A stretch of 40,006 bases of DNA from Lachnospiraceae bacterium (GTDB lineage: Bacteria; Bacillota; Clostridia; Lachnospirales; Lachnospiraceae), in assembly GCA_036570305.1 (NCBI GenBank), contig DATCYL010000014.1:1-40006 (forward strand), written 5' to 3'. Below, piece by piece: positions 1 to 40,006 of this stretch (within the stretch, counting starts at the first letter, position 1; every line of letters starts with the position of its first letter). Made by a program: the position numbers and the translations under genes. The notes beneath the pieces are model-generated. The model was not told where the DNA came from, did no database searches, and worked only from the letters and a program-made list of their open reading frames with translations.

Positions 1-39
1 TTTTAATAAACTTTGAAAAAACGGTAGGAGGAAAATTTT

Positions 40-3000
40 ATGAAAATGAAAGCAAAAAGGATAGCCACTTGTCTTTTGACAATGATGCTGACAGCGACAA
101 GTGTGCTACCGACAAGTGCTTCTGTTTATGCGGAAGAAAATACAAATTCCGTGACAGAAAAAACAGAGGGAAATGAGGTCTTTGGAACAGAGGCAACAAA
201 GAATCCGAAAGAATCGGAAATAAGCGATGAAGAAAATACTGTGGAAATGCAGTCAGCAGCAGAAGAAAGGGCTAAAGTAGAGGCGGAAAGTATAAGTGAG
301 GACGCTGATGCCACAACTTTACAATCAAAAGAAAAAGAAGAAGAGGTGATAGGCACTGCGTCTGCGATTGTCTATGATTTTGATGTAAAGTGGGGAAATG
401 CCGTTTCTGACAGTGTGTTGGATTATCATTATGATGATGCTACTGATCCGAATCACAACAATCTTATTTTTAAGCCAATTAATCAAGAAATAAAAGTGGC
501 GACTTTAAACTATCAGTTGGCAATTGACAATGATGCAAACATGGTGCTGCCTGCCGGTTCTATAAAAATTACTGTCCCGGATTATTTGTTTGAAGCATGG
601 GGAGATAAGTACAAGGTCAATCGTGAAAATGAAAATCTGATTTCACCTACGGTAAGATGGCAGATTCCCAAAGCACCGGAAACATCAACGGTCAGTGATT
701 TTAATTATACGGATAATGGAGACGGAACCTATACAGTCACCAACTTCAATCCGGTTGCGGGAGGTTCTAAACTTTCTTTTGAACAGGCTTTTCCGTTTAA
801 ACCTCACTATATCCGTGTGGACTCTAATGGGGCACAAAAGAGAAATTTAGCTATTGGATTGACGATTGATTATAATCTGGATGGAACTCCTGAGGTTGTA
901 GAAAATAAAGCATTAAGCTCTGAGATTCATAATCAGACAGGGGCGATGACGGTCGAGCTGAAAAAAGACCATTTAACCGCAAATAATGGTGTCTTTTTTG
1001 ACTGGCAGGATGCCTGGGGAGACAAACCTCAGGATGCAAAAGATTACTTTTATGTTGTATGGTATGCAGATGCAAAGCATCCGAGCAATAATACCATTCC
1101 ATTTGATTATAAGATAGTGCAAGAAGCTTCAGATGGAGAGCTTATAGGTGCAAAATTTACTAGTGGATATTCTACAGAATATGGTTTTTTATGGCCTACA
1201 TATCTGGATGGATTTACAGATCGCTCCTATAGTAAAATTGCCAAGGATGGAGCTTTAAATCTTCTTAATCAGCCAGGGCTGTATTCTACATATAATAGTA
1301 ATACTGCAACACATACACTTAACGGATTTTCATATGATAATTGGAATATGGCAAGATTTTCCCTGCTTAAGAGATATCCTGTTTCTATACTTGAGGAAGC
1401 CAAGAAAAAAGGAATCGATTTGGCGAAGGATGGTTTACCTATTACCAATAAGGTGACGGTAAAAACCGTGCTTGCAAATGGTGTAGAGTATACAAATACA
1501 GATGAGGAGACACAAAACATTCATGTCTATCCTTATGAAGGGGTAAATAGAATTTGGAAATATGATGCTGTAAATACCGGTACAGGTCTGACTACTATGG
1601 TGGGGGTAAAAAGCTATCTTTTAGACGGAAAGGATAAGGACTTAATCAGGGGAGAGGGCTATAAAACATTTACTACCCATGTAGAAGGAAGTAGTCTGAC
1701 GGAACCGAATTTTGATGAAGTAAGCGGTGATTATAAGGCAAAGCCCTATACGGCTGAAATTGAAGAGGGCGGATATTATGACAGCTCTTATTTACAAAGG
1801 GAAGGTTATTACGGGGAACAAAAGGAGAAAATGACCCGTTATGAGGATGCGGATGTTACCTATAAAAGTGTAGCCTTTTCGGTAAATAGTTATCATGCAA
1901 AAAAATCCTCTATTGGAGGGTGGACACTAAATACTAACGCAGATGACAGTCAGGCTCGTTCGCAGGCGATAGAGATTTATACAAGAAAGACAAATGAGAC
2001 AACATTTTCTCTTTATGGAAAAGTAAGTTTTGACGAAAAAGGAAACTATAGCTTTGTCTCGGAAGATGGTAAGGTAAGTATTGATAATGCCAAGGGAAAG
2101 GATATCCCTTTGCCTGCCAAGACATCCGGACTAAAATACAAATATACAAGTGCATACTATAAATATGATTTCTATGCCACGACAGTGATGGAAATGCATC
2201 CGACGGAAAATGTAAAGAAGATTTTAAACAAGCATACGGAAGATAAAAAGAGCAGTCTTGTCTCCACTGACGCAAAGGTTTCCTTTAGTCAAGAGGGCGG
2301 TCTAAAGCGGACGGCCAACACAGAGGGTCAAATCGTGAGTCTGTCTTCTGTGTATTTGGGAACGATTGTGCCAAGTTTTAGTAACAATAAGTCTCAGGGT
2401 ACCCTTGTGGATGATGTAAATACAGGAAAACAGACAAGAGATGTGAATATATATTTCCGTCAGTATTCTTCACTTTGGGATTCGGGGAATAAGGATAGGG
2501 AGTATTTAAGCAAATATGTATATAAAGAAGGCAATATCTATGATTTGCTTCCGGCGGGAGTTGAGGTTCCGAGTGCAAGTATTGCAATGGAAGTCGGACC
2601 ATATTGGGGAACAAAACACTTAAGCTATGGAGATGACTACCAGGTAGAGATGATTGCCAACTGGGAGGATTCCGGTCAGACCATGATGAAAATTCACTTT
2701 AAGGTCCCGGATGAAAAAGCCGATGTAAGCGCCTTTAATAACCACGGCTATAGCATCAAACTAAGCTATAAGATGTTAAACTCCTACAATAATATCGTAG
2801 ACAGGGGAAATAGCTTAGTAAATACTGCGGCATTAGAGATTCTCTCTCGCGAGGAAAATCTCGTCTTGCAAACTGAGGCAGACAATAAAAAAGCTTTTGA
2901 CCGATTGGCAAGAAAGTCTCTGTTTGAGAATCTGACAAAAAATGATTTCAAGTATTGGCGTTTTGCTGAGGGAACTATTGGATATAATCCGGTTACTGTC

Positions 3001-6000
3001 ACCCAGTCCGGCATCGTAAAAGAGGTGGCAAATGAGCACGATAACCTTTATGCAGACAGCACGGATGCCTTTGTCGGTAACAACTACAGCTATAGACTCG
3101 CCTATTCTACGGCGACGAATACGAGATCGGATGAGCTTGTATTTTATGATATTTTAGAAAATGGCAGCCATAAAGAAAATTCCGAGTGGAGAGGGACTCT
3201 TGATTGGGTAGATGTCACATCCATTGATGCCAAGCCGGCTTACGGACATGCGGGGGATACTGCAAAGCCTATTGTATACTATGCAACCAAGGTGCCGAGT
3301 GAATTTAATGTGGATGATGCATCCATCTGGTCAGCGACGATGCCACAGGATAAGTCATCTATCAAAGCAATTGCTGTGGATTGTCGAAAGACGGATAAAG
3401 GTGAAAGCTTTGTCTTGGATCAGGGAATGGGACTTAATCTCTTTATACATATGAAAGCGCCCGCTGATCTATCTTTAGACGGTAAAACAGCGGTAAATCA
3501 GACAATATCTTATGCTAGAAACTTTACTGGTACCAAGGCTTTGGCAGGGACTTTGCCAAAGGAATATGAGGCGAGTGCCAAGATTACTCTTCATGCAGTA
3601 GATTTGGAGCTTCATAAAAGCTCGAATCCGGAAACAGGAACGAAAGATGCTTTAGCAGAAATCTCAAGCGAAGAAGGAACACCCCTTTCTTACAGCCTGA
3701 CGATTAAAAATCATAGTAGCGAGCTGGATACACGAAAGATTCATTTAGAGGATGTGATTCCGGACTATTTATTGATAGACAAGGATGCAATTTTGGTGAC
3801 TTCAAAAGCATTAAACTTTAATGAGAATCTTTTAAAAGACGCTGCCGGAATCGGATTGACAAGGGACGGTCAAAAACTTGAAATCTTAATAGAATCGCTT
3901 CCTGCAAATGGGGAGATTACATTTACAATCCCGACAAAATTGGATAAGGGCATCATTAAGGAAACACACTTTGTAAACACAGCGAAAATCACAGAAGCAG
4001 AGGGGCTAAAGCAGAATATTACAAGTGAAACGACCTACCATAAAGCAAATAAGCTATATAGCTTAAGCTATGTAGTTTTTGAAGATGAGACTTATGGTTT
4101 GCCATCGGACAGCAAAACGCCTAAAAAGGTTGAGAATATTGAATATAATACAAATGAAACGCTTGCAGCAGCCTTAACCACAAAGGATACAAAGGCTTTG
4201 GATGGAACTTATGGTCGCTGGGAATTTATCGGATGGAGTGAATCAAAAGATTCAGATACTACGATCTCTACGAAAAATATTCGAAAGGATGAGGTAGTAT
4301 ACGGTCAGTGGGAATTTACTCCTACTCGTGATATAGCTGTTACCAAAGTATGGAAAGAGTTTGATGGAAGTGACTTAAAAGCCCCTGTCTCTAAGCTTGA
4401 AATTGAGCTTTTGCGGGATGGAAAAGTAATCACAAAGAAAGATCTACTTGCGACAGACCAGTGGATGACAAGTTTTGTGGGATTGGATAAAATCAATCCG
4501 CAAACCGGTAAGGATTATGACTATACGGTTCGAGAGGCTGGTTTGGATAAAGATGGTCAGATTAAACTTTCCGGGGCATGGTATAGTTCAAATAGCGAAG
4601 GAGATGTCGTAAACGGATATACAATTACAAATACCAGAGTAAGGTCATGGGAGACTATGATTCCGGCAACGACTTCATTGACAGTTACAAAATCATGGAA
4701 GGGCTTATCAGCGAAGAATATTGAAAAGGAATCTCTTTCTATTAAATTATTTAAAAATGGAACTGCCACTGATCAGGTGAAAATCCTAAGTAAGGAAAAT
4801 GGCTTTAAAGCTACCTTTGAGAACTTAAAGTCGACAGATGCTGTGGATGGAACCAATACCAAAAATACTTACAGTGTTAAAGAAATTGATGCTGCGGGAA
4901 ATCCGGTAGATGAGGGTCGAAATATATCCTTAAACGGAAAAGAATACACAGTGCATTATGACGGAAACACGATTACAAATACTTTGGTAAATCCTAAAAT
5001 AAATTTATCTGGGATAAAGCTATGGGAGGATGCTGATAATCAGGATGGCAAGCGTCCTAAAGAAGTAACGATTCATCTTTATGCTAATGGAAATTTGACA
5101 GATAAATCTGCAAAAGCTACAGAAGAATTTGAATGGAAATATAGCTTTAATGATCTTGAAACTTTTGATAAAAATGGAGACCTAATTGAATATAGTGTAA
5201 AAGAAGATCTTCCTGAAGGTTATACAGATAGGGTTGATGGAACAACAATTACAAATACTCATATACCGGAACAAATTAGTATCCCGGTCCAAAAACTATG
5301 GGTGGATAATGATGATGCAAAAAAACTTCGCCCTGAGAGTGTGCATATAAATCTGTACGCAAATGGTGAAAAAACAGCTTCGTATGATTTAGTCTCAAGT
5401 GAAGAATGGAAGCACACCTTTGAAAATCTGCCAAAATATAAAGACGGTAAAGTAATTGAGTATGAAGTAAAGGAAGATGCAATTGAGCATTATTCTGCGG
5501 TGTATGCAGGTGAGGCAAAGACGGTATTTACCATTACAAATACAATCGAAGGAAAAGTTTCCATACCGGTAACTAAGAAATGGATTGGCAAGGAAGCAGA
5601 CAGTGTAACCATTCACCTGCTGGCAGATGGACAAGAGGCAGACAGTGTTACACTTACTGCCGAAAGCGGATGGCAGCATATCTTCCAAGATCTTGAACAA
5701 TATAAAGGCGGTAAAGAAATCATCTACAGTATCAAAGAAGATGCTGTGGAAGGATATGCGTCTGAGGTGACCAAAGATGCAGATAGCTACCTGGTAACCA
5801 ATAGCAATATGAAGACAAGAGATATTACGGTAAGAAAAGAGTGGAATGTCAAGACCGGTGACCATGCCGAGATTAGTCTCTATCGGGATGACAGGGAAAT
5901 TGAAAAGATAAGTATTACAAAAGCTGAGGGCTGGAAACATGTATTCGAAGATTTGGAAGTGTATGATAAAACAGATGGTCACGAATATAAGTACAGTGTT

Positions 6001-6594
6001 CAGGAAACAAAGATTCCCGGTTATGTGACAGAGATAAGAAAAGATCAGCAAGAGGAATTTGTGGTTACAAATACATATGCACCGGAGATGGTGGCTGTAG
6101 ATGTTCCGGTAAGAAAAGTGCTTGAGGGAAATCCTAAAGCGGCTTCAACTTTTGCTTTCCAGATGAAAGCATTGGAAAAAGAGACTCCTATGCCGGAGGG
6201 AAGTAAGGATGGAATAAAAACAGCTACAATTACAGGAAGCGGATTAAGCGGATTTGGGAATATTGAATTTAAGCTCCCGGGCTCCTACAGGTATGAAATC
6301 ACGGAAATAAACGACAAGGTGAAAAATTACCAATACGATACTTCTGTTTATACACTGACAGTGAATGTAGAGGATGTAAATGGAAAGTTGTTGGCAAAGA
6401 CCGGTATTGAAAAAGCGGGAAAAACAGAAAAAGAGCTTGTATTTACCAACCGATATAAGGAAACAAAGACATTTTTGAGTAGACCAAAGACAGGCGACAG
6501 CTCACATATCTTGTTATATATAGGAGCGATACTTCTTTCCTTAGTGGTTATCTCTATGAAAGTACTTGCAAAAAGGAAGTATGCAAAAAAATAA
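40..6594 (+). CDS. Giant (2184 aa) sortase-anchored surface adhesin. It has a signal peptide, a ~1100-aa N-terminal region of unclear fold, DUF11-like and Listeria/Bacteroides-repeat-like modules, about 8 Cna-B-type repeats, a pilin-isopeptide-like domain and an RPKTGD sorting signal.
   Basis: AGGAGG RBS lies upstream of ATG 40. The N-terminus is a signal peptide (MKMKAKRIATCLLTMMLTATSVLPTSASVYA/EE). Repeated ~85-aa modules with a (K)xW...Y(S/E)(V/I)KE...(I/V)TNT signature run from ~4324 to ~6080. FxFQMK...YRYEITE...YDTSVYTLTVNV resembles the streptococcal pilin isopeptide domain. The C-terminus is RPKTGD (6481-6498) followed by a hydrophobic helix and a KRKYAKK tail. Confidence 0.9.
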   Translation: MKMKAKRIATCLLTMMLTATSVLPTSASVYAEENTNSVTEKTEGNEVFGTEATKNPKESEISDEENTVEMQSAAEERAKVEAESISEDADATTLQSKEKEEEVIGTASAIVYDFDVKWGNAVSDSVLDYHYDDATDPNHNNLIFKPINQEIKVATLNYQLAIDNDANMVLPAGSIKITVPDYLFEAWGDKYKVNRENENLISPTVRWQIPKAPETSTVSDFNYTDNGDGTYTVTNFNPVAGGSKLSFEQAFPFKPHYIRVDSNGAQKRNLAIGLTIDYNLDGTPEVVENKALSSEIHNQTGAMTVELKKDHLTANNGVFFDWQDAWGDKPQDAKDYFYVVWYADAKHPSNNTIPFDYKIVQEASDGELIGAKFTSGYSTEYGFLWPTYLDGFTDRSYSKIAKDGALNLLNQPGLYSTYNSNTATHTLNGFSYDNWNMARFSLLKRYPVSILEEAKKKGIDLAKDGLPITNKVTVKTVLANGVEYTNTDEETQNIHVYPYEGVNRIWKYDAVNTGTGLTTMVGVKSYLLDGKDKDLIRGEGYKTFTTHVEGSSLTEPNFDEVSGDYKAKPYTAEIEEGGYYDSSYLQREGYYGEQKEKMTRYEDADVTYKSVAFSVNSYHAKKSSIGGWTLNTNADDSQARSQAIEIYTRKTNETTFSLYGKVSFDEKGNYSFVSEDGKVSIDNAKGKDIPLPAKTSGLKYKYTSAYYKYDFYATTVMEMHPTENVKKILNKHTEDKKSSLVSTDAKVSFSQEGGLKRTANTEGQIVSLSSVYLGTIVPSFSNNKSQGTLVDDVNTGKQTRDVNIYFRQYSSLWDSGNKDREYLSKYVYKEGNIYDLLPAGVEVPSASIAMEVGPYWGTKHLSYGDDYQVEMIANWEDSGQTMMKIHFKVPDEKADVSAFNNHGYSIKLSYKMLNSYNNIVDRGNSLVNTAALEILSREENLVLQTEADNKKAFDRLARKSLFENLTKNDFKYWRFAEGTIGYNPVTVTQSGIVKEVANEHDNLYADSTDAFVGNNYSYRLAYSTATNTRSDELVFYDILENGSHKENSEWRGTLDWVDVTSIDAKPAYGHAGDTAKPIVYYATKVPSEFNVDDASIWSATMPQDKSSIKAIAVDCRKTDKGESFVLDQGMGLNLFIHMKAPADLSLDGKTAVNQTISYARNFTGTKALAGTLPKEYEASAKITLHAVDLELHKSSNPETGTKDALAEISSEEGTPLSYSLTIKNHSSELDTRKIHLEDVIPDYLLIDKDAILVTSKALNFNENLLKDAAGIGLTRDGQKLEILIESLPANGEITFTIPTKLDKGIIKETHFVNTAKITEAEGLKQNITSETTYHKANKLYSLSYVVFEDETYGLPSDSKTPKKVENIEYNTNETLAAALTTKDTKALDGTYGRWEFIGWSESKDSDTTISTKNIRKDEVVYGQWEFTPTRDIAVTKVWKEFDGSDLKAPVSKLEIELLRDGKVITKKDLLATDQWMTSFVGLDKINPQTGKDYDYTVREAGLDKDGQIKLSGAWYSSNSEGDVVNGYTITNTRVRSWETMIPATTSLTVTKSWKGLSAKNIEKESLSIKLFKNGTATDQVKILSKENGFKATFENLKSTDAVDGTNTKNTYSVKEIDAAGNPVDEGRNISLNGKEYTVHYDGNTITNTLVNPKINLSGIKLWEDADNQDGKRPKEVTIHLYANGNLTDKSAKATEEFEWKYSFNDLETFDKNGDLIEYSVKEDLPEGYTDRVDGTTITNTHIPEQISIPVQKLWVDNDDAKKLRPESVHINLYANGEKTASYDLVSSEEWKHTFENLPKYKDGKVIEYEVKEDAIEHYSAVYAGEAKTVFTITNTIEGKVSIPVTKKWIGKEADSVTIHLLADGQEADSVTLTAESGWQHIFQDLEQYKGGKEIIYSIKEDAVEGYASEVTKDADSYLVTNSNMKTRDITVRKEWNVKTGDHAEISLYRDDREIEKISITKAEGWKHVFEDLEVYDKTDGHEYKYSVQETKIPGYVTEIRKDQQEEFVVTNTYAPEMVAVDVPVRKVLEGNPKAASTFAFQMKALEKETPMPEGSKDGIKTATITGSGLSGFGNIEFKLPGSYRYEITEINDKVKNYQYDTSVYTLTVNVEDVNGKLLAKTGIEKAGKTEKELVFTNRYKETKTFLSRPKTGDSSHILLYIGAILLSLVVISMKVLAKRKYAKK

Positions 6595-6647
6595 GAAGAT
6601 TGACTTTTGGAAAGGATAGTAGGATACTACTGACCTGTTTTGAAAGC

Positions 6648-6683
6648 AGAGGCACTTTACATATGTGAAGTGCCTCTTTTTGT
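6648..6683 (+). terminator. Rho-independent terminator of the adhesin gene
   Basis: Stem AGAGGCACTT (6648-6657) pairs with AAGTGCCTCT (6668-6677), followed by a TTTTT run. Confidence 0.75.
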
Positions 6684-6809
6684 ATTAGGCTTTAGCCTTT
6701 GGAACCCGCTGTTGCGAGTTTCTCAAAAGAGAAGCGAGTATGGGGGAAACAAAAATTCTGTTGTTTTGAAATGTATGTTCTTTGATAAAGATAGATCATC
6801 TGTAAATAA

Positions 6810-6824
6810 TGTGATAAAGTCACA
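6810..6824. promoter_or_regulatory. TGTGA-N5-TCACA inverted repeat, a candidate Crp/Fnr-family binding site upstream of the rhodanese gene
   Basis: The sequence is TGTGAtaaagTCACA with perfect 5-bp arms. Its centre (6817) lies 29 bp upstream of a TATAAT hexamer at 6846-6851, which is class-II-like (-41.5) geometry. A Crp/Fnr regulator gene lies 460 bp downstream. Confidence 0.4.
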
Positions 6825-6892
6825 GTTTTTATCCAAGAGGAGAATTATAATAAAAAATATAATAACAGAAGAGAATAAGGGAGGATAAAGAG

Positions 6893-7213
6893 ATGAGTTT
6901 GTTTGGTTTATTTCAGTCAAGTAATATACATGTAGGATTAGAGGAGTTTGAAAAGACAGAAAATGCCTTGCTTTTGGATGTTCGCACACCGCAAGAATAC
7001 AGGCAGGGACATATTCCTAAAAGTAAAAATTTGCCATTAGTAGGTATTTCTAATATGGGGCAGATAAGTAAGGATAAAAATCAGCCTATTTTTGTTTATT
7101 GCTTAAGCGGTGGCAGAAGCTCTCAGGCAGTGACTTTACTCAAAAAAATGGGCTATCAAAAGGTAAAAAATATCGGGGGTATCAATTCTTATAAGGGACC
7201 TGTCAGTAAATAG
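6893..7213 (+). CDS. Single-domain rhodanese-like sulfurtransferase (106 aa)
   Basis: GGGAGG RBS is present. Motif LLDVRTPQEYRQGHIPKSKNLPL is followed by the active-site loop VYCLSGGRSSQA (CxxGxR[ST]). Confidence 0.85.
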   Translation: MSLFGLFQSSNIHVGLEEFEKTENALLLDVRTPQEYRQGHIPKSKNLPLVGISNMGQISKDKNQPIFVYCLSGGRSSQAVTLLKKMGYQKVKNIGGINSYKGPVSK

Positions 7214-7284
7214 TAAAAAGAGATTGCAAATAAGAAGAGAATTTCTTACACTAGGGTAAATATATAAAGTGGGGAACGGTTGCT

Positions 7285-7950
7285 GTGAGAGAGGTAGAAA
7301 ATATTTTAAAGGCATTTCCTTTTTGGGGAGATTTAAGCGAAGCAGAAAAGGAAGACATAAAAAAGTATGCGACTATTCGCATTTTTGAAGAGGGAAATGT
7401 GATATTTGCCAAGGATAGTGAATGCTTAGGTTTGATTTGTCTTATAGAAGGTTCTATCAGAACTTATATGGTCTCTGAAAGTGGAAGGGAAATTACGCTT
7501 TATAGGATGCAGCCAAAGGAGGTGGACCTTTTGTCCGCCTCTTGTGTTATGCAACAGATTACCTTTCATACCCAGATGGTAGCAGAAGAAAAAACAAAAA
7601 TTTTGATTGTTCCGGCAATCTGTATAGCCCGCTTAAAAGAAAAAAATCTGGCGGTTTGTTGTTATGTCTATGAATATTTGAGTAAGCGTTTTTCAGATGT
7701 TATGAAGACTATGGAAAATATTTTATTTACGAGGATAGACAAGAGATTGGCAGACTTTTTGTTGGAAAAGTCAAGAAATCAAAAGAGTAGGGAAATTACT
7801 GTCACGCATGAAGAATTAGCGCAAAATATCAATTCGGCAAGGGAAGTCGTTGCAAGAGTTTTAAAAGGTTTTGAAAAAAGGGGACTGGTCAAGCTAGGGC
7901 GCAAAAAGATAGAACTTTTGGATATAAATGCTTTAAAAAGGTATGTATAA
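7285..7950 (+). CDS. Crp/Fnr-family transcriptional regulator (221 aa, GTG start)
   Basis: The N-terminus is a cNMP-binding-like beta-roll (FEEGNVIFAKDSECLGLICLIEGSIRTY). The C-terminal HTH is THEELAQNINSAREVVARVLKGFEKRGLV. The GTG start at 7285 is preceded by GGGGAA. Confidence 0.85.
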   Translation: MREVENILKAFPFWGDLSEAEKEDIKKYATIRIFEEGNVIFAKDSECLGLICLIEGSIRTYMVSESGREITLYRMQPKEVDLLSASCVMQQITFHTQMVAEEKTKILIVPAICIARLKEKNLAVCCYVYEYLSKRFSDVMKTMENILFTRIDKRLADFLLEKSRNQKSREITVTHEELAQNINSAREVVARVLKGFEKRGLVKLGRKKIELLDINALKRYV

Positions 7951-7980
7951 AAGGTTTGTTTGCGATAATGGCAGGAGTAG

Positions 7981-8010
7981 TTGACAAAACTTAAGAAGAG
8001 AGAATACAAT
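7981..8010 (+). promoter_or_regulatory. Candidate sigma-A promoter of the LacI-family gene
   Basis: TTGACA (7981-7986), an 18-bp spacer, then TACAAT (8005-8010). Confidence 0.5.
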
Positions 8011-8071
8011 AAATTTTAACAGCTTTGCTAAAAATATGATTAAGATAAATAGCTATCCGGGGGGTAGAATA

Positions 8072-9121
8072 ATGGCAACAATTAAGGAAATTGCAAAGGC
8101 TTGTGATGTGTCTATTGCAACCGTTTCTAATATAATAAATAATAAGCCGGGAGCCAGTGAAAAAACTCGTAAACTGGTCATGGAAAAGATGCAGGAAATG
8201 AACTATAAGCCTAATATTGTTGCTAGAAATCTAAAGATGAAAAGTACCCGTAGTATAGGTGTTATTGTGGAGGATATGACTATCTTTAGTATTCCGGACA
8301 TTGTAGATGGAATTACTGATTATTGCGAAAAAAAGAATTATCAAATCCTATTAATTAATCTTCGTTTATTTAAAAAGTACAATGACACTTACTATTATAA
8401 AGAAGACTACTATGGCAAGGTGGAAGAAGAAATCAATGAGCTTTTGGCAAAACAGGTAGACGGGGTGATTTATGTGACGGCACATGAGAGGGTGCTTCAC
8501 TGTATCCCGCAAAATTTGCCGATTCCTGCGGTTATGGCATATGGCTATACAGAAAACCCCAATATACCATCTATTGTTGTTGATGATGAGGATGGTGCGC
8601 ACCAGATCGTAGAATATCTGATAAGGCAGGGGCATAAAAAAATCGGAGTGATTTGTGGCAAAGCGGACAGTATCCACGCACAGGGGCGCTTAAAAGGATA
8701 TCAAAGAGCTCTGTATGAGCACTCTGTTCTTTACAATCCGGAATGGATTTGTCAGGGGGATTGGACCAGAACCAGCGGTTATAAAATGGCAGACAGACTA
8801 TTGGAGCAGGGAGTGACAGCTATCTTTTGCATGAATGATATTATGGCAGGAGGGGTCTATGACCGTATTTTGGAGAGAGGAATGTCTCCGGGACATGATA
8901 TATCGGTTGCCGGATACGATAATAGAGAGCTCTCCGGGTATTATAATCCTCCGTTGTCAACCGTTACATTACCTTTACATGATGTGGGATATAAGGCAAG
9001 TCAGGTTATGGTAAAGATGTTGGAAGAGAAAAAAGAAGAGTCTGTAAAGGAAGATGGTATTTACAAAGTGAATTGCCATCTTTTAGTAAGAGAATCTGTA
9101 AAAAATATCAATGAAAATTAA
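8072..9121 (+). CDS. LacI-family transcriptional regulator (349 aa from the internal ATG)
   Basis: The N-terminal HTH is MATIKEIAKACDVSIATVSNIINNKPGASEKTRKLV, followed by a periplasmic-binding-protein-like sugar-binding core. I prefer ATG 8072 (GGGGGG RBS 7 nt upstream) over the track start at 8036. Confidence 0.9.
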   Translation: MATIKEIAKACDVSIATVSNIINNKPGASEKTRKLVMEKMQEMNYKPNIVARNLKMKSTRSIGVIVEDMTIFSIPDIVDGITDYCEKKNYQILLINLRLFKKYNDTYYYKEDYYGKVEEEINELLAKQVDGVIYVTAHERVLHCIPQNLPIPAVMAYGYTENPNIPSIVVDDEDGAHQIVEYLIRQGHKKIGVICGKADSIHAQGRLKGYQRALYEHSVLYNPEWICQGDWTRTSGYKMADRLLEQGVTAIFCMNDIMAGGVYDRILERGMSPGHDISVAGYDNRELSGYYNPPLSTVTLPLHDVGYKASQVMVKMLEEKKEESVKEDGIYKVNCHLLVRESVKNINEN

Positions 9122-9136
9122 GTTATAAAAAGCGGG

Positions 9137-9176
9137 AAGTTCTCAGGATATAAAAATATTCTGAGAACTTTTTTGT
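9137..9176 (+). terminator. Rho-independent terminator after the LacI-family gene
   Basis: AAGTTCTCAG (9137-9146) pairs with CTGAGAACTT (9161-9170), followed by TTTTTT. Confidence 0.8.
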
Positions 9177-9326
9177 TTGTTGGGATGATAGGCTAAAAAC
9201 TCAACTTGCCAAAGGATGTTCGGTGAGTGGGCTTATAAAGCATGCTTTGTACAATTTATCAAGTGTTTGTTATGAAGGGCTGATTGGTGTAAGAGGAAAA
9301 GATGAGGCAATAAGGGGAGAAAGATT

Positions 9327-9340
9327 ATTAAACGTTTTAT
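9327..9340. promoter_or_regulatory. LacI-type operator-like site 1 (ATTAAACGTTTTAT)
   Basis: The site is a CG-centred near-palindrome with the AAACGTTT core typical of LacI/PurR-family operators. Confidence 0.45.
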
Positions 9341-9464
9341 AAAAATAAAAGAAAATAAAAACGAAACAGGAAAATAAAGATGTATTAGGGTGAAAAACAG
9401 AAATAAAGAATCAAAAACTTATATAAAAACGGGTAAAAATAGAAAAAATTATGCAATATGCACA

Positions 9465-9482
9465 AAATTAAACGTTTAATTT
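9465..9482. promoter_or_regulatory. LacI-type operator-like site 2, a perfect 18-bp palindrome (AAATTAAACGTTTAATTT)
   Basis: The sequence equals its own reverse complement and is centred on CG at 9473/9474. It ends 4 bp before the -35 hexamer of the operon promoter. Confidence 0.6.
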
Positions 9483-9486
9483 ATAT

Positions 9487-9515
9487 TTGAAAAATAATCA
9501 AGAAGGAACTATAAT
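9487..9515 (+). promoter_or_regulatory. Near-consensus sigma-A promoter of the sugar ABC / abfA operon
   Basis: TTGAAA (9487-9492), a 17-bp spacer, then TATAAT (9510-9515). Confidence 0.65.
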
Positions 9516-9590
9516 AAAGTCACGAAAAACAATATAAATACTTTTTTTCTGATATTTAGAGAATAAGAAGAAAAAATTATAAAAAATAAT

Positions 9591-9604
9591 ATGAAACGTT
9601 TTAT
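9591..9604. promoter_or_regulatory. LacI-type operator-like site 3 (ATGAAACGTTTTAT), in the predicted 5' leader
   Basis: It has the same AAACGTTT core and lies ~80 bp downstream of the -10 hexamer and ~115 bp upstream of the SBP start. Confidence 0.45.
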
Positions 9605-9718
9605 AAAAGATTTTGTTCATGAAGACATCTAATAAAGAGTGAATGGTAATCGAAATGGTTTTACAGTAAGAACTTTACAAGGAAGATCCTTGTGAATATA
9701 AAAAAGGAGGATATGTTA

Positions 9719-11068
9719 ATGAAGAAAAGATTTTTGGCAATGGCAATGTGTGCAGTTATGGCAACGACTATGTTGGCCGGATGCGGCGGAGGAAAAGAGA
9801 AAAAGGCGGCAGATGACCAATCAGGAAAAAAAGAAATGAAAGTGGACGGAGATTACACAGAACTTGAGGTTTGGACATTTATAGAGATGCATCAGGATTT
9901 TTACACCAACATGGCTGAAAAATGGAACGAACAAAATCCGGATAAGAAAGTAAAACTTGTACTTAGCAATATGCAGTATGATGATATGCATAATAAATTA
10001 TCTCTGGCTTTAGAGTCGGGAAAAGGTGCGCCGGATGTTGTGGATATAGAATTAGGGAAATTCCCGGCATTTATGAAAGGTAATATAGGATTAAAACCTT
10101 TAAACGAAGCTATTACCTCTTATAAAGATTCGGTAGTGGAATCCCGTTTAAATATTTATTCAAAAGAGGGTAATTACTATGGATATCCTACACACGTAGG
10201 AACTACGGTGGCTTTTTACAATGATGAATTGTTAAAAGGTGCGGGGATTGACTACACAAGTATTAAAACCTGGGATGATTTTAAAGCTGCGGGTGAGAAG
10301 TATTATGCGGCAACAGGAAAGGCTTTTGCCTGTGTAGAAACGACAGCACAGTGGATGGTCAACTTGATGTTGGCACAAAAGGGTGCTGATTATTTGGATG
10401 CAGATGGAAACTTTGCTTTGACAAGCGATAAGATGGTTGAGGTGCTTACTTATATCAAGGACTTGCAGGATACAGGTGCATTTCAGACAGTTGCCGGAGG
10501 ACAACCGGATAACGAAGAGGCTTATCCGGAATACAATAGTGGAAACGTGGCTGTTCAGATTATGCCTTTCTGGCAAACATCCAGATTTTTACAGTATTTA
10601 ACAGATTTAGATGGGAAGGTAGCCATAGCGGCTCCTCCGGTATTCGGTGATAATGATGTTGTAAAAACCATCGGAGGTGGTGGAACAGGAACAGCAGTAG
10701 TGGCGTCTTCTGAAAATGCAGACCTTGCAGCGGAAGTATTTGCGTATATTAAATTATCTTCGCAAGCAAACGAGGAAGTATGGAACGTTTTGGGATTTGA
10801 TCCGGTAAATATCGATGTGTGGACAGATACAAAGTTAACACAAAATCCGGAAAATAAGTATGTGAAATTTTTTATAACCAAACCTTTTGATTCATTGCTG
10901 GATGTTCAGGACAGTATAGGTTCTCTTAAGTCTTATACCAGTGAAAAATATCCATCCATTAATAATGAATTCTGTACCGTAACATTAAATAATATTTATG
11001 AGGGTGGTATGGAAGTAAAAGAGGCTTTGGCACAGTCACAGGAAACCTTGGAAAATGAGTTTAAGTAA
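9719..11068 (+). CDS. ABC sugar transporter substrate-binding lipoprotein (family-1 extracellular solute-binding protein)
   Basis: AGGAGG (9705-9710) lies 8 nt upstream of ATG 9719. The lipoprotein signal is MKKRFLAMAMCAVMATTMLAGC/GG. The length and layout match MalE/AraN-like SBPs, and the two permease genes follow immediately. Confidence 0.9.
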   Translation: MKKRFLAMAMCAVMATTMLAGCGGGKEKKAADDQSGKKEMKVDGDYTELEVWTFIEMHQDFYTNMAEKWNEQNPDKKVKLVLSNMQYDDMHNKLSLALESGKGAPDVVDIELGKFPAFMKGNIGLKPLNEAITSYKDSVVESRLNIYSKEGNYYGYPTHVGTTVAFYNDELLKGAGIDYTSIKTWDDFKAAGEKYYAATGKAFACVETTAQWMVNLMLAQKGADYLDADGNFALTSDKMVEVLTYIKDLQDTGAFQTVAGGQPDNEEAYPEYNSGNVAVQIMPFWQTSRFLQYLTDLDGKVAIAAPPVFGDNDVVKTIGGGGTGTAVVASSENADLAAEVFAYIKLSSQANEEVWNVLGFDPVNIDVWTDTKLTQNPENKYVKFFITKPFDSLLDVQDSIGSLKSYTSEKYPSINNEFCTVTLNNIYEGGMEVKEALAQSQETLENEFK

Positions 11069-11076
11069 AAGAGTAG

Positions 11077-11098
11077 GGGCTGTCCTAAAAGACAGCCC
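11077..11098 (+). other. Intra-operon stem-loop after the SBP gene
   Basis: GGGCTGTC-ctaaaa-GACAGCCC with no clean T-run. It is a typical mRNA-stabilising or partial-attenuation hairpin between SBP and permease genes. Confidence 0.5.
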
Positions 11099-11124
11099 GT
11101 TCCCTTTATAGAAAAGAGGTTGGC

Positions 11125-12009
11125 ATGAAAAAACTTTTTTATTCTCAAAAAATAGCCCCCTATGTGTTTATACTTCCTTTCGTGCTGACAGTAGTACTGT
11201 TTTGGATGTGTCCCATTGGAAATGGGGTTTTGTTAAGTTTTAAGGATGTATTAAAAAATGAGTGGATAGGACTAGATAATTATAAAAGGCTTTTGACAGA
11301 TAAAATTTTCTTAAAAGCTGTTTACAATAGTAGTAAATATATGGTGGGAACCTTAGTATTACTTATTCCCTTTCCCATGCTGTTTGCGGTGTTATTAAAT
11401 AGTAAAAGAATGAAACATCCGGGATTTTTTAAATCTATTTATTTTCTTCCGGCACTTACTTCTGTAGTAGTGGCAGGAACTATATTCCGCTTGATGTTTG
11501 GGGAGATGGAATCATCTTTGGCAAATCAGATTTGGGGAATTTTTAAGGGAAGTCCTATCAAATGGTTAAAGGGAGAGTGGACAGGATATGTGGCTCTTTT
11601 ATTGTTGGCATCATGGCGGTGGACGGGGGTTAATATCTTATATTTTTTAGCCGGATTGCAGAGTATTTCTACAGATATTTATGAGGCGGCATCGATTGAC
11701 GGTGCAAGTAAGTGGAAACAATTTATTAAAATTACGGTTCCCTTAATCAAACCTACAACAGTTTATGTTTTAACAATTAGTATTTATGCGGGGCTTGCTA
11801 TGTTTACGGAGAGTTATATGTTATGGAAAGGAAATAATTCTCCGCAAAATATAGGTTTGACGATTGTAGGCTACCTTTATAGGCAGGGGATTGAAAAAAG
11901 GGCCATGGGTTATGCCTGTGCAGTAGGCCTTGTATTGCTTGTAATTGTCATGGTAATTAATTTGATTCAGCTTACAGTGACAGGAACCTTTAAAAAGGAG
12001 GAAAAATAG
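11125..12009 (+). CDS. ABC sugar transporter permease (MalF/AraP/UgpA-like, 294 aa)
   Basis: It has six predicted hydrophobic helices and the EAA-loop region IYEAASIDGASKWKQFIKITVPLIKP. Confidence 0.9.
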   Translation: MKKLFYSQKIAPYVFILPFVLTVVLFWMCPIGNGVLLSFKDVLKNEWIGLDNYKRLLTDKIFLKAVYNSSKYMVGTLVLLIPFPMLFAVLLNSKRMKHPGFFKSIYFLPALTSVVVAGTIFRLMFGEMESSLANQIWGIFKGSPIKWLKGEWTGYVALLLLASWRWTGVNILYFLAGLQSISTDIYEAASIDGASKWKQFIKITVPLIKPTTVYVLTISIYAGLAMFTESYMLWKGNNSPQNIGLTIVGYLYRQGIEKRAMGYACAVGLVLLVIVMVINLIQLTVTGTFKKEEK

Positions 12010-12010
12010 G

Positions 12011-12856
12011 ATGAAAAGAAAGGAGAAACACGGAAAAGTATATACAGTGGCTATGGTTATCCTGTTTTCGTTTTTAGCACTGCTTATAATGATTCCTATC
12101 TATACTATTTTTCTTGCCAGTTTTAAGCCGGGAGGAGATTTATTACAATTCGGTCTTAATTTAAATATTGACTGGGATAGGATGAGTTTTGATAATTATA
12201 TTCTTTTGTTTACAGGAGGACATGATTACTGGATATGGTTTGTAAACAGTCTTGTATTAACGGTGATAACTGTGGTGGCAACTTTGCTGGTTAGTGCTTT
12301 TGTGGGTTATGGTTTTGCTGCCTATGATTTTAAAGGAAAAAATGCTTTGTTTGTTGTGGTATTGGTGATTTTGTCGGTACCTTTTGAAGTAGTTATGTTA
12401 CCGCTTTATAAGCAAATTACAACATGGGGATTTATGGATTCTTATGTAGCAATCATTTTGCCTTTTGTTGCTCATGCATCGACTATCTTTTTCTTTCGTC
12501 AGTATTTGATGGGATTGCAAAAATCACTGTTAGAAGCCGGAAGAATCGATGGGGCAACAGAATATGGGATTTTCTTTCGATTAATTATGCCGATTATGAG
12601 ACCTGCTTTTGCAGCTATGGCAATTCTAAACGGAATGAATGCATGGAACAATTATTTATGGCCATTGCTGGTAATCCGGTCTTCAAACAAATATACCTTG
12701 ACTTTGGGATTAAATACTTTGATTAGTCCCTATGGGGATAATTATAGTTTGTTGGTGGTGGGAGCATTTTTCTCTATTATACCGATTTTTATACTGTTTT
12801 TATGCTTCCAACAACACTTTATTGAGGGTATGACCGCGGGGGCGGTAAAAGAATAA
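12011..12856 (+). CDS. ABC sugar transporter permease (MalG/AraQ/UgpE-like, 281 aa)
   Basis: The EAA-loop is LLEAGRIDGATEYGIFFRLIMPIMRPA. The start lies 2 nt after the upstream stop, with an AAGGAGG RBS. Confidence 0.9.
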   Translation: MKRKEKHGKVYTVAMVILFSFLALLIMIPIYTIFLASFKPGGDLLQFGLNLNIDWDRMSFDNYILLFTGGHDYWIWFVNSLVLTVITVVATLLVSAFVGYGFAAYDFKGKNALFVVVLVILSVPFEVVMLPLYKQITTWGFMDSYVAIILPFVAHASTIFFFRQYLMGLQKSLLEAGRIDGATEYGIFFRLIMPIMRPAFAAMAILNGMNAWNNYLWPLLVIRSSNKYTLTLGLNTLISPYGDNYSLLVVGAFFSIIPIFILFLCFQQHFIEGMTAGAVKE

Positions 12857-12864
12857 ATTTTTAG

Positions 12865-14391
<1,527 letters not shown>

Positions 14392-14503
14392 TTTTATTTG
14401 AAGGATAAGTTATTCTTGCGACTTTCTCGTGGGCGTATTATGATGGATAAAGAATTCTTTTTAGAAAAAAAGCCAGTAAAGCAGGTAAAATAGAGGAGGT
14501 CTT

Positions 14504-16102
14504 ATGAGCAGCATAAAGGAGAAGATTGAACAGGGAAAAACCTCATTGGGAATTGAGCTTGGCTCTACCAGAATTAAGGCAGTTTTGATAGATGAGGGAG
14601 CCAATGTTTTGGCATCAGGAAGCTTTGAGTGGGAAAATCGCTTAGAGAATGGGATTTGGACTTATAGTTTGGAGGATATCTGGAGGGGTCTGCAAAAAAG
14701 TTATGCAGATTTAGTGGCTAAGGTAAAGGAGAACTATGGAGTAGGAATTACCCGGCTTGGTGCTTTAGGTTTTAGTGCCATGATGCATGGTTACATGGCG
14801 TTTGACGAGGCGGGAGAGCTTTTGGTACCATTTCGTACATGGAGAAATGTCATTACGGGGCAGGCGGCAAAGGAGCTGACAAAAGTTTTTCAGTTTAATA
14901 TTCCGCAAAGATGGAGTGTTGCGCATTTATATCAGGCGATTTTAAATGGAGAAGAACATGTGAAAAATCTTGCTTTTTTCACAACACTTTCCGGATACAT
15001 CCATTGGAAGCTTACAGGGCAAAAAGTTTTGGGAATCGGAGATGCCTCGGGAATGTTTCCCATTGACTCGGATACAAATGACTATGATGCAAAAATGTTG
15101 GATATATTTGATGTGCAGGTAGCGGATAAGGGATACACATGGAAGATAAAAGAGCTTCTTCCTAAAGTATTATCGGCAGGAGATAGTGCAGGTTGCTTGA
15201 CTAAAGAGGGAGCAAAGCTTCTAGATCCTAGCGGACAACTAGAAGCGGGTGTTTTTATGTGTCCTCCGGAAGGGGATGCGGGAACCGGTATGGTGGCAAC
15301 GAACAGTGTTGCAAAACGTACAGGAAATGTTTCGGCAGGAACCAGTATTTTTGCTATGATTGTTTTGGAAAGGGCTCTTACAAAGGTGCATGAAGAAATT
15401 GACATGGTAACCACTCCGGATGGAAGTGGGGTAGCTATGGTTCATGCCAATAACGGAACTTCGGATTTGAGTGCCTGGGTAGGACTCTTTAAAGAGTTTA
15501 GCGAATCTGTGGGTATGCAAGTGGATGTAAATCATTTGTATGAAGTATTATACAAAAAAGCGCTGGAGGCAGATGCAGATGCGGGAGGACTTCTTTCTTA
15601 CGGATACTTGTCAGGAGAGCACATTACAGGTATATCAGAGGGACGCCCTATGTTTGTAAGGAGTCCTAAGAGCAATTTTAATCTTGCTAATTTTATGAGA
15701 AGTCATCTTTTTACCGCTTTGGGAGCCATCAAAGTAGGTATGGATATTCTTATAAAAGAAGAAAATGTTCAAATCGATTCGGTTTTGGGACATGGAGGAC
15801 TTTTTAAAACAAAAGGAGTCGGACAAAAGCTTTTGGCAGGGGCATTAAACACTCCTGTTTCTGTAATGGAGACGGCAGGAGAGGGTGGCCCTTGGGGAAT
15901 GGCTATTTTAGCTTCTTATATGGTAAATAAAAAAGAAGGAGAAAGTCTCTCTGACTATTTAAATTCTACAGTATTTGCCGAAGCACAAGGAGAGAGTTTG
16001 GAAGCGGATGCAAAGGATGTAGAGGGGTTTGAAGCCTTTATGCAACGATATAAAAAAGGACTTGCTATTGAGCAGGCAGCTATTGAGAATCTTTTAGTTT
16101 AA
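14504..16102 (+). CDS. FGGY-family carbohydrate kinase (532 aa), possibly a pentulose (L-ribulose/xylulose) kinase
   Basis: The N-terminal ASKHA phosphate-1 motif is [16 protein letters not shown]. There are two actin-like ATPase halves, with [11 protein letters not shown] and HGGLFKT motifs. Specificity is inferred only from context with GH51. Confidence 0.7.
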
Positions 16103-16110
16103 GCTTATAT

Positions 16111-16158
16111 AATATTGTCTTGCAGGATATCTACTTTCTTGCAAGACAATATTTTTTC
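16111..16158 (+). terminator. Rho-independent terminator of the arabino-oligosaccharide operon
   Basis: AATATTGTCTTGCA pairs with TGCAAGACAATATT, followed by TTTTT. Confidence 0.8.
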
Positions 16159-16189
16159 ATGTAAATATATTTTATAGTAAGGAGAAAAT

Positions 16190-16471
16190 ATGAAAAAATA
16201 TTTTTTAGACCCTAATACACTTTTGGGGAGAGTAGTTACTCAAAATGAGGATTACCAGGTGGTTCACCTATCTTTGTTGGCGGGAAACGAGGTACCGAAG
16301 TATCAAAATGAGGCAAAAATAATAATATTTGTAATTAGCGGAAAAATTTGTTTGTCAGCCGGAGAAAAGCTGGAATTAAATGCTTTGGAGTTGGTGGAAA
16401 TAGAATCTAAAAGAGAGCATGCCATGGTGGCGGTAAAGGACAGTCAGTTGCTGATTATAAAAGTAAAATAA
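16190..16471 (+). CDS. Small cupin-domain protein (93 aa)
   Basis: An AAGGAG RBS is present. The size and beta-rich pattern (VVHLSLLAGNEVPKYQNEAKIIIFVISGKICL...REHAMVAV) suggest a single cupin barrel. Function is unknown. Confidence 0.55.
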   Translation: MKKYFLDPNTLLGRVVTQNEDYQVVHLSLLAGNEVPKYQNEAKIIIFVISGKICLSAGEKLELNALELVEIESKREHAMVAVKDSQLLIIKVK

Positions 16472-16571
16472 ATAGGCAGGGAGTGTTTACAAGCAAAAAT
16501 AAAAGGCATATACTATAACTATGAGTTAGATAACGCTAACCAAGTGAAGCAAAGAGGAAAGGAGTTTTAAA

Positions 16572-18302
16572 ATGATTTATAGGAAACTAAAAAAGTATGT
16601 GCCGGAAATGTTACATTATGTCTGGATTGCAATTTTTTTGGCTTTAGTAGCAGCATTTTGTATTATTGTTAGCTACTACTATATGTACGATTTTTTAAAA
16701 GCAATTATTATTCGAAAAGATATGGAGTGGGCATTGAAGTTGTCTTTAAAAATCATAGTCTTTTTAATTGCAAACACTGTCTTTTATTTTATGTCTACCT
16801 GGTTTACTCATAAATTGGCGTTTCGTTTAGAAACCAATTTAAAGAAGGAGGGAATACATCATTTAATGAAAGCTTCTTTTGCTTTTTATGATGGTAATGA
16901 GTCCGGGAGGATTAGAAAAATTATAGATGATAATACCGGCTTAACCCATTCCAGTGTGGCACATTTGATTCCCGATTTGTCGACGGCTGTATTTGTACCC
17001 CTATTGGGAATATTTTTAAGCTTTGCTATTGACTATCGTCTGGGTATTTTGTTTTTATTTAGCTTGATTTTGGGAGTGGTTCTTATTCAAAAGATGATGG
17101 GAAATCAAAATTTTATGAAAAGCTATATGGAGGCACAGGAAAGGATGAACGCCACCGCGGTAGAATATGTACGCGGTATGCAGGTGCTAAAGGTATTTAG
17201 GACGAATGTAAAAGCAATTAAAGAATTTTATAAGTCGGTCGTAGATTATTCCAAATTGGCTTTGCAATATAGTATGAGCTGTCGAAAATGGTATGTTATT
17301 TTTCAAGTTTTTTTTAATATGGTTTTTTTGTTGTTTCTCTTTTTTTTCTATATGGAAAATACAAGCCCAAAAGTTTTCCTTGTTAAGTTTATGTTTTATG
17401 TAGTTTTTAACGGAATTCTTTTTGCGGCATTTATGAAAATTATGTATGTGGGAATGTATGTTTTTCAGGCATCCAGTGCTATTGAAAAAATAGAAAATTT
17501 GTTTGAGAAGATGAAAGAAAAAGAGATGCCAAAGGGAGATATAGAAGAAATCAAAGACTATACAATCACTTTTGATCAGGTAAGCTTTGGTTATACGGAC
17601 AGAATGATTATAGAAGATTTGTCTTTAGAGCTGAAAGCGGAAAGAACTTATGCGCTCGTGGGAGCTTCCGGTTCAGGAAAGTCTACACTTGCAAAGTTAT
17701 TGTCCGGTTTTTATCCGCTCGCTAAAGGAGAGATCCGACTGGGAGATATCCCTTTGTCTGCATATAGCAGTTGTGCATTGGCAAAAAATATAGCGAATGT
17801 TTTTCAGGATGCAAAACTTTTTAAAAGAAGTATTTATGATAATGTAAAAATCGGTAATCCAAAGGCAAGTAAAGAGGAAGTTTTAAGAGCCCTGCACTTG
17901 GCACAGTGTGATGAAATTTTAGAGAAATTTCCGGATAGGGAAAATACAAAAATCGGGGCAAAAGGGGTACATTTATCCGGGGGAGAAATGCAAAGAATTA
18001 CGATTGCAAGGGCTATTTTAAAAGATGCGGGCTTGATTATCATGGATGAAGCCTCTGCCGGTGCCGATCCGGAAAACGAATATGAGCTACAGAGAGCACT
18101 GTCCAATTTAATGAAAGGGAAGACAGTGATTATGATTGCCCATAGACTTTCATCCATCAAAGATGTGGATGAAATATTAGTGGTGGATAAGGGAGCGGTA
18201 ATAGAAAGGGGAAGTCATGTGCAATTAATGGAAAAAGATTCCAAATATAAAAGACTCCAGGAAGAGTATATGCGTGCAAATGAATGGAGGGTGAAGTTAT
18301 GA
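16572..18302 (+). CDS. ABC exporter, fused transmembrane + ATPase half-transporter (576 aa)
   Basis: A six-helix ABC_membrane region is followed by Walker A GASGSGKST, signature LSGGEMQR and Walker B IIMDEAS. Confidence 0.9.
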   Translation: MIYRKLKKYVPEMLHYVWIAIFLALVAAFCIIVSYYYMYDFLKAIIIRKDMEWALKLSLKIIVFLIANTVFYFMSTWFTHKLAFRLETNLKKEGIHHLMKASFAFYDGNESGRIRKIIDDNTGLTHSSVAHLIPDLSTAVFVPLLGIFLSFAIDYRLGILFLFSLILGVVLIQKMMGNQNFMKSYMEAQERMNATAVEYVRGMQVLKVFRTNVKAIKEFYKSVVDYSKLALQYSMSCRKWYVIFQVFFNMVFLLFLFFFYMENTSPKVFLVKFMFYVVFNGILFAAFMKIMYVGMYVFQASSAIEKIENLFEKMKEKEMPKGDIEEIKDYTITFDQVSFGYTDRMIIEDLSLELKAERTYALVGASGSGKSTLAKLLSGFYPLAKGEIRLGDIPLSAYSSCALAKNIANVFQDAKLFKRSIYDNVKIGNPKASKEEVLRALHLAQCDEILEKFPDRENTKIGAKGVHLSGGEMQRITIARAILKDAGLIIMDEASAGADPENEYELQRALSNLMKGKTVIMIAHRLSSIKDVDEILVVDKGAVIERGSHVQLMEKDSKYKRLQEEYMRANEWRVKL

Positions 18303-20020
18303 AAAAGTTTTTAAAGAAGAAGTTTGCCTTGACGGATAGTGGAGCAAAGGCTGTTTGTATAGCGGCTGCTATTTCTTTTTGCTTAAATTTGGGTTATATG
18401 GCATTTATGATGGTTGCTATGTATTTTGGAGATAATGTATTAAGAGGAAATCGTCAATCAGGAGGACATTATCTTTTTATTATTGCTATAGTAACGGCGC
18501 TGGTCTATTTTTTGGTGGATTTAGAATACGTAAAAACTTTCAATGCGACTTATGAAGAGGCTATGAATCTTAGATTGGATATAGCAAAAAGGCTAAAAAA
18601 GTTACCTATTTCGTATTTCTCAAAACATAATTTAAGTGATTTGGCACAGACAATTATGCAGGATGTTTCGGATATTGAACATGCTATGAGTCATGCTATA
18701 CCAAGGTGTTTTGGCTATGTTTTCTTTTTGCTTGCGATAAGTGTTCTTTTGCTGATTTCCAATCCTTATTTGGGTCTGTCAGTCATATTACCCTTGCTTT
18801 TGGGATTGTGTATGATGCTTGTGTCCAAAAACATACAAAAGAAAGGGAGCGAAAAGTACTTTTGGAGAAATAGAAAACATGCGGAAGCATTTCAAGAAAC
18901 GATTGAAATGCAAAGAGAAATCAAAAGTTATGGCATGGAAGAAGAGACTTTAAAAGAGATTGAATCTGCTCTGGAAGAATCAGAAAAAATTCGATTAAAA
19001 AGTGAAATGGGACAGGTTCTTCCTATCTTAACATCCCTATCTTTTATGAAATTAACATTGGGAAGCGTTACAGTGGTAGCGGCAAGCCTTTTAAAAGCGG
19101 ATGCAATAGACTTGATTTATGTAATCGGTTTTTTGTTGGCATCTGTGCGCCTGGTAGATGCAGTGGCAGCTATAGAGGAAAATTTTGCAGAGATGTTCTA
19201 TATAGATGCAAGGGTAAAACGTATTAATGAGCTTAGAAAAACTAAGATACAAAGGGGGAAAGATATAGATATTAGAGAGTTTACAATTGATTTTCAAGAG
19301 GTGGGATTTTCTTATAACGATGAGGTAAAGGTATTGGATAAGGTGAACTTTACTGCCAAACAAAATGAGGTAACAGCAATTGTAGGACCGTCAGGATGTG
19401 GAAAATCCACGATTTTGCGTTTGATTTCGAGATTGTATGACTATAATCAGGGGAAAATCCTCATAGGGGGAATTGATATACAAAAACTGGATACGGATGC
19501 CCTGTTTGAGAAAGTGTCCTTTGTTTTTCAGGATGTGATTTTATTTAATACATCCATTTTGGAGAATATTCGCATGGGACGGGCAGATGCTACGGATGAG
19601 GAAGTAAAAAATGCCGCAAGAATGGCAAATTGTGAAGAATTTATATTAAAGCTTCCTGATGGCTATCATACATGGATTGGAGAAAATGGAAGTCAGCTTT
19701 CAGGTGGAGAGCGCCAGAGAATCTCGATAGCAAGAGCCTTTTTGAAAAATGCTCCAATTTTGCTTTTAGATGAAATCAGTGCCAGTCTGGATGCAGAAAA
19801 TGAAATGAAAATTCAGCAGGCATTAAATAAGCTGATGCAGGGAAAGACGATAGTGGTGGTTTCACATAGGATGAAATCAATAGAAAAGGTGGATAAAATC
19901 GTAGTTATGGAGAGTGGAAAAGTTGTGGCTGAAGGCAAACATGAGGATTTGCTTAAAAACTCCCCTCTCTATAGAAAACTTATAGAAAAATCAACGATGG
20001 CAGCAAGTTTTACCTATTAA
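18299..20020 (+). CDS. ABC exporter, fused transmembrane + ATPase half-transporter (573 aa), partner of the upstream gene
   Basis: An ATGA start/stop overlap with the upstream gene (ATG 18299, TGA 18300-18302) indicates translational coupling. Motifs are Walker A GPSGCGKST, signature LSGGERQR and Walker B LLLDEIS. Confidence 0.9.
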   Translation: MKKFLKKKFALTDSGAKAVCIAAAISFCLNLGYMAFMMVAMYFGDNVLRGNRQSGGHYLFIIAIVTALVYFLVDLEYVKTFNATYEEAMNLRLDIAKRLKKLPISYFSKHNLSDLAQTIMQDVSDIEHAMSHAIPRCFGYVFFLLAISVLLLISNPYLGLSVILPLLLGLCMMLVSKNIQKKGSEKYFWRNRKHAEAFQETIEMQREIKSYGMEEETLKEIESALEESEKIRLKSEMGQVLPILTSLSFMKLTLGSVTVVAASLLKADAIDLIYVIGFLLASVRLVDAVAAIEENFAEMFYIDARVKRINELRKTKIQRGKDIDIREFTIDFQEVGFSYNDEVKVLDKVNFTAKQNEVTAIVGPSGCGKSTILRLISRLYDYNQGKILIGGIDIQKLDTDALFEKVSFVFQDVILFNTSILENIRMGRADATDEEVKNAARMANCEEFILKLPDGYHTWIGENGSQLSGGERQRISIARAFLKNAPILLLDEISASLDAENEMKIQQALNKLMQGKTIVVVSHRMKSIEKVDKIVVMESGKVVAEGKHEDLLKNSPLYRKLIEKSTMAASFTY

Positions 20021-20086
20021 ATGCATTGACAAGCCTTTTGGATTTTTATAGCATAGAAAAAGATAAAAAGAAAAGAGGGCTGTAAG

Positions 20087-21034
20087 ATGAATCTATACTT
20101 AGCTCCCTTAGAGGGAGTGACCGGCTATGTTTTTCGTATGGGGATAGAAAAGTACTTTTGTGGAGGAATAGATAAATATTTTGCTCCTTTTATCGAGCCA
20201 CATACGAAAAAAGTGATGAGTAAAAAAGAATTGAGAGAACTTGATGCCGGTAATAATCAGGGTATCTATCTGGTGCCCCAAATCCTGACAAAATCAGGTG
20301 AGGATTTTCTTAGGCTGGAAGAGTATTTATCCGAGTTAGGATTTAAAGAAGTGAATTTAAATCTGGGTTGTCCGTCCCAAACGGTAGTTTCCAAAGGAAA
20401 AGGAGCGGGATTTTTGAAGAATCCTCAAGCCCTGGATGATTTTTTGGAGGAGATTTTTAAGTATAAAAAAGGAAAAATTTCTATAAAAACCAGGTTGGGT
20501 ATGGAAAATACAAAAGAGTTTGCAGAATTATTGGAGATTTATAATAAATATCCAATGGAGGAATTAATCATTCACCCCAGATTGAGGATAGATTACTATA
20601 AGAATAGCCCGGATATAGAGAGCTTTTTTTACGCGATAGAAAAGACCACAAATCCCCTGTGCTATAATGGCGATATTAAAAGTCCAAAAGATTATGAGGA
20701 ACTTTTGCAAGGCATAAAGAGTACTCCCAAGGGAAAAGAAAAGGTGAAGGCTCTTATGTTGGGAAGAGGCATGGTGGCAGATCCTTCCCTGGTTAGACAG
20801 ATTAAAGGAGGAGAAACTATGTCCGAGGGAGAATTGGTTTCCTTTTTACAGTGGGAAGAGGCGGAAATGAAAACCTATATGTCAGGAGATAAGCCGGTTT
20901 TGTTTCATTTAAAAGAACTGTGGACTTATCTGCAAAAAACGGTAAAATTAGATGAGAAAGTTTATAAGAAGCTTTTAAAATCAAAGACGCTTAGGGAATA
21001 TCACGAGATTTTGGATGGATTTATCTTAAGATAA
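20087..21034 (+). CDS. tRNA-dihydrouridine synthase family protein (Dus-like FMN enzyme, 315 aa)
   Basis: Motifs LAPLEGVTGYVFR, VNLNLGCPSQTVVSKGKGAGFL and ISIKTRLG are typical of the Dus TIM barrel. Confidence 0.8.
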   Translation: MNLYLAPLEGVTGYVFRMGIEKYFCGGIDKYFAPFIEPHTKKVMSKKELRELDAGNNQGIYLVPQILTKSGEDFLRLEEYLSELGFKEVNLNLGCPSQTVVSKGKGAGFLKNPQALDDFLEEIFKYKKGKISIKTRLGMENTKEFAELLEIYNKYPMEELIIHPRLRIDYYKNSPDIESFFYAIEKTTNPLCYNGDIKSPKDYEELLQGIKSTPKGKEKVKALMLGRGMVADPSLVRQIKGGETMSEGELVSFLQWEEAEMKTYMSGDKPVLFHLKELWTYLQKTVKLDEKVYKKLLKSKTLREYHEILDGFILR

Positions 21035-21096
21035 GAGGTGACTGAAAGCTCCATTTAAAAAGATAGGCTTTGAAACTAAATAGGATACAAAAAGAC

Positions 21097-21140
21097 GAAA
21101 AGGAATTTTATCTGCACAAGTAGAGAAAGTTCCTTTTTTC
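21097..21140 (+). terminator. Possible terminator after the Dus-like gene
   Basis: GAAAAGGAA pairs with TTCCTTTTTTC across a long (~24 nt) loop, so the structure is weak. Confidence 0.35.
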
Positions 21141-21377
21141 TATGATAATAGCTTTTTAAAGCTCTCTTTTTTGGGCAAAAAGAATAAAATCACGAAATAT
21201 CAGGCTTTGATTTTGGAAATAGCGTAGATATAAAATATGATATTATAAAAATAAGCTCCGGATTTTATAAAAATCCATATGTGTATTTGGGGCTTGGATA
21301 AAAGGAATAAGGAAAGGAGGATAGTTTTAGAAAATACACGGCACATATAATATGAAGATATAGAGAGGAGAGAAACC

Positions 21378-23651
21378 ATGAAGGTAAGAGTAAAAACTGT
21401 AATATTAACTCTTTTGTTTATATTAAGCAGTATTATAGGGGGTGCTTTTCTTACGGGCAAAGTATATGCTCAGGGAAATGATATAAGTGGTTTGGTAGTA
21501 AGAGATTTAGAAGTTTCGCAGTCTCAAATCAATGATGGAGAAAGATTTAAGGTAACTGTGAAGTTTGCTGAAGATGATACTTATAGTATTAAAAATGGAG
21601 ATATTATAAATATTACCTGGACAAGAGAAAATGAGATTTCGTTGAACGGTTTTTCTACAAGCATTCCACTGGATGTTCAAGGAATAAACGTCGGTCAGGC
21701 AGTAATTAGAGAAAACGGTGCAACGATTACTTTTAATGAAAAGGTTGATAAGTTAAATGAAGTAGAGGGATTTGTTTCCTTTGAAGTAAGTGGAAGAAAT
21801 TTTGCACAAACGTCGGAAGAAGATACAAAAGAAGGATTTATAAGGGCGGGAAATAAGGACGTATCTGTAAGTGTAGTCAAGCCAAAGGCAGGCACAAACA
21901 GTGTGTTTTATTATAAAACAGGAAATATGGATCACAATGACACCGAGCATGTAAACTGGTGGCTAAATGCCAATATGAACAAGGGATATGTGGCTAAGGA
22001 GATTAGAATTGAAGACCAAATCCAAGGTGGACAGGAACTTGATAAGGATAGTTTTTATATTACGGTAACAGACCATAATGAAGAGATAAAAACATTTTCA
22101 GGTCAGGATGCACTTTATAAATTTGCACAGGAGTATGTAGGATGCTCTATTACGGTTGATGGAAATAAAATATCGGTGTATATATCGGCGGGGCATGCTT
22201 CTCATAGCCGGTTTGTGATTTATTATAGGACCAGTATAAAGGATTTTAAGCAAAAAGAGTTTGAAAACCATTCACAGGCATGGTACCAGGAATGGGAAAA
22301 GGAAGCGGTTGAAGGGCAGGACTTTAATTATACAGTTAAAAATATAAATGTTAGTGCAGGTATTACCGGAACTATAAAAGGAGAGTTAAAAATAGTTAAA
22401 AACCTTGCAGGGACAAAAGAAGGTATTGCGGGAGTAAAGTTTAGACTCCAAAATTCTCAAGGAACTGTAATTAAAGATGGACAGTCAGAAATTATACTGG
22501 AAACAAATGAGGAGGGAATTGCTAATATAAAGAATCTTTCGGTAGGAAGCTATAAGGTAAAAGAAGTCAGTGCTCCTAAATGGATTGATTTTGATCCCCT
22601 AACAGCAGAGGAATTAAAGTTTGAGGTGAATGCGGATGATACCGAAGGAACCTTACTTACGGTGGAAAATAAAGCGAAAAAGATAAATATTCCTGTTGAA
22701 AAGAAGTGGTTAGATAGTAAAGGAAATTTAAAGGATGCTGCCGGCGAAGTTACGGTGGAATTGTTTAGGGATAAGAAACCTTTAGATCCGGCAAAGAGGA
22801 TTGTCTTGACAAAAGATAATCTAAAGGCGGTATTTGAAGATTTAGACCAGTATGACAAAACAGATAAACATGAGTATGAATATACAGTTAGAGAGCTTGA
22901 TGATTCCAAAGCGGTTGTTGAAAATGAAGGAAGCATTAAGTTTGAAGATATCTGGTATAAAGTGCAGGTACTTGGTTCCGGCAAAGATGGTTTTGTTATT
23001 ACGAATCAGGAAAAACCAAAACAAACACCTTTAACACCGGCAACAACAAGCTTAAAGGTAGAAAAGGAATGGAAAAATACAGAGGTTAAAAATGCTCCGG
23101 AAGTAACAGTGTATCTTATCAAAAATGGAGAGAATACAAAAGAGGAGTTAAAACTTAATAAAAACAATGGTTGGAGCGGTGAATTTAAGAATCTTAAAGT
23201 AGTAGATGATATCAAATCCAAGAAGGTAAATGTCTATACTATCAAAGAAAAAAATGAAGTAGATGGAAGGATTGTCTTGGAGGGTATTACTTATAAGGTA
23301 AGCTATGATGGTGGAAAAGTAATTAACACAAAGGTGGAAGAGCCTAAAAAAGAAGAGCCCAAGGAGCCTAAAAAAGAAGAGCCCAAGGAGCCTAAAAAAG
23401 AAGAGCCCAAGGAGCCTAAAAAAGAGGAACCCAAGGAGCCTAAAAAAGAGGAACCCAAGGAGCCTAAAAAAGAGGAACCCAAAGCGCCTAAAAAAGAGTT
23501 TAAAAAAGCTAATAAAGAGGAAACAAGGAAAAAAGAAGAGAATCGTACATCACCTAAAACAGGAGATTTTTCTAATACGGGAGGATATTTTGCTATCATG
23601 TTGATATCCGGACTTATCGTTTATAAAGTTCAAAAAAAGGAAGAATTTTAG
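21378..23651 (+). CDS. Sortase-anchored Cna-type adhesin (757 aa). It has a signal peptide, a collagen-binding-like A region, Cna-B repeats, an (EPKKEEPK)n stalk and an SPKTGD sorting signal.
   Basis: The signal peptide is MKVRVKTVILTLLFILSSIIGGAFLTGKVYA/QG. An MSCRAMM-like A domain is present (GATITFNEKVDKLNEVEGFVSFEV). Cna-B modules include EKKWLD...YDKTDKHEYEYTVRE...VITN. SPKTGD (23550-23567) is followed by a hydrophobic helix and KKEEF. Confidence 0.9.
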   Translation: MKVRVKTVILTLLFILSSIIGGAFLTGKVYAQGNDISGLVVRDLEVSQSQINDGERFKVTVKFAEDDTYSIKNGDIINITWTRENEISLNGFSTSIPLDVQGINVGQAVIRENGATITFNEKVDKLNEVEGFVSFEVSGRNFAQTSEEDTKEGFIRAGNKDVSVSVVKPKAGTNSVFYYKTGNMDHNDTEHVNWWLNANMNKGYVAKEIRIEDQIQGGQELDKDSFYITVTDHNEEIKTFSGQDALYKFAQEYVGCSITVDGNKISVYISAGHASHSRFVIYYRTSIKDFKQKEFENHSQAWYQEWEKEAVEGQDFNYTVKNINVSAGITGTIKGELKIVKNLAGTKEGIAGVKFRLQNSQGTVIKDGQSEIILETNEEGIANIKNLSVGSYKVKEVSAPKWIDFDPLTAEELKFEVNADDTEGTLLTVENKAKKINIPVEKKWLDSKGNLKDAAGEVTVELFRDKKPLDPAKRIVLTKDNLKAVFEDLDQYDKTDKHEYEYTVRELDDSKAVVENEGSIKFEDIWYKVQVLGSGKDGFVITNQEKPKQTPLTPATTSLKVEKEWKNTEVKNAPEVTVYLIKNGENTKEELKLNKNNGWSGEFKNLKVVDDIKSKKVNVYTIKEKNEVDGRIVLEGITYKVSYDGGKVINTKVEEPKKEEPKEPKKEEPKEPKKEEPKEPKKEEPKEPKKEEPKEPKKEEPKAPKKEFKKANKEETRKKEENRTSPKTGDFSNTGGYFAIMLISGLIVYKVQKKEEF
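23340..23498 (+). repeat. Tandem 24-bp coding repeat, about 6.6 copies, encoding (EPKKEEPK)n
   Basis: Units 1-3 are GAGCCTAAAAAAGAAGAGCCCAAG. Units 4-6 are GAGCCTAAAAAAGAGGAACCCAAG. The two variants differ only synonymously. Confidence 0.95.
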
Positions 23652-23697
23652 GCCTTTTAGATGATTTGATTTTAATAAAAAGATAAAAAAATATAAT

Positions 23698-23740
23698 AAA
23701 ATCCCTACAATCCTATTTAGGAAAGTAGGGATTTTATTTT
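23698..23740. terminator. Bidirectional rho-independent terminator between the convergent adhesin and aldo/keto reductase genes
   Basis: AAAATCCCTAC (23698-23708) pairs with GTAGGGATTTT (23725-23735). T-runs are present on both strands. Confidence 0.75.
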
Positions 23741-23754
23741 GTCTAGAGCAAATG

Positions 23755-24681
23755 TTAGGGCAATATTTTGCCGGAAGCAAGATAAAGTTGATACCACTCG
23801 TGGTGCGTTAAATCCACGGTAACAGCCTGGCAAGCTTCTTTTAAGTGGTCAGGGTTCATAGTTCCAACGATAACCTGCATTTTTGCCGGATGACGAAGAA
23901 TCCAGGCAAGTGCAATAGCGGTTTTGGAAACCTGATAGCTTTTTGCAAGGTCTTCAAGTGCCTGATTGATTTTGGGGAAACGGGGATCGTCAACAAAACA
24001 ACCGTCAAACATACCTGCCTGAAGCGGTGACCAGGCCTGAACGGTAATATCATGCAGGCGACAGTAGTCTAAGGTGCCGTTATCACGGTCAATAGAACGC
24101 TCGGTAGTCAAATTGTTAATGTAAAGAGCCTGGTCAATCAACTGTGACTGCTCAAGAGAAAGCTGGAGCTGGTTAAAGACCAAGGGTTGTTTTACATATT
24201 TTTTAAGAACATCCGCCATCATAGGAGGAACATTGCTGATTCCGAAATGGCGAACTTTACCGCTTTTTTCCAAGATATCAAAAGCCTCCGCAACTTCTAT
24301 AGGGTCATAGATAAGATCCGGTCTGTGAAGTAAAAGTACATCTAAATAATCTGTTTTTAATCTCCTAAGGCTATCATCTACGCTGGATAAAATATTTTCT
24401 TTTGTCCAGTCAAATTCTTGACGTTCAAAGCAAAGTCCGCATTTGCTCTGGATAAAGATGTCCTCTCGTTTGATATCGGTTAAGGCAAAGGCATCTCCGA
24501 AACGACTTTCCGCCTCCCCGTTTCCATAACAGGTAGCATGATCAAAAAAATTGATGCCTAAATCTACAGCGGTTTGAATCACTTTTGCAGCCTCTTCTAC
24601 CGAGAGTGCAGGCATACGCATACAACCAAGGATAATGGAAGAGATATTTTTAGGTCCATGGACAGTATCCATCATTTTCAT
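23755..24681 (-). CDS. Aldo/keto reductase family oxidoreductase (308 aa)
   Basis: An AAGGAGG RBS is present. AKR motifs include INFFDHATCYGNGEAESRFG, LDVLLLHRPD, VRHFGISN and AIALAWILRHP. Confidence 0.85.
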   Translation of the reverse strand: MKMMDTVHGPKNISSIILGCMRMPALSVEEAAKVIQTAVDLGINFFDHATCYGNGEAESRFGDAFALTDIKREDIFIQSKCGLCFERQEFDWTKENILSSVDDSLRRLKTDYLDVLLLHRPDLIYDPIEVAEAFDILEKSGKVRHFGISNVPPMMADVLKKYVKQPLVFNQLQLSLEQSQLIDQALYINNLTTERSIDRDNGTLDYCRLHDITVQAWSPLQAGMFDGCFVDDPRFPKINQALEDLAKSYQVSKTAIALAWILRHPAKMQVIVGTMNPDHLKEACQAVTVDLTHHEWYQLYLASGKILP

Positions 24682-24792
24682 GGTAAAAAACCTCCTTTAA
24701 ACTATGTTTAAGTTTCTTGACTAAACTATAAGAAAATTATACGCTTTGAGGTCAGGTATCGCAAGCAATACTCGACTAAAACACTAAGGATT

Positions 24793-26115
24793 TTAATGGG
24801 CAGCAAGCTTCCAATAATGTAGACTATAAGCAGGAAGACAAATATTACCATCAAGCGGGACTTCCTGATTTGAAATCAGGTCAAAAGCCCTATGTGCACC
24901 AAAATGTTGAGGGATATAGGCTGAAAAATCAGCACTATCAGCATTGATAGCAATCCAGATTTTTTCTTCTTCAAATTCTCTTTGGAAAATAATCTGGCGG
25001 TTGGTTAAGATGATAGCCTGATAATCTCCATAAATCAAAGCTTTTTCTGTTTGCTTAAATTCTGCCAATGTGGATATCAGTTCCGTTAAATCATTCCAAT
25101 GTGGATAAGAAAGAGCCGGGCGAAGATTGTCATCAGAACCGTTTTCTTTGATTCCCTCTAATGCCCACTCGCTTCCATAGTATATACAGGGAATACCGGG
25201 CATGGCAAAAAGCAAGCCGTAGATAAGGGGCAGGTGATGCTTGTCTCTTAACATGGAGGCAATACGGTTGACATCATGGTTATCCACAAAGGATAAAAGT
25301 TGCTTTTTTTGATAAATGGCGTAAGGGTCTTTTCCAAACTGGCGATTTAAAGAATGAGAGATTTCAAAGAAATTCAAGTCGTTAAAACTGGAGTAAAGAC
25401 CTTTGTAGCATTCATAATTGGTACAGCTATCCAACATATCCGGATTTACAATACGGTTATAGTCTCCGAATAAGACTTCTCCCAAAAGGAAGAAATCCTC
25501 CTTGATACTTTTGCAAAAATGACGCAAATTCTGCATAAAAGCAGTGTCCAGGCAGTAGGCAACATCCAGACGAAGCCCGTCGATGTCAAAGCATTCTATC
25601 CACATGCGGATGCAGTCAAAAAGATAGTCGATTACTGCCGGGTTTTGTAGATTTAATTTAACTAATTCATAGTGCCCTTCCCAGCCCTCATAATAAAAAC
25701 CGTCATTGTAGGCGGAATTTCCATAAAAATCAATAAAAAACCAGTCTTTATAAGGGGAGGTTTCTCTTTTAGTGCGGACATCTTCAAATGCCCAAAAACC
25801 ACGTCCCACATGATGAAAGACACCGTCTAAGACGATGCGAATTCCATTTTCTTTTAATTGCCTGCAAAGATGAGCAAAATCCTCATTGTTTCCAAGGCGA
25901 ATGTCTATCTTTTTATAGTCTCTGGTATCGTAGCCGTGTCTGTCCGATTCAAAGATGGGTGAAAAATAAACAGAAGTAATTCCAAGTTTTTTAAGGTGGG
26001 GAATCCAGGAGGCTATTTTTTGAATACGATTTTGATAGATGCCGTCATTTTCTTTGGGGCAGTCACAAAAGCCTAGAGGATAAATTTGATAAAATATTTG
26101 ATTGTTGAACCACAT
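24793..26115 (-). CDS. Cytoplasmic GH13 alpha-amylase-family glycosidase (441 aa from the internal ATG)
   Basis: All four GH13 conserved regions are present: VLDGVFHHVG (I), IDGLRLDVAYCL (II, nucleophile Asp), FLLGEVLF (III, Glu) and FVDNHDV (IV). I prefer ATG at 26115 (AGGAG RBS, MWFNNQIFYQIYPLGF) over the hydrophobic, junk-like extension to 26229. Confidence 0.85.
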   Translation of the reverse strand: MWFNNQIFYQIYPLGFCDCPKENDGIYQNRIQKIASWIPHLKKLGITSVYFSPIFESDRHGYDTRDYKKIDIRLGNNEDFAHLCRQLKENGIRIVLDGVFHHVGRGFWAFEDVRTKRETSPYKDWFFIDFYGNSAYNDGFYYEGWEGHYELVKLNLQNPAVIDYLFDCIRMWIECFDIDGLRLDVAYCLDTAFMQNLRHFCKSIKEDFFLLGEVLFGDYNRIVNPDMLDSCTNYECYKGLYSSFNDLNFFEISHSLNRQFGKDPYAIYQKKQLLSFVDNHDVNRIASMLRDKHHLPLIYGLLFAMPGIPCIYYGSEWALEGIKENGSDDNLRPALSYPHWNDLTELISTLAEFKQTEKALIYGDYQAIILTNRQIIFQREFEEEKIWIAINADSADFSAYIPQHFGAHRAFDLISNQEVPLDGNICLPAYSLHYWKLAAH

Positions 26116-26209
26116 AATAAAATCTCCTAAATTTTTAAATTTGTATAGATATATGTATTTTAGCAGAAAAACGGTTGTTTTTGTGATTAACATAATAAAA
26201 AGCGGATTG

Positions 26210-26238
26210 TTGACAATTAAATTTGCCAATGATAAGGT
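26210..26238 (+). promoter_or_regulatory. Candidate promoter of the fused ABC/FtsX gene
   Basis: TTGACA (26210-26215), a 17-bp spacer, then TAAGGT (26233-26238), which is a weak -10. Confidence 0.35.
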
Positions 26239-26287
26239 GTAGACAGTAGAAATAGTGGGGGAATCAAGAGGGATAAGGAGTAGGTAG

Positions 26288-29200
26288 ATGTTAAAAATTC
26301 AAAATATAAGGAAAGAATATAAGACAGGCAGCCTCATCCAGAGAGCTTTGGATGATGTGAGCCTGTCTTTGCGCGATAATGAGTTTGTGGCTATATTGGG
26401 ACCCAGCGGTTCAGGAAAAACTACACTTTTAAATATCATAGGCGGCTTGGATCGCTATGACAGTGGAGATTTGATTATCAATGGGGTATCTACGAAGAAG
26501 TATAAAGATAGAGACTGGGATTCTTATAGAAATCATACCATAGGCTTTGTCTTTCAAAGCTATAATCTGATTCCTCACCAAACGGTAGCAGAAAATGTGG
26601 AGCTGGCACTTACGATTTCCGGTATAGGAAGAAAAGAGAGAAAGGAAAGGGCGCTTTTGGCATTAAAAGAGGTGGGGCTTTATGAGCATGCTCACAAAAG
26701 GCCAAACCAGCTTTCCGGAGGACAGATGCAAAGAGTTGCTATAGCAAGAGCTTTGGTAAATGACCCTCAAATTGTTCTGGCAGATGAGCCTACAGGGGCA
26801 CTGGACAGTGATACCAGTTTGCAGGTTATGGATTTGTTAAAGGAAGTAGCAAAGGATAGGCTGGTGGTTATGGTTACCCACAATCCGGAACTTGCCACCG
26901 AGTATGCCAATCGCATTGTTACCCTAAAGGACGGAAAAATTATTTCGGATAGCAATCCTTATGAGGAGAAAGAGAGACAGACAGAGGCAATTCACAAAAA
27001 TTTAGGCAAGGCATCTATGTCTTTTTTGACAGCACTTTCCCTAAGTTTTCATAACCTGACAACCAAAAAGGCAAGGACACTGTTGACAGCATTTGCAGGT
27101 TCCATCGGTATTATAGGGATTGCACTGATTCTAGCCCTATCTACCGGGGTAAATCGCTATATTCAAAAGGTAGAAGAAGATACCCTATCCGAGTACCCCC
27201 TACAAATTCAAAGCACAGGTTTTGATATGACCTCTATGATGATGGGGGCAAATACAGAAAAAAGTGATAAAAAAGAAACAGGGGAGGAAAGTGACAAGGT
27301 CAAAGTGGTAAAGACAGTGACCAATATGTTTACTACCATGAACGCCAATGATTTAAAGTCTTTGAAAGCATATTTTGACAGTGACAAAAGTAAAATCAAA
27401 GATTATACTAATGCCATTTCTTATACTTATCTTTTATCGCCCCAAATTTACAGGGTAGATAAAGATGATTATAGGCAGGTAAATCCTGACCAGTCTTTTA
27501 CTTCTTTGGGATTTGGCTCTTCAAGTACAGGAAACAGTCTAATGAGCAGGATAATGAGTACGGATGTCTTTTTTGAAATGCCACAAAGTCTAAAGCTATA
27601 TCAGGAGCAGTATGAAATAAAGGCAGGGCACTGGCCTAAAAAACATGATGAATTGGTTCTTGTTTTGACTTCAAGCGGGAAGATGAGTGACTTGCTTGCC
27701 TATGCTTTGGGACTTAGAGACAGTAAAGAACTGGACACTATGGTGGAGCAGTTTTTAAAAGAGGAGACGGTTACCATAGGCGAGGATATAGAAAAGACAG
27801 ACTATTCTTACCCAGAAATTTTAGGTAGAGAGTTTAAACTGGTAAGAAGTGCCGATTATTACCAATATGACCCGGATTATCAGGTCTGGAGAGATAAGCA
27901 TGAAAATAAAGACTATATGCAAGGGTTGGTAGAAAAAGGGGAAAAGCTTAAAATTGTGGGGATTGTAAAGCCTAAAGAAGATGCCAAGGCATCAGCGCTT
28001 AGCCTGGGAATAGGCTATCCGGCAAGTTTGACGGAACATGTGGTAGAGGAGGCAAAGAAGAGTGAAATCGTTGCCAAACAGTTGGAAAGTCCGGATGTCA
28101 ATGTATTTACCAAGCAAGCATTTGGGGAAAATACTAAGAAAAATTTTGACAATAAGGAGCTGTTTTCCATAGACAGTGGAGCATTAAAGGATGCCTTTGC
28201 TTTTGATGGAGATAAAATAAGTGACTTAGGTTCTGGTATGGATTTATCTACCATAGATTTTTCTTCCGCCTTTGCGGGGGAGGATTTTGATTTATCTTCT
28301 TTAGTGGATGTTAGTAAGTTGGACTTAACAGGGATGGACTTATCTTCTCTTGATGTAGAAAGTTTATTAAAAACCATGAGTATCAACCTGTCACAGGAAG
28401 GGTTGATAAGGTTGGGGGAAAGCTTACAGGAGGGCTATAAGACCTATGCAAGTCAACATCCACAGGCAGATTATTCTCATATATCTGATGATATGATATC
28501 CTACTTAAATTCTTCTGAGGGAAAAGAGATTTTAAAAGTTTTCGTGGAAGATAAGCTCTTAAGCCAGATACAGGTAGAAATTTCGGTGGAAGAAGCGAGG
28601 GAGCTTTTTAGAGAATTTTTAAAAGGTTATCTGGTCTTTGTCGAAGCCAATCATTATACGGACCCTAACCAACTTGACCAATACATAGAGGAATATTTGC
28701 AGACAGAAGAAGCTAAAGCTTTTATGGGAAGCTTAAAAGAAGACTTAATTTCAGATGTAAAGCTGGAAAGTCTTACAAGGGAGCAGATAGAAGAGCTGGC
28801 ACTAGCTTTGGCAAATGGTTATATAAGCTATGCAGAGAAAAACAATCTGCCGGATATTAGTAAAATGGGGGAACATTTTATTACTTATTTTAATAGTCCG
28901 GATGGGCAGACTAGATTTTTTGCAGGTATGGAGCAGGTGATAGACAAAGAAGAGGTCAATGGGCAGTTTGAGAAAGTGATAAAAGAGCTGATGGGACAGC
29001 TTGGTACTGCCAATGCCGATAGTTTTAAAGGGCAGATGACATCCTTAATGGGACAGATAAGCGGTCAAATGACAGAGGCTATAGGACAAGGGATGCAGGA
29101 GGCTATGGCAGGCTTGGGGGATAGTCTTAAGCTTGCTTTGGCAGATGGAATGAAATTTGATGAAGAAGCCTTTAAAAAAGCCTTTCAGATGAATATGACC

Positions 29201-29875
29201 GAGGATAGCCTAAAAGAGCTGATGATGTCTATGGCGGGAGAAAAAAATGCAAGCTATGAGGAGAATTTAAGACTTTTAGGGTATGTGGATTTTGCCAAGC
29301 CGTCAGCTATTAATATTTATCCCAAAGACTTTGTCAGCAAGGAAGAAGTTATTAAAATTTTGGATAATTATAACACTAAAATGAAAGAGGAGGGACAAAA
29401 AGAAAAGGTGATTACCTATACGGATGTAGTGGGGGCATTAATGTCTTCCGTCACGGATATTATTGATGTCATCAGCTATGTTTTAATTGCTTTTGTTGCC
29501 ATATCTTTGATAGTATCGTCCATCATGATCGGGGTGATTACTTATATTAGTGTTTTGGAGAGAAAAAAGGAAATTGGTATTTTGCGTGCCTTGGGAGCCT
29601 CCAAGGGCAATGTGTCTCAAGTTTTTAATGCAGAAACTTTTATCATCGGATTTTTGGCAGGAGTTATGGGAATCGGTTTGTCTTTGTTAATTTTAATTCC
29701 CGGAAATATGTTGATTCATCATTTAGCAAATACAAAGGAGGTATCAGCAACATTACCGATTTTACCGGGACTGATCTTGATTCTTTTAAGCGTCCTCTTA
29801 ACCTTACTGGGTGGTTTACTTCCCTCAAAAAAAGCGGCAAAGAGTGATCCGGTAACCGCACTTAGGACAGAATAA
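26288..29875 (+). CDS. Fused MacB-type ABC ATPase + FtsX-family permease with a ~770-aa extracytoplasmic insert (1195 aa)
   Basis: The N-terminal ATPase has Walker A GPSGSGKTT, signature LSGGQMQR and Walker B VLADEPTGALD. TM1 is around LLTAFAGSIGIIGIALILALS. The C-terminal FtsX module (ISVLERKKEIGILRALGASKG plus three helices) is followed by SDPVTALRTE. Confidence 0.9.
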   Translation: MLKIQNIRKEYKTGSLIQRALDDVSLSLRDNEFVAILGPSGSGKTTLLNIIGGLDRYDSGDLIINGVSTKKYKDRDWDSYRNHTIGFVFQSYNLIPHQTVAENVELALTISGIGRKERKERALLALKEVGLYEHAHKRPNQLSGGQMQRVAIARALVNDPQIVLADEPTGALDSDTSLQVMDLLKEVAKDRLVVMVTHNPELATEYANRIVTLKDGKIISDSNPYEEKERQTEAIHKNLGKASMSFLTALSLSFHNLTTKKARTLLTAFAGSIGIIGIALILALSTGVNRYIQKVEEDTLSEYPLQIQSTGFDMTSMMMGANTEKSDKKETGEESDKVKVVKTVTNMFTTMNANDLKSLKAYFDSDKSKIKDYTNAISYTYLLSPQIYRVDKDDYRQVNPDQSFTSLGFGSSSTGNSLMSRIMSTDVFFEMPQSLKLYQEQYEIKAGHWPKKHDELVLVLTSSGKMSDLLAYALGLRDSKELDTMVEQFLKEETVTIGEDIEKTDYSYPEILGREFKLVRSADYYQYDPDYQVWRDKHENKDYMQGLVEKGEKLKIVGIVKPKEDAKASALSLGIGYPASLTEHVVEEAKKSEIVAKQLESPDVNVFTKQAFGENTKKNFDNKELFSIDSGALKDAFAFDGDKISDLGSGMDLSTIDFSSAFAGEDFDLSSLVDVSKLDLTGMDLSSLDVESLLKTMSINLSQEGLIRLGESLQEGYKTYASQHPQADYSHISDDMISYLNSSEGKEILKVFVEDKLLSQIQVEISVEEARELFREFLKGYLVFVEANHYTDPNQLDQYIEEYLQTEEAKAFMGSLKEDLISDVKLESLTREQIEELALALANGYISYAEKNNLPDISKMGEHFITYFNSPDGQTRFFAGMEQVIDKEEVNGQFEKVIKELMGQLGTANADSFKGQMTSLMGQISGQMTEAIGQGMQEAMAGLGDSLKLALADGMKFDEEAFKKAFQMNMTEDSLKELMMSMAGEKNASYEENLRLLGYVDFAKPSAINIYPKDFVSKEEVIKILDNYNTKMKEEGQKEKVITYTDVVGALMSSVTDIIDVISYVLIAFVAISLIVSSIMIGVITYISVLERKKEIGILRALGASKGNVSQVFNAETFIIGFLAGVMGIGLSLLILIPGNMLIHHLANTKEVSATLPILPGLILILLSVLLTLLGGLLPSKKAAKSDPVTALRTE

Positions 29876-29891
29876 AAGGAAAAAATACAGA

Positions 29892-29920
29892 TTGAAATTA
29901 GATTTGAAATTTCTTAAAAT
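29892..29920 (+). promoter_or_regulatory. Candidate promoter of the Hsp70 / J-protein pair
   Basis: TTGAAA (29892-29897), a 17-bp spacer, then TAAAAT (29915-29920). It lies within a direct repeat with TTGAAAT at 29892 and again at 29904. Confidence 0.4.
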
Positions 29921-29955
29921 AAAGAAAAATAAATGAAGAATGTGTAGGAGAATAT

Positions 29956-31725
29956 ATGGCAAAAATCGGAATTGACCTGGGAACAACAACCTCGCTGGTT
30001 TCTGTGTATAGGGATGGAAAGGTGGAGCTGATACCTAATAAATTCGGTAATGTGACGACACCAAGTGTGGTTGGAATTGATGAAGACGGAAGTTTGATTG
30101 TGGGTGAGATTGCAAAAGAGCGTTTGATTAGTCATCCGGATAAAACCGTCGGGTCTTTTAAAAGATATATGGGTACAGATAAGACTTTTGTTTTGGGAGA
30201 TAGGAAGTATTCTTCCGAGGAACTTAGTTCTTTTGTGATTTCATCTTTGTTAGAAGATGCAAAAAACTATTTGCAGGAGGAGATTAAAGAGGCAGTCATT
30301 TCTGTTCCGGCTTATTTTCATGACAAGCAGAGAGTGGCGACAAGAAAAGCGGGAGAACTGGCGGGTATCAAGGTCAATCGTCTGATTAATGAGCCAAGTG
30401 CAGCAGCCCTTTTTGCCTATATGGAAGAAGAGGAGGAAAAGCGCTTTTTGATTTTTGACTTCGGTGGCGGAACTTTGGACATTTCCATTGTAGAATGTTT
30501 TGAAAACATGGTGGAAATCCTGGCGGTGGCAGGGGATAACCATCTTGGCGGTGATGATTTTAATCAAGTGATTGCCAAAAGCTTTTTAGAGGAGCATAAA
30601 ATTGCAGGAGATGATTTATCCAAAGAAGATTATGCCGGACTTATAAAGACGGCGGAGTCTATAAAAAGACAATTAAGCGAGCAAGAAGAAGTGTTAATGT
30701 ACTGGAATTATCGGGGGCAGACTTACCAAAGCACCTTTCATAGCCAAAGATTAATCGAGGACGGAGCTGCTTTGTTTGGAAGAATGAAAGGTGTTATTCA
30801 TCATGCTCTAAGAGACGGTCAATTTATGGCAAGGGATATGAATATGATTATTTGTGCCGGAGGCTCCTCAAAGATGCCGGCGGTCAGAGAGTATTTACGT
30901 CACTTGTTTGGGGATGTCAGCCAAAGTACGGCAGATGAGCAGGAGATGATTGCCAGAGGATTGGGAACTGTGCTTGGTATTATGGATCGGGAAGAAAAGG
31001 TGAGAGATTATATTTTGACCGATATTTGCCCATTTACTTTAGGTATTGCTACTTTAAATGAAGCAGATCCTGATAACAGCTATATGACACCGATTATTCC
31101 GAGAAATACAGCTCTTCCAAGCTCCAGAGTAAAAAGGTTTTATACCACTTACGATAGACAAAATCATATTTCTGTACGAATCAGTCAGGGTGAGGATCCT
31201 TATGAAAAGAACAATCTCTTTTTGGGGGAGCTTTCTATACCGGTAAGACCGAGACCGGCAGGGGAAGAGTCTATTGATGTGCGTTTTACCTATGATATAG
31301 ATGGGATATTGGAAGTGGATGTAACGGTGGTATCCAGTCAAACAAGCACAGGTAAGGTTTTTGCCAAAGAAGTTGATAAAAAAGAACTGGGAATAGCCAG
31401 AAAAAATTTGCAGAAATTAAAACACCATCCCAAAGAAGATGCAAAAAATATTTTGTTAAAGGAAAGACTTTTGTCTGCCTATGCTATGTCTATGGGCAAT
31501 ACCAGAGAATTTATTATGCATTTACTCAATCAGTTTGAAGAGACTTTAAACAGCCAGGAAAGCAGGCGTATTCTATTTTATCAAAGATATTTGGAGAGAA
31601 GTCTGGAAGAAATAGAAAAAATAGACCCATTCTATCAGCCGGAGGAGTTTGCGGAAGAAGATTTTGAGGATGAATGGGATGATGATACAGAGGATGATGG
31701 TATAGAGGAAGAAGACTATGAATAA
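29956..31725 (+). CDS. Atypical Hsp70-family chaperone (HscC-like, 589 aa) with a short lid and an acidic tail
   Basis: Actin-fold motifs are IGIDLGTTTS, DFGGGTLDISIV and ICAGGSSKMPAV. The SBD motifs are LTDICPFTLGIA, RNTALPSS and FTYDIDGILEVDV. The C-terminus is EEDFEDEWDDDTEDDGIEEEDYE. Confidence 0.9.
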   Translation: MAKIGIDLGTTTSLVSVYRDGKVELIPNKFGNVTTPSVVGIDEDGSLIVGEIAKERLISHPDKTVGSFKRYMGTDKTFVLGDRKYSSEELSSFVISSLLEDAKNYLQEEIKEAVISVPAYFHDKQRVATRKAGELAGIKVNRLINEPSAAALFAYMEEEEEKRFLIFDFGGGTLDISIVECFENMVEILAVAGDNHLGGDDFNQVIAKSFLEEHKIAGDDLSKEDYAGLIKTAESIKRQLSEQEEVLMYWNYRGQTYQSTFHSQRLIEDGAALFGRMKGVIHHALRDGQFMARDMNMIICAGGSSKMPAVREYLRHLFGDVSQSTADEQEMIARGLGTVLGIMDREEKVRDYILTDICPFTLGIATLNEADPDNSYMTPIIPRNTALPSSRVKRFYTTYDRQNHISVRISQGEDPYEKNNLFLGELSIPVRPRPAGEESIDVRFTYDIDGILEVDVTVVSSQTSTGKVFAKEVDKKELGIARKNLQKLKHHPKEDAKNILLKERLLSAYAMSMGNTREFIMHLLNQFEETLNSQESRRILFYQRYLERSLEEIEKIDPFYQPEEFAEEDFEDEWDDDTEDDGIEEEDYE

Positions 31726-32653
31726 AGAGGAAGCATGCAGGCTTTTGCAAATTAGGCAGGGAGCAGATCAAAGAGAAGTTAAGAGGCAATTTGCAAAGCT
31801 CTCCAGACTTTATCATCCGGAGGAACACCCTAAGGAATACGAAAGGATTTATGAGGCTTACCGATTTTTGCTCGGCAGCTTAAAAGATCCGACTTCTATG
31901 GGGGCGTCTGAGTCTCAAAAATCTGCTTTCTCAAAAGAGCAGGAGAGCTTTTGGGGGGATAGTCAGGCGATATTTGCCGAAGATAAAATAGAAAAGAATA
32001 CCTCAGATTTAAGCTTTGCAAATATAAACTTTGTAAAAGAAGACGTAGAAGAAAAAGAGCCGGATGCAAAGATAGATTTTAGGATTTTAGAAGATAGGAA
32101 AGAGAGCGAAAATGATGAAAATAAACAAGCTTCACCTTACCGGACTCTTTTTGAGAATATAGAAGAAAAGCACGAAGAAAGAAAAGAAAAAAATGCCTTT
32201 TCTTTTGATAATATAAAAGAGGTGGACTTACAAAGAAGTAGGGAGGAAATGGAAAAAGAAGAAAGAAAAGAAAAAAGGCAGCTATCCTTTAAAAAGGGAC
32301 CTGTGGTATTTTTCTTTCTTGTAAATGTTTTAGGACTTCTTATCAATAGTGACAATCATTTTTCTTTGCTGGAATGGTTGGGACTTTTCTTTGGGCTGTC
32401 TATGTTGGCATTTTTGCTCTTGTTTGTGTTTGCTTACCTAAGACGCAAGTTTTCTGCCTGGGGCAGTGTTTTTTGTATGTCTTTTCTTATGTGTCTTGCC
32501 TTGTTTATCATTTATATGCAAATTATGGATAGGGTGGGAGAAAAAGTAGAGGAAGGACTTGCTGTGATAATTTTTCTCCTCCTTATAGTAAGTATTTTCT
32601 CAGGACTGATTGCCCTCTTTCGAGCACTTTTAAGGAGGAGAAAAAGAGGTTAG
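31718..32653 (+). CDS. Membrane-anchored J-domain-like protein (311 aa) with HPE in place of HPD, a K/E-rich linker and four C-terminal TM helices
   Basis: It overlaps the Hsp70 stop by 8 nt. The J-like helices II/III are EVKRQFAKLSRLYHPEEHPKEYERIYEAYRFL. The C-terminal hydrophobic segments are VVFFFLVNVLGLLI, LGLFFGLSMLAFLLLFVFAYL, VFCMSFLMCLALFIIYMQI and LAVIIFLLLIVSIFSGLIALF. Confidence 0.8.
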   Translation: MNKEEACRLLQIRQGADQREVKRQFAKLSRLYHPEEHPKEYERIYEAYRFLLGSLKDPTSMGASESQKSAFSKEQESFWGDSQAIFAEDKIEKNTSDLSFANINFVKEDVEEKEPDAKIDFRILEDRKESENDENKQASPYRTLFENIEEKHEERKEKNAFSFDNIKEVDLQRSREEMEKEERKEKRQLSFKKGPVVFFFLVNVLGLLINSDNHFSLLEWLGLFFGLSMLAFLLLFVFAYLRRKFSAWGSVFCMSFLMCLALFIIYMQIMDRVGEKVEEGLAVIIFLLLIVSIFSGLIALFRALLRRRKRG

Positions 32654-32979
32654 GACAAGAGTGTTTTGATTAGATTTTGCTTTTCTTCGGTAGATAAGCT
32701 GTGTCCGTTACGAGCAATTAAAGTTTGCAGTGTTTTATAATCCACTTCTGTGTTTGGAAGTGGATTTTTTTGTTTTAAAGATTTTCGTCCCATAAGGGTA
32801 TCCATATCCACCTGAAAATAATCGGCAATGATTCCCAAAGTATGGATATCCGGCTCTCTTTCCCCTCGTTCATACATGCTGATAGCACTTCGGGAAATCT
32901 TGAGAGCTAATGCTAAATCTGCTTGCGAAATCTGATTGTCGATGCGAAGTTGCTTGAATATTTGAGCAAAATTATTCAT
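32650..32979 (-). CDS. XRE-family helix-turn-helix transcriptional regulator (109 aa)
   Basis: An AGGAG RBS is present. The HTH_3 motif is IFKQLRIDNQISQADLALALKISRSAISMYERGEREPDIHTLGIIADYFQV. Confidence 0.9.
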   Translation of the reverse strand: MNNFAQIFKQLRIDNQISQADLALALKISRSAISMYERGEREPDIHTLGIIADYFQVDMDTLMGRKSLKQKNPLPNTEVDYKTLQTLIARNGHSLSTEEKQNLIKTLLS

Positions 32980-33078
32980 AAAAGACTCCTATTCTATCTC
33001 TTTTCACGCACTTGTTAAAAAAAGGATAGCATTGGAGAAGGAAAAAGTAAAGGCAGAAAATAAAAGAGAAAAAAGATG

Positions 33079-33107
33079 TTGACACAAATCGTGGCAAGTG
33101 ATATAAC
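33079..33107 (+). promoter_or_regulatory. Sigma-A promoter (extended -10) driving the RHS toxin gene
   Basis: TTGACA (33079-33084), a 17-bp spacer, then TGaTATAAC (33099-33107). Confidence 0.6.
33081..33095. promoter_or_regulatory. Operator-like site O1, GACACaaatcGTGgC, overlapping the -35
   Basis: It is an imperfect copy of the GACAC-N5-GTGTC inverted repeat. Confidence 0.5.
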
Positions 33108-33116
33108 ATAGTTACA

Positions 33117-33131
33117 GACACAAATCGTGTC
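33117..33131. promoter_or_regulatory. Operator-like site O2, GACACaaatcGTGTC, at or near the transcription start
   Basis: It is a perfect 5-N5-5 inverted repeat that begins 10 bp downstream of the -10 hexamer and has the same spacer as O1. Confidence 0.55.
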
Positions 33132-33235
33132 TTTCATATAGATGATTTTTCTTGCCCGGGATAGGAAAATATCAGTGATATAGTTATTGCTATGCAGTGT
33201 TTTAAAAAGAAAAGAAAATTTTTTTAAAACAAAAA

Positions 33236-33250
33236 GACACGAAAAGTGTC
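33236..33250. promoter_or_regulatory. Operator-like site O3, GACACgaaaaGTGTC, just upstream of the RBS
   Basis: It is a perfect 5-N5-5 inverted repeat, 11 bp upstream of the AAGGAG RBS (33261-33266). Confidence 0.5.
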
Positions 33251-33277
33251 ACAAAAAGAAAAGGAGAAAATAGAAAT

Positions 33278-36200
33278 ATGAAGAAAGAAAATAGTTTTGT
33301 AAGTCCTCTTTTATTTGAGGATAAAGCTCAGAGAGAAATACATAGTAAAGTGTTTTACAGTAACAATCATGGAGGTGTAATAGCTATTTATCCCAGTGCT
33401 GTACATTATAAGCAGGGTGATCAATTTATAGAAATTGATAATAGCCTTTACAGAGAAGAAATGACAGGAAGTTTAAAAAATCGAAATCCGCATTTTTCGG
33501 TAGAATTTTTACCGGCTCAAAAAGAAGAGAATACTTTTATTAAAGTAGCTAAAGAGGGATACCTTTTGAAATTTGGGATTTATCAAGAAAATGAGAAGAG
33601 CGTCTTGGCTCAAATAGAAAATCAGAATCCGATAGAAGAAAATGCAAAAGAGCTTTGGGGATATCCTAAAGAACTAATACGGAATAAACATATGTCAAAA
33701 GCGACTTATCCGGAGATTATGAAGGGAGTAGATATTTCTTATATATTATCGGGAGAAACTTTGAAAGAAAATCTGGTTTTAAAATCCAAAGAGGCATTGG
33801 AACATTCTTTTGTTTTTTCTTTTATCCATGAGTCGTTAAAAACAAAAAAGGGAAGCGATGGAAGCCTAAATTTTTATAATGAGGGCAGGTTGATTTATCA
33901 CATACCGGCACCTTGTATGTATGACGCTATGGGGAATTATAGTAAAGGGATTTATTATGATATTTTAGAAGAAAAAGATAATCAGTTAAAGGTAGAGTTA
34001 AAAGTAGATAGAGAGTGGTTACGGGCAGCAGATAGAGCCTACCCAATTGTTCTGGATCCTAATACAGAGACAAATAAAGTATCTAAAGATATTGCTGATA
34101 CTTTTATTAAGCAAAAGTCCCCTAATGATGCAGTAGTATCTACGTATGGTTCTTTTTATGTAGGGAAAAACAGGGAATATGGTATTTGCAGAAGTTTTTT
34201 AAAGTTTAATAAACTTCCGTTATTACCTTCAGGAGCAATTATTTATGATGCGAGGATTTGCGTATGGCAATATAAATTTTCAGCAGATGATGAAGCGGCA
34301 TTTCCTATTCATGCCCATAGGGTAACTTCTTCATGGAGCTCGGGAAAAACCACATGGAATCAGGCGCCTTCTTTTGAAGAAAAGGTTTTGGATTATACGA
34401 TGGCAGAACCGGTAATAAAAGATGGACATATGCAGATAGTACCTAAAAACTTTCATGTAACTAACTTGGTAAGAGATTGGTATAATTATCCTCAGAATAA
34501 CCATGGAATCATGCTAAAGGCAGCAGATGAAAATAAGTTTTCAGAGTCAGTTTTTGTTACCTCTGATTATCCGGGAGGCAATGCATTAGGAATCAGTGGC
34601 GAACAGTTTCCGTGTGGACTTATTTATTATAAAGATGCCACAGGTCTTGAGGATTACTATAGCTACCATAGTCAAGAGACTTATAGAGCAGGAAGCGGTT
34701 TTGTGAATGACTATAATGGAAACTTGGTATGGAAGCATGTTGATGCCACTACTCACAGTGGGATTATGCCTGCCATACTTTCTCATGTTTATAATTTAAG
34801 CGATGGGGATACATGGAGACGTGTAGGACGAGGCTTCCGCTTGAGCGGATATTGCGAATTAAAAGAAACGACAAATCGTGACTACCCTTATTTTTATGTG
34901 GATGAAGATGGAAGTAGCCACTATTTTTACAAAGATAGTAGTGATGGGGATAAGTTAAAGGATGAAGATGGCTTAGGATATATTTTAACTGGGCTCTCTT
35001 CAAGTGATGGAGACTATTACTATACAATGGAGGATAAGGAAAAGAATAAAAAATTTTTTGCTAGAGATGGGCGTCTTACCAAAGAGCAGGATTTGCATGG
35101 CAATAAAATCACCTACACTTATCAAAAAGATATGTATGGCTACTATTTAACTAAAATTACGGACAGCGAAGGATATAGTATCACCCTTACGTACACAAAT
35201 ACATTTTTAACTAAGATAGAGGATAGTATAGGTAGGGCAACTTTGTATGATTATGATCAGGATGCACATTTAATTAAGGTAACTTACCCTGATAAAAAGG
35301 AAAGTAGATTTTTCTACAACGGACATAAATTAAATAGGGTGGTGGATGCCAACGGTTATGAAATTTGTTATGACTATAGCATGGATATGTCAAGCCCGAG
35401 AGTGTGTAGGATTATAGAAAAGGGCAATGGTGAAGTTGGACAGATTATAAAAATCATCTATAAAAACGGAAGCACTACTATATTTGAAGAATCAGGTTTA
35501 GATGGAAATATAGATTCTTCTCAGGATAATAAGGTTTATACCTATCATTTTGATGATGAAGGTCGCTTGCTTTGTGTGCATGATGAGGAAGGAAATGCAA
35601 ATAGTTATGAGTACTTTAGAGAGGGAATGAAAAATCATAAGCTGTCTAAAGTAGGTAGTATGAGCAAAGCAATAAGAAACTATTTGTTAAATACCCGATT
35701 TGAAGAAGATTTAAAAGAATGGGAGCTTCATCAGGATAAAAAAGAGTCTGGCATGGTAGAAGTAAGTAACGATACCGGGTACATAGGAAATAAATCTCTT
35801 CACATTATAAGTAAAGAAAGCGGTATGGGTAAAGTGGGTATCAGGCAGTATAAGGATTTAAAGGAGGGACTTTACACAGCATCTGCTTATATAAAAACCA
35901 AAGACATTGAAGAGGGGCACGGTGGTTTCCATATTAGTATCATCGCTTTTACAAATGATGGAGGATTTGCTTTTATCAAAAATTCTCAAAGTTTACATGG
36001 GAGTACAAAAGAGGAGATTAATCAAGGTTGGGAAAGGGTAAGTGTGACATTTTCTGTCTCTAATAATTATAAGGGTGTTTTTGTCATTCCTAATATAGAA
36101 AATAGTAAGGGAGAGGCTTATGTTACTTGTCTTCAGCTAGAGGAGGGAGAGGTAGCAAATCCCTTTAATATCTTGGAAAATGGAAGCTTTGAGGAAGCAA

Positions 36201-39200
36201 AAGAGAATGCAGCTATACCAAAAGGATATGAAGGAATCTCTACCGACAATGTACTTTGGCATGACGGACGTATTTTAAAAGGAGGAAGAGATAGCGAATA
36301 CGGACTTCGTATTTACGGAAATAAAGATTTAAGAAAAGGTTTTTGGAAATATATCCCTATTAGTGGCGACGAGAATGACACCTTTATTGTCAGTGGTTGG
36401 GCAAAAGCGAATGCTATTTGGGGAAAAGAGTTCTCGATAGTTGTCGGCTTTCTTTATACGGATGGAAGCTATAAGTGGGAGGAAATTCCTTTCCACCCGG
36501 GAATTATGGACTGGCAATATGTAAGTAAGGCGATTAGTCCTAATGACTTTGACGGAGACACCAAAAAATCATATAAGGCAATTTTGTTTCATGTTTTCTT
36601 TGCAAATCAGATTAACGATGCTTATTTTGATGATTTTCAGATAATCAGAGATGATGCAGAAAGCTTTATTTATGATAAAAATGGAAATCTTTTATCGGCA
36701 GGTAGTGTAATAGAATCAGAAAAGTTTGCTTATGATAAAGAGCAAAACTTAAAAAAGCTTATAAGTGCAGAACAAGGAAATTTTGAGTATGGACAAAATG
36801 GAAAGAAAGATTTAGTAAGAGCAAAAAATACAGAAGGTATCAGCTATCATTTTGCTTATGACGAAAAAGGAAATCCTACGGGTGCGGTGATTACCGGAAG
36901 TAAGTGGGATAAGGCGGTTTCGGTAAATGGTGTCTACTATGTTAGAGAGAGGTACTCGGGAAATTACCTAACACTAAATGAAATTACCGGTGCAAATACA
37001 GCAAAGGTGGGATTAAATAAGCTAAAAGGAGATGATAGGCAAAAGTGGCAGGTAAGAGATGCCGGTAAGGGTTATATGACTTTTGTATCCTTAGCTGATA
37101 AGACGAAGGCGCTAGATATCTATGGAGGAAATGATGTAGATAATACACTTGTGACAGCTTTTTTAAAGAACGCAACAGATGCTCAAAAATTCAAGCTGGA
37201 GTTGATGGAAGATGGGAGTTATCAGATTCTTTCAAAGTGCAAAAGCCAAACGAGGGGACTTACCAATGCGAGTGCTTCCTATGCAGAGGGAGCAGAGGTG
37301 TCTATATGGACAACTAATAAAAGCTATGACCATCAAAAGTGGTATTTTGTACCGGCACAAAATCCTTTAGAGGGAGATAGGTTGATAGCAGAAAAAGAGC
37401 AAATGTGTATGCTAAAGTTTGCTATGCACGAAAAATATATGGATGTCTATGGTGGACAAATAAAGGAGGGGGCAAAACTTTCGTCTTATTACAAGCACGG
37501 AGGAGACAATCAGAGATTTATCTTGGTAAAAGAAGCTGATACTACGGTGACTATCCGCCCGGCTTATGAAAGAGGATTCGCTCTTGCTGTAGACGAAACA
37601 ACAGATAAAATTTTACTCAAACCTTATCAGGCAGGAAATGTTTCTCAAAGATTTAAGGTAGAGAAAAGGCAGGGAGGATACGTTTTTATCAAGGAACATA
37701 GTAAACGATATTTATGCCTTGAGGGGGATAAAAAAGAACAAGGTATTGATGTGTGCTTATCAAAAGAAAGAGAAGAAGCACCTCCAAGTGCAATTTTTAT
37801 CATAGAAGACATCAGTGAAAAAATAGAAACAAAGATGACCTATACACCTAAAGCTAAGCAGGTAGCAACAACCATAGATGCAAGAGGTCATGTGACAACC
37901 AATATCTATGATAAAGAGGAGAGACTACTCTTATCGACTACGAATGCCAAGGGAGTAAAAACAGAATATAGCTATGATTCCCTTACAGATAAACTGGTGG
38001 AAGTAAAGGGAAGTGCGGGAGAAGAAAGAAAAATTCTATATTCCTATGATAAGGCAGAGCGTTTAAGCAGCATCTCCCATAATGGATTTACTTATCAGTA
38101 TGGCTATGATAATTATGGGAATTTAAAAAGTATCATGGCAGGGGATGAATTGGTAGAGGAGAGGGAGTATCTGCCTCATAATGGAGAATTAAAGACTATC
38201 CGCTATGCAAATGGAGATAGCTGTAGTTATGTTTATGACAAGGAACTTAGAGTTAGAGAGACTTTGTGGAATGGAAAATTAGAGACAAAAAACACGTATG
38301 ATGTAGCGGGCAATTTAATCTGCCATGAGGATAGAAATGCAAACCTTACAGAATGCTTTGAATATGACCTGACAGGAAGACTGACAGGAATTAAAGAAGA
38401 TGGAGGTAGCAATCTCTTTATTTCTTATGATGAAAAAAACAGAATGAAAAACATTTATGAGTCAGTGAAAGCGGGTGAAAAAGAAGAGATAACAAAAACA
38501 GATTATCTGTATGGAAATGTTCAAAAAGGAGAGGGAGAAAATCTTCTCTACGGCATTTGGATAGATGGCAAAGAAGCACTTTCCTATAGTTATGATGATT
38601 TAGCAAGAATTAAAGAAGAAAAGGTAGTGTTGAAAGATAAGACTACGCAGAAAGATTATGTAAAAAGCTACACCTATCTGCCGGGACAAAAAGCAGGTAC
38701 AACTACGACGGTAGTAGAGACCGTGAGCCAGGGCGATATCACCAGTCGATATACTTATGATGAATTGGGAAATATCGCAGATATCTATGAAAATGGACAG
38801 CTGAAAGCCAGATATACTTATGATGGATTTAACCAGCTTATTAAAGAGGACAGCCTTTGGGAAAATTTGAGCATTACCTATAGTTACGATAATGGTGGAA
38901 ATCTTATATCTGTTAAAAAATATAAGTATGAAGAGGGCGAAATTAAAGAAGAAAATCTGATAAAAGAAGATATCTACGGATATCAGGTAAGTGGATGGAA
39001 AGATCAGATGATTTCTTTCAACGGAGAAAAATTCACCTATGATGCATTGGGAAATCCTATATCTTATTTTGGGAAAAAACTGACTTGGAGTCGAGGAAGA
39101 GAACTATCCAAGATAGAGGCAGGGAATCAAAAAGTTCAATACTTTTATAATGCTCAAGGATATCGTATCCGAAAAAGTATAGAAGAAAACGGAAAAAAAT

Positions 39201-40006: not shown

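What the first reader, a model, noticed from the sequence alone, without database searches (positions are those of the whole stretch)
29956..32653. An atypical Hsp70 is translationally coupled to a four-TM J-like protein whose catalytic HPD is HPE
A 589-aa Hsp70 paralogue has an intact ATPase and beta-sandwich motifs, a truncated lid and an extremely acidic tail ending EEEDYE. Its stop overlaps by 8 nt the start of a 311-aa protein with three parts: (i) a J-like helix II/III pair, (ii) a K/E-rich charged linker and (iii) four C-terminal transmembrane helices.

The invariant HPD tripeptide that J-domains use to trigger Hsp70 ATP hydrolysis reads H-P-E here (LYHPEEHPKEY, checked in the DNA as cat ccg gag).

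The arrangement recalls E. coli HscC with its membrane-anchored DjlB/DjlC partners, whose function is still poorly understood. However, the HPE variant and the polytopic anchor are distinctive. The pair sits between a giant MacB-type transporter and the XRE/RHS toxin locus. There is no terminator after the transporter gene, although a candidate promoter lies at 29892-29920. It may be a dedicated membrane-proximal chaperone module for envelope or secretion functions, or part of a stress or conflict system.
Basis: partly seen in the sequence, partly recalled or inferred. Interest (0 to 1): 0.62.

Follow-up and report, generated by a model that had tools for sequence, protein, structure and literature searches.

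The report
HscC-type Hsp70 with membrane J-protein
The two overlapping genes are a gut Firmicute's version of the known, poorly understood HscC chaperone and its DjlB/DjlC-type helper, and the "odd" His-Pro-Glu motif is that helper family's normal, published signature.

Summary
Both genes exist exactly as described: a 589-aa Hsp70 (29956-31725) and a 311-aa protein (31718-32653) that overlap by 8 nt. The second protein has a J-domain, a disordered charged linker and four TM helices, and reads H-P-E at codons 33-35.

The interpretation needs correcting. The Hsp70 is a true HscC-type paralogue. It is 37% identical to E. coli HscC, shares all six of HscC's larger indels relative to DnaK, and falls in a 100/100-supported HscC clade.

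HPE is not distinctive. E. coli DjlB and DjlC read HPETDPQGF with the same short helix II-III loop. The literature states that HPE is the tolerated variant used with HscC. Of 133 family representatives with a J region, 128 carry HPE.

The Hsp70 + J-TM pairing is conserved: 7 of 8 close loci and all sufficiently complete distant HscC loci. Linkage to the MacB-type transporter or the RHS locus is not conserved, and no defence-system model matches.

Three things differ from E. coli. The anchor is a four-helix bundle rather than a tail anchor. There is no DUF1266 companion. The Hsp70 has a long acidic-aromatic tail.

This J-4TM subfamily is common in gut Clostridia and has not been studied experimentally. 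Verdict: an ordinary new member of a known kind.

The parts
29892..29920 (+). Promoter-like site (TTGAAA-17-TAAAAT) upstream of the Hsp70 gene
   Evidence: The consensus scan scores it 10/12. Such matches are not enriched over shuffles, so this is only a candidate.
29946..29950 (+). Shine-Dalgarno AGGAG, 5 nt before the Hsp70 ATG
   Evidence: Read directly from the sequence.
29956..31725 (+). HscC-type Hsp70, 589 aa. NBD about aa 1-345; linker DYILTD at 351-356; SBD-beta with a 6-aa L1,2 insertion; shortened lid; acidic-aromatic tail at aa ~556-589.
   Evidence: PF00012 E 3.5e-107. 37% identity to E. coli HscC over 538 aa with 7 gaps. All HscC indels are shared. It lies inside the HscC clade with 100/100 support.
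31621..31722 (+). Acidic-aromatic C-terminal tail of the Hsp70 (DPFYQPEEFAEEDFEDEWDDDTEDDGIEEEDYE)
   Evidence: Seen in the alignment. DPF followed by an acidic tail with W/F/Y is shared by the Firmicute subclade and is longer than the E. coli HscC tail.
31705..31709 (+). Shine-Dalgarno GAGGA for the J gene, lying inside the Hsp70 coding sequence 8 nt before the ATG
   Evidence: Read directly from the sequence. This fits translational coupling across the 8-nt overlap.
31718..32653 (+). DjlB/DjlC-type J-domain protein with a four-helix membrane anchor, 311 aa
   Evidence: PF00226 27.1 bits. AF2 model. Foldseek J-domain hits. Family profile search.
31718..31885 (+). J-domain (aa 1-56: helix I, basic helix II, HPE loop, helix III; no helix IV predicted)
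   Evidence: pLDDT 92-96. The Pfam match covers profile positions 5-53 of 63.
31814..31840 (+). Family signature HPEEHPKEY (xPE-xx-P-xx-[FY]); the HPE codons CAT CCG GAG are at 31814-31822
31886..32287 (+). Disordered K/E-rich linker (aa 57-190) with short [FY]xF[DE]x[VAI]-like motifs (e.g. AFSFDNI at aa 160-166)
   Evidence: pLDDT below 50 over aa 59-143. Across 101 family members the motif occurs 65 times against 16 expected from shuffles (post hoc).
32288..32635 (+). Four transmembrane helices (aa ~194-210, 217-244, 247-272, 277-309). The basic segments KEKRQLSFKK, RRKFS and RRRKRG face the cytoplasm.
   Evidence: Hydropathy. AF2 helices with pLDDT about 70-83. Only sub-threshold Pfam matches.
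32739..32776 (+). Terminator-like hairpin with a T-run, 86 nt past the J gene stop and inside the 3' part of the convergent XRE ORF
   Evidence: 12-bp stem followed by TTTTTGTTTT.

Best explanation
The two genes form a two-gene operon. It encodes an HscC-type specialised Hsp70 and its dedicated DjlB/DjlC-type J-domain co-chaperone.

The J-protein sits in the cytoplasmic membrane through a four-helix bundle, with both termini in the cytoplasm. A long flexible charged linker projects its J-domain into the cytoplasm. The J-domain carries the family's normal HPE loop. It docks on the partner Hsp70 and triggers ATP hydrolysis, so that the Hsp70 clamps onto client segments at the membrane surface.

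Nucleotide exchange is probably spontaneous, because the GrpE-signature loop is deleted as it is in HscC.

Shown here:
- gene structure and the overlap;
- HscC-clade membership of the Hsp70;
- the J fold with the HPE signature;
- the four hydrophobic helices;
- the conserved gene pairing.

Inferred from E. coli work (Kluck 2002, as reviewed in PMC8215388 and PMC13254874):
- HPE J-domains stimulate HscC and not DnaK;
- the system acts at the membrane.

The clients are unknown. Basic cytosolic segments of membrane proteins are the best guess.
For: Hsp70 sequence:
- It is 37% identical to E. coli HscC, against 30% to DnaK and 27% to HscA.
- Relative to DnaK it shares deletions at DnaK 79-102, 209-212, 244-247, 286-291 and 537-549, and the L1,2 insertion after residue 404, exactly as E. 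coli HscC does.
- In a maximum-likelihood tree it lies in a 100/100 clade with E. coli, Enterobacter, Pseudomonas, Gilliamella and other Firmicute HscC-type proteins, apart from DnaK and HscA.
- PGAP names 41%-identical plasmid homologues 'molecular chaperone HscC'.

J-domain:
- PF00226 gives 27.1 bits.
- The AF2 J fold has pLDDT above 90, and Foldseek hits are J-domains.
- The motif HPEEHPKEY matches E. coli DjlC and DjlB, HPETDPQGF, with identical spacing.
- HPE occurs in 128 of 133 representatives that have a J region.

Gene pairing:
- A J-TM gene follows the Hsp70 gene, overlapping or abutting it, in 7 of 8 close loci.
- Every sufficiently complete distant HscC-type locus has an xP[ED]xxPxx[FY] J-protein alongside.

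Literature:
- DjlC stimulates HscC, whereas DnaJ, CbpA and HscB do not. DjlB and DjlC are membrane-anchored (PMC8215388).
- HPE is 'the only replacement tolerated', found in DjlB and DjlC with HscC (PMC13254874; PMC10410713).
Against: - No biochemical or expression data exist for this protein pair. The RNA and read look-ups returned nothing.
- The anchor is polytopic, not a tail anchor.
- The anchor shows no detectable homology to the polytopic anchor of the Enterobacter-type partner (hhalign probability below 1%).
- The DUF1266 companion seen in E. coli and B. mycoides is absent from this locus.
- The window subclade sits on a long stem (0.99 changes per column), so its function may have diverged.
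- The J-domain falls 0.7 bits short of Pfam's cut-off and appears to lack helix IV.
Confidence: 0.88

Rival explanations
1. The pair is a dedicated assembly or quality-control chaperone for the adjacent giant MacB/FtsX-type ABC transporter. It would be co-transcribed with that gene, since there is no terminator in the 80-bp gap.
For: - The genes are adjacent on the same strand, and no terminator-like site lies between 29875 and 29956.
- Mayer's review speculates that efflux pumps could be HscC clients.
- The same arrangement is seen in one other assembly.
Against: - That other assembly is a near-identical strain (99% identical J-protein), so it is not independent.
- In seven other close loci the upstream genes differ: hydrolase, permease, FMN reductase, MFS, PdxT and mobile-element genes. 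No ABC/FtsX gene is among them.
- The gap contains its own promoter-like site and a strong SD.
Confidence: 0.05
2. The pair is part of a conflict system, such as anti-phage defence or support or immunity for the neighbouring RHS polymorphic toxin. The membrane J-protein would act as sensor or effector.
For: Conflict-related neighbours appear in some loci:
- XRE plus RHS toxin here;
- MobC/NikA, GmrSD and HNH fragments in S. suis;
- SMI1/KNR4 and PoNi-like immunity genes beside HscC-J-DUF1266 on a B. mycoides plasmid.

A 43%-identical HscC-type gene also lies in a faecal 'Bacteriophage sp.' record.
Against: - No PADLOC model matches the Hsp70. The J-protein has only a sub-threshold hit (E 0.0039, no significant stretch).
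- Most loci sit among housekeeping genes such as ilvC, gyrB, rpsT, clpB/radA and acc.
- GC content is uniform across the window.
- The RHS locus has its own repressor and promoter and is transcribed separately from the convergent XRE gene (notes e1-4351632 and e1-4351629).
Confidence: 0.05
3. The HPE protein is a J-like pseudo-co-chaperone. It would bind or tether the Hsp70 without stimulating its ATPase, as Pam16/Tim16-type J-like proteins do.
For: - The Pfam score is just below the cut-off.
- HPD is altered and helix IV is not predicted.
- HPD mutants such as HPN and QPD are inactive with canonical Hsp70s.
Against: - E. coli DjlC has the same HPE loop and an even lower Pfam score (19.3 bits), yet is reported to stimulate HscC.
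- H, P and E are under strong purifying selection across the family (128/133).
- The basic helix II and the Hsp70 residues R167 and N170 are retained.
Confidence: 0.04

Closest known systems
E. coli HscC (Hsc62, YbeW) with its co-chaperones DjlC (YbeV) and DjlB (YbeS)
   Same: - The Hsp70 belongs to the same clade and has the same indel pattern.
- The J-domain has HPE and the short xPExxPxx[FY] loop.
- The partner genes are adjacent.
- The J-protein is membrane-anchored with its J-domain in the cytoplasm.
- The GrpE-signature loop is deleted.
   Different: - E. coli DjlB and DjlC are about 480 aa, with a large helical middle region and a single C-terminal tail anchor. Here a disordered K/E linker leads to four TM helices.
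- E. coli djlB and djlC are each preceded by a DUF1266 gene and flanked by Sel1-repeat genes, and hscC is convergent to djlC. Here the Hsp70 gene comes first and overlaps the J gene, and there is no DUF1266 or Sel1 gene.
- The Hsp70 tail here is much longer and more acidic.
HscC + J-domain protein + DUF1266 cassette of Bacillus mycoides plasmids (PGAP-annotated)
   Same: - It is a Firmicute example.
- The HscC gene comes first and overlaps the J gene.
- The J-protein reads HPEDDPEGY.
- The Hsp70 is 41% identical to the window protein.
   Different: - The J-protein is 432 aa with one C-terminal TM helix.
- It is followed by a DUF1266 gene.
- It belongs to a different subclade from the window protein.
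Enterobacter/Rouxiella HscC-like + polytopic J-protein
   Same: - The Hsp70 is 40% identical.
- The J gene lies immediately downstream.
- The J-protein ends in 4-5 TM helices.
   Different: - The motif is RPD, not HPE.
- The TM domain has no detectable similarity to the Firmicute four-helix domain.
DjlA (DnaK co-chaperone of E. coli)
   Same: It is a membrane-anchored class C J-protein that recruits an Hsp70 to the inner membrane.
   Different: - DjlA has an N-terminal TM helix and a C-terminal J-domain with canonical HPD, and it works with DnaK.
- The NCBIfam DjlA model gives only E 0.016 here.

Membership tests
HscC-type Hsp70 | Groups with HscC rather than with DnaK or HscA in a phylogeny | tested here: met
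   It falls in a 100/100-supported clade of 20 sequences that includes E. coli HscC. DnaK and HscA lie in the sister clade. Identity is 37% to HscC, 30% to DnaK and 27% to HscA.
HscC-type Hsp70 | Characteristic indels (PMC8215388): NBD lobe I deletion (DnaK ~76-101), loss of the GrpE-signature loop, a small deletion near the J-binding site (D211), a 4-8 aa insertion in L1,2 of SBD-beta, and a deletion in lid helix B | tested here: met
   Deletions at DnaK 79-102, 286-291, 209-212 and 537-549, plus a 6-aa insertion after residue 404. All sit at the same positions as in E. coli HscC.
HscC-type Hsp70 | Intact ATPase catalytic residues and allosteric linker | tested here: met
   D8, K70, E171, D194, T199, D201, R167 and N170 are conserved. 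The linker reads YILTD, against VILTD in HscC.
HscC-type Hsp70 | [quoted passage not shown] | not testable with these tools
   This needs purified proteins. It is known only for E. coli.
DjlB/DjlC-type J-domain proteins | J-domain fold | tested here: met
   PF00226 E 4.5e-6 at 27.1 bits, against a 27.8-bit cut-off. E. coli DjlC and DjlB score 19.3 and 21.1 bits. AF2 pLDDT is 92-96. Foldseek hits are J-domains.
DjlB/DjlC-type J-domain proteins | HPE in place of HPD, with a shortened helix II-III loop (xPE-xx-P-xx-[FY]) | tested here: met
   The window reads HPEEHPKEY and DjlC/DjlB read HPETDPQGF. 128 of 133 representatives carry HPE. DnaJ proteins found next to DnaK genes all have HPD with a longer loop.
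DjlB/DjlC-type J-domain proteins | Encoded next to an HscC-type Hsp70 gene | tested here: met
   There is an 8-nt overlap here. The pairing is seen in 7 of 8 close loci and in the distant HscC loci.
DjlB/DjlC-type J-domain proteins | C-terminal membrane anchor (a tail anchor in E. coli) | tested here: inconclusive
   The protein is membrane-anchored, but by four predicted helices rather than one tail anchor. Insertion into the membrane has not been shown experimentally.
DjlB/DjlC-type J-domain proteins | Large helical middle domain and an adjacent DUF1266 companion gene, as in E. coli and B. mycoides | tested here: not met
   The linker is disordered and has no Pfam domain. The neighbouring genes are a MacB-type ABC transporter and an XRE regulator. 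This feature is not universal in the wider family.
Known anti-phage defence systems (PADLOC) | Match to a defence-system protein model | tested here: not met
   The Hsp70 has no hit. The J-protein has only PDC-M39A at E 0.0039 with no significant stretch.

The most novel reading that the evidence does not exclude
The Firmicute HscC-type plus J-4TM pair may be a self-contained two-component membrane-surface chaperone that needs no DUF1266 adaptor. The conserved [FY]xF[DE]x[VA] motifs in the J-protein's disordered linker, and its basic juxtamembrane segments, would dock the partner's substrate-binding domain or its unusually long acidic-aromatic tail. That docking would pre-position or auto-regulate the Hsp70, much as the G/F-region and EEVD-tail regulate class B J-proteins. 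The four-helix bundle would itself recognise membrane-protein clients.
Probability: 0.12. Interest if true: 0.5.

Novelty: new member of a known kind. Interest (0 to 1): 0.25.

Why it matters
HscC is the least understood of the three bacterial Hsp70 types, and its clients and purpose are unknown. This locus shows that gut Clostridia carry a very common, stripped-down version: the Hsp70 plus an HPE J-protein with a four-helix anchor, and no DUF1266 or Sel1 genes. That version could be a simpler model for asking what HscC systems do at the membrane. The HPE motif itself raises no new question, because it is already the recognised signature of HscC's co-chaperones.

Tried and rejected
- Word-indexed homologue searches with the J-protein, both whole and restricted to residues 1-58, found only a 99%-identical copy. 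The low-complexity linker swamps the word index. The exhaustive profile search worked instead.
- tblastn of the J-protein against plasmids found no match.
- The search for related loci with the Hsp70 alignment used generic Hsp70 patterns, so it returned mostly DnaK loci. These were useful only as HPD controls.
- The RNA and read evidence for co-transcription failed.
- A literature search for 'HscC' alone returned carcinoma papers. Kluck 2002 is not held in the library, so it is cited only through reviews.
- The hypothesis that the Firmicute 4-TM anchor is homologous to the Enterobacter-type polytopic anchor was rejected (hhalign probability 0.65%).
- Weak Pfam matches of the TM region to MerC, Bax1-I and holin models are all far below their cut-offs. 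I treated them as hydrophobic noise.
- Horizontal acquisition was not supported, because GC is flat at 0.34-0.41 across the window.
I therefore could not check the genome's own DnaK/DnaJ/GrpE genes or look for a DUF1266 gene elsewhere.
Full report
**Observation**

The window holds two same-strand ORFs exactly where reported. One is a 589-aa protein at 29956-31725. The other is a 311-aa protein at 31718-32653. The second ATG lies 8 nt before the first stop (ATGAATAA).

Each start has a good Shine-Dalgarno: AGGAG at 29946-29950 and GAGGA at 31705-31709. The tripeptide H-P-E is encoded by CAT CCG GAG at 31814-31822, which is codons 33-35.

**The Hsp70**

It matches Pfam HSP70 at E 3.5e-107. It falls far below the NCBIfam cut-offs for DnaK and HscA, so it is neither.

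Against E. coli K-12 HscC it is 37% identical over 538 residues with only 7 gaps. Against DnaK it is 30% identical and against HscA 27%.

Relative to DnaK it has five deletions, at DnaK residues 79-102, 209-212, 244-247, 286-291 and 537-549. It also has a 6-residue insertion after residue 404, in loop L1,2 of the beta-sandwich. E. coli HscC has indels at exactly these positions. They correspond to the features Mayer's review lists as typical of HscC: the lobe-I deletion, the absent GrpE signature, the deletion near the J-binding site, the L1,2 insertion and the helix-B deletion (PMC8215388).

Catalytic residues and the J-contact residues R167 and N170 are intact.

In a maximum-likelihood tree of 37 Hsp70s the protein lies in a 100/100-supported clade. 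That clade also holds E. coli HscC and HscC-type proteins of Enterobacter, Rouxiella, Pseudomonas, Gilliamella, Paenibacillus, Pseudobacteroides and Lachnospiraceae. It is separate from all DnaK sequences and from HscA. Within it, the window protein and eight 51-60% identical relatives form their own 100/100 subclade on a long stem.

Thousands of homologues exist in gut Clostridia metagenomes. Named examples come from Eubacterium, Tyzzerella, Dorea (named 'molecular chaperone HscC') and Streptococcus suis.

The acidic tail, DPF followed by about 30 acidic and aromatic residues, is a trait of the Firmicute subclade and is longer than E. coli's.

**The J-protein**

Residues 9-51 match PF00226 at 27.1 bits (E 4.5e-6), which is 0.7 bits under the gathering score. 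This borderline score is typical of the family. E. coli DjlC is reported to stimulate HscC, yet it scores 19.3 bits and DjlB scores 21.1 bits.

AlphaFold2, run on a 7-sequence alignment, models residues 1-55 at pLDDT 92-96 as helix I, helix II, a loop and helix III. Residues 59-143 are disordered. Four long helices follow at 194-210, 217-244, 247-272 and 277-309.

Foldseek against the PDB returns almost only J-domains, with probability 1.00 and rmsd 1.3-3 A over 50-60 residues. The E-values are weak because the domain is small.

Hydropathy analysis gives the same four TM segments. The basic segments before TM1, between TM2 and TM3, and at the C-terminus (RRRKRG) fit an N-in/C-in topology by the positive-inside rule. 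That topology is an inference.

**HPE is the family's rule, not an oddity**

E. coli K-12 DjlC reads CHPETDPQGF and DjlB reads FHPETDPQGF. The spacing is the same as in the window's YHPEEHPKEY, with five residues between the Glu and the aromatic residue that begins helix III. In DnaJ that gap is eleven residues.

Seven Firmicute partner proteins taken from loci of Hsp70 homologues all read HPEExPxx[FY].

I searched a profile of these proteins against 1.84 billion representatives. It found 802 clusters at E<=1e-10. Of the best 149, 133 include the J region. Among those, 128 carry HPE, 3 NPE, 1 RPD and 1 HPD. One of the 128 was scored by eye, after the pattern matched a nearby PPG.

In more distant HscC-type loci the adjacent J-proteins read as follows:
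- HPE in Paenibacillus, Pseudobacteroides, Gilliamella, Pseudomonas and a B. mycoides plasmid;
- NPE in Diplocloster;
- RPD in Enterobacter and Rouxiella.

The roughly 50 DnaJ genes found beside DnaK genes in the same scan all carry HPD with the long loop.

The literature already says this:
- Malinverni et al. counted about 2,900 HPE J-domains, about 1,700 of them prokaryotic, 'such as DjlB and DjlC' (PMC10410713).
- A 2026 review states that HPE is 'the only replacement tolerated', found in DjlB and DjlC, which work with HscC (PMC13254874).

**Linkage and context**

In 7 of 8 loci of close Hsp70 homologues, a J-TM gene follows the Hsp70 gene directly. The junctions are overlaps of 13-20 nt, or gaps of 2, 12 or 135 nt. 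In the eighth locus an IS91-type transposase sits in that place and no J remnant is found.

The flanking genes differ everywhere: hydrolases, permeases, ilvC, gyrB, clpB/radA, acc genes, and mobile-element genes in S. suis. No MacB/FtsX gene recurs. The only exception is a near-identical strain (99% identical J-protein), which has the same synteny as the window.

PADLOC has no model for the Hsp70 and only a sub-threshold match for the J-protein. GC content is uniform across the window. The suggested ties to the transporter, the RHS toxin or a defence role therefore have no comparative support.

The promoter-like site at 29892-29920 is real as a pattern but is not above chance. A terminator-like hairpin at 32739-32766 probably ends the operon. 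It lies inside the 3' part of the convergent XRE ORF.

**What differs from the E. coli paradigm**

Partner architectures in the HscC clade are varied:
- tail-anchored with a helical middle domain (E. coli, and B. mycoides with one TM);
- TPR-rich and 880-1104 aa (Paenibacillus, Diplocloster);
- polytopic with RPD (Enterobacter);
- the J-linker-4TM type seen here.

The Firmicute four-helix domain has no Pfam family. It shows no detectable similarity to the Enterobacter-type anchor (hhalign probability 0.65%). Membrane anchoring therefore looks like a recurrent, interchangeable solution.

The DUF1266 gene that accompanies djlB and djlC in E. coli, and the B. mycoides cassette, is not adjacent here. 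Earlier notes of this scan proposed it as a constant third component in gammaproteobacteria.

**Mechanism**

This part is inferred. The four-helix bundle fixes the co-chaperone in the membrane. The roughly 130-residue flexible linker lets the HPE J-domain reach an ATP-bound partner Hsp70 and trigger hydrolysis at the membrane surface. Exchange needs no GrpE.

E. coli HscC prefers positively charged peptides, so basic cytosolic segments of membrane proteins are the most plausible clients. The J-protein's own basic juxtamembrane segments may be among them. None of this has been tested for this pair.

**Verdict**

It is wrong on the distinctiveness of HPE and unsupported on the contextual roles. 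This is a new member of a known, under-studied chaperone system. It represents a common but uncharacterised Firmicute sub-architecture.

Noticed in passing
window 31886-32287 (J-protein aa 57-190), and family representatives P0125-P0273: The otherwise disordered K/E-rich linker carries a recurring short motif [FY]-x-F-[DE]-x-[VAI]. The commonest form is YDF[DE]xV, and the window has AFSFDNI at aa 160-166. Across 101 family members it occurs 65 times against 16 expected from linker shuffles. The pattern is post hoc. It might be a docking or pseudo-substrate site for the Hsp70.
   Followed up: partly
L029 (2479-5534) and L082 (3501-6598): A separate, strongly supported Hsp70 clade in Lachnospiraceae and Oscillospiraceae sits nearer to DnaK than to HscC. 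It is followed by roughly 465-aa J-proteins with no TM helix. The His of their motif is replaced (YSPESEPEKF, YPPEKDPEKF), but the Pro-Glu and the short loop are kept.
   Followed up: partly
L001-L003 (about 7680-9010): The J-protein encoded directly after the HscC-type gene in Enterobacter and Rouxiella reads RPD (RRPDKDPKGF) instead of HPE or HPD. It ends in 4-5 TM helices.
   Followed up: partly
L012 6797-8400: In one Dorea-like contig the position of the J-TM gene, immediately after the Hsp70 gene, is taken by an IS91-family (Y2_Tnp) transposase gene. No J-domain remnant is detectable.
   Followed up: partly
window 32739-32776: The only terminator-like hairpin downstream of the J gene has a 12-bp stem and a T-run on the + strand. 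It lies inside the 3' coding part of the convergent XRE gene (32650-32979, - strand), whose stop codon overlaps the J gene's stop.
   Followed up: no
phage record MT835719.1, 7014-8639 (hit H1): An unannotated 'Bacteriophage sp.' contig from human faeces encodes an HscC-type Hsp70 that is 43% identical over 92% of the query. It is closer than any DnaK-type phage hit.
   Followed up: no
L021 5195-7837 and L023 71-3385: In Paenibacillus sp. GM2 and Diplocloster modestus, the J-proteins beside HscC-type genes are 880 and 1104 aa and packed with TPR repeats. This recalls the Sel1 (TPR-like) genes of the E. coli hscC locus.
   Followed up: no
L098 (B. mycoides plasmid p334) 1-8700: An HscC / J-domain / DUF1266 cassette on a large Bacillus plasmid lies a few kb from SMI1/KNR4 and PoNi-like polymorphic-toxin immunity genes. 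The window's pair likewise lies next to an RHS toxin locus. This is probably coincidence.
   Followed up: no
L006 1857-2753, L007 2730-4028, L013 3654-4943: An alpha/beta-hydrolase (Abhydrolase_1) gene lies immediately upstream of the Hsp70 gene in 3 of 8 close loci, though on the opposite strand in L006. It is absent from the window.
   Followed up: no
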